Source: Burkholderiales bacterium
GTDB lineage: Bacteria; Pseudomonadota; Gammaproteobacteria; Burkholderiales; JBBRTU01
Assembly (NCBI GenBank): GCA_038244115.1
Contig: JBBRTU010000002.1
Span: 131,238 to 195,237, forward strand
DNA length: 64,000 nucleotides
Direction: 5' to 3'
The notes under the pieces were generated by a model. The model ran no database searches. It saw nothing but the letters and a program-made list of their open reading frames with translations, and was not told where the DNA came from. The position numbers and the translations under genes were made by a program. Of the stretch, positions 1 to 64,000 are shown one piece after another (positions within the stretch are counted from its first letter, which is position 1; each line of letters starts with the position of its first letter).

Positions 1-892
1 TGTTTTCACGAATCAGGTTACGAATCGCCGGCGTGCCAATCATGATTTCGTGCGCCGCCACGCGGCCACTGCCGTCCTTGGTTTTGAGCAGCGTCTGCGA
101 GATAACTGCGCGCAGGGATTCCGACAGCATGGAACGCTCCATTTCCTTTTCCGCCGCCGGGAACACGTCGATGATACGGTCGATGGTTTTGGCGGCAGAG
201 CTGGTATGCAGCGTACCAAACACCAGGTGACCGGTTTCCGCCGCAGTCAGCGCCAGACGGATGGTCTCCAGGTCACGCATCTCGCCCACCAGAATCACGT
301 CCGGGTCTTCACGCAGCGCGGAACGCAGCGCGTTATTGAAGGAGAGGGTATGCGGCCCAACCTCGCGCTGGTTGATCAGACATTTCTTGCTCTGATGCAC
401 AAATTCGATGGGGTCTTCCACCGTAAGAATATGCCCGAATTCTTTGTCGTTGACGTAATCGACCATTGCGGCCAGCGTGGTCGACTTGCCTGAGCCGGTC
501 GGGCCGGTAACCAGCACGATGCCGCGCGGCTGATCGGAAATTTCCTTGAAAATCATCGGGGCGCCCAGCTCTTCCAAGCTTAGCACCTTGGAAGGAATGG
601 TACGGAACACCCCGCCCGCACCACGATTCTGCACGAACGCATTAACACGAAAACGAGCCAGGTTCGGCACTTCAAATGAAAAGTCGCATTCCAGGTTTTC
701 TTCGTAGAACTTGCGCTGGCCGTCATTCATGATGTCATACACCATGTCGTGAACGCCTTTGTGATCTAGCGGCGGGAGATTGATGCGGCGGATGTCGCCA
801 TTGACGCGAATCATCGGCGGCAAGCCCGCAGAAAGATGCAGGTCGGATGCCTTATTCTTGACCGAGAACGCGAGTAGTTCAGAAATTTCCAT
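1..892 (-). CDS. pilT: Type IV pilus twitching-motility ATPase PilT (C-terminal end cut by window edge)
   Basis: My own minus-strand translation from the ATG at 892-890 gives MEISELLAFSVKNKASDLHLSAGLPPMIRVNGD... It carries Walker A GPTGSGKST, LVGEMRD and GHLVFGTLHT motifs. It is absent from the ORF track because there is no stop in the window. Confidence 0.9.
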   Translation of the reverse strand, partial: MEISELLAFSVKNKASDLHLSAGLPPMIRVNGDIRRINLPPLDHKGVHDMVYDIMNDGQRKFYEENLECDFSFEVPNLARFRVNAFVQNRGAGGVFRTIPSKVLSLEELGAPMIFKEISDQPRGIVLVTGPTGSGKSTTLAAMVDYVNDKEFGHILTVEDPIEFVHQSKKCLINQREVGPHTLSFNNALRSALREDPDVILVGEMRDLETIRLALTAAETGHLVFGTLHTSSAAKTIDRIIDVFPAAEKEMERSMLSESLRAVISQTLLKTKDGSGRVAAHEIMIGTPAIRNLIREN

Positions 893-986
893 TTATAATC
901 CCCCGATGCACGCGAAACTCACTCCGCGCGACCAACAAGCATACCTTATGCCAAGTGCGGCAATTTGCAGACTCTTATAAAGCATT

Positions 987-1676
987 ATGGCAATAATAGA
1001 GAAATCCTTGCAAGCAATACACAAGCGTATCGCACAAGCCGCATTGAATTCAGGCAGAGTAGCGGAAGGCGTACACCTGCTCGCGGTAAGCAAAACTTGG
1101 CCAGCCGACGCCTTGCGTGAAGCTTATGCAGCTGGGCAGACCGCCTTTGGCGAAAGTTATTTGCAGGAGGCATTGGGTAAAATAACGGCGTTGACCGACT
1201 TGCCGTTGGAGTGGCACTTCATTGGCCCGATCCAGAGCAACAAAACACGGCTTATCGCGGAAAATTTCGCCTGGGTGCATAGCGTTGACCGGGTAAAAAT
1301 TGCCGAGCGTCTTGCGCAAGCCCGGCCTGAAGCCCTGCCGCCGCTCAACATTTGCTTGCAGGTAAACGTGAGCGGAGAAGGCAGCAAAAGCGGTGTTGCC
1401 CCGCAAGACGTGGCAACGCTGGCCCACGCGACAGCGGGGCTCCCGCACCTAAAATTGCGCGGCCTGATGACGATTCCGCGTCCAACGGATGATATTGCGG
1501 AACAGCGCGCTCAATTCCAGATACTGCGTAAACTACTGGATGAGCTGAATGCTCAGGGTCTGGGGCTGGATACCTTATCCATAGGCATGTCGGATGATCT
1601 GGAAGTAGCCATCATGGAAGGTGCGACCATCGTCAGGGTGGGGTCGGCCATTTTCGGAAACCGAAGAAAACCATAA
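987..1676 (+). CDS. yggS: YggS-family pyridoxal-phosphate homeostasis protein
   Basis: 229-aa ORF with LLAVSKT (PLP lysine context), HFIGPIQSNK and a C-terminal VRVGSAIFG, typical of YggS/PLPBP. It lies next to proC and yggT as in many proteobacteria. Confidence 0.85.
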   Translation: MAIIEKSLQAIHKRIAQAALNSGRVAEGVHLLAVSKTWPADALREAYAAGQTAFGESYLQEALGKITALTDLPLEWHFIGPIQSNKTRLIAENFAWVHSVDRVKIAERLAQARPEALPPLNICLQVNVSGEGSKSGVAPQDVATLAHATAGLPHLKLRGLMTIPRPTDDIAEQRAQFQILRKLLDELNAQGLGLDTLSIGMSDDLEVAIMEGATIVRVGSAIFGNRRKP

Positions 1677-1743
1677 ACCACGGGGTTCACAGGGAATTCG
1701 TTAAAATAGGTTTCCCCGTGGTAATAAACAAGGAATTCAAAAC

Positions 1744-2556
1744 ATGCGTATTACCTTCATCGGCGGCGGCAACATGGCTAGCGCACTTATTGGCGGGCTA
1801 ATACAAAAAGGCTTTGCGGCAAACGATATCGGGGTGGTGGAAATCACGCCGAAGTCCCGCGAACGGCTGGAACAGCAATACAGCATACGAACATACATCG
1901 ATCTGAGCGCAGAAGCCCTCACCTGCGAGGTTGTCGTGCTAGCCGTTAAGCCCCAGCAGCTTCACGAAGTTGCTTCCGACATGAGCGGTTTGCTGCATCA
2001 TCAAGTGGTTGTTTCTATCGCGGCCGGGGTGCGCGCTGGCGACCTGTCACGCTGGCTGGGCAATTACCCCTTGCTGGTGCGCGCCATGCCCAATACGCCT
2101 GCATTGGTGATGGCTGGCATCACTGGGCTTTACGCACTCGAAGGGGTAAACCAGATGCAGCGCTCGCAGGCTGGGCAGGTGTTGGAGGCTGTTGGCGAAG
2201 TCATCTGGCTTGATGATGAAGCGAAAATGGACGGCGTGACTGCCATCTCAGGCAGCGGCCCGGCTTACGTCTTCTACTTTATCGAAGCGTTACAGGAGGT
2301 CGCGCTGGAATTAGGCTTCGACGACGCGACCGCACGCCGTTTGAGCCTTGGAACTTTCCTTGGCGCTACGCGCCTGGCTATTCAGAGCGAAGAGGATACC
2401 GCTGTGTTGCGCGCTCGCGTCACATCCAAGGGTGGCACCACGGAACGCGCCATCGACGCAATGGAGGCTGCCGGCATAAAGGCCAGCATCAAGCAAGCCG
2501 TGCTTGCGGCAGCCGAGCGCTCGCGCGAACTGGGCGACCAGTTGGGTAACAAATAA
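1744..2556 (+). CDS. proC: Pyrroline-5-carboxylate reductase
   Basis: 270-aa ORF with an N-terminal Rossmann motif ITFIGGGNMA, RAMPNTPALV and TSKGGTTE motifs. Confidence 0.9.
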   Translation: MRITFIGGGNMASALIGGLIQKGFAANDIGVVEITPKSRERLEQQYSIRTYIDLSAEALTCEVVVLAVKPQQLHEVASDMSGLLHHQVVVSIAAGVRAGDLSRWLGNYPLLVRAMPNTPALVMAGITGLYALEGVNQMQRSQAGQVLEAVGEVIWLDDEAKMDGVTAISGSGPAYVFYFIEALQEVALELGFDDATARRLSLGTFLGATRLAIQSEEDTAVLRARVTSKGGTTERAIDAMEAAGIKASIKQAVLAAAERSRELGDQLGNK

Positions 2557-2607
2557 GCGCTTGCCCGTGCAACAATTACAACTTGCCATCCGGATCAACT
2601 GAGAGCC

Positions 2608-3183
2608 ATGTTTAATAATGCACTGCAATTCCTGCTGGAAACGGTACTGAATCTTTTTCTGATCGCCTTCATGCTGAGGTTCTATATGCAGCTGTTGCGC
2701 GCGCCGTACCGCAATCCTTTTGCCGATTTTGTTGTTGGGTTGACCGATTTCGCCGTCAAGCCGGCACGGCGTCTTATCCCGTCCGTGGCTGGGCTAGATG
2801 TAGCGACATTGCTCATCGCCTGGCTGCTCGAATTCCTGTTGCTGCTCGGCGTCAAGTGGCTGGGCGGTTTCCCCTTTCTGGTCGCAGGCAGCGGTGTATT
2901 TTTCGCATTTGCCCTGCTGGCAGTCATACACTTGTTCAAGCTGAGTTTGTATTTGCTGATTGGTCTGGTATTCATCCAGGCCTTGATGAGCTGGTTTAAT
3001 CCATTTTCTCCGCTCGCGCCGGTGATTTATGCCTTGAGCAGTCCATTCGTGCGGCCTATTCAGAAAATTCTGCCGCCGATCGGCGGTGTGGATTTATCCC
3101 CCATGGCCGTCTTCGTTATCTGCCAGCTGATCATCATGCTACCGGTCGCGTGGCTGGAAACCATGGTGCTGAGGCTAATATAA
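2608..3183 (+). CDS. yggT: YggT-family integral membrane protein
   Basis: 191-aa hydrophobic ORF with two YGGT-like repeats. Conserved position after proC. Confidence 0.8.
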   Translation: MFNNALQFLLETVLNLFLIAFMLRFYMQLLRAPYRNPFADFVVGLTDFAVKPARRLIPSVAGLDVATLLIAWLLEFLLLLGVKWLGGFPFLVAGSGVFFAFALLAVIHLFKLSLYLLIGLVFIQALMSWFNPFSPLAPVIYALSSPFVRPIQKILPPIGGVDLSPMAVFVICQLIIMLPVAWLETMVLRLI

Positions 3184-3188
3184 GCTCG

Positions 3189-3485
3189 ATGACGATTCAT
3201 CCCTGGTATCGCCTGGACGATTCCGGGCAACGCCTCACGCTCACGCTGCATATCCAACCCGGTGCGCGCGTCACCTCGGTAGCCGGTTTGCACGGAGGCG
3301 CGTTGAAGATCAAGATTGCCGCTCCGCCCGCCGAGGGAAAGGCAAACGCAGCGCTCGCGGCTTTTCTCTCAGAAGCGTTTAATGTTCCCCTGCGGCAAAT
3401 CACCGTTAAACTGGGGAGCCAAGGACGACACAAAGTGGTTGAAATCGAACACCCGAACAATCCGCCGGAAAGCCTGCTCGCTTAA
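3189..3485 (+). CDS. yggU: DUF167/YggU-family protein
   Basis: In-frame ATG at 3189 (MTIHPWYR...) just after the yggT stop. Motifs LHIQPGARVTSV and KIKIAAPPAEGKANAAL are typical of YggU. The track ORF 3150 start overlaps yggT and was trimmed. Confidence 0.75.
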   Translation: MTIHPWYRLDDSGQRLTLTLHIQPGARVTSVAGLHGGALKIKIAAPPAEGKANAALAAFLSEAFNVPLRQITVKLGSQGRHKVVEIEHPNNPPESLLA

Positions 3486-5416
3486 TGAGCAACCGCCTCG
3501 AGCAGGAAATCTCCCATTACCGCATTTGGCGAGATGAGCTCATCGGCGCAGTCGGTGCCTATCAGGCATGGATCGACAAGTCCGGCCGCTTTGATCCCCG
3601 TATATCCCTGCGCATCTACGACCTGCTGGAATCCCTTAAGCATGACCGCTTGGTGTTGGCGTTCGTGGCAGAATTTTCCAGGGGGAAAACCGAACTCATC
3701 AACGCGCTTTTCTTTGCCGATTTCAAGCAGCGTCTGCTGCCGTCTGACGTGGGCCGCACCACCATGTGCCCCACCGAAATATTCCACGATAGTCGAGACG
3801 CGCCATACATCCGCCTGTTGCCCATCGAATCCCGCCTGCGCGATGAAAGCATCAACACACTGAAAAAGATGCCGGTGGAATGGAGCAAGATCAGCCTGGA
3901 TATTGATTCCACAGAAAGCATGCTGGCTGCCTTACAAACCGTGGCCGAAACCAAGCAGGTTCCAATCGCGCAGGCGCAACAGCTTGGCCTGTGGAACAGC
4001 GATGATCTGATTTTGCAGGAAATGGTCAAGGAAAATGGCTTGGTGGATATTCCCACCTGGCGCTACGCGCTGGTCAATTATCCTCACCCGTTGTTGCAAA
4101 GCGGGCTCACCATTCTCGACACACCGGGTTTGAATGCCTTGGGCGCGGAACCGGAACTGACCCTGAGCACAATTCCCAATGCGCATGCCGTGCTGTTTTT
4201 ACTCGCCACCGACACGGGAGTGACCAAGTCTGACCTGGAAATCTGGAATACCTTCGTCAAACAGCATGTGGAACACCGGCTTGCGATACTCAACAAAATC
4301 GATATTTTGTGGGATGAGCTTAAATCGCCCGCTCAAATTGAAGCTACTATCCGGCGCCAACTGGAAACCACGGCACGTCAACTGAATATTCCCCAAGCGC
4401 ATGTACTGGCGGTCTCGGCACAAAAAGCGCTGCTAGCCAAGATTCGAGATGATGCCGCACTGTTGCGACGATGCGGCATCGGCGCACTGGAAAGAATGCT
4501 GGCCGAACAGATCATCCCTGCGAAGCAACATATATTGCATGTGTCGGTGTTAAGAGAGATCGGTGCCATGGCGGATACTTCTCTCCAGAGCGTAGATACG
4601 CAGCTTGCATCAACTGTCCACGAGCTTCGCGAGTTGAACGCCCTCAGCGGTAAAAACCGGGGTGTCGTAGAAGATTTGCGCAACAAGGTCATTGCAGACA
4701 AACATGCCTATGACGAATCAGTCCAGCACTTCAACATCACGCGCTCGCTGATCGTAAAGGAAGGGAATATGCTGCTGGCACACCTGCAGGAGGCTCGGTT
4801 GGAAGACATATTACAGGCTAACCGCGCGGCGATAGAAGGCAGTTGGACCACATCCGGTCTTACCCAGGGAATGCACAACCTACTGCGCCAGGTGGGGCGT
4901 GATTTCGACAAAATTTATGCGCTGGCGCACAGCATCAAGGCGTTACTCAACGCAGCCTATCAGCGCTTCCACGCCCAACACAGCTTTAAGAAGAAGGCTC
5001 CCCCGGCGCTCTCCCTGGAAATTTACCGGGAAAAACTGGTGGATTTACTCAAGCGAACAGATGATTTCTGCCGCGACCCGGTGAACATCATGACCGAGAA
5101 GCATTTTCTCATCAAAAAATTTCACATTGGCCTGGTTACCCAGGCGCACCAAGTGTTCCAGCAAGCGCGCCATGAAAGCGAGGCCTGGCTGCGTGGCGCA
5201 CTGGAACCGTTGATGATGCAAATCCGCGAACACAAAACTGCGCTGGAACAGCGCTCGGAAAATCTGCAGAAAATTCTCGACAACATTGAAACATTGCAAG
5301 AACGTATTGATGCACTGACCATGCAACAGACCGCGTTGGAAAAAGAGAGTGAAACGCTCTCCTCGATCAATACCCGGCTGAAGGTTGGGCCACCGCGCCG
5401 GCAGGTGGCGGAATGA
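3485..5416 (+). CDS. Bacterial dynamin-like GTPase family protein
   Basis: 643-aa ORF with G1 AEFSRGKTELINALF, G3 DTPGLNA and G4 LNKID, plus a long heptad-rich C-terminal half. Its ATG overlaps the yggU stop (TAATG at 3483-3487). Confidence 0.75.
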   Translation: MSNRLEQEISHYRIWRDELIGAVGAYQAWIDKSGRFDPRISLRIYDLLESLKHDRLVLAFVAEFSRGKTELINALFFADFKQRLLPSDVGRTTMCPTEIFHDSRDAPYIRLLPIESRLRDESINTLKKMPVEWSKISLDIDSTESMLAALQTVAETKQVPIAQAQQLGLWNSDDLILQEMVKENGLVDIPTWRYALVNYPHPLLQSGLTILDTPGLNALGAEPELTLSTIPNAHAVLFLLATDTGVTKSDLEIWNTFVKQHVEHRLAILNKIDILWDELKSPAQIEATIRRQLETTARQLNIPQAHVLAVSAQKALLAKIRDDAALLRRCGIGALERMLAEQIIPAKQHILHVSVLREIGAMADTSLQSVDTQLASTVHELRELNALSGKNRGVVEDLRNKVIADKHAYDESVQHFNITRSLIVKEGNMLLAHLQEARLEDILQANRAAIEGSWTTSGLTQGMHNLLRQVGRDFDKIYALAHSIKALLNAAYQRFHAQHSFKKKAPPALSLEIYREKLVDLLKRTDDFCRDPVNIMTEKHFLIKKFHIGLVTQAHQVFQQARHESEAWLRGALEPLMMQIREHKTALEQRSENLQKILDNIETLQERIDALTMQQTALEKESETLSSINTRLKVGPPRRQVAE

Positions 5417-5476
5417 GGCCAATATTTGAATAGGTTTTTACGGTGGTGGACGAAAAAATAGTTTTTTCAAGGACGA

Positions 5477-8044
5477 CTAGTCAGCTTTTTTAGCAGCGCG
5501 CACAGCAGTCTTGACCGGTTTCTTGGTAGCCGGTTTCTTGGTAGCCACTTTCTTAGGTGCGGCTTTCTTAGGCGCGGCTTTTTTGACAGGCTTTTTAACG
5601 GCCTTTGTAGGCCCCTTGGCAGCTTTGGCGGCAACCAGTTCTACGGCTTCATCCAACGTGATGGTTTCCGGGTCAACATCCTTAGGCAAGGTGGCATTCA
5701 CTGAGCCATGTTTTACATACCAGCCATAGCGCCCATTCATCAACGTCAGCGCCTTGCCGTCTTCAGGATGGTTGCCTAAAGCCTTACCGCCAGAAGTGCC
5801 CCCTGTACCCCCTCGCGGCTCTTTTTCCATGACCAGGACTTCCAGCGCGCGGGGTAGTTCGATGGCGTAAACGTCGTCGCTTTTGGGGATAGATTTGAAC
5901 TTGTCATCGTGCAGCAGATACGGTCCGAAACGGCCTATATTTGCCACAATCGGCTTACCTGTCTCAGGATGCTTGCCAACCTCTCGCGGCAAGGAGAGCA
6001 GCTTTAATGCGAAGTCCAGTGAAGCATTTTCCAGCGGGACGGGCTTGGGCCAAGTTGCGCGGCGCGGCTTGATCTTCTTGTCCTCTGGCGTTTCGCCAAT
6101 TTGGACATACCAGCCGTAGCGGCCATTCATCAGTAACACATTTTGACCGCTGGCCGGGTCTTGCCCAAGCACGGTCGGGCCTTCTTCATTGCCACCGGAA
6201 AGAGGCCGCGTATAGTCACACTCCGGGTAGGCGGAGCAGCCGTAAAATACACCACGCTTGCTGGCTTGCAAAAAAATCTGTGCGCCGCACTTCGGACACT
6301 TTTCGTCCAAAGGAACGCCGCGGCCAACATCTTGTTTAGAGGCAAGGTCGCTGGAAAAGTCTTTCCAGAAATCGCTGAGGAGGCGCGTCCATACCTGTTC
6401 TCCATTGGAAACATCGTCTAACCGGTCTTCCAGTTTGGCAGTGAAATCGTAATCAACGTAGTGGGCAAAGTGGGTGGTCAGGAAGCCGATCACCACGCGC
6501 CCGGTGGGGGTCGGTGAAAAGCGCTTCTTCTCCAGCAGCACGTATTCACGATCCTGCAGCGTCGAGATAATACTGGCATAGGTTGAGGGTCGGCCAATAC
6601 CGTATTCTTCCAGAGTTTTTACCAAACTGGCCTCAGTGAAGCGCGGCGGCGGCTGGGTGAAATGCTGTTCGCCGTAGAGCTTGTCTACCGGCAGGGATTC
6701 GCCTTCGGATAATGGCGGCACTTTGGCTTCGGCTTCGTCACCAGCTTCATCCTCGCTTGCTTCTTCCTGATACACCGCGAGAAAGCCAGGAAAAGCCAGG
6801 GTTTGGCCAGTCGCGCGAAAAATACCATCGCCCACGGCGATATCTACGGCAACCGTATCGAACTGCGCGGGCGACATCTGGGAGGCAATTGCCCGCTTCC
6901 AGATCAGTTCATACAGCCGGGCTTGATCCTGGGTCAGAAACGCTTTCACTGACTGCGGTGTGCGGTCAATCGCGGTGGGGCGAACAGCCTCATGCGCTTC
7001 CTGTGCGTTTTTGGTTTTGGCTTTGTACTGTTGCGGGGTAGCGGGCAGATAGGTATTGTCGAATTGTTTGGCGACGTATTTGCGAATTTCGTCGATGGCT
7101 TCGTTCGCCAAATTGACCGAATCGGTACGCATATAGGTGATAAGACCCACGGCACCATCGCCGATATCGATACCTTCATAAAGCTGCTGCGCGGTGCGCA
7201 TGACGCGCTCGGTGGTCATGCCCAACTGGCGCACGCCAGCCTGTTGCAAAGTGGAGGTAGTAAAAGGCGCTGCCGCATTGCGGGCCTTGCGCTTCTTGTC
7301 CACCTTGGTAACTTTGGCGTCTTTGCCCGCAAGCGCGGCAATAATCTCCTTTTGACCGGCCTCATTTTCTACGGAAAACTGGGTGAGTTTGTTTCCTTTA
7401 AACTCGATAAGGCGCGCCGAAAAGGTCTGATTGCTTTTATGGCTGTCGAAATGCAAGGACCAGTATTCGCGGGGCTGGAACTTCTCTATTTCCTCTTCCC
7501 GCTCGACGATCATTCTGAGCGCTGGGCTTTGAACCCGGCCAGCAGACAGGCCCGGACTGATTTTTTTCCAAAGAAGCGGCGACAGATTGAAGCCCACCAG
7601 GTAATCCAGCGCCCGCCGCGCCTGCTGCGCGTTTACCAGATCCATAGCAATATCATGGGGGCTGGCAACCGCTGCGGCTACTGCGGACTGCGTAACCTCA
7701 TGGAAGACAACCCGCTTTAGCTCCTTATTTTTAAGGAGCTTTTTTTCTTTGAGTATTTCGGACAGGTGCCAGGCAATGGCCTCGCCTTCACGATCCGGGT
7801 CAGTCGCTAGATAGATATAGTCAGCGGCTTTGACGGCTTTGGCGATTGCGTCCATATGTTTGGCATTGCGTTCGATCAGGGCATACTTCATTTCGAAGTC
7901 GTGTTCGGTATCAACCGCGCCTTGCTTGGGCACCAAATCGCGCACATGGCCATAGGAAGCCAGGACATCAAAGTCCTTGCCGAGATACTTTTTTAGCGTC
8001 TTGGCTTTGGAGGGAGACTCGACAATGAGGAGTTTGGCGGACAT
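5477..8044 (-). CDS. topA: DNA topoisomerase I with lysine-rich C-terminal tail
   Basis: 855-aa ORF with a Toprim N-terminus (LIVESPSKAKTL, DPDREGE), the active-site context YMRTDS, a CPKCG...C..C zinc ribbon, and duplicated NGRYGWYV repeats. The tail reads KKPVKKAAPKKAAPKKVATKKPATKKP. Confidence 0.95.
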   Translation of the reverse strand: MSAKLLIVESPSKAKTLKKYLGKDFDVLASYGHVRDLVPKQGAVDTEHDFEMKYALIERNAKHMDAIAKAVKAADYIYLATDPDREGEAIAWHLSEILKEKKLLKNKELKRVVFHEVTQSAVAAAVASPHDIAMDLVNAQQARRALDYLVGFNLSPLLWKKISPGLSAGRVQSPALRMIVEREEEIEKFQPREYWSLHFDSHKSNQTFSARLIEFKGNKLTQFSVENEAGQKEIIAALAGKDAKVTKVDKKRKARNAAAPFTTSTLQQAGVRQLGMTTERVMRTAQQLYEGIDIGDGAVGLITYMRTDSVNLANEAIDEIRKYVAKQFDNTYLPATPQQYKAKTKNAQEAHEAVRPTAIDRTPQSVKAFLTQDQARLYELIWKRAIASQMSPAQFDTVAVDIAVGDGIFRATGQTLAFPGFLAVYQEEASEDEAGDEAEAKVPPLSEGESLPVDKLYGEQHFTQPPPRFTEASLVKTLEEYGIGRPSTYASIISTLQDREYVLLEKKRFSPTPTGRVVIGFLTTHFAHYVDYDFTAKLEDRLDDVSNGEQVWTRLLSDFWKDFSSDLASKQDVGRGVPLDEKCPKCGAQIFLQASKRGVFYGCSAYPECDYTRPLSGGNEEGPTVLGQDPASGQNVLLMNGRYGWYVQIGETPEDKKIKPRRATWPKPVPLENASLDFALKLLSLPREVGKHPETGKPIVANIGRFGPYLLHDDKFKSIPKSDDVYAIELPRALEVLVMEKEPRGGTGGTSGGKALGNHPEDGKALTLMNGRYGWYVKHGSVNATLPKDVDPETITLDEAVELVAAKAAKGPTKAVKKPVKKAAPKKAAPKKVATKKPATKKPVKTAVRAAKKAD
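5515..5544 (-). repeat. Perfect 15-bp tandem duplication (ccggtttcttggtag x2) inside the topA tail, followed by degenerate 15-bp units
   Basis: Read directly at 5515-5529 and 5530-5544. It encodes part of the xKKxx pentapeptide repeat of the TopA C-terminal tail. Confidence 0.8.
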
Positions 8045-8139
8045 GCGCGAATAGTGCCTTTAAGAAGCTGTCTTAATTAAGAGTAAAGCGCCGAATAATA
8101 AGGAGAAACGCCAGTGATGGCAAGCAAAGACGGGTAGGG

Positions 8140-8598
8140 CTAATGCAGAACTTGCCGTTCGCCGTCAGAAGGCAGGTCTTCCAAAAATAGGTAATCCTGT
8201 ACTTGGCCTTGATTCCAGAGCATTAATAAGACAATCCATTTCAGCTTGTCCAGGCTGATTTCCTCATCATCAAGTGCCAGTGCGCGGTCGATCACCCATT
8301 CACGCTGGGCTGGCCCGATAATGCCCGCGCCTTCAAGAAAAGCCAGATAGCCCCGGCTTTCCACGTCCAACTTGGCTTGCTCTTCCTCGGCAAAGCAGCG
8401 CAGCGCCATGCTACCTGTTAGCGCTTCGGAAAAACCGTCGCGCGGCAACGCATCAAGTCCGGAAATCCAGTCTAGCGCCAGATTGATCTTGTCGTTGTCA
8501 AAACCGGCGGCAGAAAGCTTTCGCGCCAGAATTTCCTCATCAGGACGGATCTCGGCGACGATAAAATTTTCGAATAAATAAACGAGCAGTTCAAACAT
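8140..8598 (-). CDS. smg: Smg (DUF494) protein
   Basis: 152-aa ORF starting MFELLVYLFENF. Conserved dprA-smg-topA order. Confidence 0.85.
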   Translation of the reverse strand: MFELLVYLFENFIVAEIRPDEEILARKLSAAGFDNDKINLALDWISGLDALPRDGFSEALTGSMALRCFAEEEQAKLDVESRGYLAFLEGAGIIGPAQREWVIDRALALDDEEISLDKLKWIVLLMLWNQGQVQDYLFLEDLPSDGERQVLH

Positions 8599-8604
8599 TA
8601 TTAA

Positions 8605-9687
8605 CTAATTGATTCTCTGATATAAACCACCTGGTAGACAGGCGATTTTTCCCGCCAGTTCCATGTGTAGCAGCATGGCCGAAACCCCGTCAGCCGTCAA
8701 GCCGCTACGAATGACCAGCGCGTCAATAGCTATGGGATCGTGACCAAGCAACGCAAGCAAACCCTCATCTTCTGGGCTGTTGGCGGGTGTCAGGGTGGGT
8801 GTCGCTGAGGGTGCTGCCCAGTTCAGCTCTTCCAGAACGTCCTGAGCACTTTCTACCAGCTTGGCGCCCTGTTTGATCAGGGCATGGCAGCCCTTGGCCA
8901 GGGAAGAATGGATCGATCCGGGGATGGCAAACACCTCACGGCCCTGTTCTGCCGCTTGACGCGCCGTAATCAGAGAACCGCTGCGCAAGGCGGCCTCGAC
9001 TACCAGGCAACCCCGACTCAAGCCGCTGATGATGCGGTTACGACGCGGGAAGTTACTGGCGATCGCCGGGGTACCCAGAGGAAATTCGGAAACCAGCAAA
9101 CCTTCATCAGCAAGCCGGTGCGCTAGGGGACGATTGCGCGCCGGATAGACAATATCCAGACCGGTGCCCACCACAGCTATGCTATGCGCTGCTCCGGCAA
9201 GCCCACCGTTATGGGCAGCGGTATCGATGCCAAGCGCCATGCCGCTTATTACCGTCAAGCCGGCGTCACTCAGCGTATGGGCAAAGGCCTCTGCGGTTTT
9301 TTCACCTTGGGGCGTCGCATTCCGGCTACCGACGATAGCGATACCCGGCTTGCCCAGCAGTTCGACGCGGCCCTTTAGATAAAGCAGGGGTGGCGGATCG
9401 GGGATTTCCAGCAAAGCAGGCGGATATTCTGCGTCGGACAGGGTAACAATGCGGTTTTGCGGGTTTTCCAGCCAGGTCAGCAAGGTAGCGGTTTTGCTGC
9501 GGTCAATGCCCCGGCTGATTTCGTGCGCGATGCTTTCTGAAACGACTTGCCTCAGCGACGCAATGCTTGCCGCGAAAACTTGCTCAGGCAGACCGAATGC
9601 CTGCAGCAAGCGGCGGAATTTTTCCCCGCCGAGGCCTGGAATCAGGCTGAGCGCGACCCAATACTCAAGTTCTTGGGGCGCTTGCAT
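8605..9687 (-). CDS. dprA: DNA-processing protein DprA
   Basis: 360-aa ORF with IAIVGSRNATPQG, ISGMALGIDTAAH and FPRRNRIISG motifs. Confidence 0.9.
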   Translation of the reverse strand: MQAPQELEYWVALSLIPGLGGEKFRRLLQAFGLPEQVFAASIASLRQVVSESIAHEISRGIDRSKTATLLTWLENPQNRIVTLSDAEYPPALLEIPDPPPLLYLKGRVELLGKPGIAIVGSRNATPQGEKTAEAFAHTLSDAGLTVISGMALGIDTAAHNGGLAGAAHSIAVVGTGLDIVYPARNRPLAHRLADEGLLVSEFPLGTPAIASNFPRRNRIISGLSRGCLVVEAALRSGSLITARQAAEQGREVFAIPGSIHSSLAKGCHALIKQGAKLVESAQDVLEELNWAAPSATPTLTPANSPEDEGLLALLGHDPIAIDALVIRSGLTADGVSAMLLHMELAGKIACLPGGLYQRIN

Positions 9688-9697
9688 TTCCTAACCG

Positions 9698-10735
9698 CTA
9701 TGGGTTTTGAACGACGTCTAGGGCATTGACCGGACGACTGCTCTGCATGACCAAAGCGTAAGATACGCGTTCAAAAGTACGGAACACGAATACCAACCCA
9801 TAACGCTCATCCGGAAGCTGAATGTCCGTTTCCTCGCCATGGCGTGACCGCAGTTTTTCACCATGGCGGTACAGGGCGAGAACATGACCGTTCTCGACGC
9901 CGTCCCTGGTACCGCGGCTAATTGCGACAATAGCGCTCTGCCCAGCTTCCGCAACACCGCCATAGACGGAAATGATCCGACCGCTAATTGGGGTAACAGG
10001 CGCATGCGGCACATAGGATGTGAAAGTCTCCTTGGGTGGCACCAGCAGGCGGTCGCCAGTCAGGATTTCCTGGTTGGATTTGACAATATCCACCGTGGAA
10101 ACGTCACCGAATTTCGCCACACGCGCATCGCCTAAATAGACGGCTTCATAACCCAGTATTTCATTGTTATCCGGGTCTACCAGGGCATTACCGGAACGGT
10201 AGATATACCAGAATGTGCCACCATCTTCCTTGAGGTTATGCACGTAGGCACGGTTGCCCGCCCCCAGCACGACCCGGTTTTCTTCTGGGGCAACGATGCG
10301 CGGGGCAGAGTCCAGCGCACCTTTTTCGGTAACCAGCGGCTTGCTCAGGAACGGTTCGATGGCGGATGGCGCAATGCTCGGAATGGCGGTGGAATGCATG
10401 CTCTCCACGCGGGCCTGGGGAGATAATTTCGCCACGTTGGCTCCCACTTTTTCCTGCTTGACCAGCCTTAGCCTAGGTGAAGCACCGGATTTATCCAGCA
10501 CCACCACGTCGCCAGGATAAATCCAGTGCGGATCCTTGATCTCATCTTTGTTCATGCGCCAGATTTCGGGCCATTGCCACGGATTCTTCAGGAAGCGCCC
10601 GGATATCGCCCACAACGTATCGCCTTTGACAACGACATAACGCTCGGGCGGATTATCCTGCATCTTAAGTTCCTCGGCGCCGGCTGAGAATGAAATAAAA
10701 ACAGAGAGAAGAAGCGGGACTAGAGCTTTACGCAT
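9698..10735 (-). CDS. Secreted LysM peptidoglycan-binding domain protein
   Basis: 345-aa ORF with a signal peptide (LLLSVFISFSAGA). The LysM motif YVVVKGDTLWAISGRF is followed by PWQWPEIW. Confidence 0.8.
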   Translation of the reverse strand: MRKALVPLLLSVFISFSAGAEELKMQDNPPERYVVVKGDTLWAISGRFLKNPWQWPEIWRMNKDEIKDPHWIYPGDVVVLDKSGASPRLRLVKQEKVGANVAKLSPQARVESMHSTAIPSIAPSAIEPFLSKPLVTEKGALDSAPRIVAPEENRVVLGAGNRAYVHNLKEDGGTFWYIYRSGNALVDPDNNEILGYEAVYLGDARVAKFGDVSTVDIVKSNQEILTGDRLLVPPKETFTSYVPHAPVTPISGRIISVYGGVAEAGQSAIVAISRGTRDGVENGHVLALYRHGEKLRSRHGEETDIQLPDERYGLVFVFRTFERVSYALVMQSSRPVNALDVVQNP

Positions 10736-10866
10736 GAGAGACCTCGGTTAAGCAAATTTTTTACCTGCACACGGTCAAATTGCTATGATAACGCTCCGTT
10801 GGAGAGCAGCTTAAATTTATATTAAGCTAGATTCTGAAGCTAGTAGATAAAATTCGCAACATTTTC

Positions 10867-11370
10867 ATGGCTATATTAACCATTCTTCATTATCCAGACG
10901 AACGTCTGCACAAGATAGCGGCCCCGGTAGCCGAGGTCAACGACGAAATCCGCAAGTTAATCTCGGATATGGCCGAAACTATGTATGCCGCACCAGGCAT
11001 AGGTCTTGCGGCGACCCAGGTCGATGTTCACCTGCGGGTGATCGTGATCGATATTACGGAACGGCACAATGGACTGACGGTTTTAATCAACCCGCAGATT
11101 CTCGCAGAGGAAGGACGCGAGGAGCGAGAAGAAGGCTGTTTGTCGGTGCCGGGAATTTATGAAAAAGTAACGCGCGCGGAAAAAATAACCGTGCGCGCAC
11201 TGGACCAGGAAGGCAAGCCTTTTACCATGGAGGTCAGCGGTTTGCTGGCTGTATGCATACAGCATGAAATAGACCATCTAAGCGGCAAAGTGTTCGTTGA
11301 ATATTTATCCCGCCTGAAGCAAACGCGCATTAAAAACAAATTGAAAAAACATCTGCGCGAGACTATGTAA
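10867..11370 (+). CDS. def: Peptide deformylase
   Basis: 167-aa ORF with [17 protein letters not shown] and HEIDHL motifs. Confidence 0.95.
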
Positions 11371-12299
11371 TGCGCCTGATTTTTGCCGGCACGCCGGAAT
11401 TTGCCGCCCGTGCGCTGGCTGCATTGATCCGGGCCGGCCACGACATCCCCTTGGTTTTGACGCAACCCGATCGTCCTGCCGGGCGCGGCATGAAGCTGAC
11501 TCCTAGCCCGGTGAAACGCTTGGTGCTTGAGCGCGGCTTGCAGGTACTTCAGCCGGAAAATCTCAAGGGCGCCGATACCCAGGCGCTGCTAGCCGGTTTT
11601 TCAGCGGACGTAATGGTGGTAGCGGCTTACGGCTTGTTATTACCCAAAGCGGTGCTGGAGATTCCAAAATTTGGCTGCCTCAATATTCACGCCTCCCTTT
11701 TGCCACGTTGGCGTGGTGCTGCGCCGATCCAACGGTCAATTCTTGCGGGAGATGCAGCGACTGGGATTACCATCATGCAAATGGACGCAGGCCTGGATAC
11801 GGGGGCCATGTTGTTGAAAAAGACGCTGCCCATCACGCTTGACGATACGGCAGGCACGCTGCACGACAGGCTGGCAGCGCTAGGTGCCAGCGCCATCGTC
11901 GAAGCCCTTGAGCTGATGGGGCTAGCGCAACTCAAGCCAGAACCACAAGACGAGGCAGTTGCTTGTTACGCAGCCAAAATCACTAAGGCCGAGGCGAAAC
12001 TCGACTGGACGGATAGCGCAGGAAATGTGGCGCGTGCGGTGCGTGCCTTCAATCCGGCACCCGGCGCCTTTAGCTTGCTGCATGGTGACACGATAAAAAT
12101 TTGGCGCGCGCAAGCGGAGCCTGCCGACGCCGGCGAGTCCGGCGAGATCATCGCAACAGGCACAGACAGTATAGTGGTGCGCTGTGGCGAAGGCGCATTG
12201 CGTATACACGAATTGCAGAAAGCGGGCGGGAAACGCTTAAGCGCTGCGCAGTTCCTTGCAGGCAATGCGCTGACCGTGGGGCAAAAGATAGGTCATTGA
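11370..12299 (+). CDS. fmt: Methionyl-tRNA formyltransferase
   Basis: 309-aa ORF with IFAGTPEFA, NIHASLLPRWRGAAPIQ. ATG overlaps the def stop. Confidence 0.95.
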   Translation: MRLIFAGTPEFAARALAALIRAGHDIPLVLTQPDRPAGRGMKLTPSPVKRLVLERGLQVLQPENLKGADTQALLAGFSADVMVVAAYGLLLPKAVLEIPKFGCLNIHASLLPRWRGAAPIQRSILAGDAATGITIMQMDAGLDTGAMLLKKTLPITLDDTAGTLHDRLAALGASAIVEALELMGLAQLKPEPQDEAVACYAAKITKAEAKLDWTDSAGNVARAVRAFNPAPGAFSLLHGDTIKIWRAQAEPADAGESGEIIATGTDSIVVRCGEGALRIHELQKAGGKRLSAAQFLAGNALTVGQKIGH

Positions 12300-12358
12300 A
12301 TTTTTCTGCAACTACCTTATCTAATCAGTGTACTTAGGCACCACCCAAAGGAAAAATT

Positions 12359-13207
12359 GTGGCTGAAAACTGGTTTAAAACAACGCTTCTAATGGCGGCC
12401 ATCGTGGCCTTGTTCGGCGTGGTGGGCTTGGCAATCGGCGGTGCCAAGGGGATGGTGATGGCGCTGCTGTTCGGTGGCGGCATGAACGTCTGGGCCTACT
12501 GGAATTCGGACAAAATGGTGCTGCGCATGTACAGCGCACGCGAGGTGGATGAAACTACCGCGCCGCAGTTTTACCGCTTGGTGGCCGAACTGGCACAGCG
12601 CGCGCAGTTGCCCATGCCGCGCGTGTACGTGATCGACGAAGCGCAACCCAATGCTTTCGCCACCGGACGCGACCCGGAACATGCCGCAGTGGCAGCGACC
12701 ACCGGCATTTTGCAGATGTTATCCGAAAGCGAGTTGCGCGGCGTGATGGCACACGAGCTGACGCATGTGCGGCATCGCGACATCCTGATTTCGACCATCG
12801 CCGCGACCATGGCAGGTGCGATTTCCGCGTTGGCCAATTTCGCCATGTTTTTTGGTGGGCGCGACGAAAATGGTCGCCGTGCTAATCCTATAGCCAGTAT
12901 TGCCGTGGCCCTACTGGCGCCGCTTGCCGCAGGCTTGGTGCAGATGGCCATCTCGCGCGCGCGCGAATTCGAAGCCGACCGCGGCGGTGCGGAAATCAGC
13001 GGCGACCCTAAAGCGCTGGCGTCGGCGTTGCGCAAAATTGAAGCCCATGCGCGTGGCATCCCAATGAATGCTGCGGAGCTGCATCCTGAAACCGCACAAA
13101 TGATGATCATCAACCCGTTGTCCGGCGGCGGTCTTGCCGGACTGTTCAGCACTCACCCCTCCACCGATGAGCGGGTCTCCCGCCTGCTGGCAATGGCCGG
13201 ACTGTGA
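12359..13207 (+). CDS. htpX: Membrane zinc metalloprotease HtpX
   Basis: 282-aa ORF (GTG start) with the HELTH zinc motif, TM segments, and a C-terminal [10 protein letters not shown]. Confidence 0.9.
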
Positions 13208-14475
13208 TCGAAACTCAGCGCCTCGCCAGCGAGGCTGTCTGCAATGCGCTGGCAGGGCGCAATCTGACCCGCGTGCTGCAGGACATCTGGGCAAGGCATG
13301 CAAAGTTAACGGCACAGCAACGCGGCGCAATACAGGATCTAAGCTACGGCACCTTGCGCTTTTACGGCCTGCAAGATGCGCTGCTGAAAAAACTCCTCAC
13401 CAAACCACTTAAGGACGACAAGCTGCGCTGCTTGTTGCTGGTGACGCTGTATCAATTACAGCACAGCTCCGCAGCGCCTTACGCCATAGTCGATAATGCA
13501 GTCAATACGGCCATTGCCTTGAAGCAGCCGCAGGCAAAAGGTCTAGTGAATGCGGTACTGCGAAATTTCCTGCGCCAGCGCGATACGCTGTTGCAAGAAG
13601 TTGCACTAAAGGAAACCGCGCGTTATTCCCATCCCAAATGGTGGATCGAAAAACTGAAGCAGCAATATCCGGCTGACTGGCAGGCCGTTCTGGAAGCCAA
13701 TAACAGCCATCCACCCATGACACTGCGGGTTAATCGGCGCTGGGGTAATTCGGATGATTATCTTAAGTTGCTAAAAGACGCCGGCATCGAGGCGGAATGC
13801 GCCGGGGCACAGGGCATACGGCTCGCCAAGCCGCAAGCGATAGATAAACTGCCGCATTTTTCGGCAGGCGCGGTGTCGGTACAAGATCTGGGCGCCCAGT
13901 TTGCCGCGCCATTGCTCGATGTGGCTGACGGCATGCGCGTGCTGGACGCCTGCGCCGCGCCCGGCGGCAAGACTTCCCATCTACTAGAGATGGCAAATCT
14001 TGACCTGACAGCCCTTGATAACGACGCTGGACGGTTAGCCAAAGTGGGAGAAAATCTGGCCCGTCTCGGGCTGAACGCCAAATTGAAAACGGGTGATGCG
14101 GCCAAGCCGGACGCATGGTGGGAGGGCAAGCCCTTCGACCGCATCCTGGCTGACGTCCCTTGCAGCGCCTCGGGTGTAGTCCGGCGCCATCCGGACATTA
14201 AGTGGCTGCGGCGTGCATCCGACATTGCACAGTTTGCTGTGCAACAAGCGGAAATTCTAGCGGCTTTATGGCGCTGCCTAGCGAGAGGTGGTAAATTGTT
14301 GTATGTCACCTGCTCGGTATTCGCCGAGGAAAACGAACAACAAATCACAGCTTTTTTAAGCCAGCATGAAGACGCCAAACGCTTGCCTCTGCCCGGATTT
14401 CCAGCGCCGGACGGACAACTTCTGCCCAGTGCGCAGCACGACGGGTTTTACTACGCCCTGCTGTCGAAGCACTAA
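13204..14475 (+). CDS. rsmB: 16S rRNA (cytosine967-C5)-methyltransferase RsmB
   Basis: 423-aa ORF with a NusB-like N-terminus, the SAM site [10 protein letters not shown], and catalytic DVPCSASGV and TCS motifs. The start (GTG overlapping the htpX stop) is less certain. Confidence 0.85.
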
Positions 14476-15099
14476 GTGGTCACGAGGTCGTGCGTGCTAG
14501 CAGCGTGTCAATTCTGGCGCTTGCTCATTCTATGCGTGCTGCTGACGCTAACATTAGGTGCGCGCGCAGAGGGCATCGTGGTCAAATCGGCCGAGCTGGT
14601 TCCGGTCGATGAAACCTATTTCCTCAATGCAGGATTCGAACTGAATCTGGGACAGACGGTGGAAGATGCCTTGAAAAAAGGTATTCCGCTGAATTTTCTG
14701 GTTGAGTTTGAACTCACGCGCCCCCGTTACTCCTGGTTTACCTACTGGTTTTCCGAGACCGTCGTAAGCGCGCAGCGCGAATACAAGCTGAGCTACAACG
14801 CATTGCTGCGGCAGTACCAGATCAGCATTGATACTCCCACCACCCCAGCTCAGGACGGGGTGATGCGTGGCATTGGCCAAAATTTCTATAGCCTGAGCGA
14901 GGCGCTCGCCACATTAAGCCGTATCCGCAACTGGCAAATAGTGGAACGCGGCCAACTCAAGAAGCGCGTCGCGCACGAAGCCAGTCTCAGCATGAAGCTG
15001 GACGTTTCCCTCCTGCCTAAACCGTTGCAGGTGAATGCCATCGCTTCGAGAAGTTGGAATCTCGAGTCAGAGCGATTCCACTGGACGATAACGCCTTAG
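14476..15099 (+). CDS. DUF4390-like secreted protein
   Basis: 207-aa ORF with a signal peptide. Its conserved position is between rsmB and ntrY, and its sequence features (YFLNAGFELNL...) resemble DUF4390 as I recall it. Confidence 0.6.
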   Translation: MVTRSCVLAACQFWRLLILCVLLTLTLGARAEGIVVKSAELVPVDETYFLNAGFELNLGQTVEDALKKGIPLNFLVEFELTRPRYSWFTYWFSETVVSAQREYKLSYNALLRQYQISIDTPTTPAQDGVMRGIGQNFYSLSEALATLSRIRNWQIVERGQLKKRVAHEASLSMKLDVSLLPKPLQVNAIASRSWNLESERFHWTITP

Positions 15100-15102
15100 C
15101 CG

Positions 15103-17226
15103 ATGCGATACGTCCTGATCCTCTGCACGGTACTAAGTGCGATCCTGCTTTACCTGCTGTCTACGGCAAGTGCAAATACCGAGCTTTTCGCCAAAAACTA
15201 TCCGCTGCTACTCGGGCTCAACAGCGCACTGGCCTTGTCGCTGATGGGGCTGATCGGCTATCAGTTATGGGTGTTGCGGCGCAAGATTAAAGCCGGTGTT
15301 TTTGGCACCAAGCTGACGTTGCGGCTGCTGCTTATGTTCGGGCTGATGGCACTCATCCCCGGTTCGGTGATCTACGGCGTGTCAGTGCAATTTCTTGGCA
15401 AAAGCATTGAATCCTGGTTCGACGTACGCGTGGATAACGCCATGGAGAGCGGATTATCGCTAGGTCAGACGGCGTTGGACAACTTGTTGCACGACCTCAC
15501 CAAGAAAGCTAACACAATGGCTGTAGCGCTGGCCGAACAACCGGTCAACTCGCACCAGAGCCTGTTGAATACGCTGCGCGAACAAACCGGCGTGCAGGAA
15601 GCCACCTTGTTTAGCCAGCACGGTAGCATTATTGCTGTTTCCGGCAACGAGCATGCCGGGCTGATGCCGGACTTTCCGCGCACCGCCGTGTTGCGCCAGG
15701 TACGCCAGCAGCAGCCGTTCAGCCGGATCGAGCCGATTCCCGGGAAAGGCTTGTACATGCGGGTAGCCGTGCCGGTTAACGTCCTGTCGCTGCAAGAAGA
15801 CATCCGCATCTTGCAGTTGCTGGAGCCGGTTCCCAAGGATCTGGCAACTGCGGCCGAGACAGTGCAAAACGTTTACCGGGACTACCAGCAGTTGTCACTC
15901 TCGCGCCTGGGCTTGAAGCGCTTATACGGCCTCACCTTGACCCTTACCATGCTGCTGGCGCTGCTGACCGCGATTTCTCTGGCATTCGTGTTAAGCGAAA
16001 AACTCAGCGCGCCACTCAATATTCTGGCGGAAGGAACGCGCGCGGTGGCCAAGGGTGATTTCAGCCGCATGCATCCTGCACATGGTCGCGACGAATTGGG
16101 CGTGCTGATGCAGTCATTCAACAGCATGACGCGCCAGCTATCCGATGCGCGCGCGGCAGCCGAACTCAATCAACAGCAGGTGGAAACCGCCAAAGCCTAT
16201 CTGGAAAGCGTGCTGGCAAATTTGACCTCCGGCGTGTTGACCTTTGACGAGCGTTTTTATTTGCGCGCCGGAAATCCTGCGGCCAGCCAAATCCTGGGGA
16301 TTGATCTGTCCAAGCTGAGAGGACTTAAGCTGTTCGAATGGGGACGCGTGGGCGAAGCGGTGGACGCGTTTGCACAGGTTGTAGCGGCTGAGTTTCAGAA
16401 AAGTGCCAGCAAGGATTGGCAGATGCAGGTGGAATACAACGGCGGCATTGCCAACCAGATCCTGCTGGTGCGCGGTTCGCATATGCCAGCCGAAGTGGAC
16501 AATGGTTATGTGTTGGTGTTTGACGACATTACCCACCTAATCCGAGCCCAGCGTGACGCGGCCTGGGGCGAAGTAGCGCGGCGTCTGGCGCACGAAATAA
16601 AAAATCCGTTGACGCCCATCCAGCTGTCTGCGGAACGCCTCGAGCACAAACTGGCGGACAAGCTGGAAGCGGCGGACGCCGACATGTTGCGGCGCTCTAC
16701 CCAGACCATCGTCAACCAGGTGAGCGCACTGAAAAGCATGGTCAATGCTTTCGGTGAATATGCCCGCGCCCCTTCTGTCAATCTGCAGCAGCTGGATTTG
16801 AACCGGCTGGTGAGAGAAGTGTTGACCTTGTATGAACCGCTGGGCTCGAGCATGCACATTGAGCTGGCGCCGGATCTGCCGGAAATACAGGGCGACCCAA
16901 CCCTGTTGCGGCAGGTCATTCACAACTTGCTGCAGAATGCGCAAGATGCCCTGGCCGAAGAAGCATCGCCGCAAATTCAGATTGAAACCCTGGTTGTACC
17001 AGAAGGTGTGCGGTTTGCTGTGCGCGACAATGGCCCTGGTTTCCCGGAGCGCCTGATGGCGCGTCTTTTCGAGCCATACGCCACAACCAAGCAGAAAGGC
17101 ACCGGCCTGGGATTAGCCATTGTGAAAAAAATTATCGAGGAGCATCAGGGCAAGATTCAAGTCGAAAATCTTCAGCCGCATGGTGCCTGCATAGCCATAA
17201 CCCTGCCTATAGGAGAACTTGCCTGA
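15103..17226 (+). CDS. ntrY: NtrY-like sensor histidine kinase (TM-HAMP-PAS-HisKA-HATPase)
   Basis: 707-aa ORF with N-terminal TM helices. H-box LAHEIKNPLTPIQLSAE, N-box HNLLQNAQDA, and G-boxes RDNGPGF / GTGLGLAIV. Confidence 0.85.
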   Translation: MRYVLILCTVLSAILLYLLSTASANTELFAKNYPLLLGLNSALALSLMGLIGYQLWVLRRKIKAGVFGTKLTLRLLLMFGLMALIPGSVIYGVSVQFLGKSIESWFDVRVDNAMESGLSLGQTALDNLLHDLTKKANTMAVALAEQPVNSHQSLLNTLREQTGVQEATLFSQHGSIIAVSGNEHAGLMPDFPRTAVLRQVRQQQPFSRIEPIPGKGLYMRVAVPVNVLSLQEDIRILQLLEPVPKDLATAAETVQNVYRDYQQLSLSRLGLKRLYGLTLTLTMLLALLTAISLAFVLSEKLSAPLNILAEGTRAVAKGDFSRMHPAHGRDELGVLMQSFNSMTRQLSDARAAAELNQQQVETAKAYLESVLANLTSGVLTFDERFYLRAGNPAASQILGIDLSKLRGLKLFEWGRVGEAVDAFAQVVAAEFQKSASKDWQMQVEYNGGIANQILLVRGSHMPAEVDNGYVLVFDDITHLIRAQRDAAWGEVARRLAHEIKNPLTPIQLSAERLEHKLADKLEAADADMLRRSTQTIVNQVSALKSMVNAFGEYARAPSVNLQQLDLNRLVREVLTLYEPLGSSMHIELAPDLPEIQGDPTLLRQVIHNLLQNAQDALAEEASPQIQIETLVVPEGVRFAVRDNGPGFPERLMARLFEPYATTKQKGTGLGLAIVKKIIEEHQGKIQVENLQPHGACIAITLPIGELA

Positions 17227-18488
17227 TGGGCCCTAACAAAATTCTGGTGGTTGACGACGAAACCGGTATCCGTGAGTTACTGTCTGAGATTTTGTACGAT
17301 GAAGGCTACCAGGTCGTGCTGGCCGAAAATGCGGAACAAGCTCGCGCTGAGCGACAGCGCGGACGGCCTGATCTGGTGCTGCTGGATATCTGGATGCCGG
17401 ATACCGATGGCATCAGCCTGCTAAAAGAGTGGGCTGGCGCGGGTCTCCTCACCATGCCGGTGGTGATGATGTCAGGCCATGGCACCATCGATACGGCGGT
17501 AGAAGCAACCCGGATAGGCGCGACGGATTTTTTGGAAAAGCCCATCACCCTGCAGAAATTGCTGACTACGGTAAGCCGGGCGCTAAAAAGAGGCGAGGCC
17601 ATGGCACAACCCGCCATCATCCTGGCCGGTCTGGGCAAGAGTCCCCTCGCTGCCGAACTAAAGAGACGGCTCGCTCAGTTAGCCAACCTGAAGACCCCCT
17701 TGTTATTGCTTGGCGAAAAAGGTGCCGGTGCCGAGTTGTGCGCACGTTTCCTGCATCAGTCACATACCCCCTGGGTAAGTTTGGAGAACATGACGGTTCT
17801 GGGCGAAAGCCCCTTCGAACTGCTTGAACAGGCGCGCGACGGCATTCTTTATCTGGATGAGGTTGGCGAGCTGGGCAAGTTGGAACAGAAAGGCTTGCTG
17901 CTGCTCCTCGCCAAACTGGAAAAATTCAACGTACGGCTGATCTGTGCCAGCTCGCAGCCTTTGTCGAAACTGACCCAGGACGGCGCCTTCAACACCGAGC
18001 TGTATCAGGCTTTAAGTACCGTGGCGCTGTCAGTGCCCAGCCTGCGAGAACATAGGGAGGATATTCCCGAGATTGCAGCGGCAATCCTGGCACAAATGCT
18101 GGAAGAAAAAGAAACGCCCACACGGCAGTTAACCACGGCGGCGCTCAATGTCTTGCGCAATTACAACTGGCCAGGCAATCTGCCGCAGTTGCACAATGTG
18201 GTGCATACGCTGGCGCTGACTTCACTGGATGAGCAAATTAGTGCGGATGATGCCAAACGCGTATTGGCACAACACGACCAGACGTCTGCCGGCAACAGTC
18301 CTCTGCCGCTGGATTTGCCGCTGCGCGACGCGCGCGACGAATTTGAGCGCGTCTATTTCGAACACCATATCCGTTTGGAAGGCGGCAATATGAGCCGGGT
18401 GGCAGAAAAGGTCGGCCTGGAGCGCACCCACTTGTATCGCAAACTAAAGCAGCTTGGCATACGATTTGCGCGAAAGACCGATAGCTAA
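17226..18488 (+). CDS. ntrX: NtrX-like response regulator (REC + degenerate AAA+ + Fis-type HTH)
   Basis: 420-aa ORF with REC motifs (VVDDE, LLDIWMPD, EKP). The AAA+-like core has GEKGAGAE in place of Walker A and no GAFTGA. C-terminal HTH MSRVAEKVGLERTHLYRKLKQLGI. Confidence 0.8.
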   Translation: MGPNKILVVDDETGIRELLSEILYDEGYQVVLAENAEQARAERQRGRPDLVLLDIWMPDTDGISLLKEWAGAGLLTMPVVMMSGHGTIDTAVEATRIGATDFLEKPITLQKLLTTVSRALKRGEAMAQPAIILAGLGKSPLAAELKRRLAQLANLKTPLLLLGEKGAGAELCARFLHQSHTPWVSLENMTVLGESPFELLEQARDGILYLDEVGELGKLEQKGLLLLLAKLEKFNVRLICASSQPLSKLTQDGAFNTELYQALSTVALSVPSLREHREDIPEIAAAILAQMLEEKETPTRQLTTAALNVLRNYNWPGNLPQLHNVVHTLALTSLDEQISADDAKRVLAQHDQTSAGNSPLPLDLPLRDARDEFERVYFEHHIRLEGGNMSRVAEKVGLERTHLYRKLKQLGIRFARKTDS

Positions 18489-18532
18489 GTTAGAATCGCA
18501 TGTTTTATAGAGGGCGCTCTTGAAGCGAAGCC

Positions 18533-18874
18533 ATGACTTCCCCCCTTATTACCAGCTTTGAAAAAATGCTCGCCGGCGGCAAGGATAATGCCTTGCTGCG
18601 CTTTGGTTTGGGCAACGAGTACCTGAAAGCTGGCGATTATGCTGCTGCGGCAGAACATCTGGAGCACGCGGTCAAGTTTGATCCTAACTATTCTGCGGCA
18701 TGGAAACTGCTGGGCAAGGCGTTGACCGATGCCGGGAGATTGGCGGAAGCATTGAACGCCTACAAGCAAGGCTCCGAGGTTGCAGAAAAACGCGGCGACA
18801 AACAGGCTGCGAAGGAAATGTCGGTATTTGCCAAGCGTGTCGAAAAACTTCTACTAGAAGCCGATCCAGGCTAG
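18533..18874 (+). CDS. Small tetratricopeptide-repeat protein
   Basis: 113-aa ORF with TPR-like LGNEYLKAGDYAAAAEHLEHAVKFDPNYSAAW. Confidence 0.7.
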   Translation: MTSPLITSFEKMLAGGKDNALLRFGLGNEYLKAGDYAAAAEHLEHAVKFDPNYSAAWKLLGKALTDAGRLAEALNAYKQGSEVAEKRGDKQAAKEMSVFAKRVEKLLLEADPG

Positions 18875-18906
18875 ACAACGTTATAAACCATTCACATCCA
18901 GATCAA

Positions 18907-20802
18907 ATGAGCCAACAGGAAACGACAGCCGCGACTGGCCACAAGGAAGGCCAAGCGGGACTTGCCCTTGCCGCCATCGGCGTGGTGTTCGGCGATATCG
19001 GCACCAGCCCGTTATACACCATGAAAGAGGTTTTTCACGGCGCACATGGCATTGCGCCGCTGCATGACAATGTGCTCGGCGCACTGTCGCTGGTGCTTTG
19101 GGCGCTGTTGATTGTGGTGTCGCTCAAATACGTGGTGTTCATCATGCGTGCCGACAACCGTGGCGAAGGCGGCATTATGGCGTTGCTCGCGCTGACCTTG
19201 AAGAGTTCCCCCGGCGATACGCGAACGCGTTGGTTGCTCATGACCATGGGGCTGTTCGGCGCCGCTTTGTTCTACGGCGACGGCGTGATTACCCCGGCCA
19301 TCTCGGTATTGTCTGCAGCGGAAGGGCTACAGATTGCCACCCCTGCGCTCAAGCCTTTCGTCATTCCGCTCACATTAGTAGTACTGATCGCGTTGTTTCT
19401 GATCCAGCGCCGTGGCACTGCCAGTGTGGGTGCCTTGTTTGGCCCGGTGATGGTGATCTGGTTTATTACCCTGGCGACACTGGGTATCGTTAACATTTTG
19501 CATGAACCGGCGGTTTTGCAGGCGGTGAATCCGCTATACGGTGTGCATTTTTTCCAAGAACATCGGTGGCATGCATTCCTGGCTTTGGGCGCAGTGGTTT
19601 TGGCGGTGACGGGCGGCGAGGCGCTTTACGCCGACATGGGGCATTTCGGTCGCATGCCCATCCGCACTGCCTGGTTTTTTCTGGTTCTGCCTTCCCTCCT
19701 GCTCAATTATTTTGGGCAAGGCGCACTCATGATTCATCAGCCGTCCGCCGTGGAAAACCCGTTCTACCTGCTGGCCCCTTCCTGGGCGCTCTATCCGATG
19801 GTGGCTCTGTCCACCCTGGCAACGGTGATTGCTTCGCAGGCGGTCATTTCCGGCGCATTTTCGGTGACGCGACAAGCTATGCAATTGGGATACTGTCCAC
19901 GGCTGGAAACGCAACATACCTCGGAAAAGGAAATCGGCCAGATCTATATTCCCGCCATTAACGCGGCGCTGCTCGGTGCCATAATCGCGCTGGTGCTAGG
20001 CTTCGGTTCTTCCAGCAACCTTGCAGCAGCCTACGGTATTGCCGTGACCGGCACCATGGCGATCGATACTATTCTTGCCGTGGTGGTGGCGCACCACTTG
20101 TGGGGTTGGGGCTGGATACGCGGCGGTCTAGTCGCCGCCTTTTTTCTGACCATTGATCTCTCCTTCTTTAGCGCGAATGCCGTCAAGATCCCGCAAGGTG
20201 GCTGGTTTCCATTGGTGGTGGGTATCGTGGTGTTCACCCTGCTATCAACCTGGAAGCGCGGACGACAACTGCTGTTCGAACGGCTGAACGAGGGCGCGAT
20301 TGCGCTGGAGCCGTTTCTCAACGGCATCGCAGCGCATCCGCCCACGCGCGTACCGGGCACCGCCGTATTTCTCACGGCCAGCGCGGAAGGCGTGCCGCAT
20401 GCCATGTTGCACAATCTGCTGCACAACAAAGTTCTGCACGAACGGGTCGCGCTGCTCACCGTCATAACCGAAGACGTTCCCCATGTCCCTGACATTGATC
20501 ATGTTGAGGTGTACCCCTTGGGCAACAATTTTTTTCGCATCGTGATGCGCTTCGGGTTCAAGGATGAACCGGATATCCCGCAAACATTCACAGAGTGCAA
20601 AGACCAGGGCTTTGACTTCAACATGATGGAAACTTCTTTTTTCCTCAGCCGCGAAACCTTGATCCCGACCGTGGCACCGGGCATGGCCCTTTGGCGCGAG
20701 AAGCTGTTTGTCAGTATGAGCCGCAATGCAGGCAGCGCCACGGCCTACTTCAAAATTCCCACCAACCGCGTGGTGGAACTTGGCACCCAAGTAGAGCTAT
20801 AG
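18907..20802 (+). CDS. kup: KUP-family potassium uptake protein
   Basis: Internal ATG at 18907 gives MSQQETT...LALAAIGVVFGDIGTSPLYT, the canonical Kup N-terminus. The track ORF start at 18700 overlaps the TPR gene and was trimmed. Confidence 0.9.
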   Translation: MSQQETTAATGHKEGQAGLALAAIGVVFGDIGTSPLYTMKEVFHGAHGIAPLHDNVLGALSLVLWALLIVVSLKYVVFIMRADNRGEGGIMALLALTLKSSPGDTRTRWLLMTMGLFGAALFYGDGVITPAISVLSAAEGLQIATPALKPFVIPLTLVVLIALFLIQRRGTASVGALFGPVMVIWFITLATLGIVNILHEPAVLQAVNPLYGVHFFQEHRWHAFLALGAVVLAVTGGEALYADMGHFGRMPIRTAWFFLVLPSLLLNYFGQGALMIHQPSAVENPFYLLAPSWALYPMVALSTLATVIASQAVISGAFSVTRQAMQLGYCPRLETQHTSEKEIGQIYIPAINAALLGAIIALVLGFGSSSNLAAAYGIAVTGTMAIDTILAVVVAHHLWGWGWIRGGLVAAFFLTIDLSFFSANAVKIPQGGWFPLVVGIVVFTLLSTWKRGRQLLFERLNEGAIALEPFLNGIAAHPPTRVPGTAVFLTASAEGVPHAMLHNLLHNKVLHERVALLTVITEDVPHVPDIDHVEVYPLGNNFFRIVMRFGFKDEPDIPQTFTECKDQGFDFNMMETSFFLSRETLIPTVAPGMALWREKLFVSMSRNAGSATAYFKIPTNRVVELGTQVEL

Positions 20803-20803
20803 G

Positions 20804-22117
20804 TCAGGAGGCCAGCGGCAGAATGAGCGTGGCCTTCAACCCGCCACCGTCGCGTAGTTCCAGCCGGAATTCACCGCCGTGCAAGCGTGCTGCACGTTCA
20901 ACGATGGCCTGTCCCAGCCCCGATCCACCGACCCCGCCGCGCGCGTTATCCAGTCGCACAAAAGGGCGCTTAACCGCTTCCACGCTTTCCGGCGGAATGC
21001 CCGGGCCACGATCCAGTACCGCAAGAAATGCGCACGGGCGGCCATGCCACATCTGTTCGTGCAAACGCAAAACAATATCGCCTTCCCCGTACTTGATGGC
21101 GTTGTCGAGCAGGTTGGCGAGCGCCCTTTTGAGCAACAGCGGCCGCACCTGGCAAAGCGGAAGTTCGGCCAGTTCCAGATTTAATTGCTTGGCGCGCTTG
21201 GCATAAGGTAAGGCAACGCTCTCGGCCAGCGCTTTCAGATCGGTAGCTGATACCGGCTCCTGTTCACCCAGCCGGGCATAGTCGAGGAACTGCCCGACCA
21301 CGTCATCCATCTGCTCCACATCGGCGATCAGTTCCTCCCGACTGGACTGGTCGGCGATAAATTCTGCCGCGATGCGCAACCGGGTAAGCGGGGTGCGCAG
21401 GTCATGCGAAATGCCGGCCAGCACTAGCGAACGCTCCCGCTCAATCGAAGCCAGGTCAGCCGACATCTGGTTGAAGGCACGCGCCACAATCATGGTTTCT
21501 TCGGCCCCGCTTTCATCCAGAGGCGGTGGCGTTTCGCCTTGACCAATAGCGCGCGCTGCCTTGACCATATCACGCAGCGGCTTGCCGACCTGACGCGCAA
21601 TCAGTGCGCCGCCTATCAATGCCAGCAGCAACACCAGGCTAACCCAACCCAGCCACTGCCACGCACGCGGACGCTCCACCCGTTCGCGCGGCATCATCAC
21701 CCAGAATGCGTCATCACCAATCAGGAAGCTGACCCAAAATCCTTCCATATCATTGCGGCTGGCGGCCAAATGGGTAGCTGCGCCTAATGCGCGGCGTATC
21801 TCCGCAACCATCAGCTGCGCAGACGTGTTCTCGCTGGGGAACGCGACCAGCATGTCGTTATCCTCAGCAGGAAATACCCGGATACCTTCGGCGCCAGCCA
21901 TTTCTGCCAACAAGGCTGAACGCAGCGTTGGATCGGCGGCCAACAGTGCCGCACGCGTCAAATTGACAACGGATATCACCGTCTGCGCGGTCTGGTGCGC
22001 GCGTGGTTCCTGCTCGGCCTGACGGTAAATCAAGGTGCTGGCTGCAAGCGAAAGCATGATCAACAACGCGATAAGCAAAAATGCGCGGACACGCAGACTG
22101 CGTGGCGCAAGCGTCAT
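20804..22117 (-). CDS. envZ: EnvZ-like osmosensor histidine kinase
   Basis: 437-aa ORF with two TM segments and a HAMP domain. H-box AGISHDLRTPLTRLR, N-box LDNAIKY, and G-boxes DRGPGIP / GSGLGQAIV. Confidence 0.8.
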   Translation of the reverse strand: MTLAPRSLRVRAFLLIALLIMLSLAASTLIYRQAEQEPRAHQTAQTVISVVNLTRAALLAADPTLRSALLAEMAGAEGIRVFPAEDNDMLVAFPSENTSAQLMVAEIRRALGAATHLAASRNDMEGFWVSFLIGDDAFWVMMPRERVERPRAWQWLGWVSLVLLLALIGGALIARQVGKPLRDMVKAARAIGQGETPPPLDESGAEETMIVARAFNQMSADLASIERERSLVLAGISHDLRTPLTRLRIAAEFIADQSSREELIADVEQMDDVVGQFLDYARLGEQEPVSATDLKALAESVALPYAKRAKQLNLELAELPLCQVRPLLLKRALANLLDNAIKYGEGDIVLRLHEQMWHGRPCAFLAVLDRGPGIPPESVEAVKRPFVRLDNARGGVGGSGLGQAIVERAARLHGGEFRLELRDGGGLKATLILPLAS

Positions 22118-22836
22118 GGCGCTTCACCACCATCCGGCACAAAAACGTAACCATGTCCCCATACCGTCTGGATATAGCGAGGCTTCGCCGCATCCGGCTC
22201 CGTCAGCTTGCGCAGCCTGGAAACCTGAACGTCGATGGTACGTTCGAAAGCCTCGTGGTCGCGCCCGCGCGCCAGCCCCATCAAACGGTCGCGCGAAAGC
22301 GGCTGACGCGGGTGACTGACAAATGCTTTTAGCAAAGCGAATTCACCCGTCGTAAGCGCAACAGCATTGCCATCGCGGGTGAGTGTGCGCGTAGCCAAAT
22401 CCAGTTGGCATGCGCCGAAGCTGACCGTGCCTTCCAGCCCGGCTGGCGCACCTGGCGGCGGTGTACGCTGGCGGCGCAGAATGGCATGGATGCGCGCCAC
22501 CAGCTCGCGCGGATTAAACGGTTTGGACAAATAATCATCCGCGCCCATTTCCAGCCCAACGATGCGGTCGATCTCGTCGCCCTTGGCGGTGAGCAGAATA
22601 ACCGGTGTGGTTTCGCCCGTACCACGGGCGCGGCGCAGGATGGAAAGACCATCTTCCCCCGGCAGCATGAGATCCAACACCCACAGATCGAAGCGGCCCC
22701 GATCCAGCACCTGCGCCATTTCGCGACCATCGGCAACGGCTCTCACGTCAAAACCCTGCTCCGTCAAATAGCGCAGCAGTAACTCGCGAATGCGCGTGTC
22801 ATCGTCGATGAGCAGAATGCGGATAGGTGTATTCAT
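22114..22836 (-). CDS. ompR: OmpR-family response regulator (very OmpR-like)
   Basis: Start at the internal Met, MNTPIRILLIDDDTRIRELLLRYLTEQGF...LDLMLPGEDGL...VGLEMGADDYLSKPFNPREL, closely parallels E. coli OmpR. The 5' extension to 22932 was trimmed. Confidence 0.85.
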   Translation of the reverse strand: MNTPIRILLIDDDTRIRELLLRYLTEQGFDVRAVADGREMAQVLDRGRFDLWVLDLMLPGEDGLSILRRARGTGETTPVILLTAKGDEIDRIVGLEMGADDYLSKPFNPRELVARIHAILRRQRTPPPGAPAGLEGTVSFGACQLDLATRTLTRDGNAVALTTGEFALLKAFVSHPRQPLSRDRLMGLARGRDHEAFERTIDVQVSRLRKLTEPDAAKPRYIQTVWGHGYVFVPDGGEAP

Positions 22837-23025
22837 GCTAGCTATCTTAACTGGCGGAGCGACAAAGCGTGTATCAAAATGTTGCAAAAACTGCGGCTGA
22901 AATAATTTGTTACAAACTCCCCTATTTGGCAAATAGATTGTTTACATTCCAGCCCTACGATGGCACCAACGCTTGCAATAACGCGAGCGTCACAAATTTT
23001 CCGAACCCCTATGAAGGAGAGCACC

Positions 23026-23529
23026 ATGAACAAAACCAACAAGACTATCCTATCGCTGATCGGCATGAGCTTCGCAATTATGCTGGCACAGTCTGCCCAG
23101 GCTGAGCCAGAAAACCAAGGCACCGTGGCAAGCGAACATGCCGGGCAGCACCATGAAGGCGCAAAAGAACGCCATGAAAAATGGCAGAAAATGAGTTTAG
23201 AAGAGCGCGCCGAGAAACGCGAGCAAATGCATCAACGCATGAAAAATATGTCTCCCGAGCAGCGCGCAGCCATGCGCAATCGCGACCCCGGCGTAAACGC
23301 ACGCCAATCTAATCAGCATGAACGCATCGAAAAGGGCGTCCATTCCGGCGCGTTAACCAAGGACGAAGCCAAAGGGCTGGTCAGCGAACAACGTTCGATC
23401 CGCCAGGAAGAGCGCCGGTACAAATCCGATGGCGTGCTGACCAAGGATGAGCGCAAGGATCTGCATCAAGACCTGAACGCCGCCAGCAAAGATATTTACA
23501 ACGAAAAGCATGACGCGGAGCATCGCTAA
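23026..23529 (+). CDS. Secreted highly charged helical protein (hypothetical)
   Basis: The ATG at 23026 is preceded by gaaggagag. Signal peptide MNKTNKTILSLIGMSFAIMLAQSAQA. Motifs MSLEERAEKRE and MSPEQRAAMR, and duplicated G.LTKDE.K.L segments. Confidence 0.65.
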   Translation: MNKTNKTILSLIGMSFAIMLAQSAQAEPENQGTVASEHAGQHHEGAKERHEKWQKMSLEERAEKREQMHQRMKNMSPEQRAAMRNRDPGVNARQSNQHERIEKGVHSGALTKDEAKGLVSEQRSIRQEERRYKSDGVLTKDERKDLHQDLNAASKDIYNEKHDAEHR

Positions 23530-23629
23530 ACGAGGCCAATTGTCGGGTTACGCTACGCTAACCCGACCTACGAAATTCCCCTGTTTATCTGCGGTTATCG
23601 CCGCTTTAAGGTTGAAAGGAGTTGCCAGG

Positions 23630-24280
23630 ATGAACAAGATCAAACAACTACACCGGCTGGCAATCGCGGGTTTACTGGCGCTGTGCCTACCCGCCTTTGC
23701 AGAGCAGGCCACCCCTCCCGACCCTGGAATAATTTCGCCCGAGCAAATGGAGCGGTTAAAAAACATGCCGCCCGAAGAGCGTAAGGTCGAACGGGAAAAA
23801 ATGCGTGAGCAATGGGAGAAGATGAGCCCCGAGGAACGCAAGGCCAAACGCGAAGAAATACGACAGCATATCCAGAGCTTGCCGCCCGAGCAGCGCGAAG
23901 CCATTAAACGGCGTATGCAGGAACGTCGTGAAAAAATGGGGCAGAGCAATCGCGAAGGCGGCGGGCAAGGGCCAGGAATGGGTGCGGGCGAACGCCCTCA
24001 TCATGAAGGCAGTGCAGGCCCTGGTCAGAATGTTTCCCCGGAAGAACGGAAAGCCAAGCGCGAGGCACTGCGTAAAAAGTGGGAAGAAATGAGCCCGCAA
24101 GAACGTGAAACTATGAAGAAAAAATTTCGCGAGCGTGAACAAAACCAGTCGCCCGAGGAGCGCGCCGCCAAGCGTCAGAAACTACGCGAGCACTGGCAGC
24201 AAATGAGCCCGGAAGAACGTCAGCAGATGCGCCATGATTTTGAGGGTGCCAAGCAAGGCGGTCAGCGTGGGCCTGTTTAA
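23630..24280 (+). CDS. Secreted SPE(E/Q)R-repeat protein (hypothetical, possibly DUF3106-like)
   Basis: ATG at 23630 with signal peptide ...LALCLPAFAEQ. Eight copies of x(S/P)P(E/Q)(E/Q)(R/M), mostly followed by basic KAKRE-type tracts. The family assignment is from memory only. Confidence 0.6.
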   Translation: MNKIKQLHRLAIAGLLALCLPAFAEQATPPDPGIISPEQMERLKNMPPEERKVEREKMREQWEKMSPEERKAKREEIRQHIQSLPPEQREAIKRRMQERREKMGQSNREGGGQGPGMGAGERPHHEGSAGPGQNVSPEERKAKREALRKKWEEMSPQERETMKKKFREREQNQSPEERAAKRQKLREHWQQMSPEERQQMRHDFEGAKQGGQRGPV

Positions 24281-24430
24281 GTGCTGAAATTAAACTGGGT
24301 TGGGTTGGCTAAACGCGCCTTATTGAAATCTAACGAAAGTGTAGGAAAGCTCTGCCCAGCGTGACGTAAACCAATTATGCTTCGGCCAGCTTAGCGCCCG
24401 AACGAAGCTTAATCAGGCCTTGCCACAAAC

Positions 24431-25447
24431 CTAAATTAATTTTTTAGCTAACAGTTCGTTCTTCAGATAGGCATAGTAAATCGGTGCGGCGACGACTCCG
24501 CCCAGGCCAAATACCGCCTCCATCATCAGCATGGCGGTAAGAAGTTCCCACGCGCGGGCATTGATCTGCGAACCGACAATGCGCGCATTCAGGAAATATT
24601 CCAGCTTGTGAATCACCACTAAAAATGCCAGCGATGTCAGCGCCATCTGCAAGGAAACGCTCAGGCTGACAATCACGATTATGGTATTTGAAATCAGGTT
24701 GCCTACCACGGGTATCAGGCCGAGGATAAACGTCAGTGCAATCATGGTTTTCGTCAGGGGCAGATGTATGTCCATAAATGGCAACGCCACCGCAAGGTAT
24801 AGCCAGGTAAAAGACGCGTTAATGAAAGCGATCCTGACTTGCGCAAACACCACGCGCCGGAAAGAAAGCGAAAACCGCTCCACACGCTCGGATAGCGCAG
24901 CGGCAAGGGGACGCATGGCTACCTCTGTGGCTACCTCATGCAGCGAAATCAACGCGCCCAATATCATGCCGATCAGCACATGCGCGATGACCACGCCCGC
25001 ATCTTTTCCCACGCCCTGCACTTCCGTAGCGTGCTCCCGCAGCCAGGTGACCATGGATTGTTGCAATGCTTCCGTATTGGCAGGCATATATTCCTGCACA
25101 AAAGCGGGCAGCATAGCTTTGGAACTTTCCAGAATTTCCGCCAGCCTGCTGAGCAAGGCTGGCAGGCGCCCGCCGCCGGAATGAAAAAAGGCTAAAGTGC
25201 CCATGATGCCCGCGATCAACAAGGACACCACGATAGTTGCCAGAAGCGCGACGACGGCAATCTTGGCTCGGCGTCCTTTAAGCTTTTTCAGAGAAATCCG
25301 GTCCGAGACTACGCGCACCAGCTCGTGCACCAACAACCCGGCAAGCAAGGCAGGCAACAAATGGGCGAGCAATACGAATAGCAAAGCGCAGGCCATGAGC
25401 ACCCACGAGGCAATGTGGGCGCGGGTAGTATCCGAAGGTACGGTCAA
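24431..25447 (-). CDS. AI-2E family transporter (PerM/YhhT-like permease)
   Basis: 338-aa polytopic membrane ORF. The C-terminal block PVVGNLISNTIIV...HKLEYFL...G is typical of the AI-2E/UPF0118 family. Confidence 0.7.
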   Translation of the reverse strand: MTVPSDTTRAHIASWVLMACALLFVLLAHLLPALLAGLLVHELVRVVSDRISLKKLKGRRAKIAVVALLATIVVSLLIAGIMGTLAFFHSGGGRLPALLSRLAEILESSKAMLPAFVQEYMPANTEALQQSMVTWLREHATEVQGVGKDAGVVIAHVLIGMILGALISLHEVATEVAMRPLAAALSERVERFSLSFRRVVFAQVRIAFINASFTWLYLAVALPFMDIHLPLTKTMIALTFILGLIPVVGNLISNTIIVIVSLSVSLQMALTSLAFLVVIHKLEYFLNARIVGSQINARAWELLTAMLMMEAVFGLGGVVAAPIYYAYLKNELLAKKLI

Positions 25448-25474
25448 AATATCTCCAAGAGCATATATAAAGGC

Positions 25475-26005
25475 TCAGCTGCCTTTGAGCCGGGTTAAGT
25501 CGTCAATGATTTCCTGCGAATGGCGCGAGGTATCGACCTTGAGATAAGGCTTGGCAATCTTCCCCTGCGGGTCGATCAGGAATGTGTAGCGTCGGGCAAA
25601 TTTGACCAGCCCCAGATTCAACAGCGCACCATATTGTTCGGCAGTCTTGCCGCCCTTGTCGGCCAGTAACGGAAAGGGTAAATGGTATTTCTTCGCGAAT
25701 TCCGCGTGTGAACCGGTGTCATCCACGCTCACACCAATCACCTGCGCACCCAGCGCGGTGAGTTTGTGCAGGTCATCCCGAAAGGCGCATGCCTCCTGCG
25801 TGCAGCCCGGCGTATCGTCCTTGGGATAAAAATACAGCACCACCCAACGCCCCTGGTATTCGCTTAGTGCATGGGTTTTGCCATTCTGGTCAGGCAGTTG
25901 AAATGCGGGTGCGGGTTTGCCGGCAAGCGGCACGTCACCTGCCTGGCTAATTCTTAGCCATAAAAGCCCCGCAACAACCAATAGTGCGATTAGTACAAAT
26001 TTCAT
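25475..26005 (-). CDS. bcp: Bcp-type peroxiredoxin with N-terminal signal/anchor
   Basis: 176-aa ORF with YFYPKDDTPGCTQEACAFRD (peroxidatic Cys context). It is preceded by the hydrophobic leader MKFVLIALLVVAGLLWL. Confidence 0.85.
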   Translation of the reverse strand: MKFVLIALLVVAGLLWLRISQAGDVPLAGKPAPAFQLPDQNGKTHALSEYQGRWVVLYFYPKDDTPGCTQEACAFRDDLHKLTALGAQVIGVSVDDTGSHAEFAKKYHLPFPLLADKGGKTAEQYGALLNLGLVKFARRYTFLIDPQGKIAKPYLKVDTSRHSQEIIDDLTRLKGS

Positions 26006-26259
26006 CGGGAATCTCCAATGGGTGCAATATTGCCAGACCCGGCGGGTTTTCAGGAGATTTTTGCATAATCAAAATTCAAGGCTGTTGCTTGGCCGAGCTT
26101 GTTGCTGATTGATATTTGGCGAGTTAGGATACGGGCTGCGCTAACCCAACCGCCTGCATGACAGCGTTGTGGTGCAAGCGCCGTATCCATACAGCAACCA
26201 TTATTACAATAGCATCCGATCAGTTAAAACTACATTACCTCGGTATAAACAGGCCCATC

Positions 26260-29103
26260 ATGCGAAAGATTTTGAAAACGAACCCAATGTTTTATTTCAG
26301 CGTTATGGTGCTCTTTGTTTTGCTGGTTAGCTTTTCCAACAGTATTCAAGCGGCAAACAAGAATGAGCAGGCATCCAAGTACTATGAAGATGCGTTGGTG
26401 CGCACTGAAAAGAAAGACTTTGCCGGCGCCATCATTCAGCTAAAGAATGCGCTGCAGCAGGACCCGAACATGCTGGCAGCGCACGTTTTGCTAGGCCGGG
26501 CCTTGCTTGAAAAAGGCCAACCCGACAGCGCCGAAGTGGAATTCGACAAATCCCTGACATTGGGGGTCGACCGCGCTGAGATCGCTATTGCACGCGCCCA
26601 AGCCTATGCCTACCAGGGGAAATACCGGCGCTTGTTGGATACTGTCCCCCTGGATGGTCTGGCACCTCTTGTCCGTCAGGGGGTGTTGTCCATCAGGGCC
26701 AATGCGCAAATGGAACTCGGCGACCTTAAAGCATCGAGACAGAGCCTTGAACAGGCTTATGCCATCACGGCCACCAAGCCTCCCCACCTGATCCTTATTG
26801 ATGCAAATTTGTCATTTCGCGAAGGCAAACCGCAAATCGCCCGGGGCCTGATCGACCAAGCCATCAAGCTCGATCCGAAAAGCGCCCCTTTCTGGAATTT
26901 CCGCGCCACGATTTCGCATAGTGAAAACGATTTCAAAGCGGCTCTCTCTGATTACAACAAGGCGCTGGTTCTCGACCCGAAATATCTCACCGCACGCCTG
27001 GCGCGTGCTTCGCTGCTGATGGATATGGCACAAGACAAACAGGCGGAGCTGGATTTGCAATATCTGCAGCGCGAATATCCCGAGGACCCGCGGGGCCTTT
27101 ATCTGGGGGCGTTGTTGTCCGAAAGGCAACACGACAGCGCGGCTGCCAAAAAGGCCTTGCATGACCTGACCAAGGTGCTTGACCCCGTTTCCCCGGAAAT
27201 ATTAAACCAGTCTTCTCAACTGCTTCTGCTAGGCGGCTTGGCCCACTTTAGTCTGAACCAGACGGAACAGGCCGCTAGCTATCTGCAGCGTTTGCTGGCG
27301 CTGGATCCCAAACATATTGCCGCACGCAAATTGATGGGGGCATTGCTGCTTAAAGAAGGCAATAGCAATGCAGCTATTGAAGTTCTGACGCCTGCCGTTA
27401 ACGCCACCCCCGATGATGCCAATGGGCTTTCGTTGCTGGCCAGTGCGTATATGGCCCAGAAGGATTTTCGCAAGGCCAGCGCGCTGCTTGAACGCGCTGC
27501 GCAGGTTACCGGTGGCGCGCCACAGTTTGAAAGTTCGCTTGGCTTCAGTCTGCTGGGCGGCGGACAAGTAAATCAGGGATTGGAGCATCTGACCCAGGCA
27601 TTTCGAAAAGACCCTGGACAACCTCAGGTAGGGGCTGCACTTGCCATACTGCATATCAAGCGCGGCCAGCCACGCCAAGCAGTCCAAGTTGCCGAGGCGA
27701 TGACACGGCGAGAACCCAATAGTCCCCTGGCGCTTAATCTGCTCGGCGTAACCCGTGTTGCCGCCAACGACCGTGCCGGGGGGCGTGCCGCTTACGAAAA
27801 AGCCGTAACGGCGGATCATAATTTCATGCCGGCCCGGCTCAATCTGGCCAAGCTGGATGTGATGGAAGGTAAGCACGATGTGGCACGAGAGCGGCTTGCC
27901 GCGATTCTCAAGGAGCAACCCAACAACACGCAGGCAATGGCTGAACTGGCCAATGTGGAAGAAAGTCTCGGTCGACTGGATGCAGCAATCCTGCAACTGC
28001 AAAAAGTACACTCGCTGGAACCGAAAAACATTAGCCCGGGGTTACATCTAGCGGAAATATACCTGCGCAAGGGTGAATCAGAGAAAGCGCTGAACCTCGC
28101 CAAGGATTTTGAAAACGTGAATAGCGCGGATCTGGAGGTTCTTGCCGTTGAAGGGCGCGCCTACGTAGCAGTGGGCAATCCCGGGTTGGCCCGGGTGATC
28201 TACAAACGCATGACCGCCATGGCCGGATTTGACATCGCGTGGCAATACCGTATCGCACAGTTGCAGCTCGGCGCCGGCGACCAGAATGCCGCCCTCTACA
28301 ATTTGGACAAAGCGCTTTCAGGTAGCCCTGATTACCTGCCAGCTTTGGCGCTAGAGACCGAACTAGAACTAAAAGGCGGCAAGTTGGCCGAAGCCGAGGC
28401 GCGCGCGCGCCGTATTGTCGGTCGCTACCCGGGGCAAAGCGAGGGTTACCGTTTGCTGGGAAATATTGCCATGGCACGTGGTCGCTTTGATGAGGCCACA
28501 ACCAATTTCCGCACAGCGCTGGACAAGGAACCCGGAACCGACTCGGTAATCCGGCTGTATCAAGCCAGCATTCGGGCAGGTCACCAGGCACAGGCGACCG
28601 AGATCATGACCGGCTGGCTCAAAGTACACCCAAATGACGATGGGGCCAGGTTGGCGCTTGCTGAAGGCCATTTGCGTGCCGGCAATATTGTGGCCGCGCG
28701 CGCTTTGTATGAAGCCATCTTGAAACGTCGTGGGGAAACTGTCGGAATTCTTAACAACCTTGCCGGCATTCTGTTGCAACAAGGGGAGACTGCGGCACTG
28801 GACTATGCCGAAAGGGCTTATCGCCTCGCCCCGGCTGATGCGGGGGTTGCTGATACCCTAGGTTGGGTCTTGGTAAAGCAGAACCAGGCCGAGAAAGGGC
28901 TGCGCTATTTGCGCGAAGCCAAGCTGCGCGATTCGACCAACGCCGAGATCCGCTATCATCTCGCAGCGGCACTAGAACGGCTGGGGCGCCCTGCCGAGGC
29001 ACGGCAGGAATTGGACCAGGCGCTCACAGGCAATACCGGCTTCCCAGGCATTGAGGATGCCAAAAAACTTCGCCAACGCCTTTCTATCCCGGCTACTCGA
29101 TGA
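26260..29103 (+). CDS. prsT: PEP-CTERM system TPR-repeat protein PrsT
   Basis: About 947 aa from the ATG at 26260, with a signal peptide followed by TPR repeats throughout (e.g. AIIQLKNALQQDPNMLAAHVLLGRALLEKG). Size and architecture match PrsT, and a PEP-CTERM gene lies adjacent. Confidence 0.75.
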   Translation: MRKILKTNPMFYFSVMVLFVLLVSFSNSIQAANKNEQASKYYEDALVRTEKKDFAGAIIQLKNALQQDPNMLAAHVLLGRALLEKGQPDSAEVEFDKSLTLGVDRAEIAIARAQAYAYQGKYRRLLDTVPLDGLAPLVRQGVLSIRANAQMELGDLKASRQSLEQAYAITATKPPHLILIDANLSFREGKPQIARGLIDQAIKLDPKSAPFWNFRATISHSENDFKAALSDYNKALVLDPKYLTARLARASLLMDMAQDKQAELDLQYLQREYPEDPRGLYLGALLSERQHDSAAAKKALHDLTKVLDPVSPEILNQSSQLLLLGGLAHFSLNQTEQAASYLQRLLALDPKHIAARKLMGALLLKEGNSNAAIEVLTPAVNATPDDANGLSLLASAYMAQKDFRKASALLERAAQVTGGAPQFESSLGFSLLGGGQVNQGLEHLTQAFRKDPGQPQVGAALAILHIKRGQPRQAVQVAEAMTRREPNSPLALNLLGVTRVAANDRAGGRAAYEKAVTADHNFMPARLNLAKLDVMEGKHDVARERLAAILKEQPNNTQAMAELANVEESLGRLDAAILQLQKVHSLEPKNISPGLHLAEIYLRKGESEKALNLAKDFENVNSADLEVLAVEGRAYVAVGNPGLARVIYKRMTAMAGFDIAWQYRIAQLQLGAGDQNAALYNLDKALSGSPDYLPALALETELELKGGKLAEAEARARRIVGRYPGQSEGYRLLGNIAMARGRFDEATTNFRTALDKEPGTDSVIRLYQASIRAGHQAQATEIMTGWLKVHPNDDGARLALAEGHLRAGNIVAARALYEAILKRRGETVGILNNLAGILLQQGETAALDYAERAYRLAPADAGVADTLGWVLVKQNQAEKGLRYLREAKLRDSTNAEIRYHLAAALERLGRPAEARQELDQALTGNTGFPGIEDAKKLRQRLSIPATR

Positions 29104-29197
29104 GTATTTGATGTTTGTCGAAATTTTTTACATCAGCGCCATGAGATTAAGGCGCCAATATTCTTAACACATTGATTGCAAATGAATTTAACTGCAC

Positions 29198-29213
29198 TGG
29201 CATGAAACTTGCT
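29198..29213 (+). promoter_or_regulatory. Sigma-54 (-24/-12) promoter TGGCATG-N4-TTGCT
   Basis: tggcatgaaacttgct matches TGGCACG-N4-TTGCW at all invariant positions (GG, GC, spacing). It lies 78 nt upstream of the ATG of the PEP-CTERM gene. Confidence 0.7.
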
Positions 29214-29290
29214 AGATTTCTTAAGCCAAGAGCGGAAGCAAGACGCTTCACGTAGCGTGACCAAAAAATAGATAGGCAGGGAGTATAACA

Positions 29291-30157
29291 ATGAAACCAA
29301 ACACACTTTTTACGATGATTCTCTCTTTAGCCGGGCTTGCCTTGTCTCTACCAGCCCAGGCTACGGCCGCGTATTCGTATTCCTGGAACCTTGATGCGAC
29401 AGGAACCGAAACTGGAAGCGGCAACTTTGGAAATACACGTACTTACGCCGGTACCGGAACCCCAACTCCAGCACCCATAAATAAGGTAACCGCCAGTGCC
29501 TGGGCCGACACTACTTCCGGCGCATCCACCACATCGGCTACCACAGCCAACAGCACATTAAACAGTGCTTACTTGGGCTATTACTCAGGAAACGGGCTGG
29601 GTGTATCGAATCGGTACGAGGGTATTGGCGTTACATCGCCTAACCACGCCATGGATAATGATGCAAATTATGACAGCATTGAGTTTAAATTCGATAGCGC
29701 CATTAAGCTCACCCAAGTAACGCTCGGTTATCCAACAGGCACCACTTATGACTCCGATATCAGCATATTGGCATGGACTGGCGCGGGCAGCCCTACATTG
29801 CTTGGGAACAAGTATGGGTCTCTGGTGGGGTCTGGCTGGACAGTTATTGGCAATTATTGCGATGTGTCAACGCTAGCGAACAAAACGGCGAACCTTTCCA
29901 CCGGCGTATCTTCCAGCTACTGGATAGTAGCCGCCTACAACAGCGCTTTTGGCTCTACCTGCATGAACGCGACGACTGGCGTATCTCAGTCCTGTAATAC
30001 CACGACCGCTGCGGGCTTAGATTACGTTAAGGTGAAAATGCTGGCCGGTTCCACTCCCACCACCCCCACCCCCTCGACCACTGGTGTTCCTGAGCCGGCC
30101 ACGCTGTTTCTGTTTGGTGCCGGTCTTTTGGGCCTGATCAGGGCGCGCAGGCAGTAA
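29291..30157 (+). CDS. PEP-CTERM sorting-domain surface protein
   Basis: 288-aa ORF with a signal peptide and a Thr/Ser/Gly-rich body. The C-terminus GVPEPATLFLFGAGLLGLIRARRQ is the canonical PEP motif plus TM plus basic tail. Confidence 0.9.
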   Translation: MKPNTLFTMILSLAGLALSLPAQATAAYSYSWNLDATGTETGSGNFGNTRTYAGTGTPTPAPINKVTASAWADTTSGASTTSATTANSTLNSAYLGYYSGNGLGVSNRYEGIGVTSPNHAMDNDANYDSIEFKFDSAIKLTQVTLGYPTGTTYDSDISILAWTGAGSPTLLGNKYGSLVGSGWTVIGNYCDVSTLANKTANLSTGVSSSYWIVAAYNSAFGSTCMNATTGVSQSCNTTTAAGLDYVKVKMLAGSTPTTPTPSTTGVPEPATLFLFGAGLLGLIRARRQ

Positions 30158-30190
30158 GCTCTGGTTGGTTTGCCAAAAACCTGAAGTTTG

Positions 30191-30224
30191 AAAAAATGGA
30201 GTCCATAAACGGACTCCATTTTTA
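30191..30224. terminator. Bidirectional rho-independent terminator
   Basis: Sequence aaaaa-atggagtcc-ataaac-ggactccat-ttttat: a 9-bp stem flanked by an A-run and a T-run. It sits between the PEP-CTERM gene (+) and tRNA-Ala (-). Confidence 0.8.
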
Positions 30225-30226
30225 TT

Positions 30227-30302
<76 letters not shown>

Positions 30303-30358
30303 ATCGTCGTTTCAATTTTATACCATTCGATTCGCGGCGTAAGTTCCAAGCGCCGGGA

Positions 30359-31138
30359 TTATTTTGCCCGGTAAGCCCAGCGAAACATGACGATGCCAGC
30401 AATGATCATGGGCAGGGAAAGCCACTGCCCCATGCTCATTCCCAGCGACAGCAGGCCAAGGAAGTCGTCCGGTTCGCGGGTGAATTCGACGATGAAACGG
30501 AAGCAGCCGTAGCCGATCAGGAATAGACCGGACACGGCGCCGACGGGGCGCGGCTTGCTGGAAAACAGCCAGAGCAGGATAAAAAATACGACGCCTTCCA
30601 GGCCGAATTCATACAGTTGGGAGGGGTGGCGCGGGGTCTGGTCAACCAGCGGAAATACCATGGCCCAGGGCACGTCGGTTGGCCGGCCCCACAATTCGCT
30701 GTTGATGAAATTGCCCATGCGCCCAGCTCCCAGGCCAATAGGCACCATAGGGGCGATGAAATCCATAACCGTTAGCCAGGGCTTACCGGACTTGCGCACG
30801 AATAGCCAGGCGGCGATGAGCACACCGAGAAAGCCGCCGTGGAAGGACATGCCGCCTTGCCATACAAAAAATATTTCCAGCGGATGGCCTAGGTAGTAAC
30901 CGAGCTTGTAGAACAGCACGTAGCCTAAACGGCCACCCAGAATGACGCCCAGCACGCCGTAAAACAGCAGGTCGTCCAGTTCGCGCAGGGTAATGGCGGG
31001 GGCAGCGGCACGCTTGATGCGCATGCGCCCCAGTAGCAGGAATGCGGCAAAGCCGATCAGGTACATTAGTCCGTACCAGCGAACTTGCAGCGGGCCGAGA
31101 TGCAGCGCAACGGGATCGAAGCTGGGGTGGATGAGCAT
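30359..31138 (-). CDS. lgt: Prolipoprotein diacylglyceryl transferase
   Basis: 259-aa membrane ORF with [21 protein letters not shown] and [24 protein letters not shown] motifs. Confidence 0.95.
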
Positions 31139-31203
31139 ATGGGGGTGACGACGGATTTGGGTTAAAATTGGCCGATTATACGTTTGTTTCGGAGAGTACC
31201 GCC

Positions 31204-33060
31204 ATGCCTGATTACCGTTCCTGGACTACCACTCGTGGCCGCAACATGGCCGGTGCACGTGCGCTGTGGCGCGCCACGGGCATGAAGGATGAAGACTTCA
31301 ACAATAAGCCGATTGTTGCGATTGCCAATTCATTCACCCAGTTCGTGCCGGGTCACGTGCATCTGAAAGATATGGGGCAGCTGGTTGCGCGCGAAGTGGA
31401 AAAAGCTGGCGGCGTGGCCAAGGAGTTCAACACCATTGCGGTGGATGACGGTATCGCCATGGGTCACGGCGGCATGCTTTATTCGCTGCCTTCACGCGAC
31501 CTGATTGCCGATAGTGTGGAATACATGGTCAACGCGCACTGCGCCGACGCGCTGGTGTGCATTTCCAATTGCGACAAGATCACCCCTGGCATGCTGATGG
31601 CGGCGCTGCGTTTGAACGTTCCCACCGTGTTTGTTTCCGGCGGGCCGATGGAAGCCGGCAAGGCAGTGATCCGCGGCAAGGTGCTGCATCTGGATCTGGT
31701 GGATGCCATGGTGTCCGCTGCCGATGACAAAGAATCTGATGAAGACGTAGCGACCATGGAGCGTTCCGCCTGCCCAACCTGCGGCTCCTGCTCCGGCATG
31801 TTTACCGCTAATTCGATGAACTGCCTGACCGAAGCGTTAGGGCTGTCACTGCCGGGCAACGGCTCCATCGTGGCCACGCACGCTGATCGCAAGCGCTTGT
31901 TCATTGAGGCTGGCCATCTGGTAGTGGCTATGGCGCGTGCCTGGTACGAGCGCGACGACGCTTCGGTGTTGCCACGTAGCGTGGCCTCTTTCAAGGCATT
32001 CGAAAACGCCATGACCGTAGATATTGCCATGGGTGGCTCGACCAATACCGTGCTGCACCTGCTGGCTGCGGCCCATGAGGCCGGGGTGGATTTCACCATG
32101 AAGGACATCGACCGTCTTTCCCGCAAAGTGCCGCACCTGTGCAAAGTAGCGCCGAGCATTCAGACCTACCACATGGAAGATGTGCATCGCGCCGGCGGCA
32201 TCATGAGTATTCTGAGCGAACTCGACCACGCCGGTTTGTTGCATAACGACGTGCCGGTCATTCATGCCCCTAGCATGGCCAGTGCGCTGGAACACTGGGA
32301 CGTGAACCGCACCACCGACGAAAAAGTGAAGAAATTTTATCGTGCAGCACCGGGCGGTGTACCCTCACAAGTCGCGTTCAGTCAGGATTCGCGTTACGAC
32401 ACGCTGGACGATGATCGCGCCAAGGGCTGCATTCGCGATAAAGCCCATGCCTATTCGCAAGATGGCGGTCTGGCAGTGCTCTACGGCAATATCGCGGAAG
32501 ACGGCTGCATCGTGAAAACAGCCGGCGTGGATGAAAGCATCCTCAAATTCACCGGCCCGGCTCGCATCTTCGAAAGCCAGGAGGAGGCGGTGGAAGCAAT
32601 TATTGGCGACAAGGTCAAGGAAGGCGACGTGGTGGTGATCCGCTACGAAGGCCCTCGCGGCGGCCCCGGCATGCAAGAGATGCTCTATCCCACTAGCTAT
32701 ATCAAGTCCAAGGGCTTGGGGAAGGCTTGTGCGCTGATTACCGATGGACGTTTCTCCGGCGGCACCTCGGGCCTGTCGATTGGCCACGTCTCGCCGGAAG
32801 CGGCGGAAGGAGGCGCGATTGGGTTGGTGGAAGAAGGCGATCTGATCGAAATCGATATTCCCAATCGCAGTATCAACCTGAAAGTGTCCTGGGAGGAGCT
32901 TTCCCACCGGCGCACCCTGATGGAAGAAAAAGGCAAGCATGCCTGGGAACCCGTAGCGCGCGCGCGACTCGTTTCCGCCGCGCTGCGTGCTTATGCGGCA
33001 ATGACCACCAGTGCCTCCAAAGGCGCGGTGCGCGACGTGTCGCAAGTCGAAAAGAAGTAG
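31204..33060 (+). CDS. ilvD: Dihydroxy-acid dehydratase
   Basis: From the ATG at 31204, [27 protein letters not shown] parallels the E. coli IlvD N-terminus. [11 protein letters not shown] and SGGTSG motifs are present. The TTG-extended track start was trimmed. Confidence 0.95.
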
Positions 33061-33123
33061 CCGACTAAATTACTCGGGATTTGTGCTAGACTGGCGATTT
33101 TACCGCCTGTTTAGCACATTCCC

Positions 33124-35166
33124 ATGCCCAATCATCTCGCTACCGAAACCAGCCCCTACCTCCAGCAGCATGCAAACAACCCCGTAGAGTGGTATCCCTG
33201 GTGTGAGCAAGCGCTAACACTTGCACGTGAGCAGGACAAGCCGATTCTTCTCTCCGTTGGTTATTCGGCCTGCCACTGGTGCCATGTCATGGCCCACGAA
33301 TGCTTCGAGGACGAGGACGTGGCGGCGGTGATGAACAAGCATTTCATCAACATCAAAGTAGACCGCGAGGAACGCCCTGACCTCGATCAAATCTACCAGT
33401 CTGCGCATTATTTGCTGACGCGCCGCAACGGTGGCTGGCCGCTGACCATGTTCCTGACGCCCGAGCAAATGCCCTTCTATGGAGGTACTTACTTTCCCAA
33501 AGAGCCGCGCTATAACTTGCCTGGGCTTGTCTCCTTGCTGGAATGGGTGGCTCAGGTCTATCAGGAAAAGCGCGCCGAAATCGGCAGCCAAAACGGCTCC
33601 TTGCTCCAAGCTATGGAAGCCAACTTGCCTCAGTCTGCGGGCTCCGTTGCCATGACCAGCGCACCGTTTGCCGAAGCCAGCGCCAACTTGGCCGACAGCT
33701 TCGATCCGGTGCTGGGCGGATTCAGCAAGGCGCCCAAATTTCCCCGTCCCTCCGAACTGGAATTCCTACTGCGCCACGCAGCGCGAAGCGGTGATCAACA
33801 GGCAAAGGAAATGGCTTTGTTCACCCTGCGCAAGATGGCCGGCGGCGGCATCTACGACCAGATCGGCGGCGGCTTTTGCCGCTATAGCGTGGACGAACGC
33901 TGGGCCATTCCGCATTTCGAAAAGATGTTGTACGACAACGGCCCGTTGCTAGCGCTCTACGCTGATGCGTTCGCCATTACCCGGGAAGCGCGGTTCCAGC
34001 AGATCGCCGAAGAAACCGCCGCTTGGGTGATGCGTGAAATGCAGGCGCCAGAAGGCGGCTATTACTCGGCCCTGGACGCTGATTCGGAACACGAGGAAGG
34101 CAAGTTCTACGTCTGGGACACGCAAGAAGCAGCGCGACTGCTGACACCAGAAGAGTACACCGTGGCTGCGCGCCACTATGGTTTCGATGCCCCTCCCAAC
34201 TTCGAAGACAAGCATTGGAATCCGATCGTTGCCTGCGAGTTGACGGATGTGGCTAAAGGTCTGGCTATTGCGCCGGAGATCGCCCAGCAGCGCCTTGCAT
34301 CGGCCAAGGCCAAACTGTTTGCCACCAGAGAGCAGCGGGTGCGTCCAGGCCGCGACGAAAAAGTACTGGTGAGCTGGAACGCCTTGATGATCAAGGGCAT
34401 GGTGCGCGCCGCCAGGGTGTTCGGGCGTGATGACTGGCTCGCTTCGGCGCGGCGGGCATTGGCGTTCATTCGCGCCACCATGTGGAAAGGTGGCCGGTTA
34501 TTGGCGACTTACAAGGACGGTAAGGCACACCTCAATGCCTATCTGGATGACTATGCTTTTCTGCTGGATGCGCTGCTGGAAATGCTGCAAGCGGAGTTCC
34601 GCGCGGAGGATTTGGAATTTGCCCAGGCCCTCGCCGATACGCTGCTTGACCAATTTGAAGACAATACACAAGGCGGTTTTTTCTTTACCGGCCACGACCA
34701 CGAAAAGTTGATTCACCGTCCCAAACCAGCCCCGGATAACGCCACGCCATCGGGCAATGGGGTAGCGGCGTTTGCGCTGGCCCGCTTGGGACACTTGCTG
34801 GGAGAATCGAAGTACAACACCGCTTCAGAGAGAGGTCTGAAACTGTTCTACCCGATGCTGACACAGCACCCAGCCGCTTTCGGCAGCCTGCTCGCCACAC
34901 TGGATGAATACCTCATGCCGCCGCAAATCGTGGTGCTGCGCGGGGCAGCGGCGCAAACGTGGGCGCGCAGCCTGGCACAGGAATTTCTACCGGCGACGCT
35001 GGCCTTTGCCATTCCACAAGCGCCGGACATGAAGCTGCCGGCGCTGTTAGATAAAGCTTCTGGCAACCCTGTCAACGCCTGGGTGTGTCAGGGCGTTAAA
35101 TGCTTACCGTCGATCAACAACTTGCGCGAAATGTTGGAAGTTTGCAAATCCAGCGCAGTCGGCTAA
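33124..35166 (+). CDS. Thioredoxin-domain (DUF255)/YyaL-like protein
   Basis: 680-aa ORF with N-terminal SPYLQQHANNPVEWYPW and GYSACHWCHVM. The body is six-hairpin-glycosidase-like, typical of the YyaL/SPATA20 family. Confidence 0.8.
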   Translation: MPNHLATETSPYLQQHANNPVEWYPWCEQALTLAREQDKPILLSVGYSACHWCHVMAHECFEDEDVAAVMNKHFINIKVDREERPDLDQIYQSAHYLLTRRNGGWPLTMFLTPEQMPFYGGTYFPKEPRYNLPGLVSLLEWVAQVYQEKRAEIGSQNGSLLQAMEANLPQSAGSVAMTSAPFAEASANLADSFDPVLGGFSKAPKFPRPSELEFLLRHAARSGDQQAKEMALFTLRKMAGGGIYDQIGGGFCRYSVDERWAIPHFEKMLYDNGPLLALYADAFAITREARFQQIAEETAAWVMREMQAPEGGYYSALDADSEHEEGKFYVWDTQEAARLLTPEEYTVAARHYGFDAPPNFEDKHWNPIVACELTDVAKGLAIAPEIAQQRLASAKAKLFATREQRVRPGRDEKVLVSWNALMIKGMVRAARVFGRDDWLASARRALAFIRATMWKGGRLLATYKDGKAHLNAYLDDYAFLLDALLEMLQAEFRAEDLEFAQALADTLLDQFEDNTQGGFFFTGHDHEKLIHRPKPAPDNATPSGNGVAAFALARLGHLLGESKYNTASERGLKLFYPMLTQHPAAFGSLLATLDEYLMPPQIVVLRGAAAQTWARSLAQEFLPATLAFAIPQAPDMKLPALLDKASGNPVNAWVCQGVKCLPSINNLREMLEVCKSSAVG

Positions 35167-35222
35167 TATGGCGGGCCGAAGATTTTGGTTACCTATTTTT
35201 TAAACAAGCATTAGGAGAAATC

Positions 35223-35537
35223 ATGAAATTAGTATTAGGAATTGCAGCCGCTGCGCTGATGGTAGCTGGCACGGTCAACGCCGCTGTGGATCCAGCAGAG
35301 CTCGCAAAGAAGAGCGCTTGCCTGGCTTGCCATACTGTTGACAAGAAACTGGTAGGCCCTGCTTACAAAGATGTAGCCAAGAAATACAAAGGCGACAAGA
35401 CCGCTGAAGCCAAGCTGATCGAGAAAGTCAAAAAAGGCGGTTCCGGTGTTTGGGGTCCGATCCCAATGCCGCCAAATTCTCCACAAACCAAGGATGAGGA
35501 CATCAAGACTCTGGTTAAGTGGGTTCTCGCCATGTAA
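35223..35537 (+). CDS. Small soluble monohaem cytochrome c (c551/c8 type)
   Basis: ATG at 35223 preceded by aggaga. It has a signal peptide, a single CLACH haem site, and VWGPIPMPPN (Met ligand context). Confidence 0.85.
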   Translation: MKLVLGIAAAALMVAGTVNAAVDPAELAKKSACLACHTVDKKLVGPAYKDVAKKYKGDKTAEAKLIEKVKKGGSGVWGPIPMPPNSPQTKDEDIKTLVKWVLAM

Positions 35538-35558
35538 TTTCGGCGATGGTCGAAAGAA

Positions 35559-35591
35559 AGGCGGGTTGCTGAAAAGCAACCCGCCTTTTTT
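35559..35591 (+). terminator. Rho-independent terminator
   Basis: aggcgggttgc-tgaaaa-gcaacccgcct followed by tttttt. It lies directly after the cytochrome c gene. Confidence 0.85.
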
Positions 35592-35680
35592 GTTGGCGGG
35601 CGTTCGGCGAGAAGTGGTGATTTAACTATATAATTAGGCGTTTGCCGCAACGCGCGGCAGTAAAGAAATGGGAGCGCTAA

Positions 35681-36856
35681 GTGAACCAAAACCTGATAGT
35701 CAAATTTACCCTGTTGGCATTAGCCGTGTCACTGGCGGCTTGCGGCAAGAAAGAAGGCGCCGAATCTGCGGCATCCTCGAATGAAATCGTCGTCAAAATT
35801 GGCACAGCCAACCCGCTGACCGGTACCCAGGCGCATCTGGGCAAGGATAATGAGAATGGCATTCGCATGGCTATCGACGAAGCCAACGCCAAAGGCATTA
35901 GCATCGGCGGCAAGAAGGCCAAGTTTGTCCTGATCAGCGAGGACGACCAAGCGGATCCTCGCCAGGCCACCATCGTTGCGCAAAAAATGGTGGACGCTAA
36001 TGTCAGCGGAGTGATCGGCCACATGAACTCCGGCACGACCATCCCCGCTTCACGCATCTACCATGATGCCGGCATTGTGCAGATTTCCCCCTCCGCCACC
36101 AACGTCACCTACACCGCACAAGGTTTTAACACCGCGTTCCGGGTGATGGCCAACGACGCCCAGCAGGGCAAGGCCCTCGCCGAGTTTGCTACCAAAAATC
36201 TGAATGCCAAGAAAATCGCCATCCTCGACGATCGCACTGCCTATGGCCAGGGCCAGGCTGACCAATTCGAGCAAGTGGCCAAGGCCAACGGCGGGGAAAT
36301 CGTGGCGCGTGAATTTACCAGCGATAAGGCTACCGATTTTATGGCGGTGCTGACCACGATCAAGGGCAAGAAGCCCGACCTGCTGTTCTTTGGCGGCATG
36401 GATACACAGAGCGGTCCAATGATGAAGCAGATCAAGTCCATTGGACTGGAAGCCAAGTTTCTCACCGGTGATGGCAGCAGCACACCGAAATTCATTCAAT
36501 TGGGCGGTGATGCGGCGGAAGGGGCGTATAGCTCCCTGCCCGGTGTGCCCACGGAAAAAATGCCGGGCGGCAAGGCATTTGCTGACAAGTTCACTGCCAA
36601 GTATGGCCAGATCCAATTGTATGCCCCGTATTGCTACGATGCTGTGAATATCATGATCGCAGCCATGCAGAAAGCCGGTTCGGCAGCGCCGGAAAAATAT
36701 CTGCCGGAACTGGGCAAGCTCGAATATGACGGCGTAACGTCGAAGATTCGTTTCGACGAGAAAGGCGACATCAAAGCTGGATTTGTAACCATCTATCAGG
36801 TCAAAGGGGGCAAGTGGCAGCCGCTGGAAACATTGGGTGGCGAGGCCGCGAAGTAG
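35681..36856 (+). CDS. livK: Branched-chain amino acid (LIV-type) ABC transporter substrate-binding lipoprotein
   Basis: 391-aa ORF (GTG start) with the lipobox LAACG. It shows type-I periplasmic binding protein features (IVVKIGTANPLTG, VIGHMNSG). First gene before livHMGF. Confidence 0.8.
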   Translation: MNQNLIVKFTLLALAVSLAACGKKEGAESAASSNEIVVKIGTANPLTGTQAHLGKDNENGIRMAIDEANAKGISIGGKKAKFVLISEDDQADPRQATIVAQKMVDANVSGVIGHMNSGTTIPASRIYHDAGIVQISPSATNVTYTAQGFNTAFRVMANDAQQGKALAEFATKNLNAKKIAILDDRTAYGQGQADQFEQVAKANGGEIVAREFTSDKATDFMAVLTTIKGKKPDLLFFGGMDTQSGPMMKQIKSIGLEAKFLTGDGSSTPKFIQLGGDAAEGAYSSLPGVPTEKMPGGKAFADKFTAKYGQIQLYAPYCYDAVNIMIAAMQKAGSAAPEKYLPELGKLEYDGVTSKIRFDEKGDIKAGFVTIYQVKGGKWQPLETLGGEAAK

Positions 36857-36871
36857 CCTACTCCCGTAACC

Positions 36872-37798
36872 GTGGATATTTTTCTTCAGCAGCTCATAAA
36901 CGGTCTTGTGCTGGGTAGTATCTACGCCTTGGTGGCGCTGGGTTACACCATGGTCTACGGTATTCTGGAGCTGATCAATTTCGCCCACGGCGAAGTGGCG
37001 ATGATCGGTGCCATGGTCTGCTTAGCTGTAGCCAACACCCTTCTCGCGCAAGCCGGTTTGCCCGGCGCAGCAGTGTTGGGCATTGGCTTGCTCGTGGCAA
37101 TCGGTGCCTGCGTATTGCTGGGTTTTGCGATTGAGCGCGTGGCCTACCGTCCGTTGCGTCGCGCCCCTAGACTAGCGCCGCTGATTACCGCTATCGGCGT
37201 ATCCATCGTGCTGCAGAATATCGCCATGATGATCTGGGGCAAGCAATACATTCCTTTCCCAGCCCTGCTTACCGCTACGCCATTGCATATCGGCGGCGCT
37301 ACCGTTACCGATGTGCAGATCGGCATTATTCTACTTTCCGCATTGATCATGATCGCGCTGGTGCTCTTAGTGCAAAAGACCAAGCTGGGCCGTGCCATGC
37401 GCGCTACCGCGCAATCCCCCGAAGTGGCTGGGCTAATGGGGGTAGACACCAACCACGTGATTTCCCTTACCTTCATGATCGGCTCGGCACTAGCGGCCAT
37501 CGCCGGCGTGATGGTCAGCGCTTATTACGGTATCGCCCATTACTACATGGGTTTCCTGCTTGGCCTGAAAGCCTTTTCCGCTGCGGTGTTGGGCGGTATC
37601 GGCAACATTGCCGGGGCCATGCTCGGCGGCTTGCTACTCGGCGTAATCGAAAGTCTGGGCGCAGGCTACATCGGCCCGCTGACTGGCGGCGTATTGGGTA
37701 GCAATTATCAGGACGTGTTTGCCTTCTTCGTGCTGATCCTGGTGCTGGTTTTCCGACCCTCCGGCCTGCTCGGTGAAAGGGTCGTAGAGCGCGCATGA
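36872..37798 (+). CDS. livH: LIV ABC transporter permease LivH
   Basis: 308-aa membrane ORF beginning (fM)DIFLQQLINGL..GSIYALVALGYTMVYG, typical of LivH. Confidence 0.9.
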   Translation: MDIFLQQLINGLVLGSIYALVALGYTMVYGILELINFAHGEVAMIGAMVCLAVANTLLAQAGLPGAAVLGIGLLVAIGACVLLGFAIERVAYRPLRRAPRLAPLITAIGVSIVLQNIAMMIWGKQYIPFPALLTATPLHIGGATVTDVQIGIILLSALIMIALVLLVQKTKLGRAMRATAQSPEVAGLMGVDTNHVISLTFMIGSALAAIAGVMVSAYYGIAHYYMGFLLGLKAFSAAVLGGIGNIAGAMLGGLLLGVIESLGAGYIGPLTGGVLGSNYQDVFAFFVLILVLVFRPSGLLGERVVERA

Positions 37799-38901
37799 GT
37801 ACCTGGGGGAAATTAAAAAAAGACCGGCGCACTGCGTGGGTCACCTTCACCCTGCTGGCACTATTGCTGGCAGCGCTGCCCTTCCTGGTGGGTGCCAGTT
37901 TGGGCAATGCTTGGGTGCGCATTATTGATTTCGCCCTGCTCTACATCATGCTCGCCTTGGGGCTGAATATCGTGGTGGGATACGCAGGCTTGCTCGATCT
38001 CGGTTACGTGGCGTTCTATGCAGTGGGCGCCTATGTGTATGCCTTGCTAGCTTCGCCGCACTTCGGCCTGCACTTGCCGTTCTGGACGTTGCTGCCGTTG
38101 GGCGCGCTGGTGGCGGCATTGTTTGGCGTGTTGCTTGGTGCGCCAACACTGCGTTTGCGCGGTGACTATCTGGCAATAGTCACACTCGGCTTCGGCGAAA
38201 TCATCCGCATTTTCCTGAACAATCTGAATGCGCCGGTGAACATCACCAACGGGCCGCAGGGCGTGAATCTGATTGATCCTTTTAGTGTAGCCGGACATCC
38301 GCTGAGCCAGACCATGCAAGTCGCCGGACTGGAAATGACCGGTGCTGCCGCCTACTATTACCTCTTCCTGCTGCTGACGCTGGGCATCATTTTTGTTTCG
38401 ATGCGCTTGCAGGATTCGCGCATTGGCCGCGCCTGGGTAGCAATCCGTGAAGACGAGGTGGCAGCCGAGGCCATGGGCATCAACACGCGCAACGTCAAGC
38501 TGCTCGCCTTTGCCATGGGCGCTTCCTTTGGCGGCGTGTCGGGCGGATTGTTTGCCGGCTTCCAAGGGTTTGTCAGCCCGGAGAGTTTCACCTTGATGGA
38601 ATCCATCATGATCCTGTGCATGATCGTGCTCGGTGGCATGGGCAACATCCCCGGCGTGATTCTCGGTGCGGTGTTGCTGACCGTGCTGCCAGAAGCGCTG
38701 CGCTACGTCGGCGTATTGCAGGAAGCGCTGTTCGGTCGCGTTATCGTCAACCCCGCAGATCTGCGCATGTTATTGTTCGGTCTGGCACTGATTCTGGTGA
38801 TGCAATTCCGCCCCGCCGGCTTGCTGCCTTCGGTGCAGCGCCGACGCGAATTTTCCGCGCAAGATGGTGAACAATCTTCTCTCTATGATGCCCAGCACTG
38901 A
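37795..38901 (+). CDS. livM: LIV ABC transporter permease LivM
   Basis: 368-aa membrane ORF with GYAGLLDLGYVAFYAVGAY. Its ATG overlaps the livH stop (ATGA). Confidence 0.9.
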   Translation: MSTWGKLKKDRRTAWVTFTLLALLLAALPFLVGASLGNAWVRIIDFALLYIMLALGLNIVVGYAGLLDLGYVAFYAVGAYVYALLASPHFGLHLPFWTLLPLGALVAALFGVLLGAPTLRLRGDYLAIVTLGFGEIIRIFLNNLNAPVNITNGPQGVNLIDPFSVAGHPLSQTMQVAGLEMTGAAAYYYLFLLLTLGIIFVSMRLQDSRIGRAWVAIREDEVAAEAMGINTRNVKLLAFAMGASFGGVSGGLFAGFQGFVSPESFTLMESIMILCMIVLGGMGNIPGVILGAVLLTVLPEALRYVGVLQEALFGRVIVNPADLRMLLFGLALILVMQFRPAGLLPSVQRRREFSAQDGEQSSLYDAQH

Positions 38902-38908
38902 GGAAGGC

Positions 38909-39679
38909 ATGAACACCACTCCTTTGCTCAGCACAGAAAAAGTGTCCAAGCGCTTTGGTGGATTGGTGGCACTGGAAGCCGTGTCGCTGTCTGTCGAGGC
39001 CGGGGAAATTTACGGCCTGATCGGCCCAAATGGCGCTGGCAAAACCACCTTGTTCAATGTGCTGACCGGCTTGTATGCGGCGAGCGCAGGCCAGGTAATT
39101 TTTGCCGGCAATGCATTGATCGGGCGCAAACCCCATCAAGTGGTGGAGTGTGGCTTGGCGCGCACGTTTCAGAACATACGCCTGTTTGCCAATATGACCG
39201 CACTGGAAAATGTCATGGTGGGCCGCCACGCACGCACGCGTGCCGGCGTGCTGGGCGCGGTGTTGCGCTGTGCACGCACGCGCGCGGAAGAGCATGCTAT
39301 CCGCCAACGCGCACACGAGCTGCTGGAGTTCGTCGGCATAGCGAAGCATGGCAGGGCGTTGGCCAAACATCTTTCCTATGGCGACCAGCGCCGGTTGGAA
39401 ATCGCCCGCGCACTGGCAACCGAACCACGCATGCTGGCCCTGGATGAACCCGCCGCCGGTATGAACCCGAGCGAGAGAACCGAACTGGAGACGCTACTGC
39501 GCGCCGTGCGTGATACAGGCGTCACCCTGTTGCTGATCGAGCATGATGTCAAACTGGTGATGGGACTGTGCGACCGGGTGGCGGTGCTGGATTACGGCAA
39601 GAAGATTGCCGAAGGTACGCCGGATGTAGTACGCAACGATCCCAAAGTGATCGAAGCCTATCTGGGGGGTACACCGTGA
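38909..39679 (+). CDS. livG: LIV ABC transporter ATP-binding protein LivG
   Basis: ATG at 38909 after gaggaagg. Walker A GPNGAGKTT, signature LSYGDQRRLE, Walker B LLALDEPAAG. Confidence 0.9.
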   Translation: MNTTPLLSTEKVSKRFGGLVALEAVSLSVEAGEIYGLIGPNGAGKTTLFNVLTGLYAASAGQVIFAGNALIGRKPHQVVECGLARTFQNIRLFANMTALENVMVGRHARTRAGVLGAVLRCARTRAEEHAIRQRAHELLEFVGIAKHGRALAKHLSYGDQRRLEIARALATEPRMLALDEPAAGMNPSERTELETLLRAVRDTGVTLLLIEHDVKLVMGLCDRVAVLDYGKKIAEGTPDVVRNDPKVIEAYLGGTP

Positions 39680-40389
39680 GCCTGCTGGAAGTGCGCGGCT
39701 TGTCCGTGTCCTATGGCGGCATCAAGGCGGTGCGCGGTATCGACCTGGAGGTTTGTGAAGGCGAGTTGGTATGTCTGATCGGCGCCAACGGCGCGGGCAA
39801 GACCACCACCTTGAAAGCGCTAGCGGGACTGCTGCCGTCGCGCGGATCGGTGGCTTATCAAGGGAAAAGCATACTTAATTCTCCCTCGCATGAACTGGTG
39901 AAACAGGGCATCGCCCTGGTGCCGGAAGGACGTGGTATTTTCGGACGACTCACGGTAGCAGAAAATTTGGAAATGGGCGCTTATAGCCGCCATGATCGCG
40001 CTGCAATTAAATCTGATTTGCAGCGCGCATACACGCTATTTCCCCGCTTGTTTGAACGCCACGCGCAAAAGGCTGGTACGCTTTCCGGCGGCGAACAGCA
40101 AATGCTTGCCATAGGCCGCGCGTTGATGAGCAGACCGAAATTGTTATTGCTCGACGAACCCAGCATGGGCCTGGCGCCGCTCATGGTTGCGAAAATTTTT
40201 CAAACAGTTAAAGAAATTTCCGCCGAGGGCGTTACCATATTGCTGGTGGAGCAAAATGCCAGACAAGCGCTGGAGGTGAGCCACCGTGGTTACGTCATGG
40301 AAAGCGGAGCGGTGGCAATGCAGGATGAGGCAAAAATGTTGTTCAACAATCCCCAAGTAAAAAGTGCTTATTTGGGAGAATCTGCATGA
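39676..40389 (+). CDS. livF: LIV ABC transporter ATP-binding protein LivF
   Basis: The GTG at 39676 overlaps the livG stop (GTGA). Walker A GANGAGKTT, signature LSGGEQQML, Walker B LLLLDEPSMG. Confidence 0.9.
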   Translation: MSLLEVRGLSVSYGGIKAVRGIDLEVCEGELVCLIGANGAGKTTTLKALAGLLPSRGSVAYQGKSILNSPSHELVKQGIALVPEGRGIFGRLTVAENLEMGAYSRHDRAAIKSDLQRAYTLFPRLFERHAQKAGTLSGGEQQMLAIGRALMSRPKLLLLDEPSMGLAPLMVAKIFQTVKEISAEGVTILLVEQNARQALEVSHRGYVMESGAVAMQDEAKMLFNNPQVKSAYLGESA

Positions 40390-42014
40390 GTACTGATTTC
40401 GAAAGTAAGCGAGTACTGGTTGTGGATGATGACCACGGCATGCGCAGCTCCATGCGCGTGATCCTCAGCACTTTTGGCATCACCCGCTCTGACATGGCGG
40501 CCACTGCCAATGAAGCGATCCGCCGTCTGCAAAACTTACCCTACGACATTATCATGTGCGACTACTTCCTGGGTGATGGCCGCGATGGCCAGCAACTGCT
40601 GGAGGAATTGCGTCACAATCGTCTCATTAAATTATCTACAGTATTTGTCATGGTGACCGCGGAGCGTGGCTACGAAAAAGTAGTGAGCGCGGTTGAGTTG
40701 GCGCCGGACGACTATCTCATCAAGCCGTTTACCGGCGAGCAACTGCGTTCCCGCCTAGAACGCGCGATTTTAAAAAAAGAAGCATTCGCTCCGGTCTACG
40801 AGCTTATGGAAAGTGGTGATTTTCGCGCCGCAATCGCAGCATGTGACGCCATGCTCAAACAGGAGAGCAAGTACGCCATTGACTTTATCCGCCTCAAGGG
40901 AGAGCTGTGCGTTACAGTCGGCGATTTCGCGGAGGCTGAGCGTATTTACCAGCAAGTATTGAGTTCACGAGCCATTCCATGGGCGCGCATGGGTCTGGGC
41001 AAGGCGCTATTTCTTCAAGACAAGTTTGAGGAAGCAGAAGAAATTTTCCAGGAGGTCGTTACAGCCAGTCCTCAATATCTCGAAGCATACGACTGGCTTG
41101 CCGATGCGCATGCCGCCGCAGGCAAGGGAAACGAGGCGCAGGAAATCTTGGCGGCGGGGGCCGCGCGCGCGCCCAACACGCTGCCCAGGCAACGAAAATT
41201 GGGCAGAATAGCTCATCGTAATGGCGACCTGGAGGCGGCGGAGAAGGCTTTTTCCGCCGTGGTGCAAAAAGGCAAACATTCGTATTTTCGCAGCCCGGAC
41301 GACTACGTCAACCTGGGAGGCGTTTTATCGGATAAGGGCAATTTTCAGGAAGCCTTGTCTTTAATGAAGGAGGCGCGCACCCAGTTCAATCACTCCCCCG
41401 AAGCTTCGATGTGCGCGGCAGTGATGGAAAGCGTCATCCACAAAAAGACCGGCAACGAGGAAGAGGCGCAAGCCTCACTCGACGAGGCGTTGCAATGGCA
41501 GGAACGCTACAAGCCGCCTGTTTCAAACCAGATGAAACTCAATATGGCCAATGCCTGTTTTGTGAATGGCCGCGAAGAAGTAGGCAACGAAATTGTCGGC
41601 GACCTGATCAAGAACAACCATGAAGACAAGGCCGTGATGAAACTGGCGGAGCGCATGTTTGAATCTATCGGTCGCGGTGATGCGGGTAAACGATTGATTG
41701 AGGCCAGTTCCAAAGAAATTATTCGCCTCAATAACCAGGCGGTGCGTAAAGCGCAGGAGGGCGACCTGGAAGGCGCCATCGCCATGCTGAAAGACGCGGC
41801 GGTGAAACTGCCGGGTAATGGTCAGATTGTGTTAAACGCTGCTCACGCGCTGTTGGCTTGTGTCGATAAAACAGGCTGGAATGCCGAACACATGGCGGAT
41901 GCGAAACGCTTTCTGGAAAGCGCAAAAGCAAAAGATCCATCTAACCCAAAACTGGGCAAGCTCAGCGCATATCTTCAGGAAGTCGGCAAAAAATACGGTT
42001 CGGGCAAAAGTTAA
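40386..42014 (+). CDS. Response regulator with REC domain fused to a long TPR region
   Basis: 542-aa ORF with REC motifs VLVVDDD, DIIMCDYFL (acceptor Asp), MVTAE and LIKPF. About 400 aa of TPR-like helical repeats follow. The ATG overlaps the livF stop (ATGA at 40386-40389). Confidence 0.8.
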   Translation: MSTDFESKRVLVVDDDHGMRSSMRVILSTFGITRSDMAATANEAIRRLQNLPYDIIMCDYFLGDGRDGQQLLEELRHNRLIKLSTVFVMVTAERGYEKVVSAVELAPDDYLIKPFTGEQLRSRLERAILKKEAFAPVYELMESGDFRAAIAACDAMLKQESKYAIDFIRLKGELCVTVGDFAEAERIYQQVLSSRAIPWARMGLGKALFLQDKFEEAEEIFQEVVTASPQYLEAYDWLADAHAAAGKGNEAQEILAAGAARAPNTLPRQRKLGRIAHRNGDLEAAEKAFSAVVQKGKHSYFRSPDDYVNLGGVLSDKGNFQEALSLMKEARTQFNHSPEASMCAAVMESVIHKKTGNEEEAQASLDEALQWQERYKPPVSNQMKLNMANACFVNGREEVGNEIVGDLIKNNHEDKAVMKLAERMFESIGRGDAGKRLIEASSKEIIRLNNQAVRKAQEGDLEGAIAMLKDAAVKLPGNGQIVLNAAHALLACVDKTGWNAEHMADAKRFLESAKAKDPSNPKLGKLSAYLQEVGKKYGSGKS

Positions 42015-42029
42015 TTTTAGAGGCGAAAA

Positions 42030-42725
42030 ATGGCAGACCAACTCGCGCAACAACCACTTACCCCAGATTTGGCCACCCTCCTTGCCGGCAATATTCACGA
42101 GGTAAAAAACCTTCTGGCGCAATTGTTCCTCGCCCTGGACGAAGCCTCGTTTACTGCACAAACCGATTGCCCCCATCTGGCGCAACGCCTCACCGAGATG
42201 CGTTTGACGGGGCGCCGGGTGCATGACCGGCTGCTGCATATCCTCACTGTGTACAAAGCAGAAAGCGGGTTTTTTTCCGCCAACCTCAATGCATACGATC
42301 CCGCCGAAGTAATTGAAGATCTTGCGCTGGAAGCAAAGTCCCTCGTGGGCAAGCGCTTGAGCGTGACCAATGAATGTCACGCACCGCCACATTGGTATTT
42401 TGATCGCTACCTGGTGGAAAGCGCGCTGACCAACGCGCTACACAACTCGCTACGTCAGGCTCGCTCTCGTATCGCGCTCAGTGCGCATGATGAAGACGGT
42501 TATTTGGTGCTGAAAGTCGAAGACGACGGCCCCGGCTTTCCAGAGGACATGTTGCGAAACGATTCGGTACCATTGTCCAATGGAGAGGAAGGCCGCACTG
42601 GACTGGGTTTGTATTTTTCCCGCACAGCCGCCGCCGCTCATCGGGACAAGGAACGAGCCGGCTTCGTCCGCATCGAAAACGGCGGGAGCTTAGGCGGCGC
42701 AGTGTTTTCGCTTTATCTGCCGTAA
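42030..42725 (+). CDS. Soluble sensor-less histidine kinase core (DHp + HATPase_c only)
   Basis: 231-aa ORF with H-box NIHEVKNLL about 20 aa from the N-terminus, N-box LTNALHNSLRQA, G1 EDDGPGFP and G2 GRTGLGLYFS. It has no TM or sensory domain. Confidence 0.75.
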   Translation: MADQLAQQPLTPDLATLLAGNIHEVKNLLAQLFLALDEASFTAQTDCPHLAQRLTEMRLTGRRVHDRLLHILTVYKAESGFFSANLNAYDPAEVIEDLALEAKSLVGKRLSVTNECHAPPHWYFDRYLVESALTNALHNSLRQARSRIALSAHDEDGYLVLKVEDDGPGFPEDMLRNDSVPLSNGEEGRTGLGLYFSRTAAAAHRDKERAGFVRIENGGSLGGAVFSLYLP

Positions 42726-43049
42726 CACGTGGTGTGTCCAAACTTATGTAGGCAATAGTAGCGCAGGCACATTGACCACCTGTGTCGACCCTCATTGACC
42801 GAGTCTCTGACTATACCCTTGCAATAGCCGCTTTCGGGTGGAGGTTCCACTTACCTTAAATGTCGCAGTCGTGCCAATTGCTGCCATATGTGAATGTCCG
42901 TTGTTGGATCGCGAAATAATGCCGACTATTATTGCTAACCACCTTAGCCGGTCGCGCCACGCACAATTGACGTCGAAAAACTTTACACTTTTCAACGCTC
43001 AACGAGCGATCACTTTCCCAATATAATGAATTAATTGTCTTTATTTTTT

Positions 43050-43065
43050 CGGCATGATTATTGCT
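43050..43065 (+). promoter_or_regulatory. Sigma-54 (-24/-12) promoter CGGCATG-N4-TTGCT
   Basis: cggcatgattattgct has GG and GC at the correct spacing. It is nearly identical to the element at 29198-29213 and lies 86 nt upstream of the start at 43151. Confidence 0.6.
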
Positions 43066-43150
43066 TAAGTTTCCGGCAGTACCAATAAGCTGCGTAGCTT
43101 CTTTTCAAACGCACGAAATACACTCAATAATTATTTAACTGGAGGAAAAT

Positions 43151-43867
43151 TTGAAGTCCAACTCTTGCACCCTACTTGTAATCACATCCCTGTGCCTAGG
43201 TTCGCTGTCTGTGTCCTCTGCATATGCGGCTAGCTACTCAATTGCCGTTATGAATATAACAAGCGGTGGGTTTGTCGCTTATGACTATCTAAATCAACCG
43301 GTTACCAACCCAGATTCAGGCGGTACTTTCACACCTTTTTCAATAATTGGATCTAATACGAATTTGGTCGGGGGCTATCTCGGCAACACCAGTTCTGGCG
43401 CTTTAAGTGGGTTTTGGTATGGCGGCGCATTCCAGATGTACACCGCGCCTTCCAATTTGGGCGGCACTTATGTGCCAGCAGGAACTGTTCAAGGCGGTCT
43501 AGTACCTAGCGGCACGCTAGATAATGTTGCCGGCACTATAACAATGGATTTAAGCTCTTTATTTGCTTACTGGGGTGGTCTTGACTTTCACCAAGGAACC
43601 GGAAAGAACGACGGAGTAACTTCGACACTTGCAACTGGACTATGGGACTCAAGCAGCGGGCATTACAGTTTGTCATGGACTTCAAGTACTAATTTTTCAA
43701 ATAGCAATCCTTACGTGTGCGATTTTCAGTCACCAACTTGCTCGGCAAAATACACGCTAGAAGGTTATGCTGCCACCAGTGCAGTACCTGTCCCTGCGGC
43801 AGTTTATCTGCTTGGATCCGGCATACTTGGCCTCTTAGGCTTTGTTAGCAGGCGCAAGTCAGCTTAA
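43151..43867 (+). CDS. Secreted protein with VPxPA-type (PEP-CTERM-like) C-terminal sorting signal
   Basis: 238-aa ORF with a TTG start 6 nt after ggagga and a signal peptide. The C-terminus is SAVPVPAAVYLLGSGILGLLGFVSRRKSA (motif + TM + basic tail). Confidence 0.75.
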   Translation: MKSNSCTLLVITSLCLGSLSVSSAYAASYSIAVMNITSGGFVAYDYLNQPVTNPDSGGTFTPFSIIGSNTNLVGGYLGNTSSGALSGFWYGGAFQMYTAPSNLGGTYVPAGTVQGGLVPSGTLDNVAGTITMDLSSLFAYWGGLDFHQGTGKNDGVTSTLATGLWDSSSGHYSLSWTSSTNFSNSNPYVCDFQSPTCSAKYTLEGYAATSAVPVPAAVYLLGSGILGLLGFVSRRKSA

Positions 43868-43887
43868 AAAACTTTGATTGTTAACGA

Positions 43888-43913
43888 AAACGGCGACCAT
43901 TGTGTCGCCGTTT
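43888..43913 (+). terminator. Stem-loop, probable terminator between convergent genes
   Basis: aaacggcgac-cattgt-gtcgccgttt, a 10-bp stem. The weak T-tract (ttt) is partly inside the stem. Confidence 0.55.
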
Positions 43914-44031
43914 CTGCTTCTGGAATTGCACGCTGAAGGTCGGCTTTCGGGCAGTGAATTTGCAAGGTCGTATGACCGCATGGTGTCGATTTTTGCCCGT
44001 AAGAATTTGAACAAAGCGGACGCTGCTGGTT

Positions 44032-45321
44032 CTAAATCGGTTCAAAGTCTGCGGCTATGGCGTCAGCGGTTGTAGCGTTCAAACCCGCTTTGTTGGCAAA
44101 TTTCAACCAGCTATCCAGGGCGGCGCGCACGTCCGCCAGCAAATCCAATGGGCGACGGACGCCAAAACGATCCGCTTCTATCAATAAATCGGCGCGCGTA
44201 ATCGCGCCGAACTTCCCGTTGACGTTCATCAGATGCTGATAAGTCCATTCCCCCCGGGGGTTGTAAGCATGCGTCACGTCGTAGGCCGGAGCCAGTTCCC
44301 ATGATCCGCCCTGCTTCAGGCGGAAAGCAGAATTCTTGGTGTGATCGTCACAGTTTTTTGCCATGACATTAAATGCCATGCGGCGGAAAGCTTGGCTGAT
44401 GGCTTCGTCTCCCAATTTGAGCTTGGCGATAACCATGAAAAGCTGGGCGTAGGCATGGGTGGCGCGTTGCTTGTAGTCAAGGTGATCCAGGGCGCAGAGT
44501 GTTTGCACGTGGTGCTTGATAGTGCCTTGGTCACGCGCTTCACGGTCGAAGCGGCGAGTCATGAAGTGAGCTCGGCCACCTTCTTCCAGCAACCGACAAG
44601 GTGACATGCTGATGCCGGCGGCAGTAGCCATCAGCTGGTAGGCGTATTCGATGCGGCCGTAATCCGCAGTGCCGCCCAATTCCAGGTCTTTGCCAATGCC
44701 ATCGAACTTGAGCAACCAATGCTCGAAGCCGGGGGCGGCATCGAACTGGCCGCTGCGAATCTGGTTTGTCTGCGGGTTCCAAGTGACGACTGCTTTCGCA
44801 CGCGCGCCACCCGCAGAGGTGCCGACCCGGATGACATTGGCGAGCGCTGCCTGCGCCTGCACGTCGCCGGACAGATCGCCATGAACCACTTTGCGCGCAG
44901 TTTCTACCAGCGTTTGCATCTCCAGCGGTTCGGCGCTTTCACGATGAGCGCCGCGTGCGGGTTTAAATTCCAGCGCGCCCATGCCACGCTTGCCCATGTA
45001 GGCGAGACGATCGAGCGTGGTGATGGCGCGTTTTTCGACCCCCTTGCGGGTCATCCAGGCATCGATTAGCGCATTGCCGAAGTCGTCGGGCAGCGCGTCG
45101 GCAAGCAATCCGGGCAGTCGTTTGAAGCTGGGTTCGGAAAGATCAGGAAAAGCAAAGGTGGGCTGGATATCATCCAGCGGCATAGTGAGCGGTGCCAATT
45201 CGATTCCGCTACGCCGCCAGGCGGGGTCGTAGGCAAACACATAACAGCCCAGGCGCGGATCTGGCGCCACGGCGCCAACACGCTTACCCCAGATGCGCAC
45301 TTCAATGACTGGGGTATCCAT
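44032..45321 (-). CDS. hipA: Type II toxin HipA-family Ser/Thr kinase
   Basis: 429-aa ORF with a typical HipA N-terminal coupling domain (IWGKRVGAV...) and a kinase core with NCDDHTKNSAF (catalytic loop D.H.KN). Confidence 0.9.
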   Translation of the reverse strand: MDTPVIEVRIWGKRVGAVAPDPRLGCYVFAYDPAWRRSGIELAPLTMPLDDIQPTFAFPDLSEPSFKRLPGLLADALPDDFGNALIDAWMTRKGVEKRAITTLDRLAYMGKRGMGALEFKPARGAHRESAEPLEMQTLVETARKVVHGDLSGDVQAQAALANVIRVGTSAGGARAKAVVTWNPQTNQIRSGQFDAAPGFEHWLLKFDGIGKDLELGGTADYGRIEYAYQLMATAAGISMSPCRLLEEGGRAHFMTRRFDREARDQGTIKHHVQTLCALDHLDYKQRATHAYAQLFMVIAKLKLGDEAISQAFRRMAFNVMAKNCDDHTKNSAFRLKQGGSWELAPAYDVTHAYNPRGEWTYQHLMNVNGKFGAITRADLLIEADRFGVRRPLDLLADVRAALDSWLKFANKAGLNATTADAIAADFEPI

Positions 45322-45641
45322 CAGCTTTCTTTGCGTAGCTTGGCAGTTCGCCGCGCGCGTTGCGGCGCTTTGGCCTGACGCAACAAATCTAGTGGGTTAA
45401 CGCTGATTTCTGGCGCAAGCATCTCAATCCCCTGAAGATATTCGAGCGCCTTCAATACACGCAACAAAGTTTCCACAGTTGAGCCTCGCCCGGCTTCAAG
45501 ATTGCGCAGCGCTTTTTCAGAGATGCCGGCTTTCTCGGCGGTGGTACGTTGATCTAGATTGCGATTTAGACGCAAGCGTCGTAGCCGTTTCCCTAGTACG
45601 GTTTGGAGTTCTTCTGGCGTGTTGAATAGCAGTTCACTCAT
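45321..45641 (-). CDS. hipB: HipB-like XRE-family HTH antitoxin
   Basis: 106-aa ORF with HTH LDQRTTAEKAGISEKALRNLEAG. Its stop overlaps the hipA start (TGATG). Confidence 0.85.
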   Translation of the reverse strand: MSELLFNTPEELQTVLGKRLRRLRLNRNLDQRTTAEKAGISEKALRNLEAGRGSTVETLLRVLKALEYLQGIEMLAPEISVNPLDLLRQAKAPQRARRTAKLRKES

Positions 45642-45650
45642 TCGGTCATT

Positions 45651-45798
45651 ATGTGCCGGTTAATTGAATTTATAGCACTTAAGTGGTAATTTTGTGCCGA
45701 ATGACTTTATGCCATCTAAAAGTCACTTAGTCAAGCGGTATTATTATGCCGATTAATATCGATTATCTATTTTAGCCGGCACATATTTGCCGGTTAAT
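45651..45798. promoter_or_regulatory. Repeat-rich hipBA control region (six TGCC(G/A)nTTAAT-like boxes)
   Basis: The exact 11-mer tgccggttaat occurs at 45654-45664 and 45788-45798. The inverted pair atgtgccgg / ccggcacat lies at 45651-45659 and 45776-45784. Related boxes are at 45693, 45708 and 45745. Confidence 0.5.
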
Positions 45799-45879
45799 AT
45801 ATTGCGCCTTTACTGACCCTTTGGATAATTTGTGCGCGCTCCAGTCACATTGATCGACGCAGGCTTTACCCTGATAGAC

Positions 45880-45907
45880 GTAGCGCAGGCGAGGGCGCCT
45901 GCGCTAC
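45880..45907 (-). terminator. Strong GC hairpin just after the last cytochrome gene (no U-tract)
   Basis: gtagcgcaggcg-aggg-cgcctgcgctac, a perfect 12-bp stem starting 6 nt after the stop codon at 45914-45916. Confidence 0.45.
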
Positions 45908-45913
45908 CAACAC

Positions 45914-47377
45914 TCACAGCATTTTCAGATATTCAATCAAGGCCTCCTTATCAGTAGCAGGCAGCGTGGTGCCGTATTCATGCCCCCGGTTGCTGTTACC
46001 TTTGCGGCTTGCGTCCTGCTTGGAGCCTACGCGTTGCGCATCCTCACCCTGCACGATGAAGCCGGCATTCACCTGGTCGTACACGTCATAACCACGGTAG
46101 AACACGCTGGGCCGTTCGGCGGCTGGCGTCAATAGATCGCGTAGCGTCGGCACCGAACCATTGTGCAGGTAGGGCGCACGCAGCCAGATGCCGTCGAGAA
46201 AGGGGATGAGGTAACCGGTCAGGGTTTCCTCCACCAGCCCCTTGCGTTCCAGCCCCATGTCGCGCACCGTCTTGTTGGCGGCAATGGCGGCGGACTTGTT
46301 CCACGAATCCAGGCGACCTCTGTCGGTGCCGATCTCGGCTAGCAGCATGCGTGTGCCGGTACGCGCGCTAGCGTGGCAACTGGCGCAGTGCTGGTCGAAC
46401 ACCGTCTTGCCCTGCGCCGCTTTGTGCTTATCCAGCGCAAACGGATACTTCGGCGCGGGTTCTTTCAACAAATACTCGTGCAACCACTTTACCTGGCCGA
46501 GAAACGCTTGCTTGTCGTGCGGCGCGGCGCCGAGCACGCCGAGCGCAGAATCCATAATGACGGAATAAGCGTCGTGGCTATCGCCAGCCAGATTCATGAA
46601 CATGCCTTGTTCCGCTTTGTACTTTTGCAGGTTCCATACCGATGGCATGTCTGTCGGACCGAAGGTGTCGTCCATCGGTGCCTTGATCATGAAGTACTTG
46701 GTGAGGTTCATCGCGTCATCGCGCCCGCGCCCCCAGTCGGGAAAGTCCTTGCGGTAGATCCAGGCGAACTGCGCTTCGCGCTCGAGCAATCTCTTTTTTG
46801 TCATGGGGATGATGAGGTAGCGGTAGGCCAATTTGTCGATCCAGTCGAGATCGGTCACCAGCGCAATTTCGGCCATTATGTTGTCGGCATTAAAGCGCGG
46901 ATCGCGCGCACAGTCGACCAGGTAGCGGAAAAATGCCTGGACGTTGGTGGTGTGCCCCGGGCCGGCCACCACGTAAGTTGGCTGCTCATCCGGCTTCGAG
47001 CGGTAGCTTGCGGTGTGACACACAGCGCAATTATTACCCACACGCGGGAAGCCGATAACCTTTTTGGTGAATCCTACCGGCAGCTCCTGGCCCGGTTCCC
47101 ATGGCACACCGAGCGAAGCGTAGCCACCCGGCCCCGGCAGTTTTTCCGGGAACATGCGCGGCAGTACGTAGAAAATCCAGTAAGGAATGCCGGCATCGAA
47201 CTCGGCGCCGATGGAGCCGTATTTGAAACGCATCTCGGGGGTGGCCGTCACCCAGTCAGGCTGCGCCTCCTCGCGAAAAAACTTGTACCAGCCGACAAAG
47301 GCGCCCACCATGCCGAGCACCAGCAGCGCAATGCCGAACGCACGCAACAGCCGGCAATTTTTCATCAAGCAAGCCAT
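45914..47377 (-). CDS. Membrane-anchored di-haem c-type cytochrome, CCP/MauG-like C-terminal signature (paralogue A)
   Basis: 487-aa ORF with an N-terminal TM anchor and two CxxCH sites (CAVCH, CASCH). Motifs LRAPYLHNGSVPTLRDLL and a C-terminal GHEYGTTLPATDKEALIEYLKML. RBS gggga precedes the ATG. Confidence 0.75.
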   Translation of the reverse strand: MACLMKNCRLLRAFGIALLVLGMVGAFVGWYKFFREEAQPDWVTATPEMRFKYGSIGAEFDAGIPYWIFYVLPRMFPEKLPGPGGYASLGVPWEPGQELPVGFTKKVIGFPRVGNNCAVCHTASYRSKPDEQPTYVVAGPGHTTNVQAFFRYLVDCARDPRFNADNIMAEIALVTDLDWIDKLAYRYLIIPMTKKRLLEREAQFAWIYRKDFPDWGRGRDDAMNLTKYFMIKAPMDDTFGPTDMPSVWNLQKYKAEQGMFMNLAGDSHDAYSVIMDSALGVLGAAPHDKQAFLGQVKWLHEYLLKEPAPKYPFALDKHKAAQGKTVFDQHCASCHASARTGTRMLLAEIGTDRGRLDSWNKSAAIAANKTVRDMGLERKGLVEETLTGYLIPFLDGIWLRAPYLHNGSVPTLRDLLTPAAERPSVFYRGYDVYDQVNAGFIVQGEDAQRVGSKQDASRKGNSNRGHEYGTTLPATDKEALIEYLKML

Positions 47378-47386
47378 GCTTTTCCC

Positions 47387-48862
47387 CTAGAAAGTTTTCA
47401 TATATTCGATGAGTGCTGCCTTGTCTTCCGGCGGCAGTGTGGTGCCGAAACGCGGGCCATCGTGGCCCTGATTGCCGTTGCCGGACAGTCTGGTGTCATA
47501 GCGGAAATATTTGCGCGCGCCTTCCTCTGCGACAGTGGAAACGAAGCCCATGCGAACGGCGTCGTACACGTCGTATCCCCGGTAAAATATTTTTGGCCGC
47601 CTGTCTGCGGGTTCGAGTAGATCGGCCAGGGTCGGCACCGAACCATTGTGCAGATAGGGCGCGCGCAGCCACAATCCATCCAGCGGCGCATTGGCGTAAC
47701 CCCAGGTTTTACGGAAGTGGCTGAAGCGCTCGTCGCCATAGCCGGCATACACCGTGGCCTGGTTCAGCGCGAGGTCGGGCGTGTAGGAATCCAGGCGCCA
47801 ACGGTCCGTGCCGATGTCAAGAATCGGCGTGACCTTGCCCACGTATTCCCCGCTGAAGTTGCTGCCATTCACACCGTGGCATGCAGCGCAGTATTGTTGA
47901 TACACACCTTTTCCGCGCGCCGCTCGGTTCTGGTCGATGGGATAAGGCCAGGGCGGCGGGGTGGCAGTGGCCAGCCAGGCTTCCACGCGCTTGAGATTAT
48001 GGCGATCCAGCGTGGGCGGCGTGGTGCCGGCGCCCAACGCAGCGCTGTGATTGCGCTCCTCCAGCTTGTCATTATTGCCGTCCCAATGCAGTTGCATGCC
48101 ACGCTTCTTGGCCTGATTCCAGATGGCGGGGAAATCTGCCGTGCCGATCAGTTCGTGCGGGTCGGCGCGGTGCCAGGGCATGTTGAACAACGCCTTGGCC
48201 GAGTTGAAAGTATCCACCCTACCCGGCCCCCACTCGGGTTGACCATCGATAAAGGAGAAGCGCTCACGCAGCATCATCAGTTGTTCGCGCATGAGCAAAG
48301 TTGCCAGCGGGTAGACCAGGTAATGGTCGATCAGGTCGAGTTTGCCGCCGGTCTTTTCGATGGCGGGAATCATATATTCGCGCGAGAAACGCTTGTCGGC
48401 GGCACACTGAAAGAAAAATTTCTCGAAGCGCATCAGATCGAAAGAATTAGCCGGCATACCGGCGACAATGCGTGGCGTGGATGCTGGCGTGTCGCGCACG
48501 GTGTTAACGTGGCAAACCGCGCAATTGAGGAACACCCGATTCATGCCTTGATAGCGGCGCTGGGAAGTACCAATGGGAAGGTCGCGACCTTTTTCGTAGA
48601 TCATGCCGAGTGAAGCATAACCCTTGCCCGGCAGCAGATCCGGGCACACCTCAGGCAGCGCTTTCCAGATGCGGTAGGGGAAACCGGAGACGCGCTCGCC
48701 ACCCAGAGAGCCATACTGGAAGTGCTGTACCGGATCGCGGTATTCCACGGGGGAATCGCCGGAGAAGCGCCAAGCCAGGTACAGCACCAGCAGCAGGCCG
48801 ATACCCGCCAGGAAAAAAAGCGCGGTGCATATACATCCGCGCAGAGTGCAAAGTCGAGACAT
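47387..48862 (-). CDS. Membrane-anchored di-haem c-type cytochrome (paralogue B)
   Basis: 491-aa ORF colinear with paralogue A, with CAVCH and CAACH sites. Motifs LRAPYLHNGSVPTLADLL and GHDGPRFGTTLPPEDKAALIEYMKTF. Confidence 0.75.
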   Translation of the reverse strand: MSRLCTLRGCICTALFFLAGIGLLLVLYLAWRFSGDSPVEYRDPVQHFQYGSLGGERVSGFPYRIWKALPEVCPDLLPGKGYASLGMIYEKGRDLPIGTSQRRYQGMNRVFLNCAVCHVNTVRDTPASTPRIVAGMPANSFDLMRFEKFFFQCAADKRFSREYMIPAIEKTGGKLDLIDHYLVYPLATLLMREQLMMLRERFSFIDGQPEWGPGRVDTFNSAKALFNMPWHRADPHELIGTADFPAIWNQAKKRGMQLHWDGNNDKLEERNHSAALGAGTTPPTLDRHNLKRVEAWLATATPPPWPYPIDQNRAARGKGVYQQYCAACHGVNGSNFSGEYVGKVTPILDIGTDRWRLDSYTPDLALNQATVYAGYGDERFSHFRKTWGYANAPLDGLWLRAPYLHNGSVPTLADLLEPADRRPKIFYRGYDVYDAVRMGFVSTVAEEGARKYFRYDTRLSGNGNQGHDGPRFGTTLPPEDKAALIEYMKTF

Positions 48863-50877
48863 TACGTTCCTCCATGCGCCGGGAGACAGGGCGCAAGCGT
48901 GTCGAATGGACGTGCCAGTACACCGGGCGCATGTGCCCCCAGCAGCAATCCAGCATGTTGTTTGAGTTTGGCGAGCGCAGTGCCGTGTGTCCAGGCATCA
49001 ATAGAAATGCCGCGCATCTGCAATACAGTGGCGGGCGGCATCGGGGTGCGTTCCCGCGCCGCCTCGTCCACTCTCCACATCGACAGGCGGTAGTAGATGC
49101 GCTCGGCGCAGTGTGAAAGCTGGGTCTGCACCTGCGCTTCTTCGCCATGTAAAAAATTAGGCGGGAACGCTTCCTGGGTGTCATGGCAGAGACCACAGTG
49201 GGCGCGGAATTCCGTCACTATGTTGCTGGCATGGCCCGCGCTGGGTGCAATGTCAGTCTGCGCTGACGAATATTTTTGTGCCGCTGCTGCGTGGTGTGGA
49301 ATGCCCACGCCCGCAAACAAAGCGGGTACCAGTGCCGCGTGCCGAATCGGCCCCGCAAGCGCCTCGGCTCGGCTGCGCACCATGGCATCGAGCGTGGAAT
49401 CCACCACGCCGAATTCGTCGCGCAGTTGCAGCGTGGCGTGAGCGCCGGTTGGCGTAATCTGCACATCGATGGCGATCACGCGCTGTGCGGACACGCTGCG
49501 CACATTGCGCCCGTCGCGTCGCAAGCCGAAATGCAATGCACCTGCATGCGCTGTTCCTGCCATCACCTCGACAGTGGCCAGCGCGGGCTGACCGGGCAGT
49601 TCCAGTGCATCGAGCGTGCCGCGCACTACTCGACCAGCGCGCACGAACACGCGTCCGCGCAGGCCGAATCCTGCCGCATCCTTCGGCTGGCAGTTGAGTG
49701 AAAACCGATTTTCAGAATCTGTATTTCGTTGCTCCACCGCGCATTCAGCGGCGAGGTTGCGGGTACTTTCTGCCTGGCGCGACAGAGCGGCGTCCAGGCT
49801 GGCGATATCGCGCGCACTGAAAAAATCCGCCACGCCACTTACCAGATTCGCGGCGGCGGTATCCACGTCCCATACAGCCATCGGCGGACGCTGGCGCAGC
49901 GGGTCTGACTCAGCCGTGATGGCGCTGGTCAGCGGATTGCGATTGGGAATATGCGCGTCGGGAATAGCCAAGCCGCCGTGCCAACGTGAAAGAAAAGCAC
50001 TGTGCAGGGTAGGGAGCACGATCTCACGCCACGCCGCCGAGTCATGTTCGAAGTCGAGGCCGCCTGAGAGTCGATATTGCAGCGCGAGTTTAACGGCGGC
50101 AGCGCGGCAGCGCACTGCCTCTGGCGTGGCGCCACCGCACGCTTCGCGCCATAGAAACTGGTATACGTTAAGCAGGCTGGCACGACTGGTGGCGTCATCC
50201 ACCGCGCTGGGTATGTCTACACCGATGTCCAGTGGCGCGCCATAGAAGTCGCGGTGAGTAGCCTTGAGACGCTGGCGCACGCCATCGTTGGCAGCGGTTT
50301 CGTCCCATAGCGGGCGAGAAAAAACCGGTGCCGCGTTCTGATGGCAGGCCAGGCAAAGACCGCGCTGGGCATACACCACACGCGGCGCGGCGCCGGGCCG
50401 GTAATTACGTACTACTTGATATTCGAAGCGGCCTGCCTCTTCGTTGTAACTGATGGCCTCGATCACGCCGGCCTTCTCGTGATAGCCGAGATAAATGCGA
50501 TCGCGCAGCAATGGCTCACCCGCGCGCGACTCTCCATCCACCGCCACTACCAGCCGCGGATATCTGAAGAAATCCGGCGCAGCGGCATTGCGCACCAATG
50601 AGCGCCCCATGGGGATGAGTACCTGGCGCACCGGATCTGTGCTGCCAGATTCCATGTGCATACGCAGTTGTGCCACCACGCTGGAAAAGGGGAAGGGCAG
50701 GCGATAGCTACCGTTAGCCGTGTACAGTTCATCGAACAGCGAACGACCCCTTGGCGGCAGATCCGGGCCGGGCCTACCGGGATCAATGGCCCACACCGGC
50801 GGCGTAGACGTCATGCCCTCAGCCATGGCTGGCGCCGTGAAAAATAACAGGGTCATGATCCACGCCACACGCGTCAT
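48862..50877 (-). CDS. Secreted 671-aa di-haem c-type cytochrome of unrecognised family
   Basis: Start at the internal Met (MTRVAWIMTLLFFTAPAMAEG signal peptide), whose ATG overlaps the upstream stop (ATGA). CLACH lies in the N-terminal third and CGLCH near the C-terminus. Confidence 0.7.
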   Translation of the reverse strand: MTRVAWIMTLLFFTAPAMAEGMTSTPPVWAIDPGRPGPDLPPRGRSLFDELYTANGSYRLPFPFSSVVAQLRMHMESGSTDPVRQVLIPMGRSLVRNAAAPDFFRYPRLVVAVDGESRAGEPLLRDRIYLGYHEKAGVIEAISYNEEAGRFEYQVVRNYRPGAAPRVVYAQRGLCLACHQNAAPVFSRPLWDETAANDGVRQRLKATHRDFYGAPLDIGVDIPSAVDDATSRASLLNVYQFLWREACGGATPEAVRCRAAAVKLALQYRLSGGLDFEHDSAAWREIVLPTLHSAFLSRWHGGLAIPDAHIPNRNPLTSAITAESDPLRQRPPMAVWDVDTAAANLVSGVADFFSARDIASLDAALSRQAESTRNLAAECAVEQRNTDSENRFSLNCQPKDAAGFGLRGRVFVRAGRVVRGTLDALELPGQPALATVEVMAGTAHAGALHFGLRRDGRNVRSVSAQRVIAIDVQITPTGAHATLQLRDEFGVVDSTLDAMVRSRAEALAGPIRHAALVPALFAGVGIPHHAAAAQKYSSAQTDIAPSAGHASNIVTEFRAHCGLCHDTQEAFPPNFLHGEEAQVQTQLSHCAERIYYRLSMWRVDEAARERTPMPPATVLQMRGISIDAWTHGTALAKLKQHAGLLLGAHAPGVLARPFDTLAPCLPAHGGT

Positions 50878-51746
50878 TCTGCCTTGGCAACGACATGCTG
50901 CTGCGTGCCGCTCCAGCAATCCTCGGGAGTCTGTCCAGCGCGGAATGCCTTGCGCCCGGCATTGTCGAGCGCTTTGCTATAGAGCGTGAAGTTGAGCAGG
51001 AAGGCGCGATCGGTATATGCCCGCCCCAGGTAGAAGCCGGGCCGTATCATGCGGATATCATCGCGCACCTGGAGGCCGCGACGACCCGCCAGAAAATCGG
51101 GGCGCTCGTGGTAGCCGGGCAAGTCATCGGAGAAAGCGTAGTCGATGATAATGGACTCGCGCCGTCCGTCGAGCAGGCTCTGGCCGCAGTAGAGTTTGGC
51201 CGGAAACAGCAGCCAGGCGTCGCGTCCATCCACGCTGATTTTTTGCAGTGATGCTGGGTTATCGATGATGGGTTTTAGAAGCGCCAAGTCGTCGATGCGG
51301 TTGCGCAGCACGCGTTGATCCCGGTAAAACACTTTGCCTTTCCATAGGGTTTCGCCGGCCATATCGAGCTTGCGCACGCCGAGCTGTGCGGTTAGGCCGG
51401 AAAGCCCGCCAAGGATCTCTGCTGCGCGGAATTTGCCCGAAGAACCTTTGGGGAACTGGATTTTTCCATCGAACGGCCCGTCCGGAATCGGTCCGGCGGT
51501 AAGCCGTGCGTAGACTTGGTCAAGCTGCTCCTGATCCAACGTGGCAAGATATTCGGGGGTGATTCTCTCCAGCTCCTTGGCGGGGATGGGGAAGCGGTGC
51601 TCCACCTCGGCGAGATCCATCTTGCTGGAATAAGCCTCTGCATAAGGCGCGAACTTGATTTCCGGTTTGGGTTTGAACATTGCTGCAATCTGGTCACACC
51701 CGGATAGCATAATGAGGAGCATGGTCACAATAAGCGCGCGTTTCAT
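50874..51746 (-). CDS. Lipoprotein of unknown function
   Basis: 290-aa ORF with lipobox LLIMLSGC and RBS gggaga. I recognise no family. Confidence 0.65.
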   Translation of the reverse strand: MKRALIVTMLLIMLSGCDQIAAMFKPKPEIKFAPYAEAYSSKMDLAEVEHRFPIPAKELERITPEYLATLDQEQLDQVYARLTAGPIPDGPFDGKIQFPKGSSGKFRAAEILGGLSGLTAQLGVRKLDMAGETLWKGKVFYRDQRVLRNRIDDLALLKPIIDNPASLQKISVDGRDAWLLFPAKLYCGQSLLDGRRESIIIDYAFSDDLPGYHERPDFLAGRRGLQVRDDIRMIRPGFYLGRAYTDRAFLLNFTLYSKALDNAGRKAFRAGQTPEDCWSGTQQHVVAKAE

Positions 51747-51866
51747 GGAGTTTCTCCCTTGGGCGATAAGTTTTTGGTGTCTGCCATGGTGGTTTCCTCG
51801 AAGCTGAAAATGGTAGTTGGGCGTGGTGGGGTAAGCGGGGGCGCTTGTGTTTTTGCCGTGGATGCT

Positions 51867-51886
51867 GCTGCGCGGCGCCGCGCAGC
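51867..51886. repeat. Perfect 20-bp GC-rich palindrome in intergenic spacer
   Basis: gctgcgcggc|gccgcgcagc, read directly. It lies in the 225-bp gap between the 846-aa cytochrome gene and the lipoprotein gene. Confidence 0.8.
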
Positions 51887-51971
51887 TCGGCTGCAGACAC
51901 TGGGTAAACCTCGCGGCGCTGGAGCAAGTTTTGCGTTTCGCTTCATGTCAGTTCCTGGAATGCCGTTCGAA

Positions 51972-54512
51972 CTAAAGCGTCGCGAGGAAGGCAATCAAAG
52001 CCTTCTTATCGGTATCACTCAAGTCCTGGCCGAAACGGTGTCCGTCGTTTTCCACGTCTGCGGTGCAAGAGCTGTAAACCTCCAGCAGCAGCGGCAGCCG
52101 TTCCTTTGCTGCTTTCACCGCCGTGAGCAATTGCGCTGGATCGTTGACAATAGCGCTGGCGATAGTCTTCATTTCCTGCGCCACCTTGTGTCCGTTGTCC
52201 GGGCCAAGCTGCTTGACCAGCCTGGCTTCCAGCACTTCCGGCTGGGTCTTGGCCTGCACTAAATCCACGATAAATGGCTTGTGCTGGAAATTGCCGAGTA
52301 GCCCGGCGTTGGTGCCTGCCGGTATGCGCAGCGTGAAGCCGAAGAGTTTTTTCTCCTCATGACCATCCCATACTTTTGGCCCCAGATCGAGCACGATGTC
52401 CTGGTCCAACTTGGTGATCTTGGGGATGCGTCGCTCCGGATAAAGCAATTCCTGCATCGACGCCTTGTACAACTTATAACGCCCTTCCACACTGGGATCG
52501 TAAGCCCAGCATCCCGGCTGTTTGTCGCTGGGGAGCAATTGCTTGGTCTGCGCATCGACATAGGACGGTCGGTAAAAATCATACGGCTGACCGGTGCCCC
52601 AGCCGCATATCTCCGGGCCTAGCGCGTTGTTATGCATGAATGGCGCGTGCGCCCACAGATTCAGCAGCGAAATATTGCGGTACTGACCGCGGCCACCACC
52701 GTTTTTCTCGGGGATGCCATTGTCGGCTGGCAACGCATGATGGGTAACCGAAGCGAATTCGTCCCACACGTGGCCGGTCATGTGGTTGGAGTGCAATGCT
52801 CGGCAACGGAAGGTGCCGACTTCGGAAGCGGGGGTATGTTTGTCATTGCCGAGCCAGTCTGCGCGCAGACCGGTTTCCTTGGACACGGCATAAAAATCTT
52901 CTTTGCCGGGCTGGCTGGAATGACAACGCGCGCAATTCGCCGCGAACACCCCACGGCCACGGCTGACTGCGCCCTTGTCATATTCGTGTTCCAGATCGGC
53001 AACCAGATCGTCATGGCTGTAGCGCGCCTGCGGATTTTTTTGCTTGAGCATGTTCTCTCGCGCAATGGAAAGATCGGTGGCAGTTGCCTCCTTGGAAGTG
53101 AGGAAGGCGAGGATGTCGGGTAGCCGATCCTCAATCGCACGGAAGTTGGGGCAATCGCGTCGGCACTGGCCAATGCTGAAGGGCGTCTGGCCGAAATTGC
53201 GCGCCTTGGGATCGAGTTGCCTCAGGTCGGTGAGGTGATTCACCCAGCATTGTTCGGAGCACGACCCAATATTAAAGTACACGCGCTGGATAGCACCAAG
53301 CGCGCCAATGGAATCACCGCCATCCTTGAGAATGTGGTGCACGGCTTCTTCCTTTTCGCCACGCTGCCAACACTTGCCCGGTTTGCCAGGCTCACACCAA
53401 CACGCCGTGTCGGGTTCGTCGGCAGCGCAGGAAGCCGTTTTGCGCCAGGCGATGACGCGTTCGCCGGGGTGGGTCGGACGCTGCAGAATGTTAATCAGCG
53501 CGTTCATGGTGCCGGGGTTATTGATCTGGTCAGTGGGCACCGCCGAGGTGTCGCTGGTGCCGGGGCGGGCATGCGCGAAGACCTGCCATTCCAGCGAATC
53601 GCGCGGCATACCGGAAACCATGATTTCCGAAATGTGCGAGTATTGATTACCGATTGCGCCCTTCAGATTTTCCCATCCGGGATGCGCCGGATCTGCCGGC
53701 GGATTGGCAGGATCAAAGGCGATATGACAGGTGCCGCACGCCATGCCAATGCGGAACGGCGGTTGAATCGAGCCATCGACTAGCTTGCTGACTTTGGAAT
53801 CGGACAGCTCCGGATTGACGGAGAGCTTGCGGTTGTAACCTTCCCAGGTACCGAGCTTGCCACCGTTCAGCTGCTTCCATGCTGCGGCGTTGAACAATGG
53901 GTTGGGGAATTTACGCAGCCCCATGATCCCGCTGGAGGTGCCGAATGCCAGGTCGCAAGATGATTGCCTTTGACTTGCATGGCGATCCTTGGGATCAGCC
54001 GGTGCGTCTTTGAAGTCGCAAGCTGCGTCGCGGTAGCCGCTCTTGCCGACGAATTTCAGCAGCTTGTCATCACCCGGACACCAGTCCAAACCGTAAGTCT
54101 CTTCAGGACTTTTTGCGGGACAGTTGGGTGAACCGGGTCGACAGCAGCCGGGGTCGTTGATCATGCCCCAGGTCTTGAAGCGCTCGTCGCGCTTGTCCGT
54201 GCGCAACACACCAAACCAGTCGATCATGACGCCAATGCGTTGCTGAAATACATAAGTATGGAAGCGCTCGTTGCCGGCGGTGGCTTTGTACCAAATCTCC
54301 CGTCCGGCGCGCGCAGAGGGAGTAAGGTCGGCTGCCGCTTGATAAAAACCCGCCTCACTATAATCGCTGCTCACGACCGGCGGGGGTGCTGGCTGCGCAG
54401 CAGCAACTGTCACTTCACGCGCAGCGGGTTGGCCGGTCGGCTGGGCAGCAATGCCGGTTGAAACTCCGAACCCAAAAAACACCAGCGCAGCAATAATCTT
54501 GCCAATTCTCAT
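51972..54512 (-). CDS. Secreted Cys-rich 846-aa di-haem c-type cytochrome, distant paralogue of A/B
   Basis: Signal peptide, then CGTCH and CARCH sites. LWAHAPFMHNNALG and a C-terminal GHRFGQDLSDTDKKALIAFLATL parallel paralogues A and B. More than 20 additional cysteines. Confidence 0.75.
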   Translation of the reverse strand: MRIGKIIAALVFFGFGVSTGIAAQPTGQPAAREVTVAAAQPAPPPVVSSDYSEAGFYQAAADLTPSARAGREIWYKATAGNERFHTYVFQQRIGVMIDWFGVLRTDKRDERFKTWGMINDPGCCRPGSPNCPAKSPEETYGLDWCPGDDKLLKFVGKSGYRDAACDFKDAPADPKDRHASQRQSSCDLAFGTSSGIMGLRKFPNPLFNAAAWKQLNGGKLGTWEGYNRKLSVNPELSDSKVSKLVDGSIQPPFRIGMACGTCHIAFDPANPPADPAHPGWENLKGAIGNQYSHISEIMVSGMPRDSLEWQVFAHARPGTSDTSAVPTDQINNPGTMNALINILQRPTHPGERVIAWRKTASCAADEPDTACWCEPGKPGKCWQRGEKEEAVHHILKDGGDSIGALGAIQRVYFNIGSCSEQCWVNHLTDLRQLDPKARNFGQTPFSIGQCRRDCPNFRAIEDRLPDILAFLTSKEATATDLSIARENMLKQKNPQARYSHDDLVADLEHEYDKGAVSRGRGVFAANCARCHSSQPGKEDFYAVSKETGLRADWLGNDKHTPASEVGTFRCRALHSNHMTGHVWDEFASVTHHALPADNGIPEKNGGGRGQYRNISLLNLWAHAPFMHNNALGPEICGWGTGQPYDFYRPSYVDAQTKQLLPSDKQPGCWAYDPSVEGRYKLYKASMQELLYPERRIPKITKLDQDIVLDLGPKVWDGHEEKKLFGFTLRIPAGTNAGLLGNFQHKPFIVDLVQAKTQPEVLEARLVKQLGPDNGHKVAQEMKTIASAIVNDPAQLLTAVKAAKERLPLLLEVYSSCTADVENDGHRFGQDLSDTDKKALIAFLATL

Positions 54513-54605
54513 ATCGTTTTCTCCAATTAAGTGTAGTGATTAGTGCTGCCTTGGTTGCCTTAATCAGTATAGACAAGGCAAAAAAAAGTAAAGGTGGCGA
54601 CAAAT

Positions 54606-57590
54606 TTATTTGATGTGGCCAGCCACCTCCCTCACCCACTGGTCACAACTTGATGCCCCGTTACCTTTCCAGTAACCATTTCCAAATAACTCTTCGCCGG
54701 TTAGCAAACCCAGCTGCCGGTAACTTTCAAATTGCGGCTCGTCGAACCACTGGTCAGATGTTGGCTGGTGCGGAAAATCCTGGTGTGTGGTCGCACAATG
54801 ACGCACGTCTATTGGTTCATTGCCGCACAGCAGGGGCTTGACGTAGACCAGGACGCCTTTTTTTCCCGATGCATATTTTATGCGCCCGATAACAAAACGG
54901 ATGCGCGCTTTCGGCTCCTGTTCCAACATCGGTGCCACATCAATGTCTATTTCCGCGCCCATATCTATGCGGCAATTGAGCACCGCGTTTCCCAGGTCTT
55001 CAAATTCGAAGTCAGCGTCACAGCCCCCGTCGCACACCACAATCAACTTGCATTCCCGCCGCACCAATTCGTACAGGCCCAAATTTTCAAAATGGCCGCC
55101 ATCGGAAAGATTAATAAATTGGCTTTGATCGTCCGTGCTGCAGAGCAGTTCTTTCAGTAAGCACCCCAATCCGAACGTGGGGCTGGACAACCTCCTTGCA
55201 TTTTCATATTTTGGATTGCCGCACCACCGTCCCAGCCGGACATTGAAAAAAGTCATGATAAAAGCCAGTGGCGGCGACGTATGGTAGCCTTGATTAGGGC
55301 TTGCCGCCGCGCCGGAAACGGCTATCGCCGTACCCAGCTTGGCGCCTTCCGTAGCCTCTTTCCCCCACCCTTCCTTGCTCATGTATTCCCTGGTTTCACA
55401 GTAGGCTTGCTGCTTATCTGTCAACCTATAACCGCAATGCCTGGGTGAAAAAATGAACGAGCCGCTTAGCCTTTGCTGCCATTCCAAATGTCCTTCCTCG
55501 TTGCCAGCACTAACGGTTTGAGGATTGCTTCCCTTAGTCAAATTCAGCGCGGCATTCACTAAATGAACGGGCCGCTGATTCTCTAATCTGGACATTGGCA
55601 AATCATCGTTGGGATCAAAATCGGTGAAGGCATCACCGCGCCGCACAGGGTTGGAAGCACCGAGGTAACAGCGGGTCAAGCGGTTGCGGTAAAACTGGTG
55701 CATTGAAAACAGATTAATGTCGACCCGAAAAGCCAGAAAAATGCCTACCAGCAGAGAAATCACCATCGCTCCGGGGATGGCATATTCATACTTCGCCCAA
55801 ACCTTCTGTTCCTCAACATAGGTCGCATCTGCGTAGGCTGAGAAATTGGTTGCCCGTTCAGCAAACCAGGTTTCAAGTTTGAAGTTCCGCTCGTCATCGG
55901 CATTATTCTCCATTTGCAATTCATAACGCCTGTGCAGAGGCGTTGCGGTGCCCGATTTAGCCTGGGCTGTCGCAATCACCGGCTGTATTCCCGCGTACTT
56001 CATAAGGCCCTTGTGCGTCCCGACGGACAACAATACGAGCAGCCCGACAATGAACACGTAGGGCGTAATTTTTGCCAAGACCTCCAACCATTTATTGGCG
56101 CACTTGCCGCCCGTTTTTTCGCTGCGCGCTAACAGAACTCCGGCAGTGGAGGATGCCAGCCATGCAATACCGCCGCTGTATGCAAGCCAGGCGCCAAGAT
56201 AATTCCACATTGCCGCACCATAAAACGACACCAGACATAGTCCCGTCCAGGCGAGCTGAATTGCGATAACCAGGCCACCAATACGGCCCAGCCATTCCCG
56301 GCCCTCTTCGCTAAAGTGCCGTTTGCCGATACCAATATGTATCACCAGTCCGAGGCTGAGAATTTGAAACACCGCCGCAGTACCTAAGCCGAAAAGCATC
56401 CAGCTAATATGCTTCACGTCCACCATCATTCCCACCAACTTGGCGCAGCCATAAAGCATCAGCCCCATCGCCGCACCAGGGATTGTCGGAAATAGAAACA
56501 AAAACCAGCGTCGCCACCATTTCCCATCGGGCGAGGCGGCTCCTTCTCCCTTATGTGACTTGGCTAGCCTGGTACGAGCAATTAACCAACCCAGTGACCA
56601 AACCGCACAGTAAATAATGGCACCCGTCGCAGCCCACCAAAGTGCGCCGCCTTCCAGATCGGTAAATTTTTCTTTTAGGGATACGAACTCGGCGGTCACA
56701 ATGAGTGAGGTTAAAAAACCGGGCAGCACCACTCTCATCAAAACCCAAAGACCGTTCGGGCAGCATTTGTCCTTATCATTGTCCTTGTTGCCGTTTCCCT
56801 GCGTGCTACTGGCCAAGGTATTCAACCCTCTTGCAACGCTGGTCGCGGCAAAGATCAACAGGAACGCCAAGGCAACGAAGATCCAGCTACATTCCAGTGA
56901 CCTAATATGAGCCGTCGTATCAGGCGACACAGGAATACCCAAATATGTCAGGCTCGCCAACATGTACTGGCCGAGCCGGGGCGGGGCTTCCCAGAGGGGA
57001 AGCAGCATAAGAGGAAACAGCAACAAGGCCGTTAGCAAGGAAAGCAATATGGCTTGGTTCAGCAACAAATTGCGGGATATATTTGCGACTGCCGCTAGCG
57101 TGTCCAGACTGAAGACACCGTATCGCGGCGTAAGATAATTGCTGTAACGGCGCAGCCAATTAATGGCATGGCCCTCGGGTTTTCTTGGCTCTTTTTCTGT
57201 CTCTGGCCGGGTCTGGATTTCAGCTTCCACCGCTTTGATGGCTAGAGCAATAGACTTCTCTGGTTCTTCCTTTTCAAGCGGATTGATCAACGCTTCGGCT
57301 TTCCTGTTCAGCAGCGCAGAAAACCATCCGCCGATATACCCACCCCCCGAAACTGTGGAGAGGTAATCAATACGCCGCAATAGTCTTTTATTTGCCATTG
57401 CCTGCAGGATGCCGAGATTGAAGGTGGCGCTTCGAATCCCACCACCAGAAAATGCCAGTCCGAATAGCGCGAGGTCCTGACCACCATCGGCTGGGCGCTT
57501 TCCATCCACAGCATCGCGGCAATGACGGATTACCGCCTTTTCACACTCAAAAACTTCCGCCCACATTGGTGCTATTGAATCTTCCGTCAT
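54606..57590 (-). CDS. Patatin-like phospholipase with a large polytopic membrane insertion
   Basis: 994-aa ORF with oxyanion motif FSGGGIRSA (aa 48-55), nucleophile elbow TVSGGG (Ser81) and Asp motif LSDGGHFENLG (Asp about 830). Roughly 10 hydrophobic helices lie between them. RBS ggggaga. Confidence 0.8.
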   Translation of the reverse strand: MTEDSIAPMWAEVFECEKAVIRHCRDAVDGKRPADGGQDLALFGLAFSGGGIRSATFNLGILQAMANKRLLRRIDYLSTVSGGGYIGGWFSALLNRKAEALINPLEKEEPEKSIALAIKAVEAEIQTRPETEKEPRKPEGHAINWLRRYSNYLTPRYGVFSLDTLAAVANISRNLLLNQAILLSLLTALLLFPLMLLPLWEAPPRLGQYMLASLTYLGIPVSPDTTAHIRSLECSWIFVALAFLLIFAATSVARGLNTLASSTQGNGNKDNDKDKCCPNGLWVLMRVVLPGFLTSLIVTAEFVSLKEKFTDLEGGALWWAATGAIIYCAVWSLGWLIARTRLAKSHKGEGAASPDGKWWRRWFLFLFPTIPGAAMGLMLYGCAKLVGMMVDVKHISWMLFGLGTAAVFQILSLGLVIHIGIGKRHFSEEGREWLGRIGGLVIAIQLAWTGLCLVSFYGAAMWNYLGAWLAYSGGIAWLASSTAGVLLARSEKTGGKCANKWLEVLAKITPYVFIVGLLVLLSVGTHKGLMKYAGIQPVIATAQAKSGTATPLHRRYELQMENNADDERNFKLETWFAERATNFSAYADATYVEEQKVWAKYEYAIPGAMVISLLVGIFLAFRVDINLFSMHQFYRNRLTRCYLGASNPVRRGDAFTDFDPNDDLPMSRLENQRPVHLVNAALNLTKGSNPQTVSAGNEEGHLEWQQRLSGSFIFSPRHCGYRLTDKQQAYCETREYMSKEGWGKEATEGAKLGTAIAVSGAAASPNQGYHTSPPLAFIMTFFNVRLGRWCGNPKYENARRLSSPTFGLGCLLKELLCSTDDQSQFINLSDGGHFENLGLYELVRRECKLIVVCDGGCDADFEFEDLGNAVLNCRIDMGAEIDIDVAPMLEQEPKARIRFVIGRIKYASGKKGVLVYVKPLLCGNEPIDVRHCATTHQDFPHQPTSDQWFDEPQFESYRQLGLLTGEELFGNGYWKGNGASSCDQWVREVAGHIK

Positions 57591-58074
57591 CTATATCTCC
57601 CCGAGGCAATAACTAGCCAGTTCTTTGGCTGCTCTCAAGCGTTTCTTCAATAGTCTGGATTCGAGGGGGTAAAACTGCTGTTTCAGATTGCGCCTGAACT
57701 TGGCGCAAAAAGGGGCGTAGGGGTTTACAGCCATTCCAGCATCCTCCAGTTAAAATTAAGCAAATCAACGCAGGCGATTTTAGGTTCCTGCGAGTACCCC
57801 AATGAACCGCCAGCGACATGGCAAATTTATTCGACAGGGCCTTGCGCGAATATAGTTATAGCATATGTATTTTGCATTTAACAAAGTTTTTTTGTTAATC
57901 ATTTTTATCAGGCAGGGATCTCGGGCTATGCACAACTTCCGCAGTTTGTTTCTAAGCGTCACCTCACTGTTTCAAACAGGCGGGATTAAACATTTTTGAG
58001 ATCCATTCCACGATACGTTTTACTGCCTATGGAATTGCGGGTAAAATCACTTCCCTTCCCAAAAAAAACAGAAC

Positions 58075-59085
58075 ATGCAAATCGGCCCCCATCGTCTGAA
58101 GAACAATCTGATCGTCGCCCCTATGGCAGGCGTGACGGACCGTCCTTTCCGCATGCTTTGCAAGGCAATGGGCGCGGGTATGGCGGTGTCGGAGATGGTG
58201 GCGTCGAACTCATTGTTGTGGGGATCGGAAAAAACCAAGCGGCGCGCCAATCATGAGGGCGAAGTCGACCCGATCTCTGTGCAGATTGTCGGCGCTGATC
58301 CGGAGTTGCTGGCGACTGCTGCGAAGTACAACGTGGATGCAGGCGCGCAAATTATCGACATCAACATGGGCTGCCCAGCAAAAAAAATCTGTAACGTGAT
58401 GGCCGGCTCGGCGCTGTTGCAAGATGAACCGCTGGTGGCCCGGATTCTGAGCGCAGTGGTGAATGCGGTAAACGTGCCGGTCACGCTAAAAATTCGTACC
58501 GGCTGGGACAGACAAAACAGAAATGCCCTGAATATTCTTAAAGTCGCCGAAGATTCAGGCATTCAGGCATTGGCCATGCACGGTCGTACCCGCGCCTGCG
58601 GTTACGCCGGCGACGCAGAGTACGACACCATCGCTGCCGTGAAAGCAGCAGCGCGCATTCCCATTATTGCCAACGGCGATATCACCACGCCGGAAAAGGC
58701 AAAGTATGTGCTGGAATACACCAAGGCCGATGCCGTCATGATCGGGCGCGCCGCGCAAGGCCGTCCCTGGATTTTCCGCGAAATCGAGCATTACCTGAAA
58801 ACTGGCGAGCATCTGGCCGCGCCTGAAGTCGCCGAAATTCATCGGGTGTTGATCAACCATCTGCACGATCTTTATCATTTTTATGGTGAGTACAGCGGCG
58901 TGCGCATCGCGCGTAAACATATTTCCTGGTACACGAAAGGCCTGGCCGGTTCGGCCTGTTTCCGTCATACCATGAATCAGTTGCAATCGACTAAAGAACA
59001 GCTCGACGCAGTCAATTATTTCTTTGCAGAACTGGCAGCGCAGGGTCGCCGTTTAACTTATCTGGATGAAGAGTTAGCCGCATGA
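58075..59085 (+). CDS. dusB: tRNA-dihydrouridine synthase B
   Basis: 336-aa ORF with VAPMAGVTDRPFR and DINMGCPAKK (catalytic Cys). It is followed by fis, as in other proteobacteria. Confidence 0.95.
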   Translation: MQIGPHRLKNNLIVAPMAGVTDRPFRMLCKAMGAGMAVSEMVASNSLLWGSEKTKRRANHEGEVDPISVQIVGADPELLATAAKYNVDAGAQIIDINMGCPAKKICNVMAGSALLQDEPLVARILSAVVNAVNVPVTLKIRTGWDRQNRNALNILKVAEDSGIQALAMHGRTRACGYAGDAEYDTIAAVKAAARIPIIANGDITTPEKAKYVLEYTKADAVMIGRAAQGRPWIFREIEHYLKTGEHLAAPEVAEIHRVLINHLHDLYHFYGEYSGVRIARKHISWYTKGLAGSACFRHTMNQLQSTKEQLDAVNYFFAELAAQGRRLTYLDEELAA

Positions 59086-59318
59086 TGAACGAAAACGAAG
59101 TAGCCGCCTGCGTACGCAAGGCGATGGACAAGTATTTCAAGGATCTCGACGGAGAAGAACCGCAAGCCATCTACGACATGGTGATCGGCTGTGTGGAAAA
59201 GCCTTTGCTTGAGGTCATCCTCAAACACTCAGAAGGCAACCAGACCAAAGCGTCGGAGATGCTCGGCATCAACCGCAACACGCTACGCAAAAAGCTCAAA
59301 TACCACGGCATGGTTTAG
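59082..59318 (+). CDS. fis: Fis-family DNA-binding protein
   Basis: 78-aa ORF with C-terminal [25 protein letters not shown]. It overlaps the dusB stop. Confidence 0.9.
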
Positions 59319-59355
59319 CCCACATAACAAATTTTATTTTTCTAGCTGTCCTCCA

Positions 59356-60924
59356 ATGACCATTATTAAACGTGCTCTGATTAGTGTCTCCGACAAAACC
59401 GGCGTGGTGGAATTCGCCCGTGGCCTGACCACCTATGGCGTCGAAATTCTTTCCACGGGCGGTACCGCCAAGCTGCTTGCCCAATCGGGTATTCAAGTAA
59501 CTGAAGTGGCCGATTACACCGGCTTTCCAGAAATGCTCGATGGCCGTGTTAAAACCCTGCATCCCAAAGTTCACGCCGGCATTTTGGCGCGACGCGATTT
59601 GCCTGAGCACGTCGCAAAAATGAATGAAATGAATTTCGGCAACATCGATCTGGTGGCAGTCAATTTATATCCCTTCGTGCAGACCATCGCCAACCCGGAT
59701 TGCTCACTGGAAGATGCCATCGAGAACATCGATATCGGCGGCCCAACCATGGTGTGCGCCGCCGCCAAGAACTACCACCACGTAGCCATCGCCACCGACC
59801 CGGCTGACTATGCCGCACTGTTGGCTGAAATGAAATCGACGGGTGGCGCCATCGGTGTCGAGACGCGTTTTTCCCTGGCGAAAAAAGCTTTCTCGCACAC
59901 CGCGGACTACGACGGCGCGATCAGCAATTACCTGACCAGCCTGGATGCGCAGGGTGCGCGCCAGCCGTTCCCGAACAAATTCAATTTGCAATTTACCAAG
60001 GCGCAGGATTGCCGCTACGGTGAGAACCCTCACCAACAGGGCGCGTTCTACATTACGCTCGCCGAGTCTGGCGCCTCCATTGCCACTGCACGTCAGTTGC
60101 AGGGAAAAGAACTCTCGTATAACAACATCGGCGACGCGGATGCGGCGCTGGAATGCGTCAAGCAATTCAACGAAGAACCAGCCTGCGTCATCGTCAAGCA
60201 TGCCAACCCGTGCGGCGTGGCCTACGGCAAGAATCTGCTGGACGCTTACGACCGCGCTTACAAGACCGATCCCGAATCGGCCTTCGGCGGCATCATCGCC
60301 TTCAACGGCGAACTGGATGCAGCCACTGCAAGCGCCATCGTCGAGCGCCAGTTTGTCGAAGTAATCATTGCGCCGAAAGTTTCCGCTGCTGCAGTAGAAA
60401 TTGTCGCCGCCAAGAAAAATGTACGCTTGCTGGAATGCGGCCAGTGGCCGACTGAGCCGGCCAAGCGCCTGGACTTCAAGCGGGTCAATGGTGGCTTGCT
60501 GGTGCAGGAAGCCGATCTCGCGCTGTACAACGAACTCAAGGTGGTGACCAAACGCGCACCAACCGAACAGGAAATGGCCGACCTTCTTTTTACCTGGCGC
60601 ATCGCCAAGTTCGTCAAATCCAATGCCATTGTTTACGGCAAGGATCGCATGACCATCGGCGTGGGTGCGGGGCAAATGAGCCGGATTAATTCAGCACGTA
60701 TCGCTGCCATCAAAGCCGAGCACGCCAGTCTGGAAGTGCGCGGCTCGGTGATGGCATCGGATGCATTTTTTCCCTTCCGCGACGGCATCGACCAGGCGGC
60801 AACAGTCGGTATCGTGGCAGTCATCCAGCCGGGTGGCTCCATGCGCGACGACGAGGTGATCGCCGCAGCGGACGAACATGGCATGGCAATGGTGTTTACC
60901 GGCATGCGCCATTTCAGGCACTAA
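59356..60924 (+). CDS. purH: Bifunctional AICAR transformylase / IMP cyclohydrolase
   Basis: From the ATG at 59356, [16 protein letters not shown]...GGTAKLL...[11 protein letters not shown], with a C-terminal MRHFRH. The track 5' extension was trimmed. Confidence 0.95.
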
Positions 60925-60929
60925 AATTT

Positions 60930-62207
60930 ATGAAAGTTCTGGTTATCGGCAGCGGCGGACGCGAGCACGCGATGGCATGGAAACTGGCAAAATCGCCACG
61001 TATTTCCAGAGTCTACGTCGCACCCGGTAACGCCGGCACAGCGCTGGAAGAGGGCGTATTCAATATGCCGCTCACCAGTATTCCGGATCTGATTCAGTTC
61101 GCCAAACAAGAGCCGATCGACATCACCGTGGTTGGCCCAGAAGCACCATTGGCCGAAGGCGTTGTGGATGCTTTTCGCGATGCGGGCCTGAAAATTTTTG
61201 GACCGACACGCAAGTCTGCGCAACTGGAAAGTTCGAAAGAGTTTGCCAAAAATTTCATGGTGCGGCACAACATCCCCTCCGGCTCCTTCATCACTTTCAC
61301 CGATGCCGCCAAGGCACACACCTACATCGATGCCAAGGGCGCGCCCATCGTCATCAAGGCGGATGGTCTGGCGGCAGGCAAGGGCGTGGTAGTGGCAACC
61401 AGCAAGGAAGAAGCGCACGCTGCCATCGACATGATGTTGGTGGACAACAAGATGGGCGCCGCTGGTGCGCGTGTGGTTATCGAAGAATTTCTGGAAGGTG
61501 AAGAAGCCAGCTTCATGGTCATGGTAGATGGTGAGCATGTGCTAACCCTTGCTACCAGCCAGGACCACAAACGATTGCTGGATGGCGACAATGGCCCCAA
61601 CACCGGTGGCATGGGCGCGTATTCACCGGCACCGGTAGTGACGCCAGCGTTGCATGCGAAAGTGATGCGCGAAGTGATAATGCCAACCGTGCAAGGCATG
61701 GCGGCCGAAGGCGAAAAATTTACCGGCTTTCTTTATGCCGGGCTGATGATCGACAAGCAGAACAACGTCAAAGTGCTGGAATACAATTGCCGCATGGGCG
61801 ACCCGGAAACGCAGCCGATTTTGCTGCGCATGAAAGGCGATTTGTTTAATCTCTTCGAGCACGCCGTCAACGGCACGCTTGATAAGACCGAAGCAGAATG
61901 GGACCGGCGCATCGCCCTCGGCGTGGTGCTCGCCGCTCATGGCTATCCGGACAGCCCGCGCAAGGGTGACGTAATCAGCGGCCTACCGCAAGCGGGTGAA
62001 GACTATCATGTGTTCCACGCGGGTACGACGCTCAATGGCGGCAAGGTTGTCACCAGCGGAGGGCGTGTGCTGTGCGTGACCGCGCTGGGAGATAGCGTGC
62101 GCATTGCGCAAAAGCGCGCGTATGAAATCGCCGATCAAATTAAATTTAATGGCTGCCAGATACGTCGTGATATCGGCTATCGCGCCATCGCCGCAGGGAG
62201 AAAATAA
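60930..62207 (+). CDS. purD: Phosphoribosylamine-glycine ligase
   Basis: 425-aa ORF with MKVLVIGSGGREHA, VIKADGLAAGKGV and NCRMGDPETQ motifs. Confidence 0.95.
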   Translation: MKVLVIGSGGREHAMAWKLAKSPRISRVYVAPGNAGTALEEGVFNMPLTSIPDLIQFAKQEPIDITVVGPEAPLAEGVVDAFRDAGLKIFGPTRKSAQLESSKEFAKNFMVRHNIPSGSFITFTDAAKAHTYIDAKGAPIVIKADGLAAGKGVVVATSKEEAHAAIDMMLVDNKMGAAGARVVIEEFLEGEEASFMVMVDGEHVLTLATSQDHKRLLDGDNGPNTGGMGAYSPAPVVTPALHAKVMREVIMPTVQGMAAEGEKFTGFLYAGLMIDKQNNVKVLEYNCRMGDPETQPILLRMKGDLFNLFEHAVNGTLDKTEAEWDRRIALGVVLAAHGYPDSPRKGDVISGLPQAGEDYHVFHAGTTLNGGKVVTSGGRVLCVTALGDSVRIAQKRAYEIADQIKFNGCQIRRDIGYRAIAAGRK

Positions 62208-62209
62208 TT

Positions 62210-62716
62210 ATGAGCAAACCTTTTGTCGCTGTTCTCATGGGATCAGACTCTGATTTACCTGTCATGCAATCTACGTTGGACACCTTGGGTGGCCTGGGCA
62301 TTGCGTGGGAAGTGAAAATTACCTCTGCTCACCGCACCCCGGCAGCCACTATGAGCTATGTGAAAGATGCCGAAGCGCGCGGCTGTAAAGTGTTTATCGC
62401 CGCCGCCGGATTGGCCGCGCATCTGGCCGGCGTGGTTGCTGCGCACACGCTGCGGCCAGTCATTGGCGTACCTATGGAAGGCGGCCCGCTGAATGGTTTC
62501 GATGCCTTGCTGTCCACCGTGCAAATGCCCGGCGGCATCCCGGTTGCCTCTGTTGCCATCGGCAAAGCCGGCGCCAAAAATGCCGCTTACCTGGCAGCGC
62601 AAATTTTGGCCGTGGAAGACCCTGAGTTGTTCAAACGCCTGCATGCCGAGCGAGATGCCAATACCGCCCAGATTATCGCCAAGGATCAGGCGCTGCAGGA
62701 AAAACTAAAGAAGTAA
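62210..62716 (+). CDS. purE: N5-carboxyaminoimidazole ribonucleotide mutase
   Basis: 168-aa ORF with [18 protein letters not shown] and [12 protein letters not shown] motifs. Confidence 0.9.
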
Positions 62717-62727
62717 TTCCGCACATC

Positions 62728-63324
62728 ATGGAAGCAGCTCGCTTAGCGAAATTTTCTGCTCCTTCTCATCCCTATTCCTCTGCGCTATTTCGCCAACTAC
62801 GCGCCCATCTTCAGGGCGGCGGCGTAATCGCCTACGCCACCGAGTCTTGCTACGGGCTGGGTTGCGATCCTTGCAATTATCAAGCCGTGCGGAGACTCCT
62901 CAAGTTGAAAGGGCGCCCCACTAAAAAAGGGCTGATTCTGATCGGTGCAAAGTTTGCTCAACTTGAAGCATTCGTCACGCCGTTGGTCGCGTCGGAAAAA
63001 AATTCTCTCAAGCAGTATTGGCCCGGCCCTACCACTCTACTGATGCCTGCCGCCCGACACACACCCAAGTGGCTAACCGGCCACCATTCTTCGATTGCCG
63101 TGCGCGTTACCGCCCACCCCGATGCAGCTTACTTATGTCGCCAACTCGATATGGCGCTGGTATCTACCAGCGCAAATCGCGCAGGAAAAGTGTCGCTCAA
63201 AACGGCTATTACCTGCCATAAAGCATTCGGCAATGCAGTATGGGTATTGCCTGGCAGGGTGGGTATGCGGCGGCGTCCTTCAACTATTCTGGATTTCAAA
63301 TCGGGACGGATTTTAAGAAAATAA
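62728..63324 (+). CDS. tsaC: YrdC/TsaC-family L-threonylcarbamoyladenylate synthase
   Basis: 198-aa ORF with YATESCYGLGCD, LKGRPTKKGLILI, WPGPTTLL and STSANRAG motifs. Confidence 0.8.
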   Translation: MEAARLAKFSAPSHPYSSALFRQLRAHLQGGGVIAYATESCYGLGCDPCNYQAVRRLLKLKGRPTKKGLILIGAKFAQLEAFVTPLVASEKNSLKQYWPGPTTLLMPAARHTPKWLTGHHSSIAVRVTAHPDAAYLCRQLDMALVSTSANRAGKVSLKTAITCHKAFGNAVWVLPGRVGMRRRPSTILDFKSGRILRK

Positions 63325-63552
63325 TGTCGGTTTGAAGCATAAAGGGCGCTGATCTTGATCAGAAAATATCGCGCTTTGCCCCCTCTTGGTTCTTTTGGTT
63401 TTTCTTGCACTAGAATGGTAGACCTTTGGTGTTTATTAATTTAGACTCCTTTCCAATGCAGTAGGCCTAATCCCATTAGATGGCCAGAGCGTAGCAAAGT
63501 TAATCCATTGAACTTAGTCTTTACGAATCAACGCCACCGGTGATAAAAAATT

Positions 63553-64000
63553 ATGCCCGAACCTAGGCATCTAACTAACGCTCCAATACGCGAAGCGGCC
63601 ATAGACGTGCAGATTTCTCCCCCCGTCTCTCTTGATGTACTACAAACAATTAATGGCCGTATAAAAGATAAACTACATAAGCGTGGCGAGGTGTGGCAAG
63701 CATCTATAGGACTTGATCTTGATAAAGATGGGTCGGGTACAGCCAATGCAGAGCGAACCCCCATAGGTTACCGATATGATTTCACTGATAGCCCTTACGT
63801 ATTGCAATGTCGAGTTAACGGCTTCACATTTAGCAGGCTGCCCCCTTACGAAACATGGGAAAAATTGAGCGCGACTGCGAGGGAATTGTGGGAAATATAT
63901 CTTGAAACAACTAAACCGCAGACGGTTTCCCGAATAGCTGTTCGCTATATAAATGGTCTACAGCTTCCTTTACCGATTGCGGATTTTGCCGAATACCTGA
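63553..64000 (+). CDS. Hypothetical protein, TIGR04255-like N-terminus (3' end cut by window edge)
   Basis: My own translation from the ATG at 63553 gives MPEPRHLTNAPIREAAIDVQISPP...RIAVRYINGLQLP, with an open frame to the window end. The N-terminal xNAPIxEA pattern recalls the TIGR04255 family (from memory). It is not in the track because there is no stop in the window. Confidence 0.5.
   Translation, partial: MPEPRHLTNAPIREAAIDVQISPPVSLDVLQTINGRIKDKLHKRGEVWQASIGLDLDKDGSGTANAERTPIGYRYDFTDSPYVLQCRVNGFTFSRLPPYETWEKLSATARELWEIYLETTKPQTVSRIAVRYINGLQLPLPIADFAEYL

Follow-up and report, generated by a model that had tools for sequence, protein, structure and literature searches.

A widespread bacterial protein family in which a predicted membrane domain appears to split a patatin/cPLA2-type catalytic domain

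Introduction

To our knowledge, lipases of the patatin and cPLA2 folds have been described as soluble or peripherally tethered enzymes, which are recruited via C2 domains, ubiquitin, cyclic nucleotides or beta-barrel anchors. Canonical patatin/PNPLA proteins (potato Pat17, E. coli RssA and YjjU; PF01734) share an oxyanion motif, a nucleophile elbow and an Asp block of the form DG[GA] with the protein described here, whereas their Ser and Asp are roughly 140-210 aa apart, instead of 749, and a Gly occupies the first position of GxSxG, where Thr is found here. The cPLA2 enzymes (GIVA, 1CJY; GIVD, 5IZ5) likewise have in common with it a GGGxR motif with Arg and a Ser-Asp dyad. In 1999, Dessen reportedly described that the Ser and the Asp of cPLA2 are separated by a sizeable insertion of ~180 aa, the cap. 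The cap, however, is a soluble helical lid placed just before the Asp, in an enzyme that is itself soluble and is recruited to the membrane by a C2 domain and calcium, whereas the insert of the present family is a predicted polytopic membrane domain located ~200 aa upstream of the Asp.

Permanent residence in a membrane is known from other phospholipases. PlaF and OMPLA (PldA) reside permanently in a membrane, and their activity must be kept in check to prevent self-damage; the analogy to the present family is functional only and does not extend to the fold, PlaF being an alpha/beta hydrolase with a single membrane helix and OMPLA a beta-barrel of the outer membrane. Within the patatins, NTE/PNPLA6 and the mycobacterial MFS-cNMP-patatin fusions carry a membrane module beside an intact catalytic domain. 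The same holds for PlpD, a type Vd protein with a POTRA domain and a beta-barrel, in which the membrane module stands beside an uninterrupted catalytic domain (PMC11116518). All these proteins combine a patatin domain and a membrane-embedded module in one chain, as does the family described here, but in the latter the module lies inside the catalytic domain and not adjacent to it. Type Vd features (POTRA, 16-strand beta-barrel) were not detected by Pfam in the 994-aa protein, whose membrane part is helical. CapV, as outlined in PMC12480259, is a patatin-fold phospholipase that attacks the inner membrane of its producer from the cytoplasm. It differs in being soluble, in its activation by a cyclic nucleotide and in belonging to a CD-NTase operon. 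Nothing of this kind was seen for the split patatin; no cyclase-like neighbour was present in the window or in the loci examined.

Unsplit bacterial patatin-like lipoproteins carry, in the same order as the split family, SGGGxR, S-x-V-S-G-G, PRY..FF, an xVILNG strand, DGGxF[DE]NLG and then an IVV.D strand. They differ in having a contiguous domain, with ~210 aa from Ser to Asp, full Pfam Patatin coverage and no membrane domain. Unlike the split family, they also carry a lipoprotein signal (LTGC lipobox), which implies that they work outside the cytoplasm. A literature search returned neither a description of the split architecture nor a characterisation of it, although its coverage was incomplete and the absence is thus no proof. 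Here we analyse a gene from a Burkholderiales bacterium, located in a stretch of 64,000 nucleotides (the window), whose product probably positions the active site of a phospholipase close against the inner side of the cell membrane.

Results

The whole gene (54606..57590 in the ORF listing, on the minus strand like all features given below) encodes 994 aa that we read as a patatin/cPLA2-type hydrolase with an inserted membrane domain. It starts with an ATG preceded by a ribosome-binding-like site, GGGGAG, and no signal peptide is found at the N-terminus of the protein. A protein that is 99% identical (P0001) is encoded on an independent JGI metagenome contig. The 994-aa protein matched no NCBIfam model and, among PDB sequences, gave only chance antibody matches. 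A 47-aa ORF that abuts the start codon was examined as a possible partner but not retained as a conserved component, as it has no counterpart upstream of the homologs in 82 loci.

The N-terminal catalytic piece (aa 38-160; 57111..57479) consists of a strand, GGGIR, a helix, a strand, TVSGG and three helices, and it ends in 'LTPRYGVF'. It is recognized by Pfam Patatin (PF01734) with an E-value of 4.5e-7 and 30.7 bits against a gathering cut-off of 27.7, over profile positions 1-70 of 191 only. Motif search and homolog alignment place the oxyanion-hole motif GGGIR at aa 49-53 (57432..57446) and the nucleophile elbow TVSGG at aa 79-83 (57342..57356), with Ser81 at nt 57348-57350. The catalytic Asp block, DGG at aa 830-832 (55095..55103), is contained in the invariant 'SDGGHFENLG'; it was located by motif search, aligns with the DGG of unsplit patatins and follows a strand at aa 825-829 of the AlphaFold2 model. 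These are the positions that a first-pass annotation of the DNA had given for GGGxR, the Ser and the Asp motif (near aa 830), and the separation of the dyad, which it had put at about 750 aa, measures 749 aa. Two further conserved stretches lie in the C-terminal part: 'SGAAASP' (aa 759-765; 55296..55316), in which G760, A761, A762 and P765 are invariant among homologs and which may correspond to patatin block III (A-S-x-x-x-P, reportedly described by Banerji and Flieger 2004), and the nearly invariant family signature 'FPHQPTSDQWFDEPQFESYRQLG' (aa 939-961; 54708..54776), as judged by homolog conservation.

Conservation was evaluated in 93 homologs with 36-50% identity to the 994-aa protein. 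Arg53 is found in all 93, D830-G-G-H-F is equally invariant, and both G49-G51 of the oxyanion motif and Ser81 are retained in 92/93. The distance between Ser and Asp ranges from 618 to 760 aa in this set and from 584 to 889 aa in 232 members of the family, for which the modal number of hydrophobic peaks is 10. The Thr that had been remarked upon at the first position of GxSxG, normally occupied by Gly, is Thr79, present in 90/93 homologs; it is a family-wide subfamily trait and no local mutation. Unsplit relatives that pass Pfam Patatin from end to end carry S-V-S-G-G, so that a variant first Gly is tolerated in the superfamily. The same conservation bears on the idea that the patatin motifs are relics and that the protein works mainly as a transporter or scaffold, or as an acyl transferase rather than a lipid hydrolase. 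Some patatin-fold enzymes are indeed transacylases, and the membrane domain, which makes up 47% of the protein, has conserved polar positions of its own (E432, R424, R431, H417). Yet all the catalytic elements are invariant or almost so, which on sequence grounds would argue for retained catalysis, and neither Pfam, nor Foldseek, nor a comparison of the family profile with solved structures linked the membrane domain significantly to a transporter family; we thus regard such a loss or change of function as very unlikely.

The inserted membrane domain (aa 161-627; 55710..57110) contains ~10 hydrophobic helices, as derived from Kyte-Doolittle hydropathy and from AlphaFold2 helices, while its limits are taken from a global hhalign alignment to an unsplit relative. 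Hydropathy gives nine segments (~173-203, 228-257, 280-305, 319-338, 362-390, 395-423, 436-460, 501-530 and 601-631) and a weaker one at 464-487, in agreement with the ten or so that had been proposed; together they extend over aa 173-631. The helices of the model run over 162-201, 223-263, 280-304, 315-345, 358-388, 395-425, 428-489, 500-533 and 604-622. The even helix count rests on hydropathy and charge bias because DSSP on the model joins hydrophobic segments 7 and 8 into a single helical run of 62 residues (428-489). In particular, the family medians of K+R are 3, 5, 2, 3 and 5 in the even loops and the stretch after TM10, and 1, 0, 0, 0 and 3 in the odd loops, giving totals of ~19 on the proposed inside and 4 outside; the flanks of TM1 and TM10 are Arg-rich. 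This clear positive-inside pattern across the ~10 segments supports the earlier view that the hydrophobic stretch is made of transmembrane helices. The best-conserved part of the domain is the K/R-rich loop 6-7, 'IHIGIGKRHFSEEGREWLGRIG' (aa 417-438; 56277..56342), predicted to be cytoplasmic, with G420 and E432 as invariant residues. Neither a significant Pfam match nor a confident Foldseek match was obtained for the membrane domain; hits to transporters and to nitric oxide reductase, with probabilities of 0.35 or less, were rejected as helix-bundle noise.

By these counts, the N- and C-terminal soluble pieces would both be cytoplasmic, as would loop 4-5, whereas loop 9-10 would lie outside. 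The opposite arrangement would have a periplasmic catalytic domain whose substrates are lipids in transit or those of the inner membrane's outer leaflet, with fused PG_binding_1 domains binding the cell wall. In several homologs, PG_binding_1 and PG_binding_2 do immediately precede the catalytic piece on its N-terminal side, and peptidoglycan-related genes recur as neighbours, but neither a signal peptide nor a membrane helix precedes the N-terminal region of 160-300 aa, the amidases encoded next door have no signal peptides either, and the charge bias strongly favours both termini inside. A periplasmic location of the catalytic domain is thus judged highly improbable. As an observation in its own right, the N-terminal PG_binding_1 fusions of some homologs are more readily made sense of in the periplasm and, to that extent, count against a cytoplasmic model.

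The C-terminal catalytic piece (aa 628-994; 54609..55709) holds most of the beta-sheet, with AlphaFold2 strands at 675-683, 709-732, 788-791, 825-829, 849-853, 880-883 and 899-917, together with the Asp block, and is modelled with confidence on its own (pLDDT 82). The full-length protein likewise gives a confident model as a single body, with a pLDDT of 85.7 (93-97 in the N piece, aa 41-100) and a pTM of 0.85, a value that by our own estimate would hardly be reached if the N piece were unplaced. Upon modelling of the full chain, pLDDT rises relative to the C piece alone at aa 640-649 (from 65 to 94), 770-789 (from 65/73 to 78/82) and 830-839 (from 68 to 77). Ser81 and Asp830 would probably lie close to one another in the folded protein. 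When the full model was compared with solved structures by Foldseek, only cPLA2 alpha (1cjy, 3.1e-4) fell at or below an E-value of 0.001, followed by cPLA2 delta (5iz5, 1.6e-3); both have a probability of 1.00, but low TM-scores of 0.28-0.33 on the target and an rmsd of 8-10 A, and the N piece probably accounts for the match. The family profile also reached cPLA2 delta among solved structures (E 0.009), in an alignment that spans GGGxR and the nucleophile. When the C-terminal domain was modelled alone, Foldseek against the PDB returned nothing significant, the best patatin being PlpD (E 0.87), and its profile had no match among PDB sequences. Pfam searches with six constructs (four with the insert removed, two fragments of the C piece) still assigned Patatin to the N piece only and left the fragments unmatched. 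Pfam PLA2_B (PF01735) has no match in the native protein; in the constructs lacking the insert it aligns over positions 2-52 of its 491, at a non-significant E of 0.12-0.22. The fold appears closer to the cPLA2-like branch than to potato patatin.

Comparison with unsplit relatives, of which 878 were found, some matching Pfam PLA2_B too, provides the insertion point. One of them, from Nitrospira (L034:4391-5830), covers Pfam Patatin positions 1-190 of 191 (E 3e-15) and shares GGGSR, S-V-S-G-G and DGGLFDNLG. With the insert removed, hhalign against the unsplit family matches the N piece at E 1e-11 and, collinearly, the Asp block at E 1.9e-3; a global alignment to the unsplit relative extends over 380 columns (E 6e-12). 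From this collinear alignment, the insertion can be placed between 'LTPRYGVF' (aa 153-160) and 'FSMHQFYRNRL' (aa 628-638), the junction 'LTPRYGVF|FSMH' corresponding to a contiguous 'LSPRYREFFSAY' in the unsplit relative. The Asp block was aligned to the DGG block of three independent unsplit patatins, including the Nitrospira relative and E. coli YjjU, with a modest statistical support of P about 1e-3: a profile of the C piece alone matches the Nitrospira relative there at E 1.3e-3, BLASTP against the same relative gives E 0.014, and local hhalign comparison to aa 825-855 ranks the YjjU block first (E 0.3). Together with the Pfam match of the N piece and the pTM of the model, these alignments support the suggestion made at first pass that the two ends of the protein form one patatin-type domain. 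In three Nitrospira loci, a gene for an unsplit patatin-like lipoprotein lies directly upstream of the split family member.

The survey of the family returned 10,808 clusters (50% identity) with the same layout at E <=1e-30, and at least 597 loci in species-representative genomes of many phyla, the latter found with a pattern that is part of the signature 'FPHQPTSDQWFDEPQFESYRQLG'. The architecture is thus very common among environmental bacteria, and its earlier description as unusual for a lipase holds among described enzymes but not in nature. The same survey bears on a mis-assembled or fused ORF, in which part of a patatin and a membrane protein would be joined to a C-terminal domain unrelated to them. 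Nothing speaks for this except that the layout is unusual and that Pfam covers the protein only in part. This explanation, scarcely credible, was rejected: the identical full-length layout occurs in thousands of independent assemblies across many phyla, the nearly identical copy P0001 lies on a separate contig, and conservation is unbroken across both junctions.

The distribution of the family is patchy, and 42 plasmid records carry a member; culturable carriers include Massilia, Rugamonas, Luteimonas and Methylobacter. Among 82 loci, the immediate same-strand neighbours include Amidase_2 (5), Lipase_3 (3), further patatins (3), SH3_3 (3), PG_binding_1 (2), Exo_endo_phos (2) and PLDc_2 (1). 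The amidase and lipase neighbours have no signal peptides, and in some cases their genes share 7 nt with that of the family member; overlapping Amidase_2 genes are found, for example, in the Azonexaceae or Thiobacillus loci L021 and L055. Homologs exist with an N-terminal PG_binding_1 domain, again without signal peptide, or with a Lipase_3 domain fused to them. On plasmids, a Rhizobium homolog is flanked by a phage-type lysozyme, a DUF2235 protein and an alpha/beta hydrolase, and a Burkholderia homolog by a peptidase C1, a metalloprotease and a second patatin. These neighbours and fusions (Amidase_2, PG_binding_1, Lipase_3, patatins, lysozyme) hint at envelope breakdown or remodelling. All of them, together with the patchy and plasmid-borne distribution, can be read as signs that the same enzyme might serve as a self-contained and regulated effector that disrupts membranes in autolysis, abortive infection or antagonism, degrading, once switched on, the inner membrane of its producer as CapV does in CBASS and, in some lineages, giving adjacent signal-less hydrolases access to peptidoglycan. 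On the other hand, the associated families are each confined to 2-6% of the loci, several of which belong to related lineages, and no conserved operon partner was found, the commonest neighbour being an 846-aa cytochrome in 7/72 loci. Most loci, including this window as well as L001 and L002, lie amid housekeeping genes without a conserved partner; the neighbours in the window are dusB, pur genes and cytochromes, with no lytic enzymes. PADLOC gave no significant match for the 994-aa protein (a chance Csm3 match at E 0.005), phage genomes gave no match and a viral structure library no significant one. Such an effector role is therefore considered unlikely.

Discussion

The explanation that we favour as probable is that a single polypeptide of the patatin/cPLA2 superfamily forms a membrane-integral Ser-Asp acyl hydrolase, in which a ~ten-helix insert splits the catalytic domain and which likely acts on inner-leaflet phospholipids. 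In this model, an insertion of ~467 residues would interrupt the catalytic domain after the helices that come behind the nucleophile elbow and ahead of the next core helix, so that the chain would enter the membrane from the cytoplasm and come back to it. The N piece, with GGGIR and Ser81, and the C piece, with SGAAASP and Asp830, would then pack as one globular domain that sits on the inner membrane at its cytoplasmic side. The enzyme would most likely take acyl chains off glycerophospholipids or lysophospholipids of the cytoplasmic leaflet, and the membrane domain would work as a permanent anchor and probably also as a cap or lipid-access element absent from soluble relatives; it may also have a regulatory role.

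A more speculative extension, which we hold to be distinctly unlikely, is that of a 'lipolytic holin': a phospholipase pre-installed in the inner membrane and silenced by its own membrane domain, which upon a signal would digest the membrane from within. The trigger might be membrane stress, or cell-wall fragments in the cytoplasm sensed via the fused PG_binding_1 domain, and the outcome might be cell death or the release of adjacent signal-less amidases, lysozymes and lipases. If true, this would represent a route to lysis or abortive infection that relies on neither phage holins nor nucleotide second messengers.

Returning to the membrane-integral hydrolase, a membrane module inside the catalytic domain would fix the active site at the bilayer. 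This raises the questions of what stops a permanently resident phospholipase from destroying its own membrane and of whether the membrane domain gates the access of lipids. The family also offers a clean natural case of a polytopic membrane domain inserted into the fold of a soluble enzyme. The recurrent links to cell-wall hydrolases and lipases provide testable leads. Finally, the family is large and spans many phyla of soil and freshwater bacteria, with no curated NCBIfam model and only partial Pfam coverage, thus representing a blind spot in bacterial lipid biology.

A patatin-type catalytic domain probably interrupted by a membrane domain

The target gene (54606..57590, minus strand) appears in the ORF listing with an ATG start and a length of 994 aa, and a ribosome-binding-like GGGGAG lies just ahead of it. 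The sequence motifs of its product sit exactly where the first-pass annotation placed them: the oxyanion motif GGGIR at aa 49-53, the nucleophile motif TVSGG with Ser81 at aa 79-83, and the Asp motif DGG at aa 830-832. Ser81 and the Asp are 749 residues apart, and the ten or so hydrophobic segments described between them are recovered by the Kyte-Doolittle scale as nine strong and one weaker segment between aa 173 and 631. Pfam Patatin matches the N-terminal piece only (profile positions 1-70 of 191, E 4.5e-7, 30.7 bits with a cut-off of 27.7 bits), and no NCBIfam model matches the protein. The target gene has a G+C content of 52.3%, versus 55.6% for the window, and its stretch (54001-58000) is among the two lowest, which may reflect membrane-protein codon content or horizontal acquisition. 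An assembly artefact was considered and excluded.

The spread of the insertion, which the first-pass annotation had left to a survey, proves to be that of a large conserved family. A word-indexed search gives more than 7,500 relatives among the matches listed. They are mostly 890-1,350 aa long, and those with a name go by 'patatin-like phospholipase family protein'. In addition, 10,808 cluster representatives match the family profile at E <= 1e-30 in an exhaustive search of 1.84 billion. Each of the best 150 profile-search matches covers the full length. Species-representative genomes contain at least 597 loci of the split family, in Beta-, Gamma- and Alphaproteobacteria, Acidobacteriota, Nitrospirota, Bacteroidota, Chlorobi, Verrucomicrobiota, Gemmatimonadota and Methylomirabilota. 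Members are also present in 42 plasmid records, for the most part very large replicons, and in none of the phage genomes searched.

Among 93 homologs at 36-50% identity, Arg53 and D830-G-G-H-F are invariant, Ser81 is kept in 92, and the Thr that replaces the first Gly of GxSxG, as previously pointed out, is found in 90. 'SGAAASP' (aa 759-765) is likewise invariant and resembles patatin block III, a likeness of motif and not an established alignment match. Across 232 members, Ser and Asp lie 584-889 aa apart and hydrophobic peaks most often number ten, so the split is the defining trait of the family. The best-supported reading is that of a predicted membrane-integral Ser81-Asp830 acyl hydrolase, in which Gly49-51 would form the oxyanion hole; Arg53 is presumably positioned like the phosphate-binding Arg reported for cPLA2 (Dessen 1999). 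That a protein with these conserved residues has instead a non-hydrolytic or transacylase role is very unlikely.

Relation of the two pieces to unsplit patatins

The two pieces had been proposed to form one split patatin domain, and several direct tests of this failed: a model of the isolated C-terminal domain (pLDDT 82) resembles no solved structure significantly, PlpD being the sole patatin among its matches (E 0.87); the Pfam Patatin match of insert-removed constructs still stops before the C piece; and a C-piece profile finds no match among PDB sequences. Useful evidence in favor of the proposal is the collinear alignment of the Asp block to an unsplit family. Three Nitrospira loci encode, directly upstream of the split gene, an unsplit lipoprotein patatin of about 480 aa (L029:4205-5836, L034:4391-5830 and L040:1357-2796). 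It carries GGGSR, S-V-S-G-G and DGGLFDNLG and is covered by Pfam Patatin throughout (profile positions 1-190 of 191, E 3e-15); the pair presumably combines an extracytoplasmic unsplit lipase with a cytoplasm-facing split one.

Upon profile-profile comparison of the split family with 39 members of this unsplit family, the N piece aligns with E 8.5e-11 to 1e-11 and, with the insert removed, the Asp block gives a second, collinear match (aa ~818-880 to template 289-357, E 1.9e-3). The Asp block also aligns when the split family is represented by a C-only profile (E 1.3e-3) and by single-sequence BLASTP (E 0.014), and the global alignment of the two families extends over 380 columns at 23% identity (E 6e-12). 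In local hhalign, aa 825-855 match the DGG block of E. coli YjjU best. As judged from alignment, the membrane domain (aa ~161-627) cleanly interrupts a short helical link within what is otherwise an ordinary patatin-type domain, since its flanks, 'LTPRYGVF' (aa 153-160) and 'FSMHQFYRNRL' (aa 628-638), jointly align to one uninterrupted stretch of the unsplit protein, 'LSPRYREFFSAYKTTMQSNF'.

Predicted structure and topology

The full-length AlphaFold2 model, built with 93 aligned sequences, is confident and has a mean pLDDT of 85.7 and a pTM of 0.85, with pLDDT 93-97 for aa 41-100 of the N piece and below 70 for about 14% of residues. By a rough estimate, such a pTM would be out of reach were the N piece unplaced relative to the rest. 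Parts of the C domain gain pLDDT in the full-length chain as compared to the C domain alone, namely aa 640-649 (from 65 to 94), aa 770-789 (from 65/73 to 78/82) and the Asp loop at aa 830-839 (from 68 to 77). When the full-length model is compared with the PDB by Foldseek, the two best matches are the human cPLA2 alpha (1cjy, E 3.1e-4) and delta (5iz5, E 1.6e-3) structures, above PlpD, ExoU, VipD and CapE, and the family profile matches the cPLA2 delta sequence at E 0.009 over GGGxR and the nucleophile.

No signal peptide was found in the target protein. In the ten-segment assignment, the family median of K+R is 3 in loop 2-3, 5 in loop 4-5, 2 in loop 6-7, 3 in loop 8-9 and 5 just after TM10; it is 1 in loop 1-2, 0 in each of loops 3-4, 5-6 and 7-8, and 3 in the 46-residue loop 9-10. 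By the positive-inside rule, these counts put the N piece and the C domain on the predicted cytoplasmic side, together with the conserved loop 6-7 ('HIGxxKRxFSExxREWWxRLGG'); the opposite orientation, with the catalytic part facing the periplasm, is highly improbable. DSSP on the AlphaFold2 model merges segments 7 and 8 into one helical stretch (428-489). For the catalytic pieces to meet, the number of helices must be even; the charge pattern supports an even count, as does a family-consensus Pro near the predicted 7-8 turn.

Genomic context

The target gene has a divergent dusB/purH/purD/purE block on one side and a same-strand gene run downstream (45914-54512, minus strand). In particular, a di-haem cytochrome c of 846 aa with a signal peptide (51972-54512) begins 93 nt downstream, with no terminator-like site found in between, and is followed by ORFs of 290 and 685 aa without family match and by two paralogous RoxA/di-haem cytochrome c peroxidase-like proteins (47387-48862 and 45914-47377), all on the minus strand. 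Cytochromes of the 846-aa type are the commonest neighbour, yet at only 7 of 72 loci, in Proteobacteria and Acidobacteriota and on either side of the split patatin. A 47-aa ORF (MAVNPYAPFCAKFRRNLKQQ...; 57591-57734, minus strand) has its own GGAGG site and a TAG that abuts the target ATG; the gene calls of a near-identical JGI contig include it as well, and no counterpart was found upstream of homologs elsewhere. A HipA-family toxin kinase gene (HipA_C and Couple_hipA; 44032-45321, minus strand) lies ~9 kb from the target.

Most split-family loci have unrelated housekeeping surroundings. Among 82 loci, the Pfam families that recur in immediate same-strand neighbours include Amidase_2 (5 loci), Lipase_3, Patatin, SH3_3 and DUF4097 (3 each), PG_binding_1 and Exo_endo_phos (2 each) and PLDc_2 (1). 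The Amidase_2 genes, encoding N-acetylmuramoyl-L-alanine amidases, lie immediately upstream (L021:1881-2717, L055:5142-5978, L071:4938-5768, L006:2612-3415 and L019:3641-4450). Signal peptides are absent from the amidase and lipase neighbours. Some of these genes share 7 nt with the split gene, including two of the five amidase genes, which overlap its start. Longer homologs carry a PG_binding_1 domain without signal peptide or a class-3 lipase (Lipase_3) domain ahead of the N catalytic piece (at the N-terminus in P0035, P0072, P0074 and P0103; aa 97-236 in P0040), and a fused PG_binding_1 is predicted to fall on the cytoplasmic side. About a third of members have a C-terminal extension of at least 300 aa without Pfam match (~300 aa in P0029, P0035, P0043, P0044, P0065, P0072 and P0103), with the conserved stretches 'HPDNRGWMNLFRHWSW' and 'YFRIQDHLRRMGLGR', the latter of which looks like an acetyltransferase-type R-x-x-G-x-G motif. 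On two plasmids, homologs are found within clusters of degradative enzymes: one homolog lies amid a phage-type lysozyme, a DUF2235 protein and an alpha/beta hydrolase (L085, Rhizobium leguminosarum), another with a peptidase C1, a metalloprotease, a second, unsplit patatin and a cNMP-binding LuxR-type regulator (L086, Burkholderia sp. SFA1).

Taken one by one, these associations are weak, at 2-6% of loci and in some cases from related lineages, and they point consistently to enzymes of membrane-lipid and cell-wall breakdown. A regulated self-lysis or defence effector can be considered in this context; PADLOC gives no significant match for the target, and such a role is unlikely.

Relation to known systems and proposed function

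By its motifs, the target belongs to the patatin/cPLA2 superfamily and would work like its lipases; whole-domain profile tests of the superfamily failed or matched in part, and it is a member of none of the cPLA2 (PLA2_B), CapV and PlpD families. PlpD keeps its catalytic domain intact beside a membrane module, as do NTE and the mycobacterial MFS fusions, in which patatin is joined to a membrane module, whereas in the target the membrane module is predicted to lie inside the catalytic domain. A literature search of incomplete coverage found no paper on a patatin split by a membrane domain. Databases already list the family sequences by a generic name, and their architecture and biology appear unexamined.

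All in all, the acyl hydrolase predicted here would act on the cytoplasmic face, cutting acyl chains off inner-leaflet phospholipids or lysophospholipids. The membrane insert would be well placed to control the lateral entry of lipids, since it would take the place of the lid/cap region of soluble relatives.
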